Part shown: positions 1 through 64,000 of the stretch, piece by piece
How the letters are laid out: every line of letters starts with the position of its first letter
Position numbering within the stretch: the stretch's first letter is position 1
Source of the DNA: an uncultured Solirubrobacteraceae bacterium
Lineage (GTDB): Bacteria > Actinomycetota > Thermoleophilia > Solirubrobacterales > Solirubrobacteraceae
Assembly (NCBI GenBank): GCA_963822245.1
Contig: CAWGGR010000006.1
Span: forward strand, 144,779-208,778
DNA: 64,000 nt
Reading direction: 5' to 3'
Notes under the pieces: generated by a model
Database searches by the model: none
Told to the model about the DNA's origin: nothing
What the model saw: the letters and a program-made list of their open reading frames with translations, nothing else
Position numbers and translations under genes: made by a program

Positions 1-439
1 CGCGCGTGATCGCTGCCAGAAAGCCGACCGGCACGCGCGCATCGCGCGCCGCCGCATCTCGCAGCGAGCGCAGCAGCGGCGCCGAGTCGAGCACCGGATC
101 GGTGTTCGGCATCGCGATCACCGCCGCGAAGCCCCCCGCCGCGGCCGCGCGCGTGCCGCTCTCGAGGTCCTCCTTGTGCTCCTGCCCGGGCGTGCGCAGG
201 TGCACATGCGGGTCGAAGAACGCCGGCGTCAGCGTGAGGCGCCCACCCCCCTCGATCAGCTCCGCGCCCGCATGCGCCTCGAGCGTCTGCGCGTCGGCCA
301 GCTCGGCGATCTCGCCGCCGCGGATGCGCACGTCCAGGCGCGCGTCCGTTGGGCCGCGCGGGTCGAGCGCGCGCACGTCGCGCAGCAGCAACTCGGCGTC
401 GGCGAGCGCGGTCGAGAACAACTGCGCGGCTGTGCCCAT
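1..439 (-). CDS. pyrC: Dihydroorotase, N-terminal part (runs off window start)
   Basis: Not in ORF track. Manual translation from ATG at 439 gives MGTAAQLF...PAFFDPHVHLRTPGQEHKEDLESGTRAAAAGGFAAVIAMPNTDP (DxHxH metal motif, MPNT motif). Lies directly downstream of pyrB. Confidence 0.93.
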   Translation of the reverse strand, partial: MGTAAQLFSTALADAELLLRDVRALDPRGPTDARLDVRIRGGEIAELADAQTLEAHAGAELIEGGGRLTLTPAFFDPHVHLRTPGQEHKEDLESGTRAAAAGGFAAVIAMPNTDPVLDSAPLLRSLRDAAARDARVPVGFLAAITR

Positions 440-441
440 CG

Positions 442-1404
442 CTAGCGGCCTGCGCCCACTGCGGCCGCGCCCGGCGCAAGCGCCGCCGCGCCCGCCGGGC
501 GTGGCTCGCGCGATCCGGCGAGCAGCTCGTAGAGAACGGCCATGCGCACCACCACCCCCGCCTCGACCTGGGCGGTGATCACGGCCTGCGGCGAATCGAC
601 GACCTCGCCCGAGAGCTCGACGCCGCGGTTGACCGGGCCGGGGTGCATGAGGATCTGATGGGGCGCGAGGCGCCTGCCGTTGATCTGATACCAGGCCGCG
701 TACTCGCGCATCGACGGCACCCACGTCTCGCTCATGCGCTCGTGCTGCATCCGCAGCGCGTAGACGACATCGGCGCTGTGCAGCTCATCGAGCGTGTAGC
801 GCACCTCGCAGCCGAGCTGCTCGATCCCGCGCGGGATCAGCGTCGGCGGGCCGACGAGCGTGACCTTCGCGCCCATCATCTGAAAGGCGAGCACGTTCGA
901 GCGCGCGACGCGCGAGTGCGCGACGTCGCCGACGATCCAGATCGAGGCGCCGTCGAGCGAGCCGCGGCGCTGGCGCAGCGTGTAGACGTCGAGCAGCGCC
1001 TGCGTCGGGTGCTCGTGCTTGCCGTCGCCCGCGTTGACGATCGCCGCGCCGCACCATTTCGAGACCAGCTCCGAGGCCCCCGCCCACGGCGTCCGCAGCA
1101 CGATCGCATCCGGCTTGTGCGCACTCAGCGTCAACACCGTGTCCTTCAGCGACTCGCCCTTCTCGACGCTCGAGCCGCTCGCCGCGAAGTTGACGACGTC
1201 CGCCGACAGCCGCTTGGCGGCGAGCTCGAACGAGCTGCGCGTGCGCGTCGAGGCCTCATAGAAGAGGTTCAGCACCATCCGCCCGCGCAGCGCCGGAACC
1301 TTCTTGATCTCGCGGTCTGAGACCTCCGCGAAGCGCTCCGCCTGGGTGATGATCCGTTCGATCGCCGCGCGGTCGAGGTCCTCGATCGAGATCAGGTGGT
1401 TCAT
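442..1404 (-). CDS. pyrB: Aspartate carbamoyltransferase catalytic subunit
   Basis: FYEASTRTRSSFE carbamoyl-phosphate motif, HEHPTQALLD, MHPGPVNRG. Confidence 0.97.
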   Translation of the reverse strand: MNHLISIEDLDRAAIERIITQAERFAEVSDREIKKVPALRGRMVLNLFYEASTRTRSSFELAAKRLSADVVNFAASGSSVEKGESLKDTVLTLSAHKPDAIVLRTPWAGASELVSKWCGAAIVNAGDGKHEHPTQALLDVYTLRQRRGSLDGASIWIVGDVAHSRVARSNVLAFQMMGAKVTLVGPPTLIPRGIEQLGCEVRYTLDELHSADVVYALRMQHERMSETWVPSMREYAAWYQINGRRLAPHQILMHPGPVNRGVELSGEVVDSPQAVITAQVEAGVVVRMAVLYELLAGSREPRPAGAAALAPGAAAVGAGR

Positions 1405-1979
1405 GCTGAGGCCCCGATCACTTCCGCGCTGATCGGATCGACGCCGCCCGAGATCGCGACCTCGTCGAGCCCGTCGAGCTCGCGCACGCGCACGTGCACG
1501 TGCTCGCCCAGGGCCGTCGGCAGGTTCTTGCCGACGTAGTCCGGGCGGATCGGCAGCTCGCGATGGCCGCGATCCGCGAGCACCGCCAGCTGCACCCGCT
1601 CGGGGCGGCCGTACGCGAACAGCGCCTCGATCGCCGCGCGCACCGTTCGCCCGGTGAACAGCACATCATCGACGATCACGACCGTCAGCCCGGTGACGTC
1701 GAAGTCGATGTGCGACGCGTGCACGACCGGCGCGTCCGGCCTCGTCGAGACGTCGTCGCGATAGAACCCGATATCGAGGTCGCCGAGCGCGACCTGCGCG
1801 TCGAGCAGCGCCTCCAGCTGCGCGTGCAGGCGCTGGGCGAGGAACGCGCCGCGACGATGGATTCCGACGAGCGCCGGAAACGGCTCGTGCGGGTTGCGCT
1901 CAACGATCTCGTGCGCGATGCGCGTCAGCGCGCGCCCGATTTCCTCCTCGTGGAGGACGACCTTCTCGTTGCGTTCCAT
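1401..1979 (-). CDS. pyrR: Bifunctional pyrimidine regulator PyrR / uracil phosphoribosyltransferase
   Basis: RIAHEIVERN, VVIVDDVLFTGRTVRAA, DRGHRELPIRPDYVGKN; 4-bp overlap with pyrB. Confidence 0.97.
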   Translation of the reverse strand: MERNEKVVLHEEEIGRALTRIAHEIVERNPHEPFPALVGIHRRGAFLAQRLHAQLEALLDAQVALGDLDIGFYRDDVSTRPDAPVVHASHIDFDVTGLTVVIVDDVLFTGRTVRAAIEALFAYGRPERVQLAVLADRGHRELPIRPDYVGKNLPTALGEHVHVRVRELDGLDEVAISGGVDPISAEVIGASA

Positions 1980-1984
1980 CGTTT

Positions 1985-2016
1985 CCTTCCTGGCCTCGCG
2001 GGACCGGGTTAAAGGA
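1985..2016 (-). promoter_or_regulatory. PyrR-binding RNA stem-loop overlapping the pyrR ribosome-binding site
   Basis: Minus strand reads CCTTTAACCCGGTCCCGCGAGGCCAGGAAGG. This matches the PyrR site pattern CUUUAA...RGUCCNGNGAGGCY; the 3' arm is also the SD ahead of the pyrR ATG. Confidence 0.85.
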
Positions 2017-2030
2017 GCACGGGAAATGTA

Positions 2031-3026
2031 TCAGGGCGATGTGACGGGCTCCGGCTCCGCGGGCGCTGTCCCCTCCGCCGCGCGCTCGCGCGCCTGGCGC
2101 TCGGACCAGCGCTCGAGCGTCGCCCCGCCGCGCTCCGGGAACGGCACATCGATCGTGTCGAAGTCGCGCGGCACCTCGGTCGCCGCGAACACCGCGCGCG
2201 CCTGCTCGCGCAGCTCGCCGCCCGCGTAGCGGCTCGAGACGTGCGTCAGCGCGAGCAGCCGCACGTCCGCGTCACGTGCCAGTTCCGCCGCCTGGCGCGC
2301 GGTGCTGTGGAAGGTCTGGCGCGCGCGCTCGGCCTCCTCCTCGGCGAACGTCGCCTCGTGGACGAGCACATCCGCCTGGTGGGCCGCCAGCGCGAGCGCC
2401 TCGCATGGCGTCGTGTCGCCCGAGATCACGATCTTGCGGCCCTCCCGCTCCTCGCCCATCACCCGCTCGGGTTTCACGCCCGAGACGGTCTCCCCGCGCT
2501 GCAGACGGCCGAAGTCCGGGCCCGGGCGCACGCCGAGCTCCTCCGCCAGGCGCGCGTCGAGGTGCCCCGGCCGCGCGTCCTCGACGAGCGCATAGCCGAG
2601 CGAGCGCTCGCCCTTGTGGCGCACCGGGATCGCCGCGATCAGATAGCCGTCGCGCTGGACCGTCTCGGCCGGCTCCAGCTCGACGATCTCAAACGGGTAC
2701 GGCAGGCGCCCGAAGATCACGCGCATCTCCCCCAGCAGCTGCTTCAGACCGACCGGGCCGTAGACGCTCAGCGGCTCCGTGCGCTCGCGCAGCGCGAACG
2801 ACTTCAACATGCCCGGCAGGCCGAGCCAGTGGTCGGCGTGGAAGTGCGTGATGAACACGCTGTCGAGATCGATCAGACCGACCGAGCGCAACAGCTGGCG
2901 CTGGGTGCCTTCGCCGCAGTCGAACAGCAGGCGGTCGCCGCCGCGCCGCACGAGCACCGCGGGCAGGCCGCGGCGCGCGCTCGGCACCGAGCCGGCGGTT
3001 CCCGCGAAGAACAGCGACAGGTCCAT
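2031..3026 (-). CDS. rnz: Ribonuclease Z
   Basis: GTAGSVP, FDCGEGTQRQ, THFHADHWLG, SGDTTP, HEATF, LTHVSSRY motifs. Confidence 0.95.
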   Translation of the reverse strand: MDLSLFFAGTAGSVPSARRGLPAVLVRRGGDRLLFDCGEGTQRQLLRSVGLIDLDSVFITHFHADHWLGLPGMLKSFALRERTEPLSVYGPVGLKQLLGEMRVIFGRLPYPFEIVELEPAETVQRDGYLIAAIPVRHKGERSLGYALVEDARPGHLDARLAEELGVRPGPDFGRLQRGETVSGVKPERVMGEEREGRKIVISGDTTPCEALALAAHQADVLVHEATFAEEEAERARQTFHSTARQAAELARDADVRLLALTHVSSRYAGGELREQARAVFAATEVPRDFDTIDVPFPERGGATLERWSERQARERAAEGTAPAEPEPVTSP

Positions 3027-3124
3027 GGCCGCTACGGTAGCGGCGCGGTTGCCGCCACGGCCAGCCGCCTCCTCCGCGCGGCGCTAAGCTCCGGAGCCCG
3101 GATGTCGTCCGCACGACGTCGTCT

Positions 3125-3197
<73 letters not shown>

Positions 3198-3280
3198 TCC
3201 CAGTTCTCGGCTCTGTAGTGGGGTTTTCAGGTGTTGGCTGCGCCCCGACGATCTACCGCCCAGCCGCTCACATCGCCACT

Positions 3281-3302
3281 GCTGCCCAATCGCTGCCCAA
3301 TC
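3281..3302 (+). repeat. Perfect 11-bp tandem repeat (GCTGCCCAATC)x2
   Basis: Read directly from sequence, ~85 bp after the tRNA. Confidence 0.9.
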
Positions 3303-3627
3303 GGAGCGTCAGGCGGGATCGGCGGGCGAGAGAAACGTCGTGATGCTCTCCTGTGCCACGCGCAGCGTCGCGCAACATTCATCAAGCGCGGCGGCGGCAT
3401 CCCCGAGGCCGTCGACTACGCCCTCCCCGTCGGCTCGCCTGACATTCGCCACAGCGGCGTGATGTCGCTTGCAGCCCTCGACGAAGCTGACGATCCCGGT
3501 CGTAATCGAGTCGAGCACGCTCTGGGGCGCAGTCGACATCGCAGCCAGCCTCGCGGCACTTCCGATTGAGCCCGAGGCGATCACGACGATCCAGCGGGCA
3601 CTCTGAGGTCTGCGGGATACTGCCCGG

Positions 3628-4056
3628 ATGGCGGCTGAGGAGTCCACGACCCCCGACCTGGCCGAGCGGTGGCGGCAGACGTTTGAGGTTTTCGCGCGGC
3701 GTGACTTCGACGCGCTGATGAAGTTCTACGCTCATGACGCAGTTTGGGACGCATCGTCCTTGGGGATCGGCACTTTTGAGGGCAGGGCGGCCATCCGCCG
3801 CGTGCTTGAAGAGTGGATCGCCCCCTACGAGGAGTACGAGGCCGAATTTGAGGAGTGCCGGGACCTGGGCAACGGAGTGGTTTTTGCTGTGGCGCACCAG
3901 GCCGCCCGTCCGGCTGGGAGTGCTCGTTCCGTACAAGACCGGCCAGCAGCCTTCGTCTCCGAGTGGGTCGATGGCATGGTGGTCCGGGGGTCGGTCTACT
4001 ACGACATCGGCGACGCCCGTGCTGCCGCCGAACGACTCGCCGAGGAACGGGGGTAG
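3628..4056 (+). CDS. SnoaL/NTF2-like family protein
   Basis: FARRDFDALMKFYAHDAVWD...FEGRAAIRR; size and pattern fit the SnoaL fold. Confidence 0.8.
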   Translation: MAAEESTTPDLAERWRQTFEVFARRDFDALMKFYAHDAVWDASSLGIGTFEGRAAIRRVLEEWIAPYEEYEAEFEECRDLGNGVVFAVAHQAARPAGSARSVQDRPAAFVSEWVDGMVVRGSVYYDIGDARAAAERLAEERG

Positions 4057-4059
4057 GCG

Positions 4060-4458
4060 ATGTCGCAGGAGAACGCGAGTTTGGTTGAGCGCGCGATCGC
4101 GGCGATCAACGCGAGGGACATCGAGGGCTATCTCGCCTGCTGCACCGAGAACATCAAGTTGGAGACGCCAGTTGCCGCCGTTGGAGGCGTGTACGAAGGA
4201 ATCGACGGAATCAGGCGTTACTTCGCGGACATCGAGGAAGCCGGACCCGATTTCCGGATCGAGCTTGACGGCGTGGAAGAGGTCGACAGCAAGCGAATGA
4301 TCGCGTTCATGCGCTTTAGCTCCTCGGGCCGAGCGAGCGGCATTCGCTTGGCATCGCATCTCACCAACGTGTACGACCTGATCGACGGCAGGATCAGCCA
4401 CGTCCGCATCTTCGTCGACCGTCAGGAGGCCCTCAAAGCCGTAGGGCTCGAGGAGTAG
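4060..4458 (+). CDS. SnoaL/NTF2-like family protein
   Basis: MSQENASLVERAIAAINARD...YEGIDGIRRYF...RQEALKAVGLEE, typical actinobacterial SnoaL termini. Confidence 0.85.
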   Translation: MSQENASLVERAIAAINARDIEGYLACCTENIKLETPVAAVGGVYEGIDGIRRYFADIEEAGPDFRIELDGVEEVDSKRMIAFMRFSSSGRASGIRLASHLTNVYDLIDGRISHVRIFVDRQEALKAVGLEE

Positions 4459-4842
4459 GGCACTCACGGGAACAAACTGGTGCCGTCGCGCGACCAGGCG
4501 ACGGCGAGGCGCAGGAGCGCCAGGCCCACCTCCGGCGTCACGTCAGCACCGACGCCGAGCACGTCTCCGGGGCGTGGGATTCGTAGGCGAGCTGGAGCTT
4601 GAGACGCTCGGGCACACGGCGGCTCGCGCGCGGCGCCTCGCCTGAGTCGAGCAGGGCGGCGGCTCGGTCCTCGTCGATATCCACGCCGACGATCAAGTCG
4701 ATCGGGCGCGACCACTGATCGGCGAGCTGCGCCTGTTCGTCCAGCCGTGATTCCGGAGTCGATTGTGTGGAAGCGCGCCGTCAGCCGCGTGTCGGGCGGC
4801 GGACAGCGATCGTGCCCGAGCTCCGCGGATAGTGTCCCGGCG

Positions 4843-5343
4843 GTGTATCGCCCATGCCACCGGCTTGCACCCGCGACGATCGCGGCCACCATCGCCATCG
4901 GGATGGCGGGCTGTGGCGTGGCGGCGGAACCGGGTGCCGAAACCTTCTACACGCAACATGGGGGAGAAGCCGGCCGCGCGGGCAGGGCTGTCGCGCTTGT
5001 CGCGGCCCATCTGGCGACGCTTCCCGCGCGACCGTCGCATGCGAATCTCGAAGCGTTGGCGCTCGCGGCGAGCACGGCTCGCCGCCCCCTCCTGGCGGCT
5101 GCCGACTGGCCGGTGAGCGAAAACGGCGAAGAAGAAGACGTGAGCCAGGCAGAGACCGAAATCAACGAAGGCGCGGGCGCCCTGCTAAAGGCGATGACGG
5201 CGATCCATCAGTACGCCCGTACCGAGAGCCGACCCGCGCTGGTGCTCTACCGCGACGACTTCAACCGGGGCCGCGAAAGCTGGAACCAGGGGACGGCGGA
5301 GCTCTGGCGCCTGCTGCGCAGGTCTCACCCCCCGACCATCTAG
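4843..5343 (+). CDS. Putative lipoprotein, helical, unknown function
   Basis: Likely GTG start at 4843; hydrophobic stretch ending in a lipobox-like MAGC; helical body. Confidence 0.55.
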   Translation: MYRPCHRLAPATIAATIAIGMAGCGVAAEPGAETFYTQHGGEAGRAGRAVALVAAHLATLPARPSHANLEALALAASTARRPLLAAADWPVSENGEEEDVSQAETEINEGAGALLKAMTAIHQYARTESRPALVLYRDDFNRGRESWNQGTAELWRLLRRSHPPTI

Positions 5344-5617
5344 CGGCTTGCGCACCGGCCCGCCGCCGGACCTGGCGTTCTGGCGCCCCTGCCACCGGAA
5401 AGCGACGAAACTCGCGACCCGAGCCTAGACCAAACAGCCTGTCGCCGTGCTCGAAACGGTGCTGCGAATCGGGGACGCATCGCTGCTCTGACGCTCGTCT
5501 GCGTTCGCGCCGTCGCATCTCCGCGCGCCGGGCGGGCTCGCGACGATGCGGATCCGATCGAGGCGAGGTAGGTTTACGCCGGCAAATCTCGGGAGACCTA
5601 CGAAACGGGGGTCCGGC

Positions 5618-6535
5618 ATGGCCGCGAGTGACGAGGTTGTTCCGCCTGGCGAGGGGCCTGGGTACGGGCTGCTGGGTCCGCGCACTCGGCATCTGATCGC
5701 GCTGGAGTTCGGCAACAAGGCGCAGTTCGATGACCCGGCGCTTGAGTGGCGCAGGCTTTTCTCGGAGCTGCTGGGCACGTTCTTCCTGCTGCTCGCCGCG
5801 GCGGGCGGCGGAATCCTGCACGCGAAAGGCGAAATCACGCTGTCGGCAGCGGTAGTGGCACCGGGCCTGACGGTGCTCGGGATCATCCTCTACATGGGCG
5901 CGGTCTCCGGCGCTCATCTGAACCCCGCGGTGACGCTCGCGTTCGCGCTACGCGGGGACTTCCCCTGGAAGCGCGTGCCGGGCTACATCATCATCCAGCT
6001 CATCGGCGCGACGTTGGCCTGCCTGTTCCTGCTCGCAGTGTTCGGCAACGTCGAGAATCTCGGCGCAACGCTGCCGGGTCCGGGCTACGTGAACTGGCAG
6101 GCGTTGCTGATGGAGATCGCGTTGACGGCCGGCCTGGTGAGCGTGATCCTGGGGACGGCTTCGGCGGCCCAGAACGTCGGCGCGATCGCAGCGCTCGGCG
6201 TTGGCGGATACATCGCGCTCGCGGGCCTCTGGGGGGCACCCGTGAGCGGCACCTCGATGAACCCGGCGCGGTCCTTCGGACCGGCGCTCGTGAGCGGCAA
6301 CTGGTCGAGCTACTGGGTCTATGTCGTCGGACCGGTTGCTGGGGCGCTGATCGCCGTCGGCTGCGCGTATGTTCTGCGCGGCGGAGGCGGGGACCCGATC
6401 TCCTACGCGGCCGGGTCCGGTGTGCTGGATGAGGGCGCGCTGGTTGCCAAACAGCGCCTCTCGCAGCAAATCGACCGAGGCGAAGTGGTGCCGCCGGGCA
6501 TCGCACCCGGCGATCATGAGGAGAAGGCCCGATGA
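5618..6535 (+). CDS. Aquaporin / MIP family channel
   Basis: Two NPA motifs (HLNPAVT, SMNPARS) and six TM segments; start placed at ATG 5618. Confidence 0.93.
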   Translation: MAASDEVVPPGEGPGYGLLGPRTRHLIALEFGNKAQFDDPALEWRRLFSELLGTFFLLLAAAGGGILHAKGEITLSAAVVAPGLTVLGIILYMGAVSGAHLNPAVTLAFALRGDFPWKRVPGYIIIQLIGATLACLFLLAVFGNVENLGATLPGPGYVNWQALLMEIALTAGLVSVILGTASAAQNVGAIAALGVGGYIALAGLWGAPVSGTSMNPARSFGPALVSGNWSSYWVYVVGPVAGALIAVGCAYVLRGGGGDPISYAAGSGVLDEGALVAKQRLSQQIDRGEVVPPGIAPGDHEEKAR

Positions 6536-7422
6536 GCGATATAGACCTTGCGAGCTGGAATGAGGGCAAGACCAGGCAGACGATCCTCGACTTTCTCGCC
6601 GCCGTCACCACAGCCGGTCCCGACTTCGTCGAGCCGGCCGACAGGGTCGCCACGTTTGACTACGACGGCACGCTGTGGTGTGAGAAGCCGAGCTACGTGC
6701 AGGCGGACTTCTTCCTGAGGCGGATGCGAGAGATGATCGAAGCCGACCCTGGGCTGGCGAAGGAACAACCGTTCAAGGCAATCGCCGAGAACGACCAGGA
6801 CTTCCTCGGGCATCTGCTCGAACACGCCGCCGACCTCGCCAAGGGCGTCACCGAGGCCTACGCCGACATCACGACGGACGCCTTCGAGCAGGCCGTCGAG
6901 AAGTTCTTCGCGAGCGCCAAGCATCCGACGCTCGCCGTGCCATATACGAGCGTCGGCTACCAGCCGATGCGCGAGCTGGTTCAACTGCTGGAAGCGAACG
7001 AGTTCAAGGTCTACGTCTGCTCCGGCGGCGGGCGGGACTTCGTGCGCGTCGTCAGCGAGGAGATGTTCGGCATACCACGCGAGCGTGTGATCGGCTCGGG
7101 GACCACGCTTGAGTACCGCGATGGCGAGGTCTACCGGACAAGGGGCGTCGAAGACCCGTTTGACGAACACGGAGGCAAGCCGGTCCACATCTGGACACGC
7201 ACCGGGCGCAAGCCGCTGCTGGCCGCGGGGAACACGAACGGCGATCAGGCGATGCTCGAGGTCGCAAGGTTCAGCCTGCTCGTCAACCACGACGACGGCG
7301 AGCGCGAGTTCGCCTACACAGAACTCGCCGAGGACGCGATGGCCGAGGCGGCGGAACGAGGATGGACGGTCGTGAGCATCAAGGACGACTGGAAGCGGGT
7401 ATTTGCCGAGGCGAGCGCCTAA
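6532..7422 (+). CDS. HAD-superfamily hydrolase (acid-phosphatase-like)
   Basis: Motif I FDYDGTLW, motif II CSGG, AAGNTNGD; 4-bp overlap with aquaporin gene. Confidence 0.88.
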   Translation: MSDIDLASWNEGKTRQTILDFLAAVTTAGPDFVEPADRVATFDYDGTLWCEKPSYVQADFFLRRMREMIEADPGLAKEQPFKAIAENDQDFLGHLLEHAADLAKGVTEAYADITTDAFEQAVEKFFASAKHPTLAVPYTSVGYQPMRELVQLLEANEFKVYVCSGGGRDFVRVVSEEMFGIPRERVIGSGTTLEYRDGEVYRTRGVEDPFDEHGGKPVHIWTRTGRKPLLAAGNTNGDQAMLEVARFSLLVNHDDGEREFAYTELAEDAMAEAAERGWTVVSIKDDWKRVFAEASA

Positions 7423-7440
7423 CCGAGAGGAGAACCTGCC

Positions 7441-8079
7441 ATGAGCGACCTGAGCGCTATCGACGTCCTCATCAACCCCGATGCAGCCACGATCGAGCAC
7501 GCCCGCAAGGTCAACGCGCGGATGCGCCAGAGCGTCCCGGACGGGTACGCCCTCGACGCCACCCACCAGCCGCACATAACGACGCTGCAGCGCTACGTTC
7601 GCAGCGACCATCTGGACGACGTGTTCGAGGCCGTCGGCGAGACCGTGGCGAAGACCGACATGTCGGCGCTGTCATACCAGGCGGTCGCGATTCGGCACAG
7701 CGACTGGGGCGTCCCCGGCCAGGGCCTCGCCGTGCTCCTCGTAGAGCCGAGCCCTGCGGTACTCGACTTCCAAGCCAGCCTGCTCGCGGCCGTCACACCG
7801 TTCGTTGGGTCCGAGGGCACCGCCGCCGCATTTGTGCGCGACCCCGGCGAAGACATCAGCCAGAGCACGATGGACTGGGTCGAGGGGTTCGTGCCCGCCC
7901 AAGTCGGCGCGGGCAAGTACATCGCCCACATCACCGTCGGCTTCGCAACGCTCGATGACCTCAAGACCATCGAAGCCGAACCGTTCGACTCCTTCCCGGT
8001 CCACCCGGCGAGCCTCGCCGTCTACCACCTGGGCAACAGCGGCACCGCACGGACGCAACTGAAGGCATGGCCGCTCTGA
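7441..8079 (+). CDS. 2H-phosphoesterase-like protein
   Basis: Two HxT motifs (PHITT, AHITV). Confidence 0.6.
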   Translation: MSDLSAIDVLINPDAATIEHARKVNARMRQSVPDGYALDATHQPHITTLQRYVRSDHLDDVFEAVGETVAKTDMSALSYQAVAIRHSDWGVPGQGLAVLLVEPSPAVLDFQASLLAAVTPFVGSEGTAAAFVRDPGEDISQSTMDWVEGFVPAQVGAGKYIAHITVGFATLDDLKTIEAEPFDSFPVHPASLAVYHLGNSGTARTQLKAWPL

Positions 8080-8149
8080 GGTGAAGCCGAAGGCTGCCAC
8101 GGGCCATCTCAAGCAAAATGGCCCGCTCTCGTCGTCTTCTCCCCGGAGC

Positions 8150-8193
8150 GCCTCCGGAGCGAGGGGTCGCAAGTTCGAGTCTTGCCCGGCGCG
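8150..8193 (+). repeat. att-like direct repeat of the tRNA-Arg 3' half
   Basis: 41/44 nt identical to 3154-3197 by manual alignment; lacks the tRNA 5' half. Confidence 0.92.
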
Positions 8194-8449
8194 CTACGAA
8201 ACGGCCTGCCAACTCCGCGGCTCTCGACGGCGTCACGTCAGCCGCGCAGCGCTGGTTTGACGCCGGCGCGTTTGGCGGCGATGGACGAGGGGTAGCGTCG
8301 GGTTGAGTCTCCTGGCAGGTCCTTCAGTGGGTGGTCCCAGGGCCCGGCGAGCAGAAGAATGATGCTCGCCGGGCCCCTGCCCACCCACGCGTCCGAACCG
8401 CCGCGCCCGGCCAGCGAGTGGACGTGCTCGCGATCCGCACCCGGCCGTC

Positions 8450-8875
8450 CTATGCGAGGGCGCGCGCTGCGTCATACGCGAAGTCACCGAGCTGGTCCAT
8501 CTCGCGGAGCGTGAACCTCGCCCGCGCGAGACCGTCGAGGATCTCGAGCACGCCGAGCACACGATCTTCGAGCAGCAACGGCATGGCGATCAGTCGCTTG
8601 GGAACGTAGCCGATCGTTTCGGCGGTCTCCTCGGCGAACCGCCGGTCCGAGGCGACGTCCTCCAGAAACAGCGGTTCGCGGGCGGCGAGCACCCAGCCTG
8701 CGACCCCGGTGGTGTCCGTGACCTTCACGCCGATGAGCGACTCGGACCCCTCGCCCGACATCGCCGCGAACACGAGCAAACGGCTCTCAGGCTCGTGCAC
8801 CAGGATCGAGCACGCCTGCGCTCCGAAGGCCTGCCGCGCCCGGTCGACGATCGCATCCAGTAGCTCCTGTGACAT
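8450..8875 (-). CDS. Stand-alone GAF domain protein
   Basis: GVAGWV...EDVASDRRF...IAMPL...LGVLEILD GAF pattern; GGAG SD upstream. Confidence 0.85.
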   Translation of the reverse strand: MSQELLDAIVDRARQAFGAQACSILVHEPESRLLVFAAMSGEGSESLIGVKVTDTTGVAGWVLAAREPLFLEDVASDRRFAEETAETIGYVPKRLIAMPLLLEDRVLGVLEILDGLARARFTLREMDQLGDFAYDAARALA

Positions 8876-9247
8876 CGCCTACTCCTCCAAGCCGCCGGGC
8901 TGCGGGTGCCCGTCACCATCGCACCGGCTCGTCGGCCCCGCTAGTGGTTTGCCAGCCGGCCGACGTGCGCGGCGATCGCATTGGCAGAGGATTCGATGCC
9001 TTCTTCCCAGAAGGGATCCGGCAGCGTCTCGGCCGCCCGGCCATTAGCTTTCGCCGCGAGAGCGGAGCTCGCGCCGAGAAGACCGCCACCGGCACACGCT
9101 ACGCCGCCGACGACCGACTTTGCAAGAAACTCCCGACCATCAAGCACTCCAAGCCCCCTTGTAGCTGATCGCATGCTTCCCCTGGCGGAGCCTACCAGTG
9201 CGGGTCTGGCTCGCCGCCGGGGCCGGCCTTACCGTAGAGCGGTGACG

Positions 9248-10762
9248 ATGAGGCTGCGAGGACTCCTGTCTGCGGCGATTGGCGCTGTCGCGCTCGCCGC
9301 GGTGCCCGCGGCGGCCACCGCCGAAGTTGTGACGCTCGGGGCCGCGGACCAGAACCAGACGCTCGTTGGTCCCGCGTTTGCGGGGTCTGAGGTGGTGTGG
9401 GCCGAGCGGGCGCTTCCCGGTGCCTCGCGCGCCCAGCTGTCGGTGCTCGCCGCGGTTCCGGGAGCGCACGGGTCGACGCTGTTCTCCACGCCGCCGCTGT
9501 CTTCGGCTGAAGATGAAATAGATCCCCTCGGCCTCGTCGCCTCGCCGACGAGGATCGCGCTCGCCTACCAGGTCGAAGTCCCCGAATGTGGCCGCCGCTC
9601 CGGGGCATGCCCCCAGCCGGATCTACGAGAAGTGCTCTCCGTGGCAGCGTTCGGCGGCACCCTCGGCGGACCGCTTCGCAGACTCACCGCCGCCGGCCTG
9701 AAGAACGGCGCGCTCGGTCTCTCAGGCGAAGAACTGGTGCTCGTCGAGCCACTGCGCACGGGCGGCGCCGGCGCATACGTGGAGAACCTCGCAGGCGCTG
9801 CGCCCGCACGTGACATTGGCATGGTCGGCACCGCCGGCGTATCGGTCGCCGGGCCCTACATCGCCAGCTCGAGCGCCGGCGCGATCACCGTGATGACGCT
9901 GGCCGGGGCGCCCGTCTACAGCGTGGCGCTGCCGCTCGCGGACGCGGCAGGATGCACCTCTGACTCAAGCGGAGTGGGCCGCGAACAGGACGGAAGCGCA
10001 CCGTGCGGCTACGCGCTCGACGCCGACGGCACGCTGGCGATCGCGGGCAGCGGCCCGGCGGGCCTCTACTGGGCCTCGCCCGCACAGCCACAGCTGCACC
10101 CGGTCGCGGTCACACTCGCAAGTCCTCTCGTTGCGATCGCCGACGATGAGATCGTCTACCTCAGCCCGCTCGGCGCAAACTCCACACAACTCGAGCTCAC
10201 CGATCTGTCCGGCGGCACGCGCGCGATCAGCTCCCCGATCAACGACGGCGGGGCGGGGCTCTCGGGGCTCGCGTTCAACGGCACGAGCGTCGCGTGGGCC
10301 GATCACTGCGTCTACGCCGCCGGCGTTGCTGCCGGCGCGCCGGGCGGCCCACCGGAACGCGCCTGTGAGGCGGTGACGATCCAGCCCGGCGAGAACGAAA
10401 GCACGAAGGTCGCCGCCGACGGGCGCGTCAGGCTTGCCTTGAGCTGTCAGTACTCGCCGTGCAGCGGCTCGTTGGCGCTGACGAGCACACTCGACAGGAG
10501 CATCGGCACGGGCAGGCGCACGAGGCTCAAGCAGGTGAGAGTGACGATTGCCAGCGGGAGCTTCACGGCGCTCCCGGTCAGGGAAGCCGACAGCGTCTCG
10601 CTCAGCCTCAACCAAAGGGGGCTGAGGCTGCTGCGCGAAAGCCGCCACGGCCTGAGCGCCACCCTGACGGCGACGGTAGCGCTCGCGTCGACTGCGCAGA
10701 CGACGAGCGCAGCCGTGTCCCTTCACAGCACAGGACCACGCCGCCGACCGCCGGACGAGTAG
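9248..10762 (+). CDS. Secreted beta-rich protein with Cys-containing basic C-terminal domain
   Basis: Signal peptide MRLRGLLSAAIGAVALAAVPAAATA; C-terminal LSCQYSPCSGSLAL...LSLNQRGLRLL. Confidence 0.7.
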   Translation: MRLRGLLSAAIGAVALAAVPAAATAEVVTLGAADQNQTLVGPAFAGSEVVWAERALPGASRAQLSVLAAVPGAHGSTLFSTPPLSSAEDEIDPLGLVASPTRIALAYQVEVPECGRRSGACPQPDLREVLSVAAFGGTLGGPLRRLTAAGLKNGALGLSGEELVLVEPLRTGGAGAYVENLAGAAPARDIGMVGTAGVSVAGPYIASSSAGAITVMTLAGAPVYSVALPLADAAGCTSDSSGVGREQDGSAPCGYALDADGTLAIAGSGPAGLYWASPAQPQLHPVAVTLASPLVAIADDEIVYLSPLGANSTQLELTDLSGGTRAISSPINDGGAGLSGLAFNGTSVAWADHCVYAAGVAAGAPGGPPERACEAVTIQPGENESTKVAADGRVRLALSCQYSPCSGSLALTSTLDRSIGTGRRTRLKQVRVTIASGSFTALPVREADSVSLSLNQRGLRLLRESRHGLSATLTATVALASTAQTTSAAVSLHSTGPRRRPPDE

Positions 10763-10846
10763 CCGAGCGGGGCCGCCTCTGGGTCGTCACCGGGACGGCC
10801 GCTGAGCGGCTAGGCACGAGCGGCGGCGCTTGCGATCGTATAGCTG

Positions 10847-11491
10847 ATGGACCCCTGCTCGAACAGCGTCTCGCGCCCACCCGCGACGCTCGCGCTCGGC
10901 GCGATCACGCTCACGCGCTGGCGCAGCAGCGACCTCGAGCCCCTGTTCGCAGCGGTCACGCGGAGCATCGAGCACCTGCGCCCATGGCTCGCGTTCGCGG
11001 GCGAGCACAGCCGCGACTCGATCGCTCGGTTCCTCGCCGACAGCGACAGCGGCTGGGAGCGCGGCGAGCACTTCCGCTACGCGATTCGTGACCGCGACGG
11101 GACGATCGCGGGCAGCATCGCGCTGATGGCCCGGATCGGCCCGAACGGGCGCGAGATCGGCTACTGGGTCGGCGCGCGCCACGTGCACAGGGGCATCGCC
11201 ACGCTGGCCGCTGCCGCGCTCACAGAGCGGGGACTCGCGCTCGCCGGTGTCGAGCACATCGAGATCCACCACGACGAGGCGAACCTCGCGAGCGCCGCGA
11301 TTCCCGCCCGGCTCGGCTTCCGCAAGCTCGGCACGTTCGCCGCCGAGCCGAAAGCGCCTGCGGATGCCGGTCGCGACGTGCGCTGGCGGCTCGACGCGGC
11401 CGACTTCGCCGCGAGCCCCGCGTGTGCCCTGCTCGCCGCGCTTCGCGCGCGCACGGTCACGCCCGGGCCTTCGCCGCAGAGGACGCGCTGA
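10847..11491 (+). CDS. RimJ/RimL-type GNAT acetyltransferase
   Basis: HLRPWL, EIGYWV...RGIAT, NLASAAIPARLGF. Confidence 0.88.
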   Translation: MDPCSNSVSRPPATLALGAITLTRWRSSDLEPLFAAVTRSIEHLRPWLAFAGEHSRDSIARFLADSDSGWERGEHFRYAIRDRDGTIAGSIALMARIGPNGREIGYWVGARHVHRGIATLAAAALTERGLALAGVEHIEIHHDEANLASAAIPARLGFRKLGTFAAEPKAPADAGRDVRWRLDAADFAASPACALLAALRARTVTPGPSPQRTR

Positions 11492-11518
11492 CGCGCTGCT
11501 CGATGCGGCCAGCCGGCC

Positions 11519-11950
11519 TCAGGCCTCGGGTGGGCTCTCGCCGGCGCGTGCGCGCGCCGCGACGACCTGTTCATGCACGTGCCAGTGCCAGCCTTCGCGC
11601 AGCTCGAGGATCGCCGCCGGCTCCTCCTGGCGCCAGTTGCGATGCAGCACGACCGCCGCGAACAGCGCCTCGGCGACGATGTTCGGGCGCTCGCGCACGG
11701 CGAGGTTGATGACCGTCAGCAGGTCTTCCGGCGCGGTCACCTCATACAGCTTTTCGAGCCCCCCCTGGCCTGCGTCGAGCACCTCGACGAGATCCGCGCT
11801 CGCGCTCATCGCGCGCTGTTCGGCAAGTGCGACGAGCGCGCCGCGCGCCTGCGCCGGGAGCGCGTCGATCGCCGCGTCGCGCTGCTCCTCGGACATCGAT
11901 GCGAACTCGCCGAGGAACCTCAGCACCCAGTCCTCCTCGCTCGCATTCAT
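11519..11950 (-). CDS. Hypothetical helical protein
   Basis: GAGGAG SD before ATG 11950; protein-like composition. Confidence 0.55.
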   Translation of the reverse strand: MNASEEDWVLRFLGEFASMSEEQRDAAIDALPAQARGALVALAEQRAMSASADLVEVLDAGQGGLEKLYEVTAPEDLLTVINLAVRERPNIVAEALFAAVVLHRNWRQEEPAAILELREGWHWHVHEQVVAARARAGESPPEA

Positions 11951-12065
11951 CGCTGCTCCTCCTCGTTCGTCTCTCGCTGGGCGCGCCGTCCCGCCGGCAC
12001 GATACGCCCCGCCCAGGTCGGCGCGTGGGCATTGCACCCCACGCGTGTGCGTGCCACAGCGCCGC

Positions 12066-13949
12066 TCAGATCCCCGGGCGATTCCTGAAGCCGTTGCCGC
12101 GACGATCCCCGCTCGACGCTTCCCATGCGGCGTTCCAGTCGTTCGTCTCGCGCATCATCGCGTCGGCCGCATCGCGCGCCGCCAGATCCTCCGCTTCGGC
12201 TGCCTGCTGGGCCGCCAGCGACGCGGCCACGGGCGGCGCGACCGGCGCGGCAACCGCCGTCGCGGCCGTACCCGTCGCAGTCTCCGCGACCGCCATCTCC
12301 TCGGTTCGCGCCTCGTTCACGAGCCGCGTCAGCGGATGCTCGCCGGCGTAGCCCTCGGCCGGTTCGGGCACCTGCGGGTTGAGCGCATAGCGGAAATGCC
12401 CGCTCTCATCGGTCACCCAGTAGGCATCCCCCTCGGCGGTCGTCTCGTGCAGGATCGAGCGGTCGTAGTGTTCGGCGATCCGCGCGAGCGCCTCCATGTC
12501 GGTGACGTCGATCACGGCGACGCCCGGCAGCTGCCAGACGCGGTCGACGGGCACGATCATGCGTCGGTAGCGCGACTGGATCGTGGCCGACTCCTCGCGC
12601 CGGCGCGGTCGGATGAGCACCCGCGCGGCGATCAGAGAAGCGATGATCAGCAGGATCGCCACGAGCGAGAAGACGCGCGCGCCCGCGACCGGCACGTGCA
12701 CGAAGCCGAGGTTCAGATCGAGCGCCTGGCTGTGCTCGGCGCTCGCCGAGCCGCTCTGGGACTGGGTGAACTGGCTCGGCGACGGCTGTGCTGCCGCCGT
12801 AGCCGAAGCCGGGGCGCCCGCGACCGTCGGCTGAATCTCACCGGTGGTGATCTGGAACGGGAACTGCGGCGAGAAGGTCGTGTGCAGCGGCAGCCGGCCG
12901 ATCGTCCCGGTCGAGCTCACATGCGGGCTGATCGTGACCGTGTAGCTGCCGCTCGCGCCGGTCGCGATCTTGAAGCGCTCCATCAGCGCGAGCAGCGAGG
13001 TGACGCTCAACGGCGCCGAGATCACGCCGTGGTCACCGTGGAAGTAGGCCGGCGGCCCCAGCGCGAAGGTGTTCTGCCAGCCGCTCGTCGAGGCGACGGT
13101 CGCATCCAGCGTGAGCTTCCCCGCGAGCGCGTGCGGCGCGTTCGATTCGAACAGGTAGTTGAAGTGGATCTCGGCCGCACGCACGACCTGGGTGAACAGC
13201 GGATCGCCAGTCACAGCGCGGTTTTCCGGATACACCGGCCCGGGAGGCGCCTGTGCGGTATAGGACAGCGTACCGGCCTGCTGGTAGGGGACCTTGACCG
13301 GCAGGCGCGCGCTCGAGGAGCGCGTGAACGCGAGCAGCGCGAGCAGCAGGAACGGCATCAGCACGGTCGCCGCGACCATCAGCACGCTCGCCGCCGGCAG
13401 CTCGACCGGCGCGTGCACCGGCATGCGCACGCGCGGGCTCTTCGCGTCCTCGCCCTTTCGCCGTGCCCTACCGCGACGGCGGCGGCGTTTCGTGAAGGCC
13501 GCTCCGGCGAACAGCAGCGTCCCGAAGGCGACGAGGATGCCGACGAGCGCGGGCGAGCGCAGCGAATGCAGCGTCGCCCCCGCGCCTGGAACGTGCAACC
13601 ACAGGGCGCCGATGATCTGGCTGCCTCTGGGGTGTTCGAAGTCCACGAAGTTGTTGTGATCGCCCTTCATCACGTAGCGTGAGCCCGCGCGCCCGATGAT
13701 CCGGTGCAGCACGATCGTGTGGAAGATGATGCTGTTGTAGGCGACGATTTCGCCGACGTGATAGCTGCTCTGAGCGCGGACGACCGCGAGGTCACCGGTG
13801 TGGAAGCGCGGCTGCATGCTGACCCCGTCGGTCACCACGTAGCTGGTGTCGCCGCCGAGAGCAGCCGGGGCGAAGCAGAACCACAGCGCGCCGATGATGA
13901 TCAGGCCAAGAAGGCCAGAGAGGAGCTTCTTGGTTCGAGGCGGTCGCAT
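12066..13949 (-). CDS. SipW-type (Ser-His) signal peptidase I fused to a DUF5305-like extracellular domain and a cytoplasmic tail
   Basis: GVSMQP (catalytic Ser), IVLHRII (His), MKGDHNNFVD; then TM, beta-rich domain, TM, cytoplasmic domain. Confidence 0.85.
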   Translation of the reverse strand: MRPPRTKKLLSGLLGLIIIGALWFCFAPAALGGDTSYVVTDGVSMQPRFHTGDLAVVRAQSSYHVGEIVAYNSIIFHTIVLHRIIGRAGSRYVMKGDHNNFVDFEHPRGSQIIGALWLHVPGAGATLHSLRSPALVGILVAFGTLLFAGAAFTKRRRRRGRARRKGEDAKSPRVRMPVHAPVELPAASVLMVAATVLMPFLLLALLAFTRSSSARLPVKVPYQQAGTLSYTAQAPPGPVYPENRAVTGDPLFTQVVRAAEIHFNYLFESNAPHALAGKLTLDATVASTSGWQNTFALGPPAYFHGDHGVISAPLSVTSLLALMERFKIATGASGSYTVTISPHVSSTGTIGRLPLHTTFSPQFPFQITTGEIQPTVAGAPASATAAAQPSPSQFTQSQSGSASAEHSQALDLNLGFVHVPVAGARVFSLVAILLIIASLIAARVLIRPRRREESATIQSRYRRMIVPVDRVWQLPGVAVIDVTDMEALARIAEHYDRSILHETTAEGDAYWVTDESGHFRYALNPQVPEPAEGYAGEHPLTRLVNEARTEEMAVAETATGTAATAVAAPVAPPVAASLAAQQAAEAEDLAARDAADAMMRETNDWNAAWEASSGDRRGNGFRNRPGI

Positions 13950-14014
13950 GGTCCGAAACGGGCGCGGAGCGGCCGAGTACACAAGCCGCTCCGCATAGCC
14001 CTGTTCATTGCTTG

Positions 14015-14428
14015 CTATTCGATCGTCACTGTTCCGCTGCTGACGGCGGCGACAGAGAGTTTCACGCCTTCCGCAACCGGAACCGGCGCCGGGAATTTGC
14101 AGGTGACCGCGAACGGCGTGGCTTTCGCTTCGCCACAGTCCGCCCAGTCGGCTTTCACCGGCGCGCTTTCGGTCAGTGCGGCCTTGACGTCGGTCGCGGC
14201 CTTGTTCAGGTCGAAGGTGACTTCCGTCATCGTCGTACCTGCTTCGTTGAACGTGTAGTTCGTCGGTGAAGCGACTTCGTAGCCACTCACCGTCGCTGAG
14301 CCGGCACCCGCCGAGTGTGCTTCGACCGTGTTGCTCGCGGTGAACGCGTATGCGCCCACCCCGATCACAGCCGCGAACACAAACGCCAGTACGCCGACGA
14401 GGTTTCGCTTCCTAAAATGCGTTGACAC
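14015..14428 (-). CDS. Small secreted SipW-cognate (TasA/CalY-like) protein, 137 aa
   Basis: GTG start with AAGGGGG SD; basic-hydrophobic leader ending GVGAYA-FTASNTV; beta-rich body with two Cys; adjacent to the SipW-type peptidase. Confidence 0.75.
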   Translation of the reverse strand: MSTHFRKRNLVGVLAFVFAAVIGVGAYAFTASNTVEAHSAGAGSATVSGYEVASPTNYTFNEAGTTMTEVTFDLNKAATDVKAALTESAPVKADWADCGEAKATPFAVTCKFPAPVPVAEGVKLSVAAVSSGTVTIE

Positions 14429-14567
14429 GTCAGTGCCCCCTTTTCTGTGTTGGTGGACACCTGGCGTGTCCTCCCGGGCGCATCGACATGCCTTTATCGT
14501 TGCTACACGCCTGCACCCCCGATTGCAGACGAAAGTTGAGGTTTGGCGCTCGGCTGGGCGTTTTCTT

Positions 14568-15056
14568 TCAGTCGTTCCACCAGAGGTCCTCCTGCTCGGC
14601 GGCCGAGCGCTCGATCTCCTCGAGTGTGACGTCTGTGCGCCGATCCTCGACCATCGTCTGCAACGCCTCGCCGATGCTCGGGGCCCAGACGTGCCGCGCG
14701 ACGGCCACGCGCCCGGAGTCCTCGTCGAACAGTTTCCATTCGAGCTCGACCAGCGGCGCGCGCGACTGCGGCGCGTCATCGGGCACCGGGGCGCCCCAGC
14801 CGTAGAGCGTGATCTGTGCCTGCCAGCCGTGCGGGCAGAGCTCGCCCATTACGGCAAGCGCCTGCCACTGGTCGGACACCGGTCCGGGCCGCTGCGGGCG
14901 CCGCAGCCGGTGGCGGGCGATCAGGGCTGCCGCCGCTGCCATCACGACGATCAGCACGATCACGAGCAGCGTGTCGTGAGCGACCGCCTGCGCCGGGTGC
15001 GCGGTCCCGCCCTGCGGGCCGCTCGCGATCACGAAGGCGGCGGCGAAGGCGCTCAT
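14568..15056 (-). CDS. Hypothetical single-TM protein
   Basis: Hydrophobic segment LLVIVLIVVMAAAAALIA followed by a Trp-rich domain. Confidence 0.6.
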   Translation of the reverse strand: MSAFAAAFVIASGPQGGTAHPAQAVAHDTLLVIVLIVVMAAAAALIARHRLRRPQRPGPVSDQWQALAVMGELCPHGWQAQITLYGWGAPVPDDAPQSRAPLVELEWKLFDEDSGRVAVARHVWAPSIGEALQTMVEDRRTDVTLEEIERSAAEQEDLWWND

Positions 15057-15230
15057 CGCAGGCCGCTCACGCCGCCTGATCGGGCCGAGGAAGCAGATGC
15101 CACCCGCTTGCTCTCATCGCCTCTCCCACGGTAGCCGCTCGGCCACCGTCGTGCGCTGCCATTCCCCCGGCCGCCGGTGCCCGGCGCGTGCCCGTCGGGC
15201 AAGCGCCGCTGCCAGCCGCCGGCGGAGCGC

Positions 15231-15356
15231 TCAGGCGCGCTCAGCGCCGATTCCGAGTGCGCGCCTGACCGTCTCGCGCATGAACAGCCGATAGGCCACG
15301 TCGGTCAGGGCAAGTGCCGTGATCACGCGCCTCAAAAGTACCCCTGACTCCCCCAT
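15231..15356 (-). CDS. Small 41-aa protein (not in ORF track)
   Basis: AAGGAGGAG SD before ATG; MGESGVLLRRVITALALTDVAYRLFMRETVRRALGIGAERA. Confidence 0.6.
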   Translation of the reverse strand: MGESGVLLRRVITALALTDVAYRLFMRETVRRALGIGAERA

Positions 15357-15512
15357 TACGCTCCTCCTTGAACGTGGTGCTGCGTGCTCCCCTGTGTCCC
15401 CTGTTTATCTGCTCCCGAACAACGGTAGGGGATCGGACCAGGGCAGTCAACGTCTGCACGCTCGCCGTCACGCAGCCGCTGGGGACGCGGCCGCGGTAGT
15501 AGCCTGCGGGCG

Positions 15513-16163
15513 ATGGCGGACACGGGTACGATCGCCTCGCTGGCAACAGCCGCGGGGACCCTCGTGTTGGCGATCGCGACGTTCTCCTCGACCCGCTCGG
15601 CAAACCGCGCGGCACGGGTCTCCGAGCAGGCGCTGAAGGTCGGCCTGCGCCCGGTTCTGCTCAACGCCCGCCCGCAGGACCCGGCGCAGAAGGTCGGCTT
15701 CATCGATGACCACTGGCTGATGCTGCGCGACGGGCTCGCCGCGGTCCAGGAGGCGGAGGAGAAGCTGTATCTCGCGATCCCGCTGCGCAACGTCGCCTCC
15801 GGGCTCGCCGTGCTGCACGGCTGGCACATCTGGCCGCTGCGCGCGAGCGGCGAGCAGCCCCCGGTGGCCGCCGAGGAGTTCCGGCGGCTGCAGCGCGACC
15901 TGTACGTGCCGGCCGGCGATATCAGCTTCTGGCAGGCCGCTGTGCGCGATCCCTCCGAGCCGCTGTATCAGCCACTGCGCGACGCGATCCGTGCCCGCAG
16001 CGGGCTCAGCGTCGACATCCTCTACGGCGATCACGACGGTGGCCAGCGCACGATCACGCGTTTCTTCCTGGGACCGCGCCAGCATGGCGACGAGGACGAG
16101 CCTTGGCTGTGGATCTGCTCGACCTCGCGCCACTGGAACCTCGATCGCGAGGACCCGCGCTGA
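15513..16163 (+). CDS. Hypothetical protein with N-terminal TM anchor
   Basis: IASLATAAGTLVLAIATF TM segment, then a globular domain. Confidence 0.65.
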   Translation: MADTGTIASLATAAGTLVLAIATFSSTRSANRAARVSEQALKVGLRPVLLNARPQDPAQKVGFIDDHWLMLRDGLAAVQEAEEKLYLAIPLRNVASGLAVLHGWHIWPLRASGEQPPVAAEEFRRLQRDLYVPAGDISFWQAAVRDPSEPLYQPLRDAIRARSGLSVDILYGDHDGGQRTITRFFLGPRQHGDEDEPWLWICSTSRHWNLDREDPR

Positions 16164-16176
16164 GGTCGCCGCGAGC

Positions 16177-17136
16177 TCAGCTCTGCCCGTAGCCGAGCAG
16201 CTCGAAGCTCTCGAGCGCCGCGTTCACCGCCCCCTCCGCGGCTTCGACCTGCTGCTTAGCGAGCGCGTATTCGCCCGGGTCTTCCGCGCTCGCGGCTGCG
16301 GCGAGCGCGGTGTAGGCGCTGCGCGCCTGCGCGATCGCCGCGGCGAGCGCCGTCTGCGCGGCGCTCGCCGCGGGCGGCGGTTCGAGCTTGAGGAGCGCTT
16401 CGGAGGCATCCGCAAAGCGGGTGGACAGAGCGCTCGCGAGCGGCGCGACCGCGGCGAGGCTTTCGCGGGCGTGGATCTCGCGGCGCAGCGTCACGCGCTC
16501 CTTCTCGAGCCTGCCGAGCAGCGGCGCGAGCTGGGCGGCGTAGGCGTTGTCCGGGCTGAGCACGTCGGCGGACTGGCCGACGAGCGTCAGCTGGTCGACG
16601 ATTTCTTCGCACTCGTGCAGGTCGGCCGCGTCGCCACTCGCCGCGTCGCAGGCGACGATCGTCGGCTGCGCGCCGAGGTTCGGGATCACATACAGGTCGA
16701 CGATGCGGTTGAAGCCGGGAACGCTCAGCTGGCTGTAGCGGTAGGCCTGGACGTTTGCGAGGCTCACCACTTCGGTGTGCGGCACACCGTGCAGGCGCGA
16801 GAGGAACGATTGCGGCAGTGGGCTCGCTCCGCTGCCGGCGAACTGCCCGCTGAACAGGCCCGCTCGCGCGGCGTCGCCGCCCGGCGCGAGCAGGAACGGT
16901 CGTGCGATCGCGATGCCGGGGACGGCCGGCATCGTGCTCACCCGCTGCCAGCTCGCGGGATATTCGAACAGGACCGTGCCCACCGAGCCGACGTGGGTCG
17001 GCCCGCTCTGCGCGACCGGCACGTCGCCGCCGCCCGCGCTCGATGTGCCATGAATCCCGACCAGATAGGCAACGATCGCGATCACCGCGAGAATCGGGAT
17101 CACGACCGCCGGCAGCACGCGATTTGAGCGATACAC
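16177..17136 (-). CDS. Membrane-anchored extracellular protein (alpha/beta domain plus helical bundle)
   Basis: N-terminal TM, FEYPASWQ start of domain, Ala-rich C-terminal helices; 3 bp from the upstream gene. Confidence 0.7.
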   Translation of the reverse strand: MYRSNRVLPAVVIPILAVIAIVAYLVGIHGTSSAGGGDVPVAQSGPTHVGSVGTVLFEYPASWQRVSTMPAVPGIAIARPFLLAPGGDAARAGLFSGQFAGSGASPLPQSFLSRLHGVPHTEVVSLANVQAYRYSQLSVPGFNRIVDLYVIPNLGAQPTIVACDAASGDAADLHECEEIVDQLTLVGQSADVLSPDNAYAAQLAPLLGRLEKERVTLRREIHARESLAAVAPLASALSTRFADASEALLKLEPPPAASAAQTALAAAIAQARSAYTALAAAASAEDPGEYALAKQQVEAAEGAVNAALESFELLGYGQS

Positions 17137-17139
17137 GCT

Positions 17140-17646
17140 CTAACCGGAACTGTCGAACGACGTGCCGCTGCCTTCGTTCGCGGGCGCGGAGTGCGTGCTC
17201 GGCGGCGTCCCGCCGCTCGTCGGCGACGGCGTGCTCGCGGGGGTGCTCGGCGGCGCGCTCGCTGGCGCCGTGTGCTGGACGGGCGCCGTCTCCGCCGGCG
17301 CGCTGACGCTCGGCGCGAGCACGACGTGCGCTTTCGCCGGTGTGCTCGGCGTCGGGGCCGCATGGCTCACGACCGCCGCTGGGGGCGGTGGTGGCGGCGG
17401 GCTCGTCAGCGCCAGCTCCGGCGCACCGCCGAGCGCGGCCGGCACGACGACCGTGGATGTGCTCACGGGCAGCCGCAGCGGGGCGACTTCGCGCGGGGCA
17501 GGGACCTGGCGCTCCCTGCGACCGATGGTGTAGAAGCCCGCGAACACAGCCGCGCACAGGCATGCCGTGAGCAGCAGGGTGCGCATGTCGATGCGGGTGT
17601 CGCGAGGGACCGGGGCGCCGCGCGAGCTGATGTTGAGGCTGTTCAT
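17140..17646 (-). CDS. Pro/Thr/Ser-rich single-TM protein
   Basis: TM LLLTACLCAAVFAGFYTIG then a low-complexity Pro-rich tail; TGATG overlap with the adhesin stop. Confidence 0.65.
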   Translation of the reverse strand: MNSLNISSRGAPVPRDTRIDMRTLLLTACLCAAVFAGFYTIGRRERQVPAPREVAPLRLPVSTSTVVVPAALGGAPELALTSPPPPPPPAAVVSHAAPTPSTPAKAHVVLAPSVSAPAETAPVQHTAPASAPPSTPASTPSPTSGGTPPSTHSAPANEGSGTSFDSSG

Positions 17647-20600
17647 CAGGTCGGGCAGGCGATCGGGATCGTGCCGGCGGGGTTCAGGCAGCTGTCAAAG
17701 CGTGACGGCAGCTTGCCGCGGCGGACCGTGAAGCGCATGAACTTGCCGATCTCGCCGGGACTCGAGACCTTGATTTCGAGGATCACGCCCGCAGGCAGCG
17801 AGCGCTCGAAGCGGCGCAGCGTGACGAGCACTGTGCCGAGCTTGCTCTTGCTCGCGCCCGATGAGGCGACAACGCTCTCGGACTTGCTCGGGCAGCCGTG
17901 CCCGCGACAGGTGACGTTGACGGTCGCGCCAACCGGGGCGAGCACCGTCAGCAGGCTCACCTTGACGCTCAGCGCGTGCTCGGTGCCGGCGATGCGCACG
18001 ACCGGGAAGGGCTGCATCACTTTGACCGCCGGCGCGGTCACCGTGATCGTCTTGCTGACCGTGCTGCTGAGGCCGTTCGCGTCGGTCACACGCAGCTGCA
18101 CGACGTGCGGGCCGACGGTCGTGAAGATCGTGCTGAGCACGGCCGAGCCCGGCTGGAAGACGTTGTTGCCCGCGACCGCCCACGCGTATCCGGTGATCGC
18201 GCTGTCAGCATCGCTCGAGGTCGACGCGAGCGTCACGGGTTCGCCGGTGTGGGGCGCGCTCGGCAGCCACTCGAACGAGGCGACCGGCGGCACCGGCGTC
18301 GACGTCGCGGGCGCCGCAGGCGGCGCGAGCACGGTGAAGGTCGACGGTTCGCTGACGCCGATGTTGCCGACGTCATCGGCCTGTTCGGCGAGCAGTGTGT
18401 AGGTGCCGGGGGCGAGGCCCGAGAAGACCGTCGACCAGCTCCCGATCGCGACCGGGACCGTCACCGTCTGCAGCGCCGCGCCGCCCACGCCGCTGCCCGC
18501 ATACAGGTGCACGGCGACGGCCGGCTGATCGCCCGCCGCCCTCCCCGCCGCGCCGGAGGCGGTCTCCGCCGTGCCCGTGGTCGATGTCCCCGTGACGGGC
18601 GCCGTGAGCGTCACCGCGGGCGCATCCGCGTCGACCGTGAACACCGCCGTCGCGGCGCTGATCGTGGTCGGACCTCCGGGTTCGCGCTCTTCTGCCTGCG
18701 CGACGTAGCTGACGCCGTCGCTGAGGCTCGGCACCGGCCCAACGGCCCAGTCCGCGGTCGTGAGCGCAACGGGCGTCGGCGTCGGCGTTACCAGCCGGTA
18801 GGACGGCCATTCATAGATCTTGACCGTCACCGTGTTGCCTTCGCCGGTGGGCGCCGTGCCGTGAAAGGTCGGGTTGGCGCTCGAGAACAGTTCCGTGCCG
18901 CGCGGCACGCCGACGTTTTCAAGCGTCACCACGGTCGTTACCGTGAATGACACCGGTTCGCTCGTGCCGATGTTGCCGGCGCTATCCGCCTGCTCGGCGA
19001 TCACCGTGTAGACGCTGCCGTTTTTCAGCGGTTTCACGGGTGACACCGCCCAGTGTCCTGCCTTCACCGCAACTTCGATGACTTCCACCGGCGTTCCCGA
19101 CGCCGTCGCGCCGAGATAGATCTTCAGGTCGACGGTTGGGTCATCGCCGGTGAGTTCCCCGGCGGGGCCGCTGAATGTCGGTTTGAGTTCGTTCAGGCCC
19201 GCGTCGTTCGCGGGCGTCGTGATGCCGACGGCCGGCGGCGTCGTGTCGATCGTGAACGTCATCGCGGCGCTCCTGCCGACGTTGCCGGCCTCATCTTCCT
19301 GGGTCGCCTGCGCGGTGTAGGTGCCGTCCGCCAGGTGCGGCACGTCAAACGACCATGTGTCGCCGCTGACCGTCCCGGTCCCGGAGGCGGCGATCGTGCC
19401 CTTGGCTTCGCCGCCCTCGAAGACGGTGACCGCGACCGTCGCGGCGTCGCCGGGTTCGGTCCCCGCGGTGCCGCTCAGCGTCGGTTCCGTGTCTTTGCCC
19501 GGCGTCGGCACCGTGTTGATCGTGACCTTCGGCTTGACCGTGTCGATCCTGAACTCGACCGGGGCGCTGACGCCGACGTTGCCCGCGTCGTCTGACTGTT
19601 CGGCGACCGCGGTGTACGTGCCGTCGCCGAGCGTCGCACCGCTCGTGCCGGTGCTCCACGCGCCCGCTTTCGCGGGCGCGGTCAGCGTCTCGGATGGGCT
19701 CCCCGAGGCCGTTGCGCCCGCGTAGAGCTTGACCGTCACCGTCGGTTCATCGCCCGCAAGCTCACCGGCGAGGCCGCTGAACGTCGGCTTCGGGACGTTC
19801 GAGGCGCCGGCTGTCGGCGTCAGCAGCGAGACGACGGGCGGCGTCGAATCAATCGTGAACGTCGCCTTCTTGCTGAAGCCGTGATTGCCCGCTTCGTCTG
19901 ACTGTTCGGCGATCACCGTGTAGGTGCCGTCAGCGAGGTGCGGAGCGGTGAAGCTCCAGTCGCCGGTTTTCAGTGGCGCCGGGCCCTGCGCGGCGACCGT
20001 GCCCGTGGGTTCGCTGCCTTCATAGATCGTGACGTTCACCGCGCCGTCGCCGCTCGCGACGCTGCCGGTGCCGGTGAAGGTCGGCGTCGAGTCGTTCATC
20101 AGCACCGCAACCGGGTTCAACGTGACGAGCGGCTTGACGGTGTCGATGACGAATGTCCGCGGCGGCGTGCTCGTGCCGAGGTTGCCCGCCGCGTCTGACT
20201 GTTCGGCGATCGCCGTGTAGGTGCCGTCGGCGAGATGTGCAGGCGTGAAGGACCAGCCGGCGCCGCTCACCACCCCGAGCCCACTCGCGGCGATCGTCCC
20301 TGACGGCGAGCTGCCCGCGAAGATCGTGACTTTCACGTTCGCGGAGTCGCCCGCTTCGGTCCCGCGCACGCCGGTCAGCGTCGGCGTCGGGTTGTTCCCC
20401 GGAGATGGCACTTCGGCCATCGTCACCTTCGGCGCGACCGTGTCGATCGTGAACGTCACCGCTTTGCTCGAGCCGACGTTGCCCGCTTCATCCGACTGCG
20501 TAGCGATCGCGGTGTACGTGCCGTCGGCGAGGTGCGGGCCGGTGCTGCCCGTCGTCCAGCTGCCGGCGGCTGCCGGCACGTCGAGGGTGTCCGCGGGGCT

Positions 20601-22643
20601 GCCGCTCGTTCCTTCCCCGGCGTAGATCTTCAGCACGACCGTCTGCAGATCGCCGCTCGCCTGCCCGGCGCCGCCGCCGAACGTCGGCTGCGAGACATTC
20701 AGCGCGCCCGCCGCGGGGCTCGTCAGCGAGACTTTCGGGGCGCTCGTATCGACCGTGAAGGTCACCGGTGCGCTCACGCCGACGTTGCCCGCCGCGTCGA
20801 GCTGTTCGGCCACGGCCGTGTATGTGCCATCAGCGAGCGCGGGCACCGCATTCGTGCTCCACGCGCCCGCTTCGATGCTGACGTGCGAGAGCGTCTGCAC
20901 GGGCGTCCCTGTCGGCGTCGCGCCGCTGTAGATCTTCAGCGCGAGGGACGGTTCATCGCCGACGGCCTGGCCGCCGCTGCCGCTGAAGGTGAGCGTCGCC
21001 GCTTTTGAGATCGTGCCAGGCGCCGGCGCCGTGATCGCGACCAGCGGGGCCGTCGTGTCGACGGTGAACATAATCGTTTTGCTGACGCCGAGATTGCCCG
21101 CGTCATCGGACTGTTCGGCGATCGCGGTGTAGGTGCCGTCGGCGAGGTGCGGCGAGGTGAACGACCACGCGCCCCCGCTCACCGTCGGGGTGCCGGAGGC
21201 TGCTGGCGTCCCCGACGCCGCGGAGCCTTCGTAGATCTTCACCGCGACAGTCGCGGAATCGCCCGATTCCGTGCCGCCGGCGCCGCTCAGCGTCGGTTTC
21301 GGGTTTTTCGTCGGCGAGGCGAGCGTGTTGAGCGTGACCGCCGGCTTGACGGTGTCGATCGTGAACGGCACGCTGTTGCTCGTGCCGATGTTGCCCGCTT
21401 CATCGCTCTGCACAGCTTCCGCTGTGTAGCTGGCGTCGGCCAGATGCACCGATTTGTACGTCCACACGCCGCCGATCACCGGCACGGTTTCGACGACCGC
21501 CGGTTTGTCCGCCGAGGGTTTGCCCTTGAAGATCGTCAGCGTGACCGTCGGGCGGTCGCCCAGCAGCGTCCCCGCGGTGCCGCTCACCGTCGGCGTCGGG
21601 TTGTTCGACGCTGGCGCCATCGCGTTGATCGTCACGACCGGCTTGACGGTGTCGATCGTGAACGTCGTGCTCGCGCTGAGGCCGACGTTGCCCGCTTCAT
21701 CGCTCTGGGATGCGCGCGCGGTGTAGACGCCGTCGCTGAGGTGGGCCGCGGCGAACGACCAGGTGGCCCCGGTCGGGGTGACTTCGGCCGTCTGCGCGAC
21801 CGTCCCTTCCGGCGCGCTGCCGTGGTAGATCGTGACGGTCACGTGCGGGTGGTCGCCGGGCGCGATGCCGGCGCCGCCCGCCAGCGTCGGCGTCGCGTTG
21901 TTGCTCCACGGCGGCATGCTCGTCAGCGTCACCGCGGGCGCGGTCGTGTCGACCGTGAACGTCACCGCCTTGCTCGTGCCGAGGTTGCCGGCTGCGTCTT
22001 CCTGGGAGACCTGGGCGGTGTAGGTGCCGTCCGCGAGTTCAGCGACGGCGTGCGTCCAGCCGCCGCTTTCAACCGGGACGCTGGCCGATTCGACCGTCGC
22101 GCCGGCGAGCGTGGCGCCGGCGTGGATCGTCAGCTCGACGTTCTTGTCGTCGCCCGCTGACTCGCCCGCTTCGCCGCTGAGCGTCGGCGTCGAGTCTCTG
22201 CTCGGAGTCGGCACCGTGTCCAGCGTGACCACCGGCTTGGTCGTGTCGACCGTGAACGTGACTTCGGCGCTGCCGGTTTCCGCTTCGATCGTCTGTTCGG
22301 CGACGGCCGTATATTCCCCCTGTTCGAGCGGTTCCGGGGAGATTTCCCAGGTGCCTTCGAGAAACGGCAGGGCGAACTGCTGTTGCACCGGTGTGCCGCC
22401 GGCAACGGAGCCGCTGTAGATGTCGAGCGTGACGAACCCGCCCAGCGGGGCGCTCGTCGTGCCGCTGAACAGCGGCGTCCGGCTGCGTGTGAAGCTGCCG
22501 TTGAGCGGTTCGCTGATCGTGATGCCCGGCGGCGCCGCGAGCGCGTCCGCCGCGGGCATCGCGACGAGCGCGAGCAGCGCCAGCAGCGCGGCGGCAAGCG
22601 CGCGCGCAAGGGTCCTGCCAACCACTGTCCGAACGCCGCTCAC
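17646..22643 (-). CDS. Large secreted adhesin: 14 bacterial Ig-like repeats, PKD domain, Cys-containing C-terminal domain (~1665 aa)
   Basis: Likely GTG start at 22643 with signal peptide (ARALAAALLALLALVAMPAADALA); 14 counted units ending GTYTAxAEQSDxAGNxGxSxxxTFTIDT; PKD-like PVASF...YAW...VQLRVTD. Confidence 0.9.
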   Translation of the reverse strand: MSGVRTVVGRTLARALAAALLALLALVAMPAADALAAPPGITISEPLNGSFTRSRTPLFSGTTSAPLGGFVTLDIYSGSVAGGTPVQQQFALPFLEGTWEISPEPLEQGEYTAVAEQTIEAETGSAEVTFTVDTTKPVVTLDTVPTPSRDSTPTLSGEAGESAGDDKNVELTIHAGATLAGATVESASVPVESGGWTHAVAELADGTYTAQVSQEDAAGNLGTSKAVTFTVDTTAPAVTLTSMPPWSNNATPTLAGGAGIAPGDHPHVTVTIYHGSAPEGTVAQTAEVTPTGATWSFAAAHLSDGVYTARASQSDEAGNVGLSASTTFTIDTVKPVVTINAMAPASNNPTPTVSGTAGTLLGDRPTVTLTIFKGKPSADKPAVVETVPVIGGVWTYKSVHLADASYTAEAVQSDEAGNIGTSNSVPFTIDTVKPAVTLNTLASPTKNPKPTLSGAGGTESGDSATVAVKIYEGSAASGTPAASGTPTVSGGAWSFTSPHLADGTYTAIAEQSDDAGNLGVSKTIMFTVDTTAPLVAITAPAPGTISKAATLTFSGSGGQAVGDEPSLALKIYSGATPTGTPVQTLSHVSIEAGAWSTNAVPALADGTYTAVAEQLDAAGNVGVSAPVTFTVDTSAPKVSLTSPAAGALNVSQPTFGGGAGQASGDLQTVVLKIYAGEGTSGSPADTLDVPAAAGSWTTGSTGPHLADGTYTAIATQSDEAGNVGSSKAVTFTIDTVAPKVTMAEVPSPGNNPTPTLTGVRGTEAGDSANVKVTIFAGSSPSGTIAASGLGVVSGAGWSFTPAHLADGTYTAIAEQSDAAGNLGTSTPPRTFVIDTVKPLVTLNPVAVLMNDSTPTFTGTGSVASGDGAVNVTIYEGSEPTGTVAAQGPAPLKTGDWSFTAPHLADGTYTVIAEQSDEAGNHGFSKKATFTIDSTPPVVSLLTPTAGASNVPKPTFSGLAGELAGDEPTVTVKLYAGATASGSPSETLTAPAKAGAWSTGTSGATLGDGTYTAVAEQSDDAGNVGVSAPVEFRIDTVKPKVTINTVPTPGKDTEPTLSGTAGTEPGDAATVAVTVFEGGEAKGTIAASGTGTVSGDTWSFDVPHLADGTYTAQATQEDEAGNVGRSAAMTFTIDTTPPAVGITTPANDAGLNELKPTFSGPAGELTGDDPTVDLKIYLGATASGTPVEVIEVAVKAGHWAVSPVKPLKNGSVYTVIAEQADSAGNIGTSEPVSFTVTTVVTLENVGVPRGTELFSSANPTFHGTAPTGEGNTVTVKIYEWPSYRLVTPTPTPVALTTADWAVGPVPSLSDGVSYVAQAEEREPGGPTTISAATAVFTVDADAPAVTLTAPVTGTSTTGTAETASGAAGRAAGDQPAVAVHLYAGSGVGGAALQTVTVPVAIGSWSTVFSGLAPGTYTLLAEQADDVGNIGVSEPSTFTVLAPPAAPATSTPVPPVASFEWLPSAPHTGEPVTLASTSSDADSAITGYAWAVAGNNVFQPGSAVLSTIFTTVGPHVVQLRVTDANGLSSTVSKTITVTAPAVKVMQPFPVVRIAGTEHALSVKVSLLTVLAPVGATVNVTCRGHGCPSKSESVVASSGASKSKLGTVLVTLRRFERSLPAGVILEIKVSSPGEIGKFMRFTVRRGKLPSRFDSCLNPAGTIPIACPT

Positions 22644-22889
22644 AGCATCTCGTCTTCCATCCGAAGTCCGTTCTCGAGGCGGCCCGGCCAGTTCTCCTGA
22701 TACCTCCGGAATTGCTTCCGCCGGTTCAGATGATACGGGTGTTTGCAGGGAAATTGGAAGCGCTGCAGGGTTATTTGTACGGCTCTCGACGCATCCGCGC
22801 CTCGCCTCCGCGGCGCGACTATACGGCGCGGCCGCGGCGGGGCACGGCGCACCGCCGCACTCGCCCGTCAGGCCGTATCGTCTGCGCGA

Positions 22890-23825
22890 GTGCAAACGAC
22901 CGCGAACGCCGAGAAGTGGACAGCCGCGCAGATCCCCGATCTGCGCGGGCGCAGGGCGATCGTGACGGGCGCCAACAGCGGGCTCGGCCTCGTCACCGCC
23001 CGCGAGCTCGCAGCGCACGGAGCCGACGTCGTGCTCGCGTGCCGCAACACCGCCAAGGGCGAAGAGGCCCTGCGCGAGATCGCCGCCGCCGCGCCGGGCG
23101 CCGCGGTCGAGCTCGCCGAGCTCGATCTGTCGAGCCTCGCGTCCGTGCAGACGTTCGCCGAGCGCTTCCTCGCCGAGCACGATCGCCTTGACCTGCTCGT
23201 CAACAACGCCGGCGTGATGGCGCCGCCGCGGCGCGAGACGGCCGACGGCTTCGAGCTGCAGCTCGGCACGAACCATCTCGGGCACTTCGCGCTCACCGGG
23301 CGGCTGATCGGCGCGATGGCCGGGCGCGAGGACGCGCGTGTGGTCACGCTGAGCAGCAACGCGCACAAGTTCGGCCGCATCAACTTCGAGGACTTGCAGT
23401 CCGAGCGCCGCTACCGCCGCTGGGCGGCCTACGGGCAGTCCAAGCTCGCTGACCTGATGTCAGCGCTCGAGCTCGACCGGCGCCTGCGCGCGCGCGGGTC
23501 GACGATCTCGAGCCTCGCCGCCCACCCCGGCTACGCCGCGACGAACCTGCAGACGGCGGCCGCGCCGATTGCCGATCGGCTCGTCATGCAGCTGACGAAC
23601 GTCGTGATGGCGCAGAGCGCCGACAGCGGTGCGCTGCCGTCGCTGTACGCCGCGACGCAGCCCGGCCTCGAGGGCGGCATCTATGTCGGCCCCGACGGCG
23701 TGGGCGAGTTTCGCGGCCATCCCCACGAGGTCTCCCCCAGCCGCGCCGCACGCGACCCGGAGGCCGCCGCGCGGCTATGGGCGATCTCCGAGGAGCTCAC
23801 CGGCGTGCACTACGAGCTCGGCTGA
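22890..23825 (+). CDS. Short-chain dehydrogenase/reductase (retinol-dehydrogenase-like)
   Basis: [30 protein letters not shown]. Confidence 0.93.
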
Positions 23826-23843
23826 GCACGAGGCGCCGGGCTG

Positions 23844-24245
23844 CTAGCGCGCAAGGTAGCGCAGACTTACGCGGCCGAGCACGATCACGTCGCCGTTCTC
23901 CAGCTGCGCCTGCTGGACACGGCGGCCGTTGACGATCGTGCCGTTCGCGCTGCGGTCGTCGAGGATCTGTGCGCCGGTCGCGCTCGGCACGACGATCGCG
24001 TGCCGGCGCGAGACCGAGTTCTCATCGAGGCGCAGCTCGGCCGCGAGGCCGCGGCCGATGTGCATCGGCTCCTCCCCGAGCGGGATCAGGAGCGTCTGCT
24101 CGGGGCCCTGCACCTCGAGGTAGCGGCCCGGCTCGAGGTCGGCAGGCGGCCGCGCCTTCAGGCGCATGCGCTCATCGAGGCACGCCGTCGGGTCGAACCT
24201 CTCGGTCAGGCCGTCAGCGGGGCGGGTGGGGGTCAGTGCGCTCAT
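23844..24245 (-). CDS. FHA domain protein
   Basis: IGR...SVSRRHA...DDRSANGTIVNG. Confidence 0.92.
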   Translation of the reverse strand: MSALTPTRPADGLTERFDPTACLDERMRLKARPPADLEPGRYLEVQGPEQTLLIPLGEEPMHIGRGLAAELRLDENSVSRRHAIVVPSATGAQILDDRSANGTIVNGRRVQQAQLENGDVIVLGRVSLRYLAR

Positions 24246-24366
24246 ACGCTGTAGCTAACCCCAGCGTACTCAGCGCAAACTCAATGCTCGTGAAGAAATT
24301 TCGAAGCTCGAGCGCGGATGCGCGCCGACGCGATGCAGAACGGCGTCGTTGCGCGCGAACGCGGCG

Positions 24367-24525
24367 CTAGCGCGTCTGTGGCTGTGAGCGCGGCTGCGGC
24401 GGGCCGCCGCCTTTGCGGCGCGCCATCCGCTTGGAGCTCCACCAGCCCCAGCCGCCGACCGCGAGCACGGGGACGACGTACAACATCGAGATGTACCAGT
24501 GCATCAGGCACGCGAGCGGTGTCAT
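24367..24525 (-). CDS. Small membrane protein, 52 aa
   Basis: MTPLACLMHWYISMLYVVPVLAVGGWGWWSSKR...; single TM followed by a basic tail. Confidence 0.55.
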   Translation of the reverse strand: MTPLACLMHWYISMLYVVPVLAVGGWGWWSSKRMARRKGGGPPQPRSQPQTR

Positions 24526-24593
24526 CGCCCAGAAATCTAGCACTTCGCCCCGCGGCGCCGGGCGCACGGCGCCGGGCGCACGGAGGCGCGCGC

Positions 24594-26018
24594 TCAGGTC
24601 CCCACCGATGACAGCAGCCACAGCCCGAAGCTCGTGAACGCGACCATCACCGCAAGCATCCAATACTGGCTGCGAACCGCCTCTTCGGGGTCTTCGTAGA
24701 GCACCAGCGCACGGTCGTGCGCGAGCGCGAGACCGCCGACGTGCCCGCCGACCAGCGCGACCACCTGCACGTACCAGATCGCCGCGTAGGAGATCACGTG
24801 ATAGTCGATTTCGTAGCTGCTCGTGCCGAAGATGTTGGCGCCGTTGCCGAGCGGGTCTGAGATCAGGTAGACCATCGCCTGGCTCTGCCACAGCAGCAGC
24901 GAGAAGTAGTGCGCGAGCACGTACGCGAACGAGATCGGCACGAGCGAGTGCGCGAACGCGCGCGTCAGTTCGCCCCTGTCGTAGCGATCGCTGACGCTCG
25001 CCACGCCGACGATGCCGATCCGGTAGACGCCGACCACGAGCAGAACGCACAGCACCAGGCCGAGCGAGTACGCGAGCTCGATCGACGGCGTCTGCGCGAA
25101 ACCGAGGTCGGCGAACAGGCTCTGCAGGTTCGGCTCGTTGTTGCGCCAGATGCCGCCGTTGCTGAAGCCGTCGAACGTCGTCGTGCCGATCAGCGCGCAG
25201 ATCAGCGTGACCGTGCCCGCGCGGATCGGCAGGTCGGTGACGCCGCTCAGCAGCCGCCTGCTGTACAGCGCGCGGTCCTCGCCGCGGACGAGCGCCGACA
25301 GGCGCGAGAGCAGGTTGAAGTACGCGCCGAATCCGTCCGCCTGCGTGCTCCACTCCTCGACGCCGAACAGCGCCATTCCCGCCACCATCACGAGGAAATA
25401 GCCGAGTGACAGCGCCGCAAGCGTCGAGGGGCGCTCGCGGTCGGCGGGCACGTAGACGAGCTCGAGCCACGCGAAGCCGATGATGACCGCGACGGCCGGC
25501 CACATCCCGAGCCATGCCGGGTAGCGAAGCGGCGGCTTGCGTGAGCCCCGGCGCAGCAGTGCTCGGAGCACGCGGGCACTGCTCCGCCACGGGCTCAGAG
25601 CGCGGAACACGTCCCCGAACAGAACGCTTGCAACCGGCACGCCCACCCAGAAGATCACATAGATGAACGTCACGGTGAAGTTCGCGTTGGGCACCTGCGC
25701 GCCCGCGAAGCCGCTGTAGAGGACGAGCGCGAACAGGCCGAGGCCGATCGCGCACGCAAGCCATTCGACGGGCTGCGGGAGCGCGCACAGGCGGCGCCGA
25801 TGCGGCTGCTGCAGCTGCGGCGTGCGCCACAGCGTCGAGAGCGCGACGAACGAGACGACGAGCACGATCGCCGCCGTCCAGCTGAACAGCCAGACCGGGA
25901 TCGGCAGGTCGGCCCTGCCGACGATGCCGTGCGCATCTGCGCTCTGCGGCAGCGCCAGCTCGACCACCGCAACTGCGCCGAGCAGCAGGGACATCATCCG
26001 GCGGCGCAGGACTCTCAT
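24594..26018 (-). CDS. Polytopic membrane protein of the 'fenitrothion hydrolase (FedB)-like' family, function unknown
   Basis: AHG..GRADLPIP.WLF, GTTTFDGF, AHYFSLL, GHVGGLALAHDRA family patterns. Confidence 0.75.
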   Translation of the reverse strand: MRVLRRRMMSLLLGAVAVVELALPQSADAHGIVGRADLPIPVWLFSWTAAIVLVVSFVALSTLWRTPQLQQPHRRRLCALPQPVEWLACAIGLGLFALVLYSGFAGAQVPNANFTVTFIYVIFWVGVPVASVLFGDVFRALSPWRSSARVLRALLRRGSRKPPLRYPAWLGMWPAVAVIIGFAWLELVYVPADRERPSTLAALSLGYFLVMVAGMALFGVEEWSTQADGFGAYFNLLSRLSALVRGEDRALYSRRLLSGVTDLPIRAGTVTLICALIGTTTFDGFSNGGIWRNNEPNLQSLFADLGFAQTPSIELAYSLGLVLCVLLVVGVYRIGIVGVASVSDRYDRGELTRAFAHSLVPISFAYVLAHYFSLLLWQSQAMVYLISDPLGNGANIFGTSSYEIDYHVISYAAIWYVQVVALVGGHVGGLALAHDRALVLYEDPEEAVRSQYWMLAVMVAFTSFGLWLLSSVGT

Positions 26019-26091
26019 GCCCCGGGCAGTCTATGCGAGCCCGCGCCGGCTGCTCACCGAGCACCCGGCGATCTCGTACTCTGCCCTTGAG

Positions 26092-27012
26092 ATGCCCGCC
26101 GTGCCGCTCGCGATCTCCGCCGACGTCTCCTCGCTGTTCCAGCTGGGGCCGCTCGTGCTCCTGGCGCTGCTCTACGCCAAACGCGTGCGCACGCTCGCGA
26201 TCGACGGCCGCGCCGTTCCCGGCTGGCGCCAGGCGTGCTTCTACGGCGGCTTCGTCGTGATCGCCGCCGCGCTCACCTCGCTCGGCTCCGCCAGCCAGGA
26301 GCTGCTGTACATGCACATGATCGAGCACCTGCTGCTCGGCGACATCGCCGCGCTGTTGATCGTGCTCGGCCTGACCGGGCCGCTGATCGCGCCGATCCTC
26401 AAAATCGCGTTCTTCGACCGGCTGCGGGTCCTCGCGCATCCGCTGATCGCCTTCCCGCTGTGGGCGATCGACCTGTACGTCTGGCATCTGCCGGTGCTCT
26501 ACCAGGCCGCGCTGCGCCACTCGGGGGTCCACGCGCTGCAGCACGCGATGTTCCTCGGGCTCGGCATCAACATGTGGATGTGCCTGTTCGGGCCGCTGCC
26601 GATGCCGAGCTGGTTCGGCAACGGCGCGAAGCTCGGCTACATCGTCGCCGTGCGCCTGACCGGCACCGTTCTCGGCAACATCTTTCTCTGGTCCGGCACG
26701 ATCTTCTACCCCTTCTACCTGCACGGTGAGGCGCTGCACCACATCTCACCGCTCGCCGACCAGAACATCGCCGGCGCCATCATGATGATCGAGGAGTCGT
26801 TTCTGACGCTCGGCCTGTTCTGCTGGCTGTTCCTGCGCACCGCCCGCGAGGGCGAGGAGCGCCAGGATCTGCTCGACTTCGCGCACGCCCACGGCCTCGA
26901 GCTGAGCGACGCCCGCGCCGCGCGCGCCGTCGCGGCCGGCCGCGGCCCCGAGCTGCGCAGCCGCCTGGAAGGACGCACGGCCGCCCCGAGCGGCGCCCGC
27001 GAGCCGAGCTAG
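26092..27012 (+). CDS. ctaG: Cytochrome c oxidase assembly factor, Caa3_CtaG family
   Basis: HMIEHLLLGDIAALLIVLG, WHLP.LY, HALQH, DQNIAGAIM. Confidence 0.9.
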   Translation: MPAVPLAISADVSSLFQLGPLVLLALLYAKRVRTLAIDGRAVPGWRQACFYGGFVVIAAALTSLGSASQELLYMHMIEHLLLGDIAALLIVLGLTGPLIAPILKIAFFDRLRVLAHPLIAFPLWAIDLYVWHLPVLYQAALRHSGVHALQHAMFLGLGINMWMCLFGPLPMPSWFGNGAKLGYIVAVRLTGTVLGNIFLWSGTIFYPFYLHGEALHHISPLADQNIAGAIMMIEESFLTLGLFCWLFLRTAREGEERQDLLDFAHAHGLELSDARAARAVAAGRGPELRSRLEGRTAAPSGAREPS

Positions 27013-27028
27013 TGGCTATCCTGGCGGT

Positions 27029-27256
27029 ATGTGCGCCGGTTGCGCAATGGCCGCCGCCTCAGCCGCGAGCGGCTTTCGAACATGGATGCAGAGCCAGCAC
27101 ATCCCCTGGCTCACGCCCGGGCGCATCCGCAAGCTGACGATCGGCGCGATGTGCGCCGCCGGGATCGTCTCGACGATCGGCTTCAGCGGCTCGACGCCCG
27201 CCGCCCACGCGAGTCGCCAGAGCACGCCCGTCGTGCATCACCTCGCCTCGCGCTAG
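27029..27256 (+). CDS. Small membrane protein with N-terminal CxxC
   Basis: MCAGCAM..., C-terminal hydrophobic helix; directly after ctaG. Confidence 0.5.
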   Translation: MCAGCAMAAASAASGFRTWMQSQHIPWLTPGRIRKLTIGAMCAAGIVSTIGFSGSTPAAHASRQSTPVVHHLASR

Positions 27257-27314
27257 ACGCGAGCGAGCAAGGACAGCGCCCGCCTGTGCTCGGCGGGGTG
27301 CGCTCAGCGGCGCC

Positions 27315-27590
27315 CTAGCCGCCGGCGACGGCGGGCAGGATCGTCAGCTCGGCGCCGTCGGCGACCGGTGTCGCGAGCCCGTCGAGGAAGCGGATGTCTT
27401 CGCCGGCGACATAGACGTTGACGAACCTGCGCAGCGACCCGTCGTCGTCGGCGATGCGAGCACGCAGCTCCGCGTGGCGCGCGAACAGGCCGTTCAGCAC
27501 CTCCTGCACGGTGGCGCCGTCGAGCACCGTCTCTGACTCGCCGCCGGCGGCGGCGCGCAGCTGCGTCGGGATCTTCACGACGACGCCCAT
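27315..27590 (-). CDS. MoaD/ThiS/CysO-type ubiquitin-like sulfur carrier
   Basis: VKIPTQLR...LRRFVNVYV..EDIRF...ILPAVAGG with C-terminal Gly-Gly. Confidence 0.95.
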   Translation of the reverse strand: MGVVVKIPTQLRAAAGGESETVLDGATVQEVLNGLFARHAELRARIADDDGSLRRFVNVYVAGEDIRFLDGLATPVADGAELTILPAVAGG

Positions 27591-28864
27591 CAGACGGACA
27601 CGGCCTCGAGCGCGCCGGCCTCGAAGGCCTCGACGCTCGGAGCGATCGTGCGCGTCTGGAACGTCCCGCGGACGGCGTCGAGCGTCTTCAGGCCCTCGCC
27701 GGTGATCACCAGCACGACACGCTCGTCGGGGTCGATGTCACCGCGCGCGGCGAGCTTCGCGAGCACCGCGGTCGTGGTGCCACCGGCCGTCTCCGTGAAC
27801 ACGCCGGTCGTCTCTGCGAGCAGCTTGATGCCCGCGCGAATCTCATCGTCGCTGACGGCGTCGATCGAGCCGCCGCTGCGGCGGGCCAGGTCGAGCGCGT
27901 AGGGACCGTCGGCGGGGTTGCCGATCGCAAGTGACTTGGCGATCGTGCTCGGCTTGACCGGTCGGCAGACGTCCTGCCCGGCGGCGAACGCGCTCGCCAC
28001 CGGCGAGCAGCCCTCCGCCTGCGCGCCGTTCATGCGCGGCACCGCACGGGCGGGGTTCTCTTCGATCAGACCGAGCTCGCTCCATTCCTCGAAGCCCCTG
28101 GCGATTTTCGTGAACAGCGACCCCGAGGCGACGGGGACGATGCAGCGGTCGGGCAGCTCCCAGCCGAGCTGCTCGGCGATCTCGAACGCGAGCGTCTTCG
28201 ATCCCTCGGCGTAGTAGGGGCGCAGGTTGATGTTCACGAACGCCCAGTCGCGCTCCGCGCACAGCTCGGTGCAGAGGCGGTTGACGTCGTCGTAGTTGCC
28301 CTCGACGCCGATCAGGTTCGTGCCGTAGACGCCCGTCGCGAGGATCTTCTGCTCCTCCAGGTCGGCCGGGATGAAGACGTAGGAGTCCATTCCCAGCGCC
28401 GCGCCGTGGGCGGCGACGGAGTTCGCGAGGTTGCCCGTCGAGGCGCACGCGATCGTCTCGAAGCCGAGCTCGCGTGCGCGCGTCACCGCGACCGAGACGA
28501 CGCGGTCCTTGAACGAGTGCGTCGGGTTGGCCGCGTCGTTCTTGACCCACACCTCGCGCAGGCCGAGGCGCGCGGCGAGCCTGTCGGCGCGGATCAGCGG
28601 GGTGCAGCCGGCCGGCAGGCCGGCACGCGAGGCGAGCCGCCCGGACGGTCCCGGGGGGCCGCCCGCGAGCGGCAGGAAGTCGGCGTAGCGCCAGATGTTC
28701 TGCGGTCCACCCTGGATACGGCGGCGCAGCTCGGGAACGTCGAGCCTCGAGCCGCTGTGGTCGTAGACGACCTCAAGCGGGCCGAAGCACTGCTCGCAGA
28801 CGTACAGCGCCTCGAGCGGATACTCCGTCTTGCACTCCTTGCACTGCAGATGGCTGACAGCCAT
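27590..28864 (-). CDS. Threonine-synthase-like PLP enzyme (possible sulfhydrylase)
   Basis: N-terminal CxxC/CxxC, NPTHSFKDR PLP lysine, CASTGN, PVASGSL, ETAGG; 1-bp overlap with the sulfur carrier gene. Confidence 0.92.
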   Translation of the reverse strand: MAVSHLQCKECKTEYPLEALYVCEQCFGPLEVVYDHSGSRLDVPELRRRIQGGPQNIWRYADFLPLAGGPPGPSGRLASRAGLPAGCTPLIRADRLAARLGLREVWVKNDAANPTHSFKDRVVSVAVTRARELGFETIACASTGNLANSVAAHGAALGMDSYVFIPADLEEQKILATGVYGTNLIGVEGNYDDVNRLCTELCAERDWAFVNINLRPYYAEGSKTLAFEIAEQLGWELPDRCIVPVASGSLFTKIARGFEEWSELGLIEENPARAVPRMNGAQAEGCSPVASAFAAGQDVCRPVKPSTIAKSLAIGNPADGPYALDLARRSGGSIDAVSDDEIRAGIKLLAETTGVFTETAGGTTTAVLAKLAARGDIDPDERVVLVITGEGLKTLDAVRGTFQTRTIAPSVEAFEAGALEAVSV

Positions 28865-28924
28865 TGGGGCTCCTTCGCTCTAGTCTTCGCCGTCACGTGT
28901 GGCGAAGAGCGCGATGGCCCGCCA

Positions 28925-29015
28925 CACATCACCTGGAATTGGCACCTTCCCGCCTGTGACTTGGCGGTGGTTGCCGGGGTTTCATAGGGCCAGGCCCTCC
29001 ACCCCTCTGGATGTG
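28925..29015 (-). ncRNA. SAM-I-type riboswitch lacking P4
   Basis: Minus strand: CACATCCAGAGGGGTGGAGGGCCTGGCCCTATGAAACCCCGGCAACC...AAGGTGCCAATTCCAGGTGATGTG; P1 = CACATC/GATGTG. Confidence 0.92.
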
Positions 29016-29129
29016 GTTACTGCTGTCTGAGCGCAGTCTAGCAAGCCTTTCGGCCGACGCGAGTCGACCTGTGAGCCGCGGCCGCGCACTTGCGGGTAAC
29101 GCCGCGCGCGGGCCGGTGTAGCCCTAGCG

Positions 29130-30125
29130 GTGAGCATCTCAACACGCGGGGACGACCTCGACACGACCGCCGCGGACGCGCCGTTCCGCTTCGCCTCGCC
29201 GCAGCACAAGCGGCGCATGCTGATCATCGTCAACCCGTACGCGACGACCGTCTCAGACCGCCTGCGCAATCTCGTCGTGCTCGCGCTCGAGGGCCGCTTC
29301 GAGGTCGACGCCGTCGACACCGAGGCCCGCGGCCACGCCACCGAGCTGTGCCGCGAGGCAGCCCACGAGGGCTATGACGTGGTCGTCGCGTTCGGCGGCG
29401 ACGGCACGGTCAACGAAGCCGCCAACGGCCTGCTCGGCTCCCCCACCCCGCTCTGCTGCCTGCCGGGCGGCTCGGCGAACGTGTTCGGCAAGATGCTCGG
29501 CATCCCCGGCGACGTCGTCGACGCGACGGAGCATCTGCTCGCGATGGCCGATGACTGGCGCCCGCGCCGTGTCGATCTCGGCGTCGTCAACGGCCGTTGC
29601 TTCACGTTCGCCTCGGGGCTCGGCCTCGACGCGAGCGTCGTCGAGCGGGTCGATGCCAATCCGCGCATGAAGGCGCGCCTCGGCGCGTACTTCTTCACGT
29701 GGGTCGCGGTCAGCACGTTCTTCCGGCGCTATCTCGTCGGCGCGCCGCGCCTGGAGGTCGACGCCGGCGGCAGGAGGCTGCGCGGTGTCACCGCGATCGT
29801 CCAGAACGGCTCGCCGTTCACCTACTTCCAGGATCGCCCGATCGAGATCGCCGAAGGCGCCGCGCTCGACTCCGGCTCGCTGCACAGCGGCGTGCTGCAT
29901 CGCGCGTCGCTGCCCGCGATGCTGTCGCTCGCCTGGCGTGCGTTCTCGAGCCGCGCGCGCGTCACCGGCAACCGCCAGATCAGTCAGCTCGCCGATACGC
30001 AGGAGCTGACCGTGCGCAGCACCGACGGGCGGCCGCTGCCGCTGCAGGTCGACGGCGACTTCCTCGGCGACGTCGAGGAGGCTCGCTATTCGATCATGCC
30101 CGACGCGCTCCGCGTCGTCGCCTGA
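29130..30125 (+). CDS. Diacylglycerol kinase family lipid kinase
   Basis: IVNP, GGDGTVNEAANG, LPGGSANVF, QVDGD. Confidence 0.92.
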   Translation: MSISTRGDDLDTTAADAPFRFASPQHKRRMLIIVNPYATTVSDRLRNLVVLALEGRFEVDAVDTEARGHATELCREAAHEGYDVVVAFGGDGTVNEAANGLLGSPTPLCCLPGGSANVFGKMLGIPGDVVDATEHLLAMADDWRPRRVDLGVVNGRCFTFASGLGLDASVVERVDANPRMKARLGAYFFTWVAVSTFFRRYLVGAPRLEVDAGGRRLRGVTAIVQNGSPFTYFQDRPIEIAEGAALDSGSLHSGVLHRASLPAMLSLAWRAFSSRARVTGNRQISQLADTQELTVRSTDGRPLPLQVDGDFLGDVEEARYSIMPDALRVVA

Positions 30126-30141
30126 GCGAGGCTGGCGTCGT

Positions 30142-32547
30142 CTAGGCCTGCGTGGCCGCGCCGGGCGTGACGCGGTAGGCGTCGAACACCGAGTCGATGT
30201 TGCGCAGGCGCGTGATCGCGCCCCGCAGCGTGTGCGTGTCGGCGACCTCGATCACGAAGCGGTTCTTGACCATCGGCGGCATCGACAGGCAGCGTGCTTC
30301 GAGGATGTTCGCGCCGGACTCCGAGAACGCCCGCGAGAGCTCCTCGAGCAGGCGGTGGCGATCCCAGGCATCGATCTGGATCTCCACGACGAAGCCCGTT
30401 GACTGGTCGCCTTCCCAGCTGACGTTCGCGAAGCGCTCGGGGCTTTTGCGCAGCAACGCCGTGTTCGGGCAGTCCTCGCGGTGGATCGTGATGCCGCGGC
30501 CGAGGGAGATGTAGCCGACGATGTCATCGCCCGGGACCGGCCGGCAGCACTTCGCCAGGCGCAGCATCACGTCCTCGACCCCTTCGACGCGGATCCCGTA
30601 CTGCCCCGAGGACTTCGTCGGGCGCCGCCGCGAGCGCCCCACACGGAGCAGGTCCGCGGCGGTGTCCTCACCGTCGGCCGACTCGCCCTGCTTGAGGCGC
30701 TGCATGACCTTGCTGACGACGAGCTTCGGTGAGATCTTGGCCGCGCCGAGGGCGATGTAGAAGTCGTCCGCCTTGCGGTAGCCGACCTCGCGGATCACGT
30801 CCGCGAGCAGCGTCGAGCCGGTGATCTTCTGCGCCGGCAGGCCCTGTTTGCGCAGCTGCTCCTGCAGCAGCTCGCGACCGGTGTGCTCGGTGTCCTGGCG
30901 GCTCTCAGCCTTGAACCATGCCTTGATCTTGTTGCGCGCGCGCGTCGTCTTGACCGTCGCCAGCCAGTCGCGCGAGGGCCCGCGCTCGCGCTTGGCGGTG
31001 AGGATCTCGACGATGTCGCCCGAGCGCAGCTCATAGTGCAGCGGCACGATTTTGCCGTTCACGCGCGCGCCCACACAGCGGTGGCCGATCTCGGTGTGAA
31101 CCTCGTAGGCGAAGTCCAGCGGCGTCGCGCCCGCGGCCAGCGACTTGACTTCGCCCTTGGGCGTGAAGACGTAGACCTCCTCCTCGAACAGGTCGGTGCG
31201 CAGCGTCTCCATGAACTCGCGCGGATCGGAGAGGTCTTTCTGCCAGTCGAGCATCGAGCGCAGCCACTTGAGCTTTGCGTCCTCGCCCGCGACCGCCCAG
31301 CCCGAGCTGCCTTCCTCATCCTCGCTCTGCTGCTTGTAGACCCAGTGCGCGGCGACTCCGAACTCGGCCATCTCGTGCATCTCGCGGGTGCGGATCTGGA
31401 TCTCCAGCGGCCGCCCCTCGGGCCCGATGATCGTCGTGTGCAGCGACTGATACATGTTGAACTTGGGCATCGCGATGAAGTCCTTGAAGCGGCCCGGCAG
31501 CGGCTTCCACAGCGAGTGGATCACGCCGACCGTGCCGTAGCAGTCCTTCACCGAGCCGACGATCACGCGCATCGCCGTGAGGTCATAGATCTCGTTGAAC
31601 TCGCGGCCCTTCTTCGTCATCTTCGAGTAGATCGAGTAGAAGTGCTTGGCGCGGCCTGCGATCTCAGCCTCGATCCCGACCTGCGCCAGCTCGTCGCGCA
31701 GGTACTCGCCGGCCTCGCTGACATAGCGCTCGCGCTCCTCGCGCTGCTGGGCGACGAGCCCCTTGATCTCCTGGTACTTGCGCGGGTGCAGGGTCGCGAA
31801 CGCGAGATCCTCGAGCTCCCACTTGATCGCGTGGATCCCCAGGCGGTGCGCGAGCGGCGCGTAGATGTCGAGCGTCTCGCGCGCCTTCTCCATCTGCTTC
31901 TGCTTCGGCATCGCCTCGATCGTGCGCATGTTGTGCAGGCGATCGGCGAGCTTGATCAGGATGACCCGCACGTCGGTGGCCATCGCGACCATCATCTTGC
32001 GGTAGTTGTTCGCCTGCGCCTCATCACGCGACTGGAAGGTGATCCCCGTCAGCTTGGTGACGCCGTCGACGATCGCCGCGATCTCCTCGCCGAAGCGCTC
32101 ACGCACCTCCTCGATCGAGGCAGAGGTGTCCTCGACGGTGTCGTGCAGCAGCGCCGCGCACAACGTCTCGGTGTCGAGGCGCATGCTCGCGCAGATGCGC
32201 GCGACGCCGACCGGGTGCACGATGAAGTCCTCGCCCGACTTGCGCCGCTGCGCCGCGTGGTGCTCGCAGGCGAACACGAACGCGTCCTGCACGCGCGCAC
32301 GGTCGATCTCGACCGAGGAGTCCGCCGCGTGCTCGGAGACGATCGCGAACAGGTCGCTGAGCAGCCGGCGCTCGGACACGCTCAACGCGAGCGAGGCCTG
32401 CGTCACCGCCTCCGCCTGAGCGGGCGCAGGCGGCGTCTCGCCCGCGTGCTCGCTGACAGCCACGGCCTCGCCGGGGGCCGCGGCGGCGGCGAGGTCCTCA
32501 CGCACCTCGGTCGCCTGTGTGCTGTTCGGGTCCTCGGCGATGGCCAT
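30142..32547 (-). CDS. rel: Bifunctional (p)ppGpp synthetase/hydrolase (HD, synthetase, TGS, ACT domains)
   Basis: HPVGVA, LLHDTVEDT, KLADRLHNMRT, YQSLHT, EIQIRT, TPLDFAY. Confidence 0.97.
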   Translation of the reverse strand: MAIAEDPNSTQATEVREDLAAAAAPGEAVAVSEHAGETPPAPAQAEAVTQASLALSVSERRLLSDLFAIVSEHAADSSVEIDRARVQDAFVFACEHHAAQRRKSGEDFIVHPVGVARICASMRLDTETLCAALLHDTVEDTSASIEEVRERFGEEIAAIVDGVTKLTGITFQSRDEAQANNYRKMMVAMATDVRVILIKLADRLHNMRTIEAMPKQKQMEKARETLDIYAPLAHRLGIHAIKWELEDLAFATLHPRKYQEIKGLVAQQREERERYVSEAGEYLRDELAQVGIEAEIAGRAKHFYSIYSKMTKKGREFNEIYDLTAMRVIVGSVKDCYGTVGVIHSLWKPLPGRFKDFIAMPKFNMYQSLHTTIIGPEGRPLEIQIRTREMHEMAEFGVAAHWVYKQQSEDEEGSSGWAVAGEDAKLKWLRSMLDWQKDLSDPREFMETLRTDLFEEEVYVFTPKGEVKSLAAGATPLDFAYEVHTEIGHRCVGARVNGKIVPLHYELRSGDIVEILTAKRERGPSRDWLATVKTTRARNKIKAWFKAESRQDTEHTGRELLQEQLRKQGLPAQKITGSTLLADVIREVGYRKADDFYIALGAAKISPKLVVSKVMQRLKQGESADGEDTAADLLRVGRSRRRPTKSSGQYGIRVEGVEDVMLRLAKCCRPVPGDDIVGYISLGRGITIHREDCPNTALLRKSPERFANVSWEGDQSTGFVVEIQIDAWDRHRLLEELSRAFSESGANILEARCLSMPPMVKNRFVIEVADTHTLRGAITRLRNIDSVFDAYRVTPGAATQA

Positions 32548-32588
32548 GGTCTAAGGGTAGGGGACGCCCGGCACGGATTGAAGGGAAG

Positions 32589-34355
32589 CTAGAACAGCAC
32601 GAGCTCCTGCTGCTCGCCCGGCGCCTCGCCGGTCTGCTTCTCCTCCTCGGCCTCGCGCGCGCCCTCGGCGACGCTCGCAAGCGGCTGTGCGCGGCGCAGC
32701 ACGAGGCGCGGCTCGCTGACGCCGTTCCATTCGTTGACCTCGAGCGAGAACGTGGCCTGCGCCGGCGCGCCCTCGGCAACCGGCAGGCGCCCGCCGTTGC
32801 CGAATGCGACCGCACGCGCGCGGGTGCCGTGCGACTCGACCGTGAAGCGCACGTGCTTGCCTTCGCCCATCGGCCGCGCGTCGGTGAAGCTCGCGTCGTC
32901 GAGCAGCAGCGAGACGCCTGGATTGCCGCGTCCAAACGGAGCGAGCGACTGCAGCTCCTCGGCGAGCGTCATCCCGAGCTCCTCGCCGCCGATGACCGCG
33001 TCGACGCGCTCGCGCGCCACCATCTGCTCGGACCCGAGCTCGCGTTCGGCGTGATCGCTGAGCGCGGCCGTGAACGCCCCGATCCGCCCGCGCTCGATCT
33101 CCAGGCCAGCCGCCGCGCTGTGCCCGCCGTAGCGGCCGAGGTGCTCGGCGCACGCGGTCAGCCCGGCGAGCAGGTCAAAGCCCTCGACGCTGCGCCCCGA
33201 GCCCTTGCCCGACTCGCCCTCGAGCGCGATCATCACGACCGGGCGGCCGCTGCGCTCGACCAGGCGCGAGGCGACGATCCCGATCACGCCCTGGTGCCAG
33301 CCCTCCGCCGCGAGCACGTAGGCCGGGCGCTCGCCGAGCTCGCGCATCTGCGCTTCGGCTGCGAAGCGGATCCGCGTCTCAACCGCGCGGCGCTCGCGGT
33401 TGGCGCTGTCGAGCTCGGCGGCGATCTGCCCCGCCCGCGCCGGATCATCGGTGAGGATCAGCTCGAGACCGGCGTCGGCGCGGTACAGGCGCCCGGCCGC
33501 GTTCAGGCGCGGCGCGAGCGCAAAGCCGACCGAGCGCTCGTTCGCCTTCGCCGGCTCGACGCCCGCGACCGACATCAGCGCGCGCAGGCCCGGCTTGGCC
33601 GTCGCCGCGAGTGCGCGCAGGCCATTGCGAACGAGCGTGCGGTTCTCGCCGACGAGCGGGACCACGTCGGCGATCGTCGCGAGCGCCACCAGGTCGAGAT
33701 CGCAGCGCAGCTCGCCCGGGTCGCGTCCGAGTGCCTTGTACAACGCCTGCGCGAGCTTGTATGCGACCGCCGTCGCGCACAGCTCGGTGCACGGATAGCC
33801 GGATAGCGCCGGGTGCACGATCGGCGCGGCGGGCAGCGCACCATCCGCGCGCGGCGTGTGGTGGTCGGTGACGACGACCTCGATCCCGAGTGCCTGCGCC
33901 CGCGCGACCGCGGCGACCGCGGTGATCGCGCAGTCGACGGTCACGAGCAGCCGGGTGCCGCGCGCGGCCAGGCGCTCAACGGTCGCCTCAGCCAGCCCGT
34001 AGCCGTCGCTCGCGCGATCCGGCAGGTAGGAGTCGACATCGCCGCCGAGCGCGCGCAGCGCGCGCACGAGCACCGCCGTCGAGCAGATGCCGTCGACGTC
34101 GTAGTCGCCGTGGATCGTGATCCGGCCACCGTCGCGGAGCCGCGCGATGATCGGCGCCAGCGCCCGCTCGATGCCGGCGAAGGCCTCGGCCGGATGCTCC
34201 TCGGCGGCGGCGAGGAAGGCCCGCGCCCGCTCAGGCTCGGCGTGGCCGCGCCGGACGAGCACCTGCGCGAGCGCACCGCTGACGGCCAGCTCGCGCTGCA
34301 GACGCTGCACGTCCGCGGCCGGGCACGGGGCGATCTCGAACTTGCATGGCTGCAC
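32589..34355 (-). CDS. recJ: ssDNA-specific exonuclease RecJ
   Basis: HGDYDVDG, TVDCA, TDHH, ATIADVV, APRLNAAGR, GGHSAAAG. Confidence 0.96.
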   Translation of the reverse strand: MQPCKFEIAPCPAADVQRLQRELAVSGALAQVLVRRGHAEPERARAFLAAAEEHPAEAFAGIERALAPIIARLRDGGRITIHGDYDVDGICSTAVLVRALRALGGDVDSYLPDRASDGYGLAEATVERLAARGTRLLVTVDCAITAVAAVARAQALGIEVVVTDHHTPRADGALPAAPIVHPALSGYPCTELCATAVAYKLAQALYKALGRDPGELRCDLDLVALATIADVVPLVGENRTLVRNGLRALAATAKPGLRALMSVAGVEPAKANERSVGFALAPRLNAAGRLYRADAGLELILTDDPARAGQIAAELDSANRERRAVETRIRFAAEAQMRELGERPAYVLAAEGWHQGVIGIVASRLVERSGRPVVMIALEGESGKGSGRSVEGFDLLAGLTACAEHLGRYGGHSAAAGLEIERGRIGAFTAALSDHAERELGSEQMVARERVDAVIGGEELGMTLAEELQSLAPFGRGNPGVSLLLDDASFTDARPMGEGKHVRFTVESHGTRARAVAFGNGGRLPVAEGAPAQATFSLEVNEWNGVSEPRLVLRRAQPLASVAEGAREAEEEKQTGEAPGEQQELVLF

Positions 34356-34432
34356 GCGGCGAGACTACGGCGAGCGTGAGACAGAACCGCGGCGCGCCGA
34401 TCCGCGAGCCTCCGGCGGAGCCGAGGCGCCGC

Positions 34433-34720
34433 TCAGAAGGCGATCGGCTCGGGCTGCTCGCCCGCGCGTTCGCGGCGGATGCCCTCAAGGTACACGGCCA
34501 TGATCCCGATCACCGCTCCGGGCGCCGCGTACAGGACGACCTTGATGTCCGTCGCCTTTTCGCCCGGGATCGTGAAGCCGCTGATGATGAAGCCGAGGAT
34601 GATCCCCCCGAACAGCGAGCCGACGAACGCGCCGACGATCCCGCCCCAGAAGCGGTCGGGCATGAAGATCGTGTAGTGCCAGATCGCCAGCCCCATCATC
34701 ACCCAGCCGAGCAGCGCCAT
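34433..34720 (-). CDS. Small membrane protein (3 TM), 95 aa
   Basis: MALLGWVMMGLAIWHYTIFMPDRFWGGIVGAF...; TGATG overlap with the secDF stop. Confidence 0.75.
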   Translation of the reverse strand: MALLGWVMMGLAIWHYTIFMPDRFWGGIVGAFVGSLFGGIILGFIISGFTIPGEKATDIKVVLYAAPGAVIGIMAVYLEGIRRERAGEQPEPIAF

Positions 34721-37700
34721 CAGCGTGACCTGCCGTGGCGGCGGTTGCGGGGCCGTTTGTTCTTCGGCCGCGGCTTCGCGTCGTCCTTGAGCACGAGGTC
34801 CTCGGGCGTCAGGTCCGCGGTCGGGTCGCGCTCCGGCGCAGCCGGCGGAGTCGCCGTCGCGCTGCTGCCCGAGCGCTGCTCGCCGGGCTGGGCGCCGGCG
34901 CGCCTGCCCGCGGCGCCGGCGCCGGGTGAGACGTCGGCGTCGATGTCGCGGACCAGTTCCTGGAACTCGTCCCTCGAGATCTGCTGGCCGGGCTGCTCCG
35001 GAGAGGTCAGGCTGCCGCTGCGCGTCCGGCGCTTCCTGACCTCCGGCTCGACGTCCTCCTGCGCACCGCTCGCGGTCGTCGCGTAGGCGGGGACGGCGCC
35101 CAGTTCGCGCACGATCCGGGCGCGCCGGACGCGATAGGTGCCCTCGCGCTCCTTCCAGTGCGTGAGCACAGGCGAGGCGATGAAGATCGAGGAGTAGGCA
35201 CCCGAGGCGATCCCGATGGTCAGCGCGAAGGCGAAGTCCTTCAGCGTTTCGCCGCCGAACAGCAGCAACGCCGTGACCGGGAGCAGCGTGCAGAAGCTCG
35301 TCGCCAGCGATCTCGTGAGCACCTCGGACATCGATCGGTTGACGATCTGCGAGAACGCCGCACGCGGCATTCTCGGCACGTTCTCGCGCACACGATCGAA
35401 CACGATGATCGTGTCGTAGAGCGAATATCCGAGGATCGTCAACAGCGCCGCCACCGTCGCGCTCGTCACTTCCCGGCCGGTCAGCGAATACACGCCGGCG
35501 GTGATCAGCAGGTCGTGCATCAGCGCGATCAGCACCGGCACCGCATACTTCCACTCGAAGCGCAGGGCGATATAGGCGGAGATCACCAGCAGCGACGCGA
35601 TGATCGCGATCAGCGCGCTCTTCGCGACGGTTTTCCCGAAGGTCGGCCCGATCGAGGTCGAGGAGAAGTTCTTCGTGCCCGGCGTTTTGCCGCTCCCGAA
35701 CTTGTCGTTGAGCGCCGATTCCGCGTGTTTGACGGCATCCGGTGCGAGCGTCTTGGTCGAGATCTGGAAGCCGTTGCCGCCGATGTTCTTGTTGCTTATT
35801 TTCTGCACCTCGGCGTCTTTGATGCCGGCCGACTTGAGCGTCGCGGTGACTTCACCCTCGCTCGCGGACCTGATCAGGGCGGTCTGGATACGCGTCCCGG
35901 ACTTGAAGTCGATGCCGAAGTTCAGGCCCTTGCCGCCGATCGCCAGGGCGCCGATCAGGAGGATCGTGCCGGACAGCGAGAAGAACCACTTCGATGCGCC
36001 CATGAAGTCGAACGTCCAGCCGCGCCCGCGCCGCGCGGCGCCGAGCATCGACGGGTGCGAGACGAATTTCGAGCGGCCCATCACGCCGAGCGCCGCGCGT
36101 GTGGCGAGCACCGCCGTGAACAGCGTCAGCAACGTCCCGATGCCCAGCGTGAACGCGAACCCCTTGACTTCGGAGGTCGCCAGCGCGAACAGGATGAAGG
36201 CGGTCATGAACGTCACCACGTTCGCGTCGACGATCGCCGCAAAACCGCGTTTGTATCCCGTCGCGATGCCGGAGATCACCGATCTGCCGCCGCGGATCTC
36301 CTCCTTCACGCGCTCGAAGATGACGATGTTCGCGTCCGCCGCGATGCCGATCGTGAGGATCAGGCCGGCGATGCCCGGCAGCGTCAGCGTGATCGGGATC
36401 AGCTTGATCAGCGCGAAGAAGTAGATGCCGTAGATGACGAGCCCGCCGACGGCGATCGCGCCGAGCATGCGGTAGAAGACGAGCAGGAACAGGCAGACGA
36501 TCGCGAAGCCGATGAGGCCCGCGAGCAGGCCTTCCTTGAGCGCCTGTTTGCCGAGCGTCGCAGACACCTGCGAGCGCGAGATCAGCACGAGCTTGATCGG
36601 CAGCGCGCCGGACTGCAGCTCGCTCGCGAGGTTCTGGGCGGTCGTGATCGTGAAGCCGCCGGAGATCTCCGAGCCGGTCGACGCATCGATCCCTTCCGGG
36701 TACTTCGTGTAGTCGATCGACGGCGCGGTGATCAGCTGGCCGTCGAGAGCCACCGCGAAGTGCTGCAGCGCGGCTTCCTTGCCGACCCCGGGAAGCTGGG
36801 CTTCCTGGCCGCGCTCTGCGATTTTCTTGGTGACCTGTTCGAACACCGTCTTGCCGTGCGAGGTGAAGCCGAAGGTGACATTCGGCTGCCCGGTGCCGCC
36901 GCCGCCTTCGTCGAAGCCCTGCTGCGGGTTCGTGATGTCCGCGCCGTTGAGCACCGGTTCGTCGTTGAGCACATACCAGCTGTTCGGCGAGGGGTTGCCG
37001 ACCTTCCCGTTCGCCGATTCTTCGGGGTGGGCCTGCACGAGCACCGTCCCCGGATTGACACGGACCGCCTTGACCTTGGCGCCGGCGGGCAGCGTGACGC
37101 CGGTGTACAGCGCTTTTTCGGTTTCCGCCGGAGCGCACGTCACCTTGTCGCTCGCGCACAGGACCTTCTGGTGCGTGGTGTCGAGCAGGTACCAGCTGCC
37201 GAAGATGCATTCGCCGACCTGCGCGGCGGTGCAGCCTTTCGACCAGGTCGTGTCGGATTTGCGCAGGATCGGCGGGCGTTTGGCCGCGCGCAGGATCGCC
37301 TCGTACTCCGGCAGCCCGGCGGCGACGCCGCCGGCGCCGGTCGAGGTCGCATCGCCGGTGACCGTCCCTTCGGTCGCCGCCGACTGACCGTTGGCGCCGA
37401 TCACGTTCGGCTCCCAGTCATAGAACTGCAGCTGCGCGGTCCGGCCGACCTCTTCTTCGGCCTGGCGCACGCTGCCGACGGCGGGCAGCGCGACCGCGAT
37501 CTGGTTGCTGCCCGCGAGCCCGATTTCAGGCTGCGCGACGCCAAGCTGGTCGACGCGCTTACGCATGATGTCAATCGCGCGGTTTAGCGATTCTGTATCG
37601 ACCTTCGCCTGCGCAGTCGGCTTGCCCTGATAGGTCAGCTGCACGCCGCCCTTGAGGTCGAGGCCGAGGCGCGTCGGCTTCGTCGCGATCACGACGAGAG

Positions 37701-37761
37701 ACACCGCGACCAACCCGAAGACGAGCAGCAGGATCAGCAGATTCGTGCGGCGATCGGTCAT
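34720..37761 (-). CDS. secDF: Fused protein translocase subunit SecDF
   Basis: LGLDLKGG, ADANIVIFERVKEE, GIDFKSGT, YSLYDTIIVFDRVREN. Confidence 0.97.
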   Translation of the reverse strand: MTDRRTNLLILLLVFGLVAVSLVVIATKPTRLGLDLKGGVQLTYQGKPTAQAKVDTESLNRAIDIMRKRVDQLGVAQPEIGLAGSNQIAVALPAVGSVRQAEEEVGRTAQLQFYDWEPNVIGANGQSAATEGTVTGDATSTGAGGVAAGLPEYEAILRAAKRPPILRKSDTTWSKGCTAAQVGECIFGSWYLLDTTHQKVLCASDKVTCAPAETEKALYTGVTLPAGAKVKAVRVNPGTVLVQAHPEESANGKVGNPSPNSWYVLNDEPVLNGADITNPQQGFDEGGGGTGQPNVTFGFTSHGKTVFEQVTKKIAERGQEAQLPGVGKEAALQHFAVALDGQLITAPSIDYTKYPEGIDASTGSEISGGFTITTAQNLASELQSGALPIKLVLISRSQVSATLGKQALKEGLLAGLIGFAIVCLFLLVFYRMLGAIAVGGLVIYGIYFFALIKLIPITLTLPGIAGLILTIGIAADANIVIFERVKEEIRGGRSVISGIATGYKRGFAAIVDANVVTFMTAFILFALATSEVKGFAFTLGIGTLLTLFTAVLATRAALGVMGRSKFVSHPSMLGAARRGRGWTFDFMGASKWFFSLSGTILLIGALAIGGKGLNFGIDFKSGTRIQTALIRSASEGEVTATLKSAGIKDAEVQKISNKNIGGNGFQISTKTLAPDAVKHAESALNDKFGSGKTPGTKNFSSTSIGPTFGKTVAKSALIAIIASLLVISAYIALRFEWKYAVPVLIALMHDLLITAGVYSLTGREVTSATVAALLTILGYSLYDTIIVFDRVRENVPRMPRAAFSQIVNRSMSEVLTRSLATSFCTLLPVTALLLFGGETLKDFAFALTIGIASGAYSSIFIASPVLTHWKEREGTYRVRRARIVRELGAVPAYATTASGAQEDVEPEVRKRRTRSGSLTSPEQPGQQISRDEFQELVRDIDADVSPGAGAAGRRAGAQPGEQRSGSSATATPPAAPERDPTADLTPEDLVLKDDAKPRPKNKRPRNRRHGRSR

Positions 37762-37839
37762 CGTCTCATCAGAGAGTACTTGTCGGGACTAAGAACAGGA
37801 TCAAGACGTGTGCGGCGTGCGCGGCCGTCGCCGCCGAGG

Positions 37840-38289
37840 CTACTTGTCGGGCGTGAGGACAAGCAGCAGCCCACCGTCGTCGTCGTAGGCTGGAAACATG
37901 TCGGCTTTGGCGTTCGCCGCGTTGTCGCGTTCGCCGCTGACGCGCACCGGCACCTCGAGCGCGCGCACGCCCCACTCGAGCACCGTCGCGACCGGATCGT
38001 CGCCGTTTGAGAAGTTCAGGCCGAGCACCTCCTCGACGCGCTGGCCGATAACGTCTTCCTCCTCGAGGCCCGTGAACGCGAACGAGTTCTTGCCGCAGCC
38101 GACCACGCGGCCCTCGCCGTCGCAGACGAAGAAGGCGGCGTCCGGCGCCGGGTAGTAGTCGTCGAGCAGTTCGAACAGGAACGCGAAGCCGCACTTCGCA
38201 CAGCCCTTGCGTTGACGCGTGAACCCGATGTTGCGGTCGAGCTCGCTGGTGCGGTGACCGCAGTTGGGGCAGATGAACGGGTGGGCCAT
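37840..38289 (-). CDS. Zn-ribbon + PAS-like domain protein
   Basis: CPNCGH and CAKCGF; then FVCDGEGRVV...FTG...VIG PAS pattern. Confidence 0.72.
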   Translation of the reverse strand: MAHPFICPNCGHRTSELDRNIGFTRQRKGCAKCGFAFLFELLDDYYPAPDAAFFVCDGEGRVVGCGKNSFAFTGLEEEDVIGQRVEEVLGLNFSNGDDPVATVLEWGVRALEVPVRVSGERDNAANAKADMFPAYDDDGGLLLVLTPDK

Positions 38290-38368
38290 GGTCTCTCCTA
38301 CAGGTTACGCAAGCGCGCTCGCGAAGGCCCTGGTATCCGGCGCGGCCCGCGTCCGGCGGCCTCCCGGC

Positions 38369-39430
38369 TCAAAACAGCGAGTGCCCGGCAGCCGCGAGCG
38401 GCTCGAGCCCGAGATGCTCGAACGCGGCGGGCGTCGCCGCGCGCCCGCGCGGAGTGCGCTTGATCAGGCCCTCCTGCAGCAGGTAGGGCTCGTACACGTC
38501 CTCGATCGTGTCCTGCTCCTCACCGACCGCGACCGCGAGCGTCGAGAGCCCGACCGGACCGCCGGCGAACTTGCCGCAGATCGTCTCGAGGATCTTGCGG
38601 TCGAGACGGTCGAGCCCGCGCTCGTCGACCTCGAGCAACTCCAGCGCCGCCTGCGCGGCCTCGGCCGTGACGATGCCCTGCATGCGAACCTCGGCGAAGT
38701 CGCGGACGCGCTTGAGCAGGCGATTGGCGACGCGCGGAGTGCCGCGGCTGCGTGCTGCGATCGCGACGGCGCCCTGCTCCTCGAGCTCGATCTCGAGTAT
38801 CCCTGCCGAGCGGCGGACGATCACCGCGAGCTCGGCCACCTCATACGGTTCCAGGCGCGCCTGGATGCCGAAGCGGTCGCGCAGCGGCGTGGTCAGCAGT
38901 CCGGTGCGCGTGGTCGCGCCGATCAGCGTGAACGGCGGCAGCTCGAGCGTGACCACCCGCGCGCCCGCCCCCTGCCCGACGGTGATCGGCAGGCGATGGT
39001 CCTCCATCGCCGGATAGAACGTCTCCTCGAGCGTGCGCGCGAGCCGGTGGATCTCATCGACGAAGAACACGCTGCGCGGCTCGAGCGCCGTCAGGAACGC
39101 GGCGATGTCGCCCTTGCGCTCGAGCGCCGGCCCTGCCGTCTGCACGAACGGGACTTCCAGCTCAGCCGCGACGATCTGCGCGAGCGAGGTCTTGCCGAGC
39201 CCGGGCGGACCCGCGAGCAGCAGGTGATCGAGCGCATCGCCGCGCGCGCTGCACGCCTCGATCGCGACGGCGAGCTGCTGGCGCAGGCCCTCCTGTCCGA
39301 CGAACTCCTCGAGCCGGCGTGGACGCAGCGAGCGGTCGAGCTCGTCCTCGGGAACGAGATACGGGGTCTGGATGCGCGCGGCCGTCTCGCCTGCGTGCGC
39401 CCCAGAGGGTGTGCCGTTCACGGTGCTCAC
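38369..39430 (-). CDS. ruvB: Holliday junction branch-migration helicase RuvB
   Basis: [38 protein letters not shown]. Confidence 0.97.
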
Positions 39431-39434
39431 CGCC

Positions 39435-40037
39435 TCACGACCCGGCCCGCGCGAGGCGCAGCGCCGCGCCGAGCAGCTCCTCGGCGGTTTCGCCCTCGGC
39501 CTCACGCAGCAGCTCCTCAGCCTCGCCCTGCTCGTAGCCGAGCTCGAGCAGCCCGGCGCGGGCGAGCGCCCGCTGGTCGGGATCCTGGCCGCGGCGGGCG
39601 ACGATCGGCGTCCGCACGGCGCCGATCTCGGCATCGACGCCGACCTTCTCGCGCAGCTCGACGATGATCCGTTCGGCGGTCCGCTTGCCGATCCCGGGCA
39701 CCGCCTGAAAACGCGCGGCGTCGCCCGCGGCGAGCGCCTGGATGAGCTCGCGCGGGGAGCCCGCGGAGAGGACCGCGAGCGCGACCTTCGGGCCGACCGC
39801 CTGGACCGACAGCAGCATCAGGAACAGCTCGCGCTCCTGCTCGGAATGAAAGCCGTAGAGCGCGAGCGCGTCATCGCGCACGATCAGGTGCGTGTGCAGC
39901 GTGACCGGCTCGCCGACCGCGGGGACGTGGCGCAACGTCTCCGCCGAGAGCGCCGCGCGATAGCCGACGCTGTCGCAGAGGATCACGACATGGTCGCTGC
40001 GGCGCACCGCGACCTCGCCGCGCAGCAGCGCGATCAT
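39435..40037 (-). CDS. ruvA: Holliday junction DNA-binding protein RuvA
   Basis: [35 protein letters not shown]. Confidence 0.96.
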
Positions 40038-40534
40038 GCGCCCACGCCCGCCAGCGCGAGCGAGAGCGGCGCGCAGTTCGCGTGACAGATCGCGACCGCG
40101 AGCGCGTCGGCGGCGTGATCGGGCCGTGGCTCCTCGGCCAGGCCGAGCAGCACCTTGACCATCCGTGCGACCTGGCCCTTCTCGGCGCGCCCGCTGCCGC
40201 AGACCGCCGCCTTGACCTGCTGGGGCGTGTAGCTCGTACACGGCAGGCCGCGCTGGCCGGCCGTCAGCATCGCCACGCCGCGCGCCTGGCCGACCGCGAA
40301 GGCGGTCCTCACGTTCTTGCCGAAGTACAGCTCCTCGAGCGCCATCGCGTCGGGTTCATGCTCATCGATGAGCATCTCGAGCGAGCGGTGGATGTCTGCG
40401 AGCCGGCGCTCCGGCGCGAGCCGCGCGTGCGTCTCGACCACGCCCCCGTCGAGCGCGATCAGGCGGCCGTCGCGGCGCGCGACGACGCCGTAGCCCGTGT
40501 TTGCCAGGCCGGGGTCGATGCCGAGGACTATCAC
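40034..40534 (-). CDS. ruvC: Holliday junction resolvase RuvC
   Basis: LGIDPG, ALEELYF, VGQARG, DHAADALAVAICH. Confidence 0.97.
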   Translation of the reverse strand: MIVLGIDPGLANTGYGVVARRDGRLIALDGGVVETHARLAPERRLADIHRSLEMLIDEHEPDAMALEELYFGKNVRTAFAVGQARGVAMLTAGQRGLPCTSYTPQQVKAAVCGSGRAEKGQVARMVKVLLGLAEEPRPDHAADALAVAICHANCAPLSLALAGVGA

Positions 40535-40589
40535 GAGGAGTGATTCTGCGCGCGCCGTCGGACGCCTGCCTGCCCTACCCTGCGACGTG

Positions 40590-41711
40590 ATGGCCCCAGA
40601 GGAGATCGACTTCGCGGCCGAGGGCCTGCTCGACGGCCTCGAGGGCGAGCGGCGCGCGGAGCGCCTGGCCCTGCTCGAGCACCTCGCCGGAGAGGGCGTG
40701 ACGCTGTCGGAGCTGCGCCGCACGACCGCCTCGGGAACGCTCCTGTTCCTGCCCGCCGACAGGATCATCGGCGGCGGCGAGCGCTACACCTCCGCGCAGG
40801 TCGCCGAGCTGAGCGGCGTGGACATGGAGTTCCTGCTGAGGACACGGCGCGCAATGGGCCTGCCGATCCCCGAGCCCGACGAGGCGACCTACAGCGATAC
40901 CGAGCTCGAGTCCGCACAGATGCTCAACTACGCGCGCGCCGCGGGCATCTCCAACGATGACATCCTCGATCTGCTGCGCGTGCTCGGCCGCGGCCTCGCG
41001 CAGGCCGCCGAGAGCATGCGCGCACTGCCGTTGAAACTCGTGCTCGAGCCGGGACTGAGCGAGCGCGACCTCGCGCTCCGCTACGCCCGCGCGACCGCGC
41101 AGCTGTACCCGCTCGTCGACCCGCTCGTCAGCAACCTGCTCGGATTGCACCTGCGCCACGCGACCCAGACCGAGGTGATCAGCGTGATGGAGCGCAGCGG
41201 CGGGCGGCTGCCCGGCTCGCGCGAGGTCGTCGTCTGCTTCGCCGACCTCGTCGGCTTCACGCGCCTCGGCGAGGAAGTCCCGGCCGATGAGCTCGGTCGC
41301 ATGGCGATGCGCCTGGAAGCGCTCGCGACCGACGTCGCCGAGCCGCCGGTGCGGCTGATCAAGACGATCGGCGACGCGGCGATGCTCACCTCGGCCGAGC
41401 CCGAGCCGCTGCTCGAGGCGGCGCTGCAGCTGATCGCCGGCGCCGACGCCGAGGGCGAGGACTTCCCGCAGCTGCGCGCCGGCGCGGCGCTCGGGCTCGC
41501 GGTGCCGCGCGCCGGCGACTGGTTCGGCCGGCCCGTCAACCTCGCCAGCCGCATCACCTCGATCGCGCGGCCGGGCAGCCTGCTCGCCGAGCGCGAGGTT
41601 CACGAGTCCGCCGAAGATTCCTACCGCTGGTCGTTCGCCGGGCAGCGGCGCCTGCGCGGCATCCGTGAACCGGTCACGCTGTTTCGCGCGCGCCCGCTCG
41701 CCGGCGAGTGA
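40590..41711 (+). CDS. Class III adenylate cyclase with N-terminal regulatory domain (Rv1264/Rv2212-like)
   Basis: VCFADLVGFTRLGE, IKTIGDAAM, DWFGRPVNLASRI. Confidence 0.92.
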   Translation: MAPEEIDFAAEGLLDGLEGERRAERLALLEHLAGEGVTLSELRRTTASGTLLFLPADRIIGGGERYTSAQVAELSGVDMEFLLRTRRAMGLPIPEPDEATYSDTELESAQMLNYARAAGISNDDILDLLRVLGRGLAQAAESMRALPLKLVLEPGLSERDLALRYARATAQLYPLVDPLVSNLLGLHLRHATQTEVISVMERSGGRLPGSREVVVCFADLVGFTRLGEEVPADELGRMAMRLEALATDVAEPPVRLIKTIGDAAMLTSAEPEPLLEAALQLIAGADAEGEDFPQLRAGAALGLAVPRAGDWFGRPVNLASRITSIARPGSLLAEREVHESAEDSYRWSFAGQRRLRGIREPVTLFRARPLAGE

Positions 41712-41718
41712 GCGGGGC

Positions 41719-42486
41719 TCAGGCCGGCACGCGCGACCCGCGGCCCGGCGAGCGGGCGCCCGCGTCCTGGCCCCACAGCCGCCACGGCGCCGCGCCGGCG
41801 GCCCACATGTCGTTCAGCGCGACCGCATCCTTGTAGGTGTCCATGCACTCCCAGAAGCCCTCGTGGCGGTGCGCGCGCAGCTCCCCGGCGCGGGCGAGGC
41901 GGTCGAGCGGGCCACGCTCGAGCGCCTCGTCGCCGTCGAGGCGGTCGAGCACCGGCGCCGCGAAGCAGAAGAAGCCGCCATTGATCCAGTGCTCGGAGCG
42001 CGGCTTCTCGCGAAAGCCGCTGACCCTGCCGTCGCCGTCGAGCTCGGTCACGCCGAACTGCAGCGCGGGACGCACGACGGTCATCGTCGCGAGCGCTCCG
42101 TGGGCGGCGTGGAAGGCGAGCAGCGCCTCGAGGTCGATGTCGGCGACGCCGTCGGCGTAGGTTGCGCAGAACAGCGCCTCGCCCGCGAGCGCGGGCGCGA
42201 GCAGCCTGATGCGACCGCCGGTCTGCGTCTCGAGGCCGGTGTCGAGGCACTCCACCGTGACGCCCTGCGGCCAGCGATGTCCGGCCGCGAAGCGCTCGAT
42301 CAGCTCGCCCTTGTAGCCGGTCGCGAGCAGGAAGCGGCGGAAGCCCTGGACGGCATACAGCTGGATCACGTGCCAGACGATCGGCATGCCGCCGATCTCC
42401 ACGAGCGGCTTGGGGATCTCCTGCGTGTGCTCCTGCAGCCGCGTTCCGCGCCCGCCGCAGAGGATCACGACGGGGGGCCGGCGCAA
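41719..42486 (-). CDS. Glucose-1-phosphate cytidylyltransferase-like nucleotidyltransferase
   Basis: ILCGGRGTRL...PKPLVEIGG, DTG..TQTGGRI, YADG, WINGGFF, GFWECMDT. Confidence 0.88.
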   Translation of the reverse strand: MRRPPVVILCGGRGTRLQEHTQEIPKPLVEIGGMPIVWHVIQLYAVQGFRRFLLATGYKGELIERFAAGHRWPQGVTVECLDTGLETQTGGRIRLLAPALAGEALFCATYADGVADIDLEALLAFHAAHGALATMTVVRPALQFGVTELDGDGRVSGFREKPRSEHWINGGFFCFAAPVLDRLDGDEALERGPLDRLARAGELRAHRHEGFWECMDTYKDAVALNDMWAAGAAPWRLWGQDAGARSPGRGSRVPA

Positions 42487-42490
42487 TCGC

Positions 42491-43240
42491 CTAGCCCGCG
42501 ACGCGCTCGAGCACGTCGGCGGCGATGTCGAAGTTGGCGTGCACCGCGTCGACATCGTCGTTGTCCTCGAGCCCCTCGATCAGGCGCATCACCTTGCCGG
42601 CCTGCGCCTCGTCGATCGGCACGACGCTGGAGGGCCGGTAGACCATCTCCGCGCTGTCCATCGTCACCCCCGCGTCCTCGAGCGCCTTGCGCACGCGCGT
42701 GAAATCGGCGGGCTCGGTGATCACCTCGAAGACGCCCTCGTCGGTCACGATGTCCTCGGCGCCCGCGTCGACAGCGATCATCAGCTCGTCTTCGGAGTAG
42801 CGCGTCGCGTCGATCAGGATCGTCCCCTTCTTGTCGAACAGGTACGCGACCGAGCCGGGCTCGCCGAGGCTGCCGCCGTTCTTGGAGAACGCGTGCCGGA
42901 TGTCGGCCCCCGTGCGGTTGCGGTTCTCGGTCAGCGCCTCCACCAGCACGGCCACGCCGCCCGGGCCGTAGCCCTCGTACAGGACGCTCTCGATCGCGTC
43001 CGCCTCGCCGCCCTCGCCGGTCCCCTTTGCGATCGCGCGCTCGATGTTGTCCTTCGGCATCGACGCTTCCTTGGCCTTGCGGATCGCGAGGTCGAGCGCC
43101 GGGTTCCCGTCCGGGTCGCCGCCGCCGTCACGCGCCGCGACCGTGATCGCGCGCGTGAGCTTCGAGAACGCGGCTCCGCGCCGCGAGTCGACGATCGCCT
43201 TCTTGTGCTTGATGCTCGCCCACTTGGAGTGCCCGGACAT
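42491..43240 (-). CDS. yebC: YebC/PmpR family protein
   Basis: MSGHSKWASIKHKK, YEGYGPGG, LEDNDDVDAVHAN. Confidence 0.96.
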   Translation of the reverse strand: MSGHSKWASIKHKKAIVDSRRGAAFSKLTRAITVAARDGGGDPDGNPALDLAIRKAKEASMPKDNIERAIAKGTGEGGEADAIESVLYEGYGPGGVAVLVEALTENRNRTGADIRHAFSKNGGSLGEPGSVAYLFDKKGTILIDATRYSEDELMIAVDAGAEDIVTDEGVFEVITEPADFTRVRKALEDAGVTMDSAEMVYRPSSVVPIDEAQAGKVMRLIEGLEDNDDVDAVHANFDIAADVLERVAG

Positions 43241-43436
43241 GCCCACAGTCTACGAACACGACCGTCGCCCGCGCCTCGCGCGAAGCCCCGGCCGCGACGC
43301 CGGACGCGCACGCGCGCACGCGCGTGGCTGCCGGCGAATCCCGAGGAGTGGTAGTTTCGCGGGATCCGACCGGGGCTCATGGGTTGACAGGCAGGGCCGT
43401 GCGGCCGCCGGCGACTTCGAGACGGGAGCGGCACAG

Positions 43437-45554
43437 ATGACGCTGCGAGCGACACGCTCAGTTCACGGATGGAGGCGGCGCGGGACGCTCGCGCTACTCG
43501 CGCTGGCCATCGGCCTTGCGATCCCGTCGGCCTGGACGCCCGCGGCGTCCGCCACCGAACTCGGCGAAGTCACCGAGTTCAAAGTCCCGCTCGAAGGCGA
43601 GACTCAAGGAATCACGGCCGGCGCCGAAGGCGACCTGTGGTTCACCCAGAGCAACGTCCAGATGAAAAGCGGCCAGGTCGGGCGGATCACCCCGACGGGC
43701 GAAATCACCGAGTTCCCCACCGGCATCACAAGCTTCCCGAGCGAGAGCGGGATCACGACCGGGCTCGAAGGCGACCTCTGGTTCGACCACCTCAGCGGGC
43801 AGGGCGTCGGCCGGATGACCCCGAGCGGAGAAGGCACCGATTTCCCGGACGGCGGCGGCGAACCCGAGCTCGTGGCTATCACCACCGGCTCCGAAGGCAA
43901 CCTCTGGTTCACCCAGGACAGCGTCGGGTCGATCGGGGAGATGACCCCGACGGGGGTCGTCACGCCAGTCCCCACCGGCAACGCCTGGACCACGCCGAAC
44001 TTCGACACCCAGGGGATCACAACCGGCCCCGAAGGCGACATCTGGTTCACGGAGTACAGCGCTCATGCGATCGGACGGGCGACGCCGGGCGGCGTGGTCA
44101 CGAAATTCACAAGCGGCATCCCCAGCGGGGCCGAACCGACCGCGATCGTCTCCGGGCCGGAAGGCGACCTCTGGTTCACCGAGGACGGCAGCGAATTCGG
44201 CATCGGGCGGATCACGCCGAGCGGCTCGGTGAAGGTGTTCAACACCGGCAAAGCCACCGCGCGCCCGGACGGGATCGCGGCCGGGACCGAAGGCGATCTG
44301 TGGTTCACGGAATTCGAAAACGGCAAGATCACCAGGTTCACGCCCTCCGGCGAAATCACGCGCTTTCAGACCGGCAACCCGGAGTCCGGCAGCGACACGC
44401 CGGAGGCGATCACCGCCGGGCCCGAAGGCAACATGTGGTTCACCCAGGGCGAAAGCAACGAGATCGGCCGCATCTACACCGGCGGCGGCGCTGCGCGCCC
44501 CGCGGTGACGAAGCTCACGCCCAACGACGGCTCCGCCGAAGGCGGCTCGGAAGTCACGATCACCGGGCTCAACCTCGAAGGCGTCGAAGGCGTGAGCTTC
44601 GGCTCGACGCCTGCGCTCGAAGTCACGCCGGTCTCGGCGAACACCGTGATCGCGATCGCGCCGCCGGGCGTCGCCGGCAAAACCGTCAACGTGACCGTCT
44701 CGACCAGCGCCGGCTCCAGCCCGATCAGCCGCGGCGACCGCTTCAAGTACGACGCCGATCCGCTCAAACTCACGCCGAAAGCACTCAAGCTCGCGACCGC
44801 CGGCGTCCCCTACGCGGACACCCTCCACGGCATCGGGGGTACCGAACCCTATGACTTCAAGGTCGTCTCCGGGACGCTTCCCGCGGGCATCGAACTGACC
44901 GCCGGCGGGGAACTCACGGGCACGCCGGAAGCGGCCGGGACAAGCACGTTCGTGGTGAAGGTGAGCGACTCCTCGCTGCCGATGCTCACGGCGACCAGGC
45001 AATACACGCTGGAAACGCAACTCGACATCACGCCCAGCTCGCTCGGACGCATGACCGCGGGCAGCACCGTCTCCAAGGAATTCGCCGTCACGGGCGGAAC
45101 GCCGCCATACACCCTCGTGCTGACGAACCTCACCTCGATCGGGCTCGAATTCTCCTTCGACGCCCTGACCGGCCAGGGCCTGCTCAGCGGGGTGCCCGCG
45201 ATCGCGGGCAGTTACACGCTGACCGCCGAAGCAACCGACGGCGCGGACCCCCAGAACAGCGGCACGCGCACGTTCAAAGTCAAAGTCGGCCTCGGCCTGC
45301 TGCCGGCGGCGCTGCCCGGAGCAACCGTCGGCACGGCATATGAAACGGGGATCGAAGTGCTCGGCGGCTCGGGTTCCTACGCGTACAACGTCAGCGAAGG
45401 CACGCTGCCGGCAGGCCTCGAACTGGGCGCGAGCAGCGGCCGGATCGAAGGCACGCCGACCGAAGCGGGCAAAAGCAAGTTCGCCGTGACCGTCACCGAC
45501 CACATCACTGGGCTGACGGCGACGATCAAGTACCACCTCAAGGTGGCGCCCTGA
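43437..45554 (+). CDS. Secreted Vgb (streptogramin lyase)-like 7-bladed propeller + IPT/TIG + putative Ig (He_PIG-like) domains
   Basis: Signal peptide; seven GxEG[D/N]xWF repeats; IPT (P.VT.L.P..G...GG..VTITG); LPAG/ISG-type Ig repeats. Confidence 0.88.
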   Translation: MTLRATRSVHGWRRRGTLALLALAIGLAIPSAWTPAASATELGEVTEFKVPLEGETQGITAGAEGDLWFTQSNVQMKSGQVGRITPTGEITEFPTGITSFPSESGITTGLEGDLWFDHLSGQGVGRMTPSGEGTDFPDGGGEPELVAITTGSEGNLWFTQDSVGSIGEMTPTGVVTPVPTGNAWTTPNFDTQGITTGPEGDIWFTEYSAHAIGRATPGGVVTKFTSGIPSGAEPTAIVSGPEGDLWFTEDGSEFGIGRITPSGSVKVFNTGKATARPDGIAAGTEGDLWFTEFENGKITRFTPSGEITRFQTGNPESGSDTPEAITAGPEGNMWFTQGESNEIGRIYTGGGAARPAVTKLTPNDGSAEGGSEVTITGLNLEGVEGVSFGSTPALEVTPVSANTVIAIAPPGVAGKTVNVTVSTSAGSSPISRGDRFKYDADPLKLTPKALKLATAGVPYADTLHGIGGTEPYDFKVVSGTLPAGIELTAGGELTGTPEAAGTSTFVVKVSDSSLPMLTATRQYTLETQLDITPSSLGRMTAGSTVSKEFAVTGGTPPYTLVLTNLTSIGLEFSFDALTGQGLLSGVPAIAGSYTLTAEATDGADPQNSGTRTFKVKVGLGLLPAALPGATVGTAYETGIEVLGGSGSYAYNVSEGTLPAGLELGASSGRIEGTPTEAGKSKFAVTVTDHITGLTATIKYHLKVAP

Positions 45555-45573
45555 CCGTCACCGACCACATCAC
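45487..45573 (+). repeat. 22-bp perfect direct repeat TGACCGTCACCGACCACATCAC (45487-45508 and 45552-45573)
   Basis: Read directly from sequence; the second copy contains the stop codon of the Vgb-like gene. Confidence 0.9.
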
Positions 45574-45725
45574 GGGGCCATCGGCGCGCTCGATGCACAC
45601 CAGTTCACGCTCGGCCCGCTGATCTGTCCGAGGCCGAGCGTTCCTCAGCGGCCCGCGGGCCCCGTCGCGCGGCGCGACGGCGGCCCCGGCCCCTGCCACG
45701 ACGCGGCGACTAGGATGCGCGGGCG

Positions 45726-47135
45726 ATGAGCACCCCCGACATCTTCAAGGCGTATGACATCCGCGGCCTCTACGGCGAGCAGATCGACGGCGATCTCGCC
45801 GAGCGGATCGGGCGCGCGTTCGCGCGCGTGCTCTCGCAGCTCGCCGGCAAGCCCGTGGCGGAGCTGCGCGTCGGCCTCGGGCGCGACATGCGCCTCACCG
45901 CCCCCGAGCTCGCGGCGCGCTATTGCGAGGGGCTGCTGTCAGCCGGCGCCGACGTGCTCGACGCCGGTCAGGTCGGCAGCGAGATGCTGTATTTCCTCGT
46001 CGGCTCGCGCGAGCTCGACGGCGGGCTGATGTGCACCGCGTCGCACAACCCGAAGGCGTACACGGGCGCGAAGCTCGTGCGCGACGGGGCAATCGCACTG
46101 TCCGGCGACTCGGGCATCGGCGACATCCGCCGCGAGGTCGAGGCCGAGATCGCCTCCGGCGCGCGCGCAGCACCGGCGCGCGGCACCCGCGAGGAGGTCG
46201 ATCTCTACGGCGAGTTCCAGGCGGCCGCGCTGCGCTTCATCGATCCCGCCGTGATCGGCGGCGAGCACGGGCGCCGCCTGAAGGTCGTGCTCGATGGCGG
46301 CAACGGCATGGCCGGGCCGATGGTCGGCCCGCTGCTCGAGCGCCTCGATCTCGAGCTGATCGAGACCTACTGGACGCCCGACGGCAACTTTCCCGACCAC
46401 GAGCCCAACCCGCTGCTACCGGAGAACCGGGCGATGATCATCGAGCGCGTGCGCTCGAGCGGCGCGGACCTCGGGATCGCCTGGGACGGCGACGCCGACC
46501 GCTGCTTCTTCATCGATGACAGCGGCGCGTTCGTGGACGGCGACTTCCTCACCGCGCTGCTCGCCGAGTCGCTGCTGCGCACGAACCCCGGCGAGGCGAT
46601 CCTCTACGATGTGCGCGCCTCGCGTGCCGTCGCCGACACCGTCACGCGCGCCGGCGGCAAGCCGTACGTCAACCGCGTCGGGCACGCGTTCTTCAAGACC
46701 CGGATGCGCAGCGAGGGATCGCTGTTCGGCGGCGAGGTCTCCGGGCACTACTACTTCCGCGACTTCTACTGCGCGGACTCCGGCACGCTGCCGGCGCTGC
46801 TCGTGCTCGAGCTGCTCGCGCGCGAGGGCAGGAGCATGTCCGAGCTGCTCGCGCCCTACCACGCCAGGTACTTCATCTCCGGGGAGATCAACTCGGAGGT
46901 CGCCGATGCGGGCGCGAAGATGGAGGAGATCGCCGAGCACTACGGCGACGCCCGCCAGCAGCGCCTCGACGGCATCTCGATCGACTACGAGGACTGGCAT
47001 TTCAACGTGCGCTCGTCCAACACCGAGCCGCTGCTCAGACTGTGCCTCGAGTCGCTGGTCTCGGTCGCGGACATGGAACGCCGGCGCGACGAGGTGCTCG
47101 CACTGATCCGCTCGCCGGCGACGGCCCGGTCGTGA
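45726..47135 (+). CDS. Phosphomannomutase/phosphoglucomutase
   Basis: FKAYDIRG, TASHNP, DGDADR, GEVSGHYY, RSSNTEP. Confidence 0.95.
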   Translation: MSTPDIFKAYDIRGLYGEQIDGDLAERIGRAFARVLSQLAGKPVAELRVGLGRDMRLTAPELAARYCEGLLSAGADVLDAGQVGSEMLYFLVGSRELDGGLMCTASHNPKAYTGAKLVRDGAIALSGDSGIGDIRREVEAEIASGARAAPARGTREEVDLYGEFQAAALRFIDPAVIGGEHGRRLKVVLDGGNGMAGPMVGPLLERLDLELIETYWTPDGNFPDHEPNPLLPENRAMIIERVRSSGADLGIAWDGDADRCFFIDDSGAFVDGDFLTALLAESLLRTNPGEAILYDVRASRAVADTVTRAGGKPYVNRVGHAFFKTRMRSEGSLFGGEVSGHYYFRDFYCADSGTLPALLVLELLAREGRSMSELLAPYHARYFISGEINSEVADAGAKMEEIAEHYGDARQQRLDGISIDYEDWHFNVRSSNTEPLLRLCLESLVSVADMERRRDEVLALIRSPATARS

Positions 47136-47148
47136 GCACGGCCGAGCC

Positions 47149-48174
47149 GTGAGCGAGGAGCTCGAGCCCACCGAGCAGGAGCAGCTGGCGCTCGCCGCCG
47201 AGGCCGGCATCCACCGCCTGGCGATCCCGACGCCGTTCCAGGTCGGGCGCATCAACGCCTATCTGCTCGAGGGCACGCCGTTGACGCTGATCGACTCCGG
47301 GCCGAACTCGGCGAAGGCGCTCGACGAGCTCGAACTCGCGCTCGCTGCGCATTCCTACGCGATCGAGGACATCGAGCTGCTCGTCGTCAGCCACCAGCAC
47401 ATCGACCATTTCGGCCTCGGCGCGATCCTTGCGCGGCGCTCGGGCGCGGAGGTCGCCGCACTCGACATCCTCGCGCCGTTCCTGGGGCGCTTCGGCCAGG
47501 CGGCCGAGCTCGACGACAGCTTCGCCGAGGGCGTGATGATGCGCCACGGCATCCCGCCGGAAATCGTGCGCGCGCTGCGCTCCGTCTCGGCGAGCTTCCG
47601 CGCGTGGGGCTCGGCTGTCGAGGTCACGCGACCGCTCGCCGCCGGCGGCGTGCTCGCGCTCGGCGAGCGCGCGCTGCGTGTTCTGCACCGTCCCGGCCAC
47701 AGCCCTTCGGACACTGTCTTCCTCGACGAGTCGCGCGGCATCCTGCTCGCCGCCGACCACCTGATCGCGCACATCTCCTCCAATCCCCTGCTCGCGCGCC
47801 CGCTCGACGCGGTCGGCGAGTACACGGGCCCGCGCCCGCAGGCGCTGCTGACATACATCGACTCGCTCGAGAAGACCCGCGCGATGGAGCTCGCGCTGGT
47901 GCTCCCCGGCCACGGCCGGCCGATCAGCGACCACGTCGCGCTGATCGACGAGCGCTTTCGCCTGCACGAGCGCAGGGCGGCGAAGATCCACGGCCTGATC
48001 GCGGCGCAGCCGCGGACCGCGCACGAGATCGCCCAGGAGCTGTGGGGAAACGTCGCCGTCACGCAGGCCTACCTGACCCTGTCAGAGGTGCTGGGCCATG
48101 TCGATCTGCTGCTCCGCGACGGCCTCGTCGTCGAGCAGGAGCGAGACGGCATCGCCGTGTTCCGCGCGACCTGA
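47149..48174 (+). CDS. MBL-fold metallo-hydrolase
   Basis: SHQHIDHFG, PGHSP, AADHL, PGHG. Confidence 0.9.
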   Translation: MSEELEPTEQEQLALAAEAGIHRLAIPTPFQVGRINAYLLEGTPLTLIDSGPNSAKALDELELALAAHSYAIEDIELLVVSHQHIDHFGLGAILARRSGAEVAALDILAPFLGRFGQAAELDDSFAEGVMMRHGIPPEIVRALRSVSASFRAWGSAVEVTRPLAAGGVLALGERALRVLHRPGHSPSDTVFLDESRGILLAADHLIAHISSNPLLARPLDAVGEYTGPRPQALLTYIDSLEKTRAMELALVLPGHGRPISDHVALIDERFRLHERRAAKIHGLIAAQPRTAHEIAQELWGNVAVTQAYLTLSEVLGHVDLLLRDGLVVEQERDGIAVFRAT

Positions 48175-48280
48175 GCCTCACCACCATCGGCCGGCGCGGC
48201 CGTCGAGCCCGGGCGGTCGAGCCCGGGCGTCGCCGCGGTCACATCGCGCGATGAAATAGCGCTGTCATTCCTACATTCGT

Positions 48281-50935
48281 TTGCATCGCCTGCCGATAGG
48301 CGAGCAGCGCGACGGGAACGTCGTCAACTGCAGGGTGACCTGTGAGCAGCACTCCGGGCAGCCCTGCGGACCGGCGCCGACCATCTCCCTCGCGGCCCGT
48401 GCGCGGGCGTTCGCGATCGTCGTGCTCGCATGCTCTGCCTCGCTCACCGCGCCGGGCGCCGACGCCGCCTCGGGACCGCATCGCAGCCACGCGAGCGCAC
48501 ACAGGCGCGGCCCGCGCGAAGCTTCCGGCGCGGCGATCTCCGAAGCTACCCCCCTGCTGACCGGCGGGCCTCCGCGCAACATCCAGCCGCCGGCGATCTC
48601 CGGCGAAGCGGTCCAATTCCAGGCCCTGAAGACGACGACAGGCGGATGGGAAGGCACCGCGCTGGAATACTCCTACAGCTGGAAGAGCTGCGACGCCGAG
48701 GGCGAATGCAGCGAACAGGCAGGGCCGGCGAACACGTACATGCTGAGCTCGTCCGACGTCGGCAACACGCTCCAGGTGACGGTCACGGCGAGCGACGCGG
48801 GCGGTGAAGCGCAGGCGACCTCGAGTCGCTCGGCGATCGTCCGCTCGGCATCCGGCGGCGTCGGCGTCGGCTGGGGCGAAGACTGGTTTGGAAATCTCGG
48901 CACGATCTACCGCACGGTCGACGAAGCGTCCCATGTCCCGATCGCCGAAGGACTCGGCGGGATCAAGTCGCTGGCTGCGGGTGAGAGCAGCGGCTACGCG
49001 CTGCTCGACAGCGGCGAAGCGGTCGCCTTCGGAGCGAACGGCCACGGCCAGCTCGGCGACGACAGCGAGGACCACTCCTACTTCGACGAAAAGAGCGACG
49101 TCCCCGTCGAGCAGGAACTGGGCGACGGGCAGATCGTGCCGTTGACGGGCATCCAGTCGATCTCACCCGCCGGCGACCACGCCCTCGCACTGCTCGAAAA
49201 CGGCACCGTCAAGACCTGGGGCAGCAACGGATCCGGTCAGATGGGCCGCGGCACGGGAGGCTTTGAACACGAAACGCACGAACGCACCGTGCTCGCGACG
49301 ACCGTCAGCTCGCTGAGCAGACACGCGCTCGCAGAACGAGGGCTTCCGGAAGTCGTCGCGGTCCAGGGCGCCGGCGGAGATGACTTCGCGATCCTCGCCA
49401 ACGGCGAGGTGATGGGCTGGGGCAACGACGAGTACGGCCAGACCGGCGTCGGGCCGCCCCACTATGAAGCGGACGGCACGACGATCGTCAAGAGCGAACT
49501 CTGCCACACCGAAGCGGGCTTCGAACGGTGCATCAAGGAACCTCGCCCGGTCGTGTTGGCGAACGGCGAACCGCTGCTCGGCGTGGCGGCGCTGACGGGC
49601 GGCACGGCGTCCACGTACGCGCTGCTCGGCGACGGTCAGGTGATGGCCTGGGGATCCAACGCGAACGGACAACTCGGTCGCGGCATGTCGGCGCCGGCGG
49701 GCACACACACACGCAACGCCCCGCCCGCGCCCGTCGTCGAAGCTGCAGGTGAGCCGCTGAGCGGGGTGCGCAGTGTGACAGCGGGCGACACGCACGCGCT
49801 CGCGCTGCGTGCGAACGGCGAAGTGGTCGGCTGGGGCGACGGCGAACAGGGCGAGCTCGGCAACGCGCCCGAGGAGGAATGCGGCGCGGGAGCGGGCCCC
49901 GACGACAGCGGAGCGCTGCGCCGGGGAAAGGGCGGAGCCCATCAGTGCGTCAGGTTCGCGACCCGCGTGATCGCCGCGGACGGGCTGCGCCCGGGACGCG
50001 CTCCGATCAGGGAAATCTCGGCGGGCGGCAAGTTCAACCTCGCCGTCGACAGCGCCGGGCGGGTCTACAGCTGGGGGTCCGACAGCGACAGCCAGCTCGG
50101 CGACGCCAGCACGAACAGCTCCGGCAGGGCCTCACCGAAGCTCGTCAACGAGCCCGGCCCGGTGATCCAGGCGGTGACCGGCGAGAAATTCGCGCTGACC
50201 CTGCTCCGCGAAGGGACGCCGACGGCGCCTGCGCCGCTCGCCATCCAGCGGCGCGTCGGTGCGTTCGATGTGACGTGGGGCTTTGCAGCGGAACGGCTCC
50301 TGTACCACGTCGGCAGACGGACGGAGCCGGGAGATCCGAGCGAACGCCCGGAATTCTCGCTCCAGGAAACCGGCCCACCGGAAGACGTGCTGCGCCCCGC
50401 GATCGAATTCCACAACCCCGAAGAAATCGCCGAGGAAGGCCTCGAGCTCAGCGCCGAGAGGGGCCAGTGGAGCGGCGAACGCCCGTTCACGATCTCGATC
50501 AGGTGGCAGCGCTGCCCGGCCGGCGTGAGCGAAGCCGGGCAACTGGACGAACAGTGCGAAAACCTTTCGCGCCAGACGCTCCAGCACGAAACCGGGGAGC
50601 GCTCGGAAGACGAGTACATTCCCGAAGCGGCCGACGTCGGTCACACGCTCCGCTTCCTCGTCACGATCAGAGACCAGTATGTTCCCGAAGGCGGCGGCGC
50701 GAAGGTGCGCGGCGAAGCGAGCCTCCCGTCGGAAACGACCGGCGAAGTACAGCGTGCGTCGGCCGGCGGGCGGACCGAACAGATCAAAGCGACGGCGATT
50801 CAGGAACGCCTGATCACGGCGCTCAAGGGCGAACCGCTGCGCCAGATCCCCTACGAAATCGACCTCGACCAGGGACCCGACACGCACCCGCGGATCATGC
50901 GCGCGACCCCGCTCGCCAAGGAATCGGCCGGCTAA
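48281..50935 (+). CDS. Secreted RCC1/BLIP-II-like propeller flanked by two Cys-containing Ig-like domains (start uncertain)
   Basis: WG.N..GQ.G and AG..H.LAL...G.V repeats; N- and C-terminal W..C...C...Y...DVG.TL modules. Confidence 0.85.
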
Positions 50936-51414
50936 CCGGCCGCCCCGCCGCCGTCGCTCGCCGGCGGCCTGCGACGGCGCCCGATCTCCACGACGTGCGC
51001 GATGTTCGCCCGGTCCTCGGCGTCGTCGCTCGGCTCGGCGGCGAACCATGCGTCGAGGATCTCGCCGAGCTGAGCCTCGGATGTCGCGCGCAGGCTCAGC
51101 GCGAGCACGTTCGCGTCGTTCCAGCGCCGAGCGCCGTCGGCGCTCGCGGCATCGAGGCACAACGCCGCGCGCACGCCCTCCAGCTTGTTCGCCGCGATCG
51201 AAGCGCCGGTCCCGGTCCAGCAGCAGACGATCCCCTGCTGTGCGCGCCCGTCGGCGACGTCACGTGCGACCGCCTCGCTCGCCCAGGCCCAGCCGCAACG
51301 CTCCTCCTCGGCGAGCGCGCCATGCAGCAGGACGAGATGGCCGCGTCGCTCGAGCGCGCCCGCGAGCGACCCGGCGACACCGGTGAGCTCATCGGCCGCG
51401 AGCGAGATCAGCAC
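50932..51414 (-). CDS. RpiB/LacA/LacB family sugar-phosphate isomerase
   Basis: [34 protein letters not shown]. Confidence 0.88.
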
Positions 51415-51501
51415 GCACGAAGTATCACCGACCGCTGCGCGCTCGGCGAACGCGCCTGCAGTACACCCGCCGCGTGCCCGCGCGTGATCGCCGCGTGCCG
51501 C

Positions 51502-52119
51502 TCAGGCCGCGCGCGCGGCCTCGCCGACCAGCGCGAGGAACAGCCGGTGCAGACGATCGTCCTCGCTGAGCTCGGCGTGAAAGGAGACCGCGAGGATCGC
51601 GCCCTCGCGCGCGGCGACCGGGTGACCGTCAAGCTCGGCCAGAACCACCACCCCATCACCGTGCTCGGCGATCCACGGCGCGCGGATGAAGATCCCGCGC
51701 AGCGGCGGCCCGTCGATGCCGTCGACCGCGACCTCCGCCTCGAAGCTCCTGCTCTGGCGGCCGAACGCGTTGCGCTCGGCGAGCATATCCATCAGGCCGA
51801 GATGCTCGCGGTCGAGCATGATCAGCCCCGCACACGAGCCAAGGATCGGCGTTCCGCGCGCGGCGAGCTCGCGCAGCGGCGCGGCGAGGCCCTCGCGTTC
51901 GATCCCGAGCGTGATCGTCGTGGACTCCCCTCCCGGGATCACGAGCCCGGCGATGTCCCGCAGGTCGGCCGCCACCCGCACCTGGCGGGTCTCGGCGCCG
52001 AGTCGCCGCAGCATCCGCTCGTGCGCCTCGAAGCCGCCCTGCAGCGCGAGCACGCCGATCAGCGGGGCGGCCAAGTCAGCGGACAGCGCGGTCGAAGGTC
52101 GAGCTGGGCAAGGACGCAC
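51502..52119 (-). CDS. pdxT: PLP synthase glutaminase subunit (start may be TTG 52074)
   Basis: GVLALQG, PGGESTT, GSCAGLI, RNAFGRQ, FIRAP, FHAE. Confidence 0.96.
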   Translation of the reverse strand: MRPCPARPSTALSADLAAPLIGVLALQGGFEAHERMLRRLGAETRQVRVAADLRDIAGLVIPGGESTTITLGIEREGLAAPLRELAARGTPILGSCAGLIMLDREHLGLMDMLAERNAFGRQSRSFEAEVAVDGIDGPPLRGIFIRAPWIAEHGDGVVVLAELDGHPVAAREGAILAVSFHAELSEDDRLHRLFLALVGEAARAA

Positions 52120-52144
52120 CCCTTCGGGGCCATCGGCCGCGCTG

Positions 52145-53029
52145 TTACCAGCCGCGCTGGGCGAGCAGCTGCTCGCCCTCGAGCTTCGAGCTCTCGAGGC
52201 TCTCCATCGCCGGCCCGAGCCCGCGCGAGGCCTCGGCGACGCGCTCGGAGTCCTGCCAGTGGGTGGTCGCCTCGACGATCGCGCGGGCGCGCGCGGGCGG
52301 GTCCTCCGACTTGAAGATCCCGGAACCGACGAACACGCCTTCCGCGCCGAGCGCCATCATCAGCGCGGCGTCTGCCGGCGTCGCGATCCCGCCGGCACAG
52401 AACAGCACGACGGGGAGGCGGCCGTCGCGTGCGACCGCAGAGATGAGGTCGAGCGGCGCGGCGATCTCCTTCGCGGCCGCCGCAAGCTCCTCACGGCCGA
52501 GCGTTGCGAGGCGGCGGATTTCGCCGTTGATCTGGCGCATGTGGCGCACGGCCTCGACGATGTCGCCGGTTCCGGCCTCGCCCTTGGAGCGGATCATCGC
52601 CGCGCCCTCGCCGATCCGCCGCAGCGCCTCGCCGAGGTTCGTCGCGCCGCACACGAACGGCACCTTGAAGTCCCACTTGTCGATGTGGTTGGCCTCGTCC
52701 GCGGGCGTCAGCACCTCGGACTCATCGATGTAGTCGACGTCCAGCGCGGCGAGCACGCGCGCCTCCATGAAGTGTCCGATCCGCGCCTTGGCCATCACCG
52801 GAATGCTGACCGCCTCCTGGATGCCGGCGATCATCTCCGGGTCGGACATGCGCGCGACGCCGCCGTCGCGGCGGATGTCGGCCGGGACGCGCTCGAGCGC
52901 CATCACCGCCGCCGCGCCGGCGTCCTCGGCGATCGTCGCCTGTGCGGGCGTGACGACGTCCATGATCACACCGCCCTTGAGCATCTCGGCCAGGCCGCTC
53001 TTGACCCGGAACGTCGCCTCGTCGCGCAT
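52145..53029 (-). CDS. pdxS: PLP synthase lyase subunit
   Basis: [39 protein letters not shown]. Confidence 0.98.
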
Positions 53030-53098
53030 GCCCCTAGTTTGACATCCCCGCGGGCACGGCGGCGGGCGAGCGAGTTTTGCCGCGCGCGAGCCGGCGCG

Positions 53099-53551
53099 CT
53101 AGGTGAGCTTGCGCGTGAACAACACGCGCGGCTCGCCCGTTGCCGTGTAGCCGGCGATCTCGCGGGCGCTGAAGCCGAGCGCACGGTGAAACGCGATCGA
53201 GCCGCGATTGTCCGCGCGCGTGATCGCCTTCAGCGATCGCGCTCCGCGCGCGTGGGCAAGGCCCTCGAAGTCCGCGTACAGCGCTCGCGCCAGCCCATCG
53301 CCACGTCGATCCTCGCGGACGGCTACGACATGGATGTAGCCGGTCCGCGTGGGACCGACGAAACCCAGCAGATATGCGAGCACGCCGCCCGCGCCGCGGA
53401 TCACGCGCGCCGTGTCGCCGAACTCGTGGACGAACAGCGCGTGATGCAGGCCGAGCACCTCGCGCTTGCCCCAGAAGTCCGTCAGCGCGGCGACGATCGC
53501 CTGCAGGTCCGCAATCGTCGCCGGCTCGGCTGCATGGGTCTCCGTCGTCAT
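53099..53551 (-). CDS. GNAT acetyltransferase
   Basis: YIHVVAVREDRRGDGLARALY, NRGSIAFHRALGF. Confidence 0.88.
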   Translation of the reverse strand: MTTETHAAEPATIADLQAIVAALTDFWGKREVLGLHHALFVHEFGDTARVIRGAGGVLAYLLGFVGPTRTGYIHVVAVREDRRGDGLARALYADFEGLAHARGARSLKAITRADNRGSIAFHRALGFSAREIAGYTATGEPRVLFTRKLT

Positions 53552-53979
53552 CCGCCGAGCAGGCCGGACACGCCGGCGCGGTTCGGGATGATGTGCGCCA
53601 GCTCGTCGATGCCCGCGAAGGCGGCATCCGCCGAGATCACAGCGCTGATCCCGGCACCGGCCGCCGATGCCGCCAGAACGGCGTCGAACGCGCCCAGGCT
53701 CTCAGAGCGCTCGAACAACGTGATGCCTTCCTCGAGACTCCGAGCGTCGGGGCTGATGAGCGGCGCGAGCAGGGCCGCATAGTCGCGCCCGAGCGCAGCC
53801 GCGTCGGCCCGGCCGCGGCGACGTGCGCGGACATGCACGAACTCCTGGATGACCTCGACCGTCGTCGTCGCCTCGAGATCACCGCGGGCGATCGCATCGA
53901 TCAGATCGCGGCACGGCCCGCGCAGCGGGTGGTCCTGCCCCTTTGCGTAGACGAGGACGGTCGTATCGAGCAGGATCAT
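53548..53979 (-). CDS. vapC: PIN-domain toxin
   Basis: MILLDTTVLVYA, EVIQEF, DAVLAA, ISAD. Confidence 0.92.
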   Translation of the reverse strand: MILLDTTVLVYAKGQDHPLRGPCRDLIDAIARGDLEATTTVEVIQEFVHVRARRRGRADAAALGRDYAALLAPLISPDARSLEEGITLFERSESLGAFDAVLAASAAGAGISAVISADAAFAGIDELAHIIPNRAGVSGLLGG

Positions 53980-54230
53980 GCGCGGCGGGCGCGCAGCGAG
54001 TCCAGCTCGGTGCGCAGCTCCTGCGGGTCGGGCACCGCCATATCCGGCGCCGCAAGCAGACGGGCGCCGGCAGCGCGACGCGTTCCGTCGGCGCTTGCCA
54101 GGCCTCGATCGATCGCCTCGCGAACGACCGTCGCGATCGACACACCCCGCTCCCGCGCGGCAGCCGAGATGCGGCGGTGGCGCTCGTCGTCGATCAGGAT
54201 CTGCAGTCGATGGTCCAAGGGCATGAGCAT
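53976..54230 (-). CDS. vapB: CopG/RHH-like antitoxin
   Basis: RLQILID...AARERGVSIATVVREAID; 4-bp overlap with vapC. Confidence 0.88.
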   Translation of the reverse strand: MLMPLDHRLQILIDDERHRRISAAARERGVSIATVVREAIDRGLASADGTRRAAGARLLAAPDMAVPDPQELRTELDSLRARRA

Positions 54231-54291
54231 ACTGTAGCATGCACCGGCTCGCGGCGCCGTCTTCGCCGCGGCCGCGCGCGCGCCCGGCTTG

Positions 54292-54304
54292 TGCGGAAAA
54301 GCAC
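54292..54304. promoter_or_regulatory. Shared 13-bp motif site 1 (TGCGGAAAAGCAC)
   Basis: Between divergent vapB and the deacetylase gene; matches TRCGGRWWWNYAC. Confidence 0.55.
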
Positions 54305-54363
54305 GGCACCGCTGCCGCGGACTACGGATCGCGTACTCGTCCCGCGTCTCTAGCTTCCTGTCG

Positions 54364-55461
54364 ATGACCGACGCCCACCACGTCCCGCCCGCCCCAACCG
54401 GCCTGTATTTCAGCCATCCGCTGTGCCTGGAGCACGATCCGTCGGCTGTTGTGCCCTCGAGCCCGGATTCACCGGAGCGCGAGATCGCGATCGAGCAGGT
54501 GCTCGAGGCCAACGACTGGCTCGGCTGGGAGCGTCGTGAGGCTCCCGCCGCCAGCGAGGAGCAGGTGCGCCTCGTCCACACTGATCGGCTCGTGCGGCAG
54601 GTCACAGATCTGGCGATGCTCGGTGGCGGCGCGATCGACGGCGACACGTACGTGGGCGAGGCTTCCTTCGGAGCGGCCCTGCACGCAGTCGGTGGCGCCT
54701 GTGAGATGGCGCGGGCGCTCCTCGACGGGGAAGCCCGTCTCGGCTTCTGCGGCGTGCGCCCCCCCGGCCATCACGCCGAAGCGGACCGCGCGATGGGGTT
54801 CTGCCTGTTCAACAACGTCGCGGTCGCCGCGCAGGTCGCGATCGCGGAGCTCGGCGTCCGCCGGGTGTTCATCCTCGACTGGGATGTGCATCACGGCAAC
54901 GGCACCGCCGAGGTGTTCCGCCGCCGCCCAGACGTCCTCTATACGAGCATCCACCAGGCGGGCCTGTTCCCGGGCACCGGGCAGCTGAGCGACGCCGGCT
55001 CGGGCCCGGGCGAGGGCTACACGATCAATCTCCCCGTCCCCGCCGGCTCAGAAGAGGATCTGTGGCTGTCGCTGATCGAGCACGTCGCCCTGCCCGCCGC
55101 GCAGGCGTTCGCACCCGAGCTGATCCTCGTGTCGGCGGGATTCGACGCGCACCGCGCCGACCCGATCGGCGGATGCCGCCTCGACTCGAGCTCGTTCGCG
55201 GAGATGGGCAGGCACGTGCGCGACCTCGCGGAGGCGCTCGACATCCCGCTGGGAATGGTGCTCGAGGGAGGCTATGAGCCGAGCGCGCTCGCGGACTGCG
55301 TGGCCGGGACGCTGCGGGCGCTCAGCGACGGCCGGCCCGCGCATTCGGCGGCGCCGGAGCCTCTGTTGACCTCCCGCGCGGCGTCCTATGTCGGGCACTA
55401 CTGGCCGCTCGAAGGCGGCCGGGTAGTTTCCCGTACCCCGTCGGCGGCTGAGGCCGGATGA
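54364..55461 (+). CDS. Zn-dependent histone deacetylase family (AcuC/AphA-like) protein
   Basis: RPPGHHA, MGFCLFNN, DWDVHHGNGT, SAGFDAH, LEGGY. Confidence 0.95.
   Translation: MTDAHHVPPAPTGLYFSHPLCLEHDPSAVVPSSPDSPEREIAIEQVLEANDWLGWERREAPAASEEQVRLVHTDRLVRQVTDLAMLGGGAIDGDTYVGEASFGAALHAVGGACEMARALLDGEARLGFCGVRPPGHHAEADRAMGFCLFNNVAVAAQVAIAELGVRRVFILDWDVHHGNGTAEVFRRRPDVLYTSIHQAGLFPGTGQLSDAGSGPGEGYTINLPVPAGSEEDLWLSLIEHVALPAAQAFAPELILVSAGFDAHRADPIGGCRLDSSSFAEMGRHVRDLAEALDIPLGMVLEGGYEPSALADCVAGTLRALSDGRPAHSAAPEPLLTSRAASYVGHYWPLEGGRVVSRTPSAAEAG
55423..55435 (+). promoter_or_regulatory. Shared 13-bp motif site 2 (GTAGTTTCCCGTA)
   Basis: 40 bp upstream of the GNAT start, inside the 3' end of the deacetylase ORF. 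Confidence 0.65.
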
Positions 55462-55474
55462 CACCCTCCCGCAC

Positions 55475-56092
55475 GTGAGCGATCCTGGCCCCATCGTGAA
55501 CGCCACCGCGATCTCCTCGCCACGCAGCACGGACGCAGCCGCGGGCTGCGAGCCGGTTGAGCTGTTGCGCCTGCGCGACGGCTCGCAGGTGACGCTGCGC
55601 CGCGCGCGCGAGGCGGATGAGCCGGGATTGCACGTGTTCCTGCATGACCTTTGCCCGGAGGCCCGTCGGCTGCGCTTCTTCAGCGCCGCGGTCGACCTCG
55701 ACGGCGCGGCGCACTCGGCGGCCGACACCGGTTCGGGCCGCTACGGGCTGATCGCCACCGACGAAACGGGCGAGATCGTTGCGCACGCGGTGTTCATCCC
55801 GCTTGACGCGACGCGCGCGGAAGTCGCGGTCGAGGTCGCAGACCACCTGCACGGCCGCGGCCTCGCCACGATCCTGATCGAGCGCCTGGCCGAGGTCGCC
55901 GAGACGCGCGGCATCACCCGCTTCGTCGCCGAGGTGCTGTGTGAGAACCGCGCGATGCTCGATGTCTTCCGGGAGGGCTTCGACGGGCGCGTCGCGCACC
56001 GTTGCGGTCCCGAGGAGAGGATCGAGTTTCTCACCTCCGGCTGGCGGCTCGCACGCGAGCGTTTCAAGCCGTTCGGCAGCAGCGAGGGGTAG
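55475..56092 (+). CDS. Stand-alone Pat-type GNAT acetyltransferase
   Basis: LRDGSQVTLRRA...RRLRFFS...AEVAVEVADHLHGRGLAT...AEVLCENRAM, as in GNAT domains of Pat-type protein acetyltransferases. Confidence 0.85.
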   Translation: MSDPGPIVNATAISSPRSTDAAAGCEPVELLRLRDGSQVTLRRAREADEPGLHVFLHDLCPEARRLRFFSAAVDLDGAAHSAADTGSGRYGLIATDETGEIVAHAVFIPLDATRAEVAVEVADHLHGRGLATILIERLAEVAETRGITRFVAEVLCENRAMLDVFREGFDGRVAHRCGPEERIEFLTSGWRLARERFKPFGSSEG

Positions 56093-56094
56093 CC

Positions 56095-57033
56095 GTGTTC
56101 GCCAAGACGATCGTCGCGTTTGACGGTTCTGAGCGGAGCCTCGAGGCGCTGCTGCTGGCCGAGGCGCTGGCCGATCCGGGCGGCGAGCTGATCGTCTGCT
56201 GTGTTCACCGCTACGACGCGCTGGCGGCGCGCATCGACCCGACCGAGCCGAGCGTCGACCGGGACGCGGCGGAGAGATCTGTGCGGGATGCGACATCGCG
56301 GTTGACCCGAGGCCTCGCCGTGACTCCCGTGCTTCTGCCCGGGGCCAACGCTTCCGCGGTATTGCAGAGGATCGCTGTCGAGCGCGACGCGGAGCTGATC
56401 GTGCTCGGCTCATCTCACCGCGGCGCGCTTGGCCGGGTGCTGATCGGCAGTGTCAGCGAGGAAACGCTGCACGGAGCGCCCTGCCCGGTCGCGGTGGCCC
56501 CGGTCGGCGCTGAGGGCACGCCGCCACGGCTCCGCCTGGCGCGAATCGCGTTCGGCTGCGACGTCGTCGAGCCGCTGCCCGGCGCGCTGGCGGCCGCGGT
56601 CGCGCTGTGCGTGCAGACGGGCGCCGCGTTGCGCGTCATCGCGGTCGCGGAGGATGCCGCGGTGCAGGATCCCGAGCGGTCGACGTTGCCTTACGCGGCA
56701 ATCGCGGCGGCGCGGCTGAGTGCGGCCGAGGACGTCGCCGGCGAGCTGCTCGCGGGCCTGCCCGAGACGATCTCGGCGAGCATCGAAGTTCGCGACGGAG
56801 CGCCGGCGCAGCAACTCCTCGAGATCTCAAACGACGTTGATCTGCTGGTGCTCGGCGCGCACTCCCGCGGCGTGCTCGGGCGGCTGATCATGGGCAGCGT
56901 CTGCGACGCGGTCGTACGAGCTGCCGCCTGCCCGGTGCTCGTGATACCCCCGCGAACGGGCGCAGATCAGGACGTGTCAGGTGCTGATCAGCCCGCGCTC
57001 GATCGCGTAGCTGACCAGCTCCGCTCGGGTTGA
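56095..57033 (+). CDS. Universal stress protein (tandem USP domains)
   Basis: IVAFDGSE, LIVLGSSHRG...GSVS...CPV; second LLVLGAHSRG...GSV...CPV. Confidence 0.93.
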   Translation: MFAKTIVAFDGSERSLEALLLAEALADPGGELIVCCVHRYDALAARIDPTEPSVDRDAAERSVRDATSRLTRGLAVTPVLLPGANASAVLQRIAVERDAELIVLGSSHRGALGRVLIGSVSEETLHGAPCPVAVAPVGAEGTPPRLRLARIAFGCDVVEPLPGALAAAVALCVQTGAALRVIAVAEDAAVQDPERSTLPYAAIAAARLSAAEDVAGELLAGLPETISASIEVRDGAPAQQLLEISNDVDLLVLGAHSRGVLGRLIMGSVCDAVVRAAACPVLVIPPRTGADQDVSGADQPALDRVADQLRSG

Positions 57034-57651
57034 GAGCCTGAGCTTCTGCTGGATGTGTGCCCTGTGCGTCTCGACCGTGCGGACCGACAGGTATAGCTGC
57101 GCCGCGATCTCGGCGTTCGTGTGCCCGAGCGCGATCAGTCGCAGCACGTCGACCTCGCGATCTGAGAGGTCATCCGGCGGTCCCGGCGGCGGCTCTGACG
57201 CGATCCGCGCGCCGAGCCTGGGGTTGAGATAGTTCTCGCCTCTGGCGGCGTTGCGGATTGCCTGCACGAGCTCGTCGTCGGCGGCCTCCTTGAGGACGTA
57301 GCCGAGCGCGCCGGCGCCCAGCGCCTCGCGGGCGAACGCCGGCTCCTGCTGCATCGTGAGGACCACGATCTGGGTCTCCGGCGACTGCTCGCGGATCACG
57401 GGGATCGCCTCGAGGCTCGAGCCACCCGGCATGTTGAGGTCGAGGACGAGAACCCTCGGATGGTGCCCGAGCACGTATCTCCTGGCGGTGTCGACGTCGC
57501 TTGCCTCGGCGACGACCTCGAAGTCACTCTCGCTCTCGAGCAGCATCTTGAGGCCGCTGCGCACGACAGCATGGTCGTCGGCGAGCACGATTCGGATCGC
57601 CTCGCCGTGTGCCGGCGTCGCCGGCGCGTCGCCTGTGTCGCCATCGCTCAC
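56977..57651 (-). CDS. Orphan NarL/FixJ-family response regulator (REC + LuxR HTH)
   Basis: LADDH, LDLNMP, VVLTM, YVLK; LSDREVDVL...GHTNAEIA..LYLSVRTVETHR; start may extend to 57711. Confidence 0.95.
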   Translation of the reverse strand: MSDGDTGDAPATPAHGEAIRIVLADDHAVVRSGLKMLLESESDFEVVAEASDVDTARRYVLGHHPRVLVLDLNMPGGSSLEAIPVIREQSPETQIVVLTMQQEPAFAREALGAGALGYVLKEAADDELVQAIRNAARGENYLNPRLGARIASEPPPGPPDDLSDREVDVLRLIALGHTNAEIAAQLYLSVRTVETHRAHIQQKLRLSTRAELVSYAIERGLIST

Positions 57652-57686
57652 CGCCGGGACGGTATCGGCTCCTGCGGCGCCAGGCA

Positions 57687-57699
57687 TGCGGGAAATTAC
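57687..57699 (-). promoter_or_regulatory. Shared 13-bp motif site 3 (GTAATTTCCCGCA on minus strand)
   Basis: 36 bp upstream of the regulator GTG; TACCGT (-10-like) lies 22 nt downstream. Confidence 0.65.
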
Positions 57700-57761
57700 G
57701 GATGTCGACACGGAGCCTCGCAGCGCCGGGGACCCGTTCCGCCGAGGGCGAGCGGCCCAGG

Positions 57762-58658
57762 CTAGGCTGCGGCCCCGCTCGTCTGCTTCGACGAGGCAGC
57801 AGCGTCATCGGCGGACCCGGGCGAGGAGGCGCGCGGCAGCACGAGCAGGGAGCTGCGTACGTGGCGCTCCAGGTAGTCGCTGGTGGTACCGAGCACGAGC
57901 CGCTTGACAGGGCCGTATCCGCGTGAGCCGACGACCAACAGGTCGAGCGCGCCGCTGAAGGTCGCGAGCTCCTCGCCTGCCAGGCCGTAGACCGCCCGTC
58001 CCTCGACGCCGGGGAGCGCGCCCATGCGCTCGTTCGCCTCCGCGACGATCAGATCCACGCTGTCACCGACCGACGGCATCATGATCCCCGTATAGGTGAT
58101 CGTCGGAATCGAGACGACTTCCAGCGCGTGAACCGTCCCCTCGATCTGCGCTGCGAGCTCGCGTGCCGCCGCGAGCGCCGCCCGGCCCTCGGGGGACTCG
58201 TTGTAGCCGACTCCGACCCGCGAGACCGCGCTCGCTCGCGCGCTGAAACCGAGGGCCGCGACCGCAACCGCACAGGAGGCACCGTTGAGTGCCGAGCGGG
58301 TGTCGTCGCCGAGCATCGCGCGACCGAGGGCGCCGTGCCTGCACGAGCCGACGACGAGCAGGTCCGCGCCCTGCTCCTCGGCCTGCTCATGCAGGCCGCG
58401 TCCGGGGCTGATCGCCTCGATACCGATGAGCTGCGCGTCCACCTGCGCGGCGTCGCGCTCCCGCTCGAGCAGCTGTTGGGCGGCGCTGCGCTCTTCTCTG
58501 ACGACGCCGGGGCTGATCGCGTGCGAGGGGCGCAGGGCGCCGCTGTAGACGTACGCGAGCGTCAGCTTCGCGTCCGGCCCCGCGAGGCGACCGGCGAGCG
58601 CGATCGCGTCACGTCCGTTGGGCCGGCCGTCGATTCCCACGAGTACGTTGTTGAACAT
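57762..58658 (-). CDS. Universal stress protein (tandem USP domains)
   Basis: MFNNVLVGIDG, LLVVGS, LLVVGSRGYGP. Confidence 0.93.
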   Translation of the reverse strand: MFNNVLVGIDGRPNGRDAIALAGRLAGPDAKLTLAYVYSGALRPSHAISPGVVREERSAAQQLLERERDAAQVDAQLIGIEAISPGRGLHEQAEEQGADLLVVGSCRHGALGRAMLGDDTRSALNGASCAVAVAALGFSARASAVSRVGVGYNESPEGRAALAAARELAAQIEGTVHALEVVSIPTITYTGIMMPSVGDSVDLIVAEANERMGALPGVEGRAVYGLAGEELATFSGALDLLVVGSRGYGPVKRLVLGTTSDYLERHVRSSLLVLPRASSPGSADDAAASSKQTSGAAA

Positions 58659-58702
58659 CACTGGCCTCCTTGTGTTTGCCCGCGCGCTGGCGCGTCGCGC
58701 GC

Positions 58703-59275
58703 TCACGTTGCGGTGATGAAGCCGCCCATATAGCCGGCGTGCTCCATCGCCCAGCCGTTCGCGTTGCTGTCGCAGGGAATCACGCAGAACCACGAGAAGC
58801 GACCTTTTTCTTTGACGACCATCTCGTAGGTGTGAATTCCCGGTTTGACGATGATGTTCACGCCGATCTCCGGCGAGGTGATGCTGTGTTCCCCTTCGTC
58901 GGTGTTGTCGATCTTCAACTCGAGCGTCTGGCCGACTTTGACGTTGAATTCGGTCTTCGTGTAGTAGTCGTGTTTCTTCCCGTCCGGGCCGAGTCGGCCT
59001 TCCGGAATGACCTTCAGGCTGATCAGCTCCGGCGCCACCCTGCTCGGGGCGCCCGCGGCGGTCGAGCTCGTCGCCGGGGGCGCCGCGCCGCTCGTGATCG
59101 TGACCGTGTTGTGTTCGCTGCTGTTGTTCAGGGCGATGATCGACATCAGCAGCGCAGCGAAGACGCCGACGCCGGCGAGCACCTCGAGCACGACCTTGCC
59201 GTCCCTTGTGACCGTCTCATCGAAGTCCGCCTGGTCGCGGGCCTCCGTCTCCTCGTCTGGCTCTGGGACATGCAT
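58703..59275 (-). CDS. Membrane-anchored cupredoxin-domain protein
   Basis: TM helix, then GEHSI and WFCVIPC...MEHAGYM copper-ligand candidates. Confidence 0.8.
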   Translation of the reverse strand: MHVPEPDEETEARDQADFDETVTRDGKVVLEVLAGVGVFAALLMSIIALNNSSEHNTVTITSGAAPPATSSTAAGAPSRVAPELISLKVIPEGRLGPDGKKHDYYTKTEFNVKVGQTLELKIDNTDEGEHSITSPEIGVNIIVKPGIHTYEMVVKEKGRFSWFCVIPCDSNANGWAMEHAGYMGGFITAT

Positions 59276-59378
59276 CTCGTCACCCGCCTTTGTTTCGTCG
59301 TGCTGCGTTCTGTTGATGCTCGACAGTCAATCGCGCGGAGCCTCAGCGGCCATCCGCGCCGGCCCGCCGGACGGGTAG

Positions 59379-59391
59379 GTGTTTATCCGCA
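59379..59391 (+). promoter_or_regulatory. Shared 13-bp motif site 4 (GTGTTTATCCGCA)
   Basis: Between divergent cupredoxin and APC permease genes. Confidence 0.55.
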
Positions 59392-59449
59392 GCCCGGCCG
59401 CCGCCGCGAACCCGCTCGATGTGTCGATTCTCCATTACGCTCGCGTGCG

Positions 59450-60883
59450 ATGAGCGCGGGCGGCGGCAACGGAGATCACCTCAAGGCAGCGCAGCTCGAC
59501 ACGGCCGACGTGACCGCCTCGACGCTCGCCAACATCGGCCCGGGGATCGACTTCTACTTCGCCTTCGGCGTGATCGCCGTGACAGCCGGTGTCGCGGCGC
59601 CGTTGACGATCCTCGCCGCCGGCGTGGCGGTCGTATTCCTCGGCTTCACGGTTGCCGCATTCACGAGGGCGGAGCCCTCGGCCGGGAGCTTCATCACCTA
59701 CATCGAGACGTCGCTGGGAGCACGTGCGGGCGTCGCCACCGCGATACTCGTCGCGGTTGGCTTCACGGTCGCGATCGCCGGGGTGTTCACGATGGCCGGC
59801 GGTATGGTCACGCTGACCCTCGCCCATTACACGTCCTGGCACCTCGCGTGGGAGCCGTTGAGCCTGCTGCTCACCGTTGCGGCGATCTGGCTGACCGCGC
59901 GCGGCGTCAGGCTGTCCACGACGACGGTGGGCGTGGCGGTGTTCGCCCAGGTCGCGGTCATGCTCCTGGTCTGCGTCGTCGTCCTCGTCGACCAGCGGGG
60001 CCACCTCTCGAGCGCGCCGTTCTCCTGGTCGCACCTCAGCGGCGGGCTCGCCGGCCTGTCGGCCGGCTTTCCGCTGGCCCTGTACATGTTCATCGGATGG
60101 GAAAACGGCCCGGCGCTCGCCGAGGAGTCCCGCGATCCCAGGCGCACCGTTCCGCGAGCGCTGTTCATATCGATCGCGATCGGCACAGCGCTGTTTGTGC
60201 TGTTCGCATATGCGACGGTGACCGGCTTCGACTACGACGTCTCCTCGATCGGGCGCTCATCGGTCCCGTTCCTGGCTGTCGCCGACCGCTACCTGGGCGG
60301 ACTTGCCGTCCTGGCCTGGATCGCCGGAGTCGTCTCCGTGCTCGCCACGCTCGTCTCAGCGGCGAACTCCCAGGCGCGGATGCTGTTTGACGGCGGCCGC
60401 TCCGGGCTCCTGCCGTCACGCCTCGCCCACCTGCAGCCGGGACCGGACACCCCGGTCAACGCGTTGCTGGTGCTGGCCGGCGGCGGACTCGGGATCATCG
60501 CGGTCTGGTGGGTGCTGCACCTGACCGGCGTGGCGACGGGATCGACCGACCCGGTCGGCCTCTACGCCGAGTGCTCGACGATGGGCACGATCGTGATCCT
60601 GTTCGTCTACCTGCTGACGACGGTCGCGCTTCCCGTGTTCATGTGGCGGCGCAACCGCCGGTCCTTCTCCGCGCTGCGCCACATCGCGATCCCGCTGATC
60701 GGCGCCCTCACGCTCGTGATTCCGTTCATCGAGCTGTGCAGGCCCGGGCAGCCCTCGCCCTACGGCGAGTTCCCGTACGTCGCGCTCGCGATCGCGCTGG
60801 CGGCGGGCGCGATCGCCTGTCTCGTCGTCCACCGCCACCCGGCGACCGGCTCGGGCGAGGGCGCCGCGTTCGCCGAATCGTGA
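59450..60883 (+). CDS. APC family amino acid/polyamine permease
   Basis: ANIGPG, PSAGSFITY, FIGWENGPALAEESRDPRRTVPRA; ~12 TM segments. Confidence 0.92.
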   Translation: MSAGGGNGDHLKAAQLDTADVTASTLANIGPGIDFYFAFGVIAVTAGVAAPLTILAAGVAVVFLGFTVAAFTRAEPSAGSFITYIETSLGARAGVATAILVAVGFTVAIAGVFTMAGGMVTLTLAHYTSWHLAWEPLSLLLTVAAIWLTARGVRLSTTTVGVAVFAQVAVMLLVCVVVLVDQRGHLSSAPFSWSHLSGGLAGLSAGFPLALYMFIGWENGPALAEESRDPRRTVPRALFISIAIGTALFVLFAYATVTGFDYDVSSIGRSSVPFLAVADRYLGGLAVLAWIAGVVSVLATLVSAANSQARMLFDGGRSGLLPSRLAHLQPGPDTPVNALLVLAGGGLGIIAVWWVLHLTGVATGSTDPVGLYAECSTMGTIVILFVYLLTTVALPVFMWRRNRRSFSALRHIAIPLIGALTLVIPFIELCRPGQPSPYGEFPYVALAIALAAGAIACLVVHRHPATGSGEGAAFAES

Positions 60884-60958
60884 GGAGGGCCGGGAAGGCG
60901 TCGCGAGCGGTCCGAGCGGGGTCTCGAGCTGTCCGTCGCGACGTGGGGGGGTCTCTGC

Positions 60959-61813
60959 TCAGACCCCGGCAGCGGCATGCCGCTCGCTTGATTGCTCCTC
61001 GGCGCCGGCGGTGTCGGCGACATCACCGCGCGGAAGGACCAGCAGCGAGCAGCGGGCGTGGCGCTCGAGGTAGCGCGATGTGCTGCTGCTCAACATGCGC
61101 TGGAGCGGGCCGTAGCCCCGTGAGCCGACGATGAGAAGGTCGAGCTCGTCACCGAACCTGGCGAGCTCTTCGCCGGCGAGACCGTAGACGGCGCGACCGT
61201 CGATGTCGGCGAGTGCGGCCATGCGGACACCGGCTTCCTTGACCATCTCCTCGATGAAGTCTCCGACCGGTACGACCATGCCGCCGAATGAGACCGGCGA
61301 GACGACTTCGAGAGCGTGGAGCTTCGCATCCGTCGATGCGGCCAGCCTGCGTGCTGCCGCCAGCGCCACCACGCTTTCGGGCGAGCCGTTGTAGGCGACG
61401 CCGACCTGGCTGATCGCGGGGTTGTGCTCCGCATAGCCGTGGGCGGCGATGGCCACCGCGCACGGTGCGCCGTTGAGAGCCGCGCGCGTGTCATCGCCGG
61501 CCATCGCTCGGCCGAAAATGCCGTGACGGCAGGACCCGACCACGATCAGATCGGCGCTCTGGCGCTCTGCCTGTTCGTGCAGCGCGCGCCCCGGGCTGAA
61601 CGAGACGACGCTGAGGAGCCCGGCGTCGCTGTCGGTGGCCGCGCGTTCGCGCTCGAGCATCTGCTGTGACTCGACGATGTCGCCGGCGATATCACCGGTG
61701 CGGGCAAAGGCGAGGGTCAGCTTCGCCTCGGCGTCGCAGAGCTGGCGGGCGAGCGCGATCGCGTCGCGGCCGGCCGGCCGGCCGTCAACTCCGACAAGCA
61801 CGTTCTTGAACAT
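60959..61813 (-). CDS. Universal stress protein (tandem USP domains), paralog of 57762-58658
   Basis: MFKNVLVGVDGRPAGRDAIALA, GDDTRAALNGAPCAVA, GSRGYGP. Confidence 0.93.
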   Translation of the reverse strand: MFKNVLVGVDGRPAGRDAIALARQLCDAEAKLTLAFARTGDIAGDIVESQQMLERERAATDSDAGLLSVVSFSPGRALHEQAERQSADLIVVGSCRHGIFGRAMAGDDTRAALNGAPCAVAIAAHGYAEHNPAISQVGVAYNGSPESVVALAAARRLAASTDAKLHALEVVSPVSFGGMVVPVGDFIEEMVKEAGVRMAALADIDGRAVYGLAGEELARFGDELDLLIVGSRGYGPLQRMLSSSTSRYLERHARCSLLVLPRGDVADTAGAEEQSSERHAAAGV

Positions 61814-61892
61814 CTTCGGGCTCCTTTGCGGGTTCGAGAGCACCGTAGGTCGCGACCGCGCGTCGATCATCCGGACACGTCACTGCAGCGGC

Positions 61893-61905
61893 TGCGGGTT
61901 TGTAC
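61893..61905. promoter_or_regulatory. Shared 13-bp motif site 5 (TGCGGGTTTGTAC)
   Basis: Between divergent USP and DUF294 genes. Confidence 0.55.
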
Positions 61906-61970
61906 TGAGCGCACGCCGCCCGCAGCCGTCGGCCGGGCTGGCGCCGTTCCGGGGGCCATACGATGGGCTT

Positions 61971-63863
61971 GTGCCCGCCGGATCGAACGAGGAGGCAGGC
62001 GCGTTCGGTGAGACGCGCTCGCCGGTTGACGTGGCCGGCTTTCTGCGCGCGCATCCGCCGTTCGACGCGCTTGAAGCGGTCGATGTCGAACGCGTCGCAG
62101 CGACGGCCGAGGTCGAGTTCTTCCTGGCCGGCTCGACCATCTTCTCGCAGAGCACAGAGCCCGTCGAGCATCTGCGCGTGGTGCGCAGCGGCGCCGTCGA
62201 GGTCCTCCTCGACGGCCGCGTCCTGGACCTGCTGGGGCCGGGTGAGCTGTTCGGCCACGCCTCGATGCTCTCGGGGCTGCCACCCGGCTTCACCGCGCGC
62301 GCACAGGAGGACACCCTCTGCTATCGCTTCCCCGAGTCGGTCGCGCGCTCGGTGCTCGCCCGGCCGGAGAGCGTCGGGTTCGTCGCGCGCTCGCTGCTGG
62401 CTATGAGCGCGGCGGAGCATGCGCGGCTCGCCGAGCACCTCGCAGTGGACCCCGCCGAGCAGCCGGTGGCGGCGCTGATACGCGGCGCGCCGGTGGTGTG
62501 CTCGCCGGAGACGACGATTCGCGACGCGGCCGTGCAGATGCGCGGCGCTCCGGCGAGCTCGATCGTGATCGATCTCGGCGACAGCCTCGGGATCGTCACC
62601 GACCGGGACCTGCGCTCGCGCGTGCTCGCGGAGGGCGTCTCCTACGATGCGCCGGTGTCGGCGGTGATGAGCGCTCCGGCATACACGGTCGCGCCGGAGC
62701 GCCTCGGCGGCGATGTCCTGCTGGAGATGCTCGACCGCGGCATCCGCCACTTCCCGGTCCTCACGGCTTCGCGCGAGGTTCTCGGTGTCGTGGAAGCGAC
62801 CGACCTGGTTGCGGTCGAGACGCTGTCCTCGTTCCATCTGCGCCGGGCGATCACGGCAGCCGGCGGCGTCGAGGAACTCGCGCGGGCGGCACGAGGGCTG
62901 CGCCCTGCCGTCATCGCTCTCCACCGTGCGCGTCTGGCCGCCGCGAGCGTCTCTGCGATCTACTCGGTCGTGGTGGACGCGCTGACGCGCCGGCTCGTTG
63001 AGCTGAGGCTCGCGCGGGCGGGGCAGCCGCCCGCTGAGTTCGCCTGGCTCGCGCTTGGCAGCCAGTCGCGGCGGGAGGCGGCACCCGGCTCTGACCTGGA
63101 CAGCGCGATCGTCTGGTACGGCGGGGTCGATGACGAGACGGCGCGCCCGTATCTGCATGCGCTCGCGAACGATGTCGCCGCGGGTCTCGAGGCGTGCGGG
63201 ATCAGGGTCGATGCGCACGGGGCAAGCGCGTCGAACGAGCTGTTCGTGCGTTCGCTCGAGTCCTGGCGGCGTGTCGCGGCCAGCTGGATCGAGCATCCCA
63301 CGCGTGAGCAGGCGCTGATGCTCGTGTCGGTGTTCGTCGACGGGCGCCCGGTGTGGGGCATCCACAGCGGGAATCCGCTGTCGGACACGTTCGCTGCTGC
63401 GCGGGCACGACCGGAGCTGCTGCACCTGCTCGCGCGGTTCGCGCTCTCTCACCGTCCACCCACGGGTTTCCTGCGGGGGCTCGTGCTCGAGCACGACGGT
63501 CAGCGCCGGGGGCGGCTGGACCTCAAGCACGGCGGGCTGCTGCCGATCGCCGACCTCGCCCGGTGGGCTGGGATGGCCGCCGGGGTGACGAGCGCCTCGA
63601 CGCTCCAGCGGCTGCGCGCGGCCGGCGACGCCGGGACGCTGCCGTCGGCGAGTGTCAGCACCCTCGAAGATGCCTTCGAGCTGTTCAGCGAGCTGCGCAT
63701 GGAGCATCAGGTTCGCCAGCTGCAGGCTGGGCGCGAGCCGGATGACCATCTCGATCCGAGCGACCTCAGCCGGCTGACGCGCGCCCATCTGAAGGAGGCA
63801 TTCCGGTCAGTCGCCGCGGTGCAGAAGCAGATCGCCGCGGAATTGAATCTGGGGGTGCGATGA
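61971..63863 (+). CDS. cNMP-binding + CBS + DUF294/DUF294_C putative nucleotidyltransferase
   Basis: HPPFD...VRSGAVE...GELFG (cNMP); GIVTDRDLR, IRHFPV (CBS); LGSQSRRE...SDLDSA (NTase); LDLKHGGLLPI. Confidence 0.92.
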   Translation: MPAGSNEEAGAFGETRSPVDVAGFLRAHPPFDALEAVDVERVAATAEVEFFLAGSTIFSQSTEPVEHLRVVRSGAVEVLLDGRVLDLLGPGELFGHASMLSGLPPGFTARAQEDTLCYRFPESVARSVLARPESVGFVARSLLAMSAAEHARLAEHLAVDPAEQPVAALIRGAPVVCSPETTIRDAAVQMRGAPASSIVIDLGDSLGIVTDRDLRSRVLAEGVSYDAPVSAVMSAPAYTVAPERLGGDVLLEMLDRGIRHFPVLTASREVLGVVEATDLVAVETLSSFHLRRAITAAGGVEELARAARGLRPAVIALHRARLAAASVSAIYSVVVDALTRRLVELRLARAGQPPAEFAWLALGSQSRREAAPGSDLDSAIVWYGGVDDETARPYLHALANDVAAGLEACGIRVDAHGASASNELFVRSLESWRRVAASWIEHPTREQALMLVSVFVDGRPVWGIHSGNPLSDTFAAARARPELLHLLARFALSHRPPTGFLRGLVLEHDGQRRGRLDLKHGGLLPIADLARWAGMAAGVTSASTLQRLRAAGDAGTLPSASVSTLEDAFELFSELRMEHQVRQLQAGREPDDHLDPSDLSRLTRAHLKEAFRSVAAVQKQIAAELNLGVR

Positions 63864-64000
63864 GGGGCCGCTTCTCGCGGCAGCCGGGCGCCGGCGCGTA
63901 CCGGCGCACCCCCCTGCCCGCCGGCCGGCTGCCGTGGCGTCAGGCACGCTACTGCGCTGTGGATCTCGAGCTCAGCGGTCTCGATCCTCGGCGGGACGAG
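63860..64000 (+). CDS. DEDDh 3'-5' exonuclease (DnaQ-like), partial
   Basis: Manual translation MRGRF...RYCAVDLELSGLDPRRDE (ExoI motif); ATGA overlap with the DUF294 gene. Confidence 0.82.
   Translation, partial: MRGRFSRQPGAGAYRRTPLPAGRLPWRQARYCAVDLELSGLDPRRDE

Follow-up and report, generated by a model that had tools for sequence, protein, structure and literature searches.

A 13-bp word repeated in this DNA is the core of a conserved promoter box of 17-18 bp, and the box most likely lets a pair of response regulators, wired to a haem-based oxygen or redox kinase, activate genes for stress survival. We put at about 0.75 the probability that the box is the site of one or more phosphorylation-activated regulators of the NarL/FixJ family, carrying an RTVE(T/S)HRA recognition helix, in a hypoxia or redox regulon resembling DosRS. 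Which protein binds the box (the regulator encoded in the window, meaning the whole 64-kb stretch analyzed, and/or a paralogue beyond it), the sign of the regulation, the signal and the transcription starts are what we infer from sequence. Solirubrobacterales are abundant soil actinobacteria that have almost never been cultured, and we know of nothing on how their persistence is regulated; a search of the literature on Thermoleophilia or Solirubrobacter found no relevant description of such a system. Low-oxygen regulons rich in universal stress proteins (USPs) and controlled by two-component systems are known in mycobacteria, Streptomyces, Burkholderia and others. The kind of system is already familiar; the DNA word is new.

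An earlier note on this DNA had proposed a regulon of five promoters, with exact copies of the 13-mer TRCGGRWWWNYAC at 54292 (+), 55423 (-), 57687 (+), 59379 (-) and 61893 (+). All five coordinates and strands were borne out, and the sites, said to lie 36-105 bp upstream of gene starts, measure 36-104 nt to the starts used here. Dinucleotide shuffles of the window give an expectation of 0.07 exact matches against the five present, and at least five were reached in 0 of 100 shuffles. The whole 3.44-Mb assembly holds seven, five of them inside this 8 kb, a degree of clustering that chance does not come near to explaining, despite the post hoc derivation of the motif; with two other exact matches in 3.44 Mb, the word is also as rare in coding DNA as the proposal needed. 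The five sites are real, but the regulon is not confined to them: DUF1918, two SQR-like flavoproteins, a Zn-ADH and the kinase region, all just beyond the window, have boxes too. A weaker copy claimed at 58672 fell away, scoring below 6 bits with the cross-genome matrix and lying 14 nt before the USP2 ATG, over the Shine-Dalgarno sequence.

In its 18-bp form the box is aTCCGTAgWWnyCCGCAr; these 18 columns hold all of its information content, and the flanks are flat. It can be read as two YCCGYA copies 10 bp apart or as an imperfect palindrome, TSCG-N8-CGSA. When an 18-bp matrix built from other genomes only was run on this genome, boxes 3 and 5 (below) ranked first and second across 3.44 Mb (23.8 and 21.8 bits). 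Eight matches reach at least 18 bits, compared with 1-2 in Markov simulations. At 12 bits or more there are 43 real matches and 41-51 simulated ones, and with no genome-wide excess at these moderate scores, membership of the regulon past about 10 sites is uncertain. A 54-kb island (C6:198-252 kb) holds 11 of the 43. Around regulator orthologues, 1.31 Mb of sequence yields 141 matches at 12 bits or above with a 22-column matrix (about 108 per Mb), just one of them within an annotated gene; among the best 60 matches listed for this genome, about 35 reach 12 bits in 3.44 Mb, or about 7 per Mb once roughly 12 island matches are subtracted (a count by hand). The genome is 70% GC, and a crude gene finder that mis-set starts served as a rough guide, with homology-anchored starts used instead.

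Across a set of more than 100 loci from Solirubrobacterales, the box is retained in front of orthologous genes; in most of 100 loci the genes for the regulator, USP, SQR-like flavoprotein, GAF kinase and paralogue are found together. The box precedes 88% of SQR-like flavoprotein (Pyr_redox) orthologues (n = 25), 80% of cupredoxin orthologues (4/5), 79% of paralogous regulators (11 of 14 loci, fixed at about -74), 71% of USP3 and 70% of USP2 orthologues (n = 44 for the latter), 38% of regulator orthologues (n = 101; missing from 62%) and 17% of deacetylase orthologues (missing from 83%). Conservation in orthologous promoters, on which the five-promoter proposal depended, was found for the USP, flavoprotein, paralogue and cupredoxin genes and not for the deacetylase, where the box is lineage-specific. 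Additionally, a TANNNT -10 hexamer lies at one of three fixed distances in 71% of 119 strong boxes: 55 have it 44-46 nt downstream, 12 have it at 22 nt, and a further 18 are reversed boxes with the hexamer 21-22 nt from their other end, over a background of about 1 per offset. This fixed spacing is the grammar of an activator site.

The USP3 promoter and the gene divergent from it comprise the following features.
60959-61813, minus strand: tandem USP3 gene (Pfam)
61842-61847, minus strand: -10 TACGGT of the USP3 promoter, aligned with the cTAGCAT-type hexamers of 33 orthologous USP promoters
61870-61874, minus strand: conserved CCGGA element, 22 nt upstream of the USP3 -10 (-39 to -35), kept in orthologous USP promoters
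61892-61909, minus strand: box 5 (CTCAGTACAAACCCGCAG) of the USP3 promoter, 21.8 bits
61959-61964, plus strand: TACGAT, the -10 hexamer of the divergent gene's own promoter
61971-63863, plus strand: cNMP-binding/CBS/DUF294 nucleotidyltransferase gene (Pfam), divergent from USP3

In box 5, the A of CCGCA is separated from the -10 by 45 nt, and the box itself from the ATG by 96 nt. Of 35 orthologous USP genes, 33 carry the box in this orientation at -96 +/- 3, within a rigid promoter of the form box-N17-19-CCGGA-N22-TAGCAT-leader-AAGGAGA-ATGTTCAAGAAC, the CCGGA of which is probably a proximal half-site. Box 5 stands at a non-canonical 49 nt from the -10 of the DUF294 gene, so its control of that gene is doubtful.

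The regulator gene lies downstream of USP2 and the cupredoxin gene on the same strand.
56977-57651, minus strand: NarL/FixJ-family response regulator, helix SVRTVETHRAHI (Pfam REC and GerE HTH), no adjacent kinase
57659-57664, minus strand: -10 TACCGT of the regulator promoter, from EM on orthologues, 7 nt before the GTG, leaderless
57686-57703, minus strand: box 3 (ATCCGTAATTTCCCGCAT) of the regulator promoter, 23.8 bits, best match in the genome
57762-58658, minus strand: tandem USP2 (Pfam), between the cupredoxin gene (upstream) and the regulator (downstream)
58703-59275, minus strand: membrane-anchored cupredoxin-like protein (Pfam PF13473)
59375-59392, plus strand: box 4 (GTAGGTGTTTATCCGCAG), 16.3 bits, in the divergent cupredoxin/permease region
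59437-59442, plus strand: putative -10 TACGCT of the permease promoter, read from sequence, 7 nt before the ATG
59450-60883, plus strand: APC-family amino-acid permease (Pfam PF13520)

De novo EM on 78 orthologous regulator upstream regions returned cGaTACcTTC followed by the start codon. The A of CCGCA in box 3 lies 22 nt from the -10, which places the box center near -43, and about 20 of 52 anchored orthologous regulator promoters have the box at the same position. The site claimed before the regulator's own gene is present and at an activator position, and box 3 would be an autoregulatory box that suggests positive autoregulation. The order USP then regulator recurs in many loci. Box 4 is 45 nt from the permease -10, in the 45-nt class of 55 of the 119 boxes; cupredoxin orthologues carry a reversed box at -105 to -120 in 4/5.

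At lower coordinates in the window lie the deacetylase, GNAT and USP1 genes with three further boxes.
54291-54308, minus strand: box 1a (TGCCGTGCTTTTCCGCAC), an exact 13-mer, 9.6 bits, containing site 1 of the earlier note
54312-54329, minus strand: box 1b (ATCCGTAGTCCGCGGCAG), 13.3 bits, a second box absent from the sites of that note
54351-54356, plus strand: putative -10 TAGCTT of the deacetylase promoter, read from sequence, 7 nt before the ATG, leaderless
54364-55461, plus strand: histone-deacetylase-family gene, acetoin-utilisation type (Pfam PF00850, 3.4e-87)
55419-55436, plus strand: box 2 (CCGGGTAGTTTCCCGTAC), an exact 13-mer, 12.5 bits
55475-56092, plus strand: GNAT acetyltransferase (Pfam PF00583), start uncertain, GTG at 55497 possible
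56095-57033, plus strand: tandem universal stress protein USP1 (Pfam PF00582, two domains)

The deacetylase promoter has two reversed boxes 21 bp apart: box 1a is the distal one, and box 1b, the proximal one, lies 21 nt from the TAGCTT hexamer and fits the reversed-box class (18/119 at 21-22 nt). Box 2 sits within the 3' end of the deacetylase gene, is directed at the GNAT gene and is followed after 18 nt by CCGGA (55454-55458); GNAT orthologues have box-like matches at -56/-65 in three of eight cases. The 3' end of USP1 overlaps that of the regulator gene. The gene content proposed for the region stood up to Pfam, which returned a histone-deacetylase family member, GNAT, three tandem USPs, a REC and GerE regulator, a cupredoxin, an APC permease and cNMP-CBS-DUF294. 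Similar elements reported 21-23 nt downstream of the sites turned out to be of three unlike kinds: CGATACCGT corresponds to the -10 (TACCGT) in the leaderless promoter of the regulator, the CGGATCG that follows site 1 belongs to box 1b (54312-54329), and the GGATGA(C/T) that follows sites 2 and 5 represents the CCGGA element conserved at -39 to -35 in the USP-type promoter.

The window regulator falls in the NarL/FixJ class by its domains (PF00072, 7e-24; PF00196, 2e-18), retains the DD pair, the Asp in LDLNMP, the Thr and the Lys when aligned with VraR, and matches VraR, NarL, DesR, DevR and FixJ in the PDB. Only two proteins in the genome have the RTVE(T/S)HRA helix, this regulator and a paralogue 44 kb away (C6:245834-246520, helix SPRTVESHRANI) that is convergent with a haem-GAF-type kinase. 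TVExHR is present in SsrB and EsrB too, so this DNA word does not follow from the helix by itself. The kinase had been expected elsewhere, and the 64-kb window around the regulator indeed contains no HisKA_3 kinase; the only full DosS/DosT-type (predicted haem) GAF kinase of the genome lies 44 kb from the window regulator, outside the window (C6:246494-248200; Pfam GAF x2, HisKA_3, HATPase). Its GAF-A matches DosT 2vzw at 1.6e-42, with DosT/DevS haem domains overall at 1e-38 to 1e-42, and its 'faGHPvM' aligns with DevS 'fpPYHPpM', which we take to be the stretch with the proximal His. Such a kinase, with haem binding as predicted, fits a redox or oxygen signal.

In terms of DNA recognition, the closest parallels are with FixJ, for which published sites include GTAGTTTCCC (SELEX class I) and TAAGTAATTTCCCTTA (fixK) (PMC4999443). 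The first is indeed the class I core, as the earlier note had it, and is contained exactly in box 2, and the stretch TCCGTAATTTCCCGCA of box 3 matches the second at 12/16. The FixJ helix SPRTVEVHRANV (1x3u) is identical to that of the paralogue at 10/12 positions and to that of the window regulator at 8/12. FixJ of Sinorhizobium meliloti protects -69 to -44 and -57 to -31 of a promoter activated in response to oxygen (PMC4999443), two regions comparable to the two box positions here. The regulators are nevertheless not recovered as FixJ orthologues: FixJ comes behind VraR, NarL, DesR and RcsB in PDB searches, and both proteins are overall no nearer to it than to VraR, NarL or RcsB. FixL is a haem-PAS kinase, whereas the kinase here is of the GAF type (DosS/DosT); the host is an actinobacterium with stress genes rather than nifA/fixK as targets; and in place of the TAAG/CTTA of FixJ sites the box has GC-rich outer tetramers, TCCG/CGCA.

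The architecture of the system instead recalls DevR/DosR with DevS/DosT, which govern the dormancy regulon of Mycobacterium tuberculosis, and OsdR/OsdK of Streptomyces: a GAF-GAF-HisKA_3 kinase with a DosT/DevS-matching GAF-A (haem binding predicted), a NarL-family regulator beside it (here the paralogue) and a USP-rich, autoregulated set of predicted targets with ADH and redox enzymes. Unlike DevR/DosR, the window regulator itself is not beside a kinase, although some distant orthologues are. The DevR recognition helix is of the KTVKNY type, in contrast to RTVExHRA here, and DevR is not the closest solved relative of these regulators. Two paralogous regulators, one without a kinase, and rigid promoter spacing at largely leaderless genes are further departures from DosR/OsdR. 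OsdR of Streptomyces coelicolor has many binding sites clustered near the regulator locus (PMC5069765), and the boxes here are likewise clustered in the regulator's genomic neighborhood. The box differs from the OsdR consensus palindrome AGGGCCGATCGGCCCT (PMC5069765) and from the GGGAC-type Dev box of 16-20 bp. Reading it as a DosR half-site (TSGGGA...) was rejected, as the published DevR/OsdR palindrome differs and the second half is absent; PolR of Microlunatus, which has a DevS-like kinase partner, was also set aside because it binds GTTCAC direct repeats unrelated to the box.

The box may be read only by the kinase-linked paralogue, with the window regulator merely a target, perhaps of other DNA specificity, a phosphate sink or an antagonist. 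We consider this unlikely: the paralogue does have the helix nearer FixJ, the only full haem-GAF kinase as its partner, a box at a fixed -74 and a separate, strongly supported clade, but the DNA-contacting core R-T-V-E-x-H-R-A is identical in both proteins, and it is the clade of the window regulator that is most tightly tied to boxed USP genes. That regulator also keeps the acidic pair, phospho-Asp, Thr and Lys of a working receiver and adjoins a GAF kinase in some lineages (L092, L096, L097, L103, L119, L120). Quite improbable is binding by an unrelated transcription factor encoded elsewhere, with the regulator as just one target. The link between regulator and box is one that we infer, and the island is not the only place with strong boxes, a few being found at a distance from it (C2:407651 and C3:233680 among them); against this, box and regulator occur within a few kb of each other in about 100 genomes, the regulators share their helix with FixJ, whose published sites the box matches, and the box is not a Crp/Fnr- or WhiB-type word. 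We find it hardly credible that the motif is instead an element of an alternative sigma factor (an extended -35 of SigF/SigB or ECF types). The very rigid spacing to a -10-like hexamer would suit such an element, but the spacings are 22 and 45 nt rather than 16-18, reversed boxes at 21-22 nt and tandem copies 22 bp apart are found as well, and a reversed or -66 element would be unreadable by a sigma factor.

Under the preferred reading, a kinase sensing low oxygen, NO/CO or a redox change would phosphorylate one or both regulators, which would bind boxes at fixed positions (centered at about -66 with a CCGGA half-site at -39 to -35, or, facing either way, at about -43) and bring RNA polymerase to promoters that have a TANNNT -10 and lack a -35. 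Within the window, the genes predicted to respond are USP3, the cupredoxin-USP2 unit and/or the permease, the operon of deacetylase, GNAT and USP1, and the gene of the regulator itself; beyond it, they would be DUF1918, the two SQR-like flavoproteins, the Zn-ADH and the kinase/paralogue region. A broader scenario is offered only tentatively, and we hold it to be rather doubtful as a whole. A DosS/DosT-type haem-GAF sensor may have been joined to a FixJ-type DNA-reading head across Solirubrobacterales and the regulator then duplicated, so that one kinase feeds two paralogues sharing one box. The copy linked to the kinase would turn on the self-activating copy that lacks one, and the latter would then lock in or amplify a dormancy-like state (feed-forward or bistable). 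In soil, the rigid -66/-43 grammar of these mostly leaderless promoters without a -35 would act as the general persistence switch of the lineage.

The cis-element is now defined by an 18-bp matrix and three fixed promoter geometries, with a short target list (tandem USPs, SQR-like flavoprotein, DUF1918, cupredoxin, deacetylase/acetyltransferase pair, ADH and permease) and named candidates in two regulators and one predicted haem sensor kinase. If the regulators do bind the box, it is possible for a hypoxia island of 'DosR-type' to be rewired to a DNA word like that of FixJ, which bears on the recombination of response-regulator specificity and sensor modules.

Among minor observations, box-like pairs at 50610 and 50673 were set aside as lying within a coding repeat. 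Tandem boxes were rejected as a general rule, with a second box 22 bp upstream in only about 5 of 120 strong boxes. At the proximal position the asymmetric box is used either way round, an unusual arrangement for a direct-repeat site and a point against the preferred reading.

The promoter motif is real, and the earlier note's interpretation of it, a redox or oxygen regulon, is essentially right; from sequence comparison we propose that in Solirubrobacterales it marks a hypoxia/redox stress regulon of DosRS-like type, whose 18-bp box is FixJ-like and whose promoters follow a rigid grammar. The 64-kb window covers positions 144779-208778 of contig CAWGGR010000006.1 (C6), and a pattern search there for the 13-mer on which that interpretation was built, TRCGGRWWWNYAC, returned exactly five matches, all on the coordinates and strands first reported. 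Dinucleotide-preserving shuffles of the window gave an expectation of 0.07 (0 of 100 reached five), and five of only seven occurrences in the assembly (3.44 Mb, 8 contigs) fall within one 8-kb stretch of the window. The clustering is therefore genuine despite post hoc fitting of the pattern. Pfam also agrees with the gene content claimed around it.

Genes around the motif in the window (Pfam)
54364-55461, +, deacetylase family
55475-56092, +, GNAT
56095-57033, +, tandem USP1
56977-57651, -, REC+GerE regulator (the window regulator)
57762-58658, -, tandem USP2
58703-59275, -, cupredoxin
59450-60883, +, APC permease
60959-61813, -, tandem USP3
61971-63863, +, cNMP-CBS-DUF294 protein

The USP1 and regulator genes are convergent, and their 3′ ends share 57 nt (56977-57033). 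Just upstream of the cluster, on the - strand at 53548-54224, lies a ParG/VapB-like antitoxin gene (weak Pfam match, 4.8e-4, below the curated cut-off), followed by a candidate PIN/VapC-like ORF; this pair diverges from the deacetylase promoter, with boxes 1a and 1b in the common region.

Alignment of 99 non-redundant sites from loci around regulator orthologues defined the box as aTCCGTAgWWnyCCGCAr, with information limited to 18 columns and flat flanks; reverse-complemented, the 13-mer corresponds to columns 5-17. Two readings of the box are possible: a pair of YCCGYA pentamers 10 bp apart, or an imperfect palindrome, TSCG-N8-CGSA, flanking an asymmetric A/T-rich core. Window boxes were scored with a matrix derived solely from other genomes, by which a sixth box (1b) was found and the "weaker copy" that the earlier note had placed at 58672 fell below 6 bits.

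Boxes in the window (other-genome matrix)
54291-54308, -, box 1a (contains site 1), 9.6 bits
54312-54329, -, box 1b, 21 bp from site 1, 13.3 bits
55419-55436, +, box 2, 12.5 bits
57686-57703, -, box 3, 23.8 bits
59375-59392, +, box 4, 16.3 bits
61892-61909, -, box 5, 21.8 bits

Boxes 3 and 5 are the top two matches in the genome. In third-order Markov simulations 1-2 matches reach 18 bits, versus 8 in the genome itself. With the threshold lowered to 12 bits, the genome as a whole holds no more than the simulations do (43 versus 41-51), yet 11 of the 43 lie within one 54-kb stretch (C6:198-252 kb, the island). The regulon is thus small and mostly local, and the weaker sites are uncertain members.

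Boxes upstream of island genes outside the window
C6:209774, DUF1918 (21.6 bits)
C6:228848, Zn-ADH
C6:245759, paralogue of the window regulator
C6:248296, small ORF adjoining the kinase
C6:248635, SQR-like flavoprotein
C6:250384, SQR-like flavoprotein

The island also encodes a 2-oxoacid:ferredoxin oxidoreductase subunit, an Fe-S flavoprotein, and cytochrome b. At the DUF1918 promoter (C6:209774-209804) and one flavoprotein promoter (C6:250384-250414), an inverted partial copy follows the box after 7-8 nt (GTAGTTCTCCGCA...GCGGAACTAC), making a composite of ~31 bp. Two box-like sequences 63 bp apart, ACGAGTACATTCCCGAAG (50610-50627, +; 15.0 bits) and ACCAGTATGTTCCCGAAG (50673-50690, +; 13.6 bits), lie inside a long + strand ORF (48281-50935) and are probably a repeated coding motif rather than regulatory sites.

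Proteins closely related to the regulator (70-90% identity) were found only in uncultured Solirubrobacteraceae/Solirubrobacterales MAGs, mainly from soil, and in 40 of 40 relatives searched. Conservation in orthologous promoters, the check suggested in the earlier note, was assessed with the box matrix across ~100 loci around regulator orthologues. A gene counted as boxed when its 200 nt upstream scored above the 95th percentile for 200-nt segments drawn at random from those loci. Conservation held for USP2-type (70%, n = 44), USP3-type (71%, n = 7), SQR-like Pyr_redox (88%, n = 25), paralogous regulator (79%, n = 14; box fixed near -74), and cupredoxin genes (80%, n = 5; box at -105 to -120, reversed as in the window). 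Values were lower for ADH (50%), GNAT (38%), the regulator itself (38%, n = 101), and the GAF kinase (37%), and conservation failed for the deacetylase (17%), so site 1 is lineage-specific. Near regulator orthologues, 141 matches of at least 12 bits (22-column matrix) occur in 1.31 Mb (~108 per Mb), only one within an annotated gene; the best 60 matches listed for the present genome include ~35 at this threshold across 3.44 Mb, or ~7 per Mb by hand count without ~12 island matches. The Pyr_redox_2 flavoproteins are the most consistently boxed family across Solirubrobacterales; the two island copies (C6:248710-249861 and 250484-251716) are 68% identical, carry a WPLPLYE-type motif, each follow a box, and enclose a single-domain USP gene.

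In 33 of 35 USP promoters, the box keeps one orientation 96 ± 3 nt before the ATG, in the layout box-N17-19-CCGGA-N22-cTAGCAT-short leader-AAGGAGA-ATGTTCAAGAAC, where cTAGCAT supplies a TANNNT -10 hexamer. In the upstream regions of 78 regulator genes, de novo EM gave cGaTACcTTC as its first motif, with the start codon 7 nt later, so this promoter is predicted to be leaderless; anchored on the -10, ~20 of 52 have the box 22 nt upstream. Counted from the A of CCGCA in 119 distinct strong boxes, TANNNT follows after 44-46 nt in 55 and after 22 nt in 12; in 18 reversed boxes it stands 21-22 nt from the other end. Against a background of ~1 per offset, 71% thus occupy three fixed positions, centered near -66 or, in either orientation, near -43. 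The window boxes fit this grammar with putative -10s: a 45-nt distance separates box 5 from TACGGT (CCGGA at -39 to -35) and box 4 from TACGCT (7 nt before the permease ATG). The distance is 22 nt for box 3 and TACCGT, and 21 nt for reversed box 1b and TAGCTT (7 nt before the deacetylase ATG), with box 1a a further 21 bp upstream. Downstream of box 2, CCGGA comes after 18 nt and a weak GATCCT 22 nt beyond that. The similar elements that the earlier note saw downstream of three sites are reinterpreted by this box/CCGGA/-10 spacing. Fixed upstream positions, a missing -35, and occupancy of the -35 region are the signature of an activator rather than of a sigma-factor element or a repressor, and activation is the predicted sign of regulation.

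TANNNT stands 6-7 nt before the start codon of many island genes (window 54351-54364, 57651-57664, 59437-59452, and 61959-61973; C6:209848, 248710, and 245834), which suggests leaderless mRNAs; USP genes differ in having a ~22-nt leader with AAGGAGA.

By Pfam and alignment, the window regulator is an unremarkable member of the NarL family that has a full set of receiver residues; its recognition helix is SVRTVETHRAHI. No HisKA_3 kinase was found within the window, bearing out the description of an orphan whose kinase is encoded elsewhere. A six-frame scan found RTVE.HRA in just one further protein of the genome, the paralogue (C6:245834-246520; 55% identical, helix SPRTVESHRANI), convergent with the genome's only full GAF-GAF-HisKA_3-HATPase kinase. 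The GAF-A domain of this kinase resembles those that carry haem in DosT (2vzw, 1.6e-42) and DevS; its "faGHPvM" aligns to "fpPYHPpM" of DevS, the stretch with the proximal His. The paralogues linked to a kinase group in a clade of their own with good support, and some of the more distant Solirubrobacterales have the regulator orthologue itself convergent with a GAF kinase. The window regulator, the paralogue, or both are candidate box readers.

Such a system is of a familiar kind; what differs is a FixJ-like 18-bp box on a DosRS-like regulon. Like DevRS/DosRST and Streptomyces OsdKR, it pairs a haem-GAF kinase (haem binding predicted) with a NarL-type regulator, predicted autoregulation, and USP-rich targets clustered around the regulator. 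Unlike theirs, its box is not the DevR/OsdR palindrome AGGGCCGATCGGCCCT (PMC5069765), and DevR is not the closest solved relative. For FixJ, PMC4999443 cites the SELEX classes GTAGTTTCCC and GTAMGTAG, together with TAAGTAATTTCCCTTA as the fixK site. The class I core given in the earlier note is correct; GTAGTTTCCC occurs exactly within box 2, and box 3 (TCCGTAATTTCCCGCA) and the fixK site agree in 12 of 16 positions, with the mismatches being AT-to-GC changes in the outer tetramers. The FixJ helix in PDB 1x3u, SPRTVEVHRANV, is identical to that of the paralogue at 10 of 12 residues and to that of the window regulator at 8 of 12; because TVExHR also occurs in SsrB and EsrB, this match is supportive, not diagnostic. 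FixJ protects -69 to -44 and -57 to -31 of a promoter under its activation (PMC4999443). The system would therefore behave as FixJ does on DNA, with a sensor that works in the manner of DosS/DosT. Strictly it belongs to neither family, since it lacks the Dev box and a kinase adjacent to the window regulator on the DosR side, and a FixL partner and orthology to FixJ on the other. A third, remoter regulator paralogue outside the window (C2:753273-756164) has 48% identity and a different recognition helix, and its adjoining kinase matches the DosS/DosT-like protein only in the second GAF domain and kinase core.
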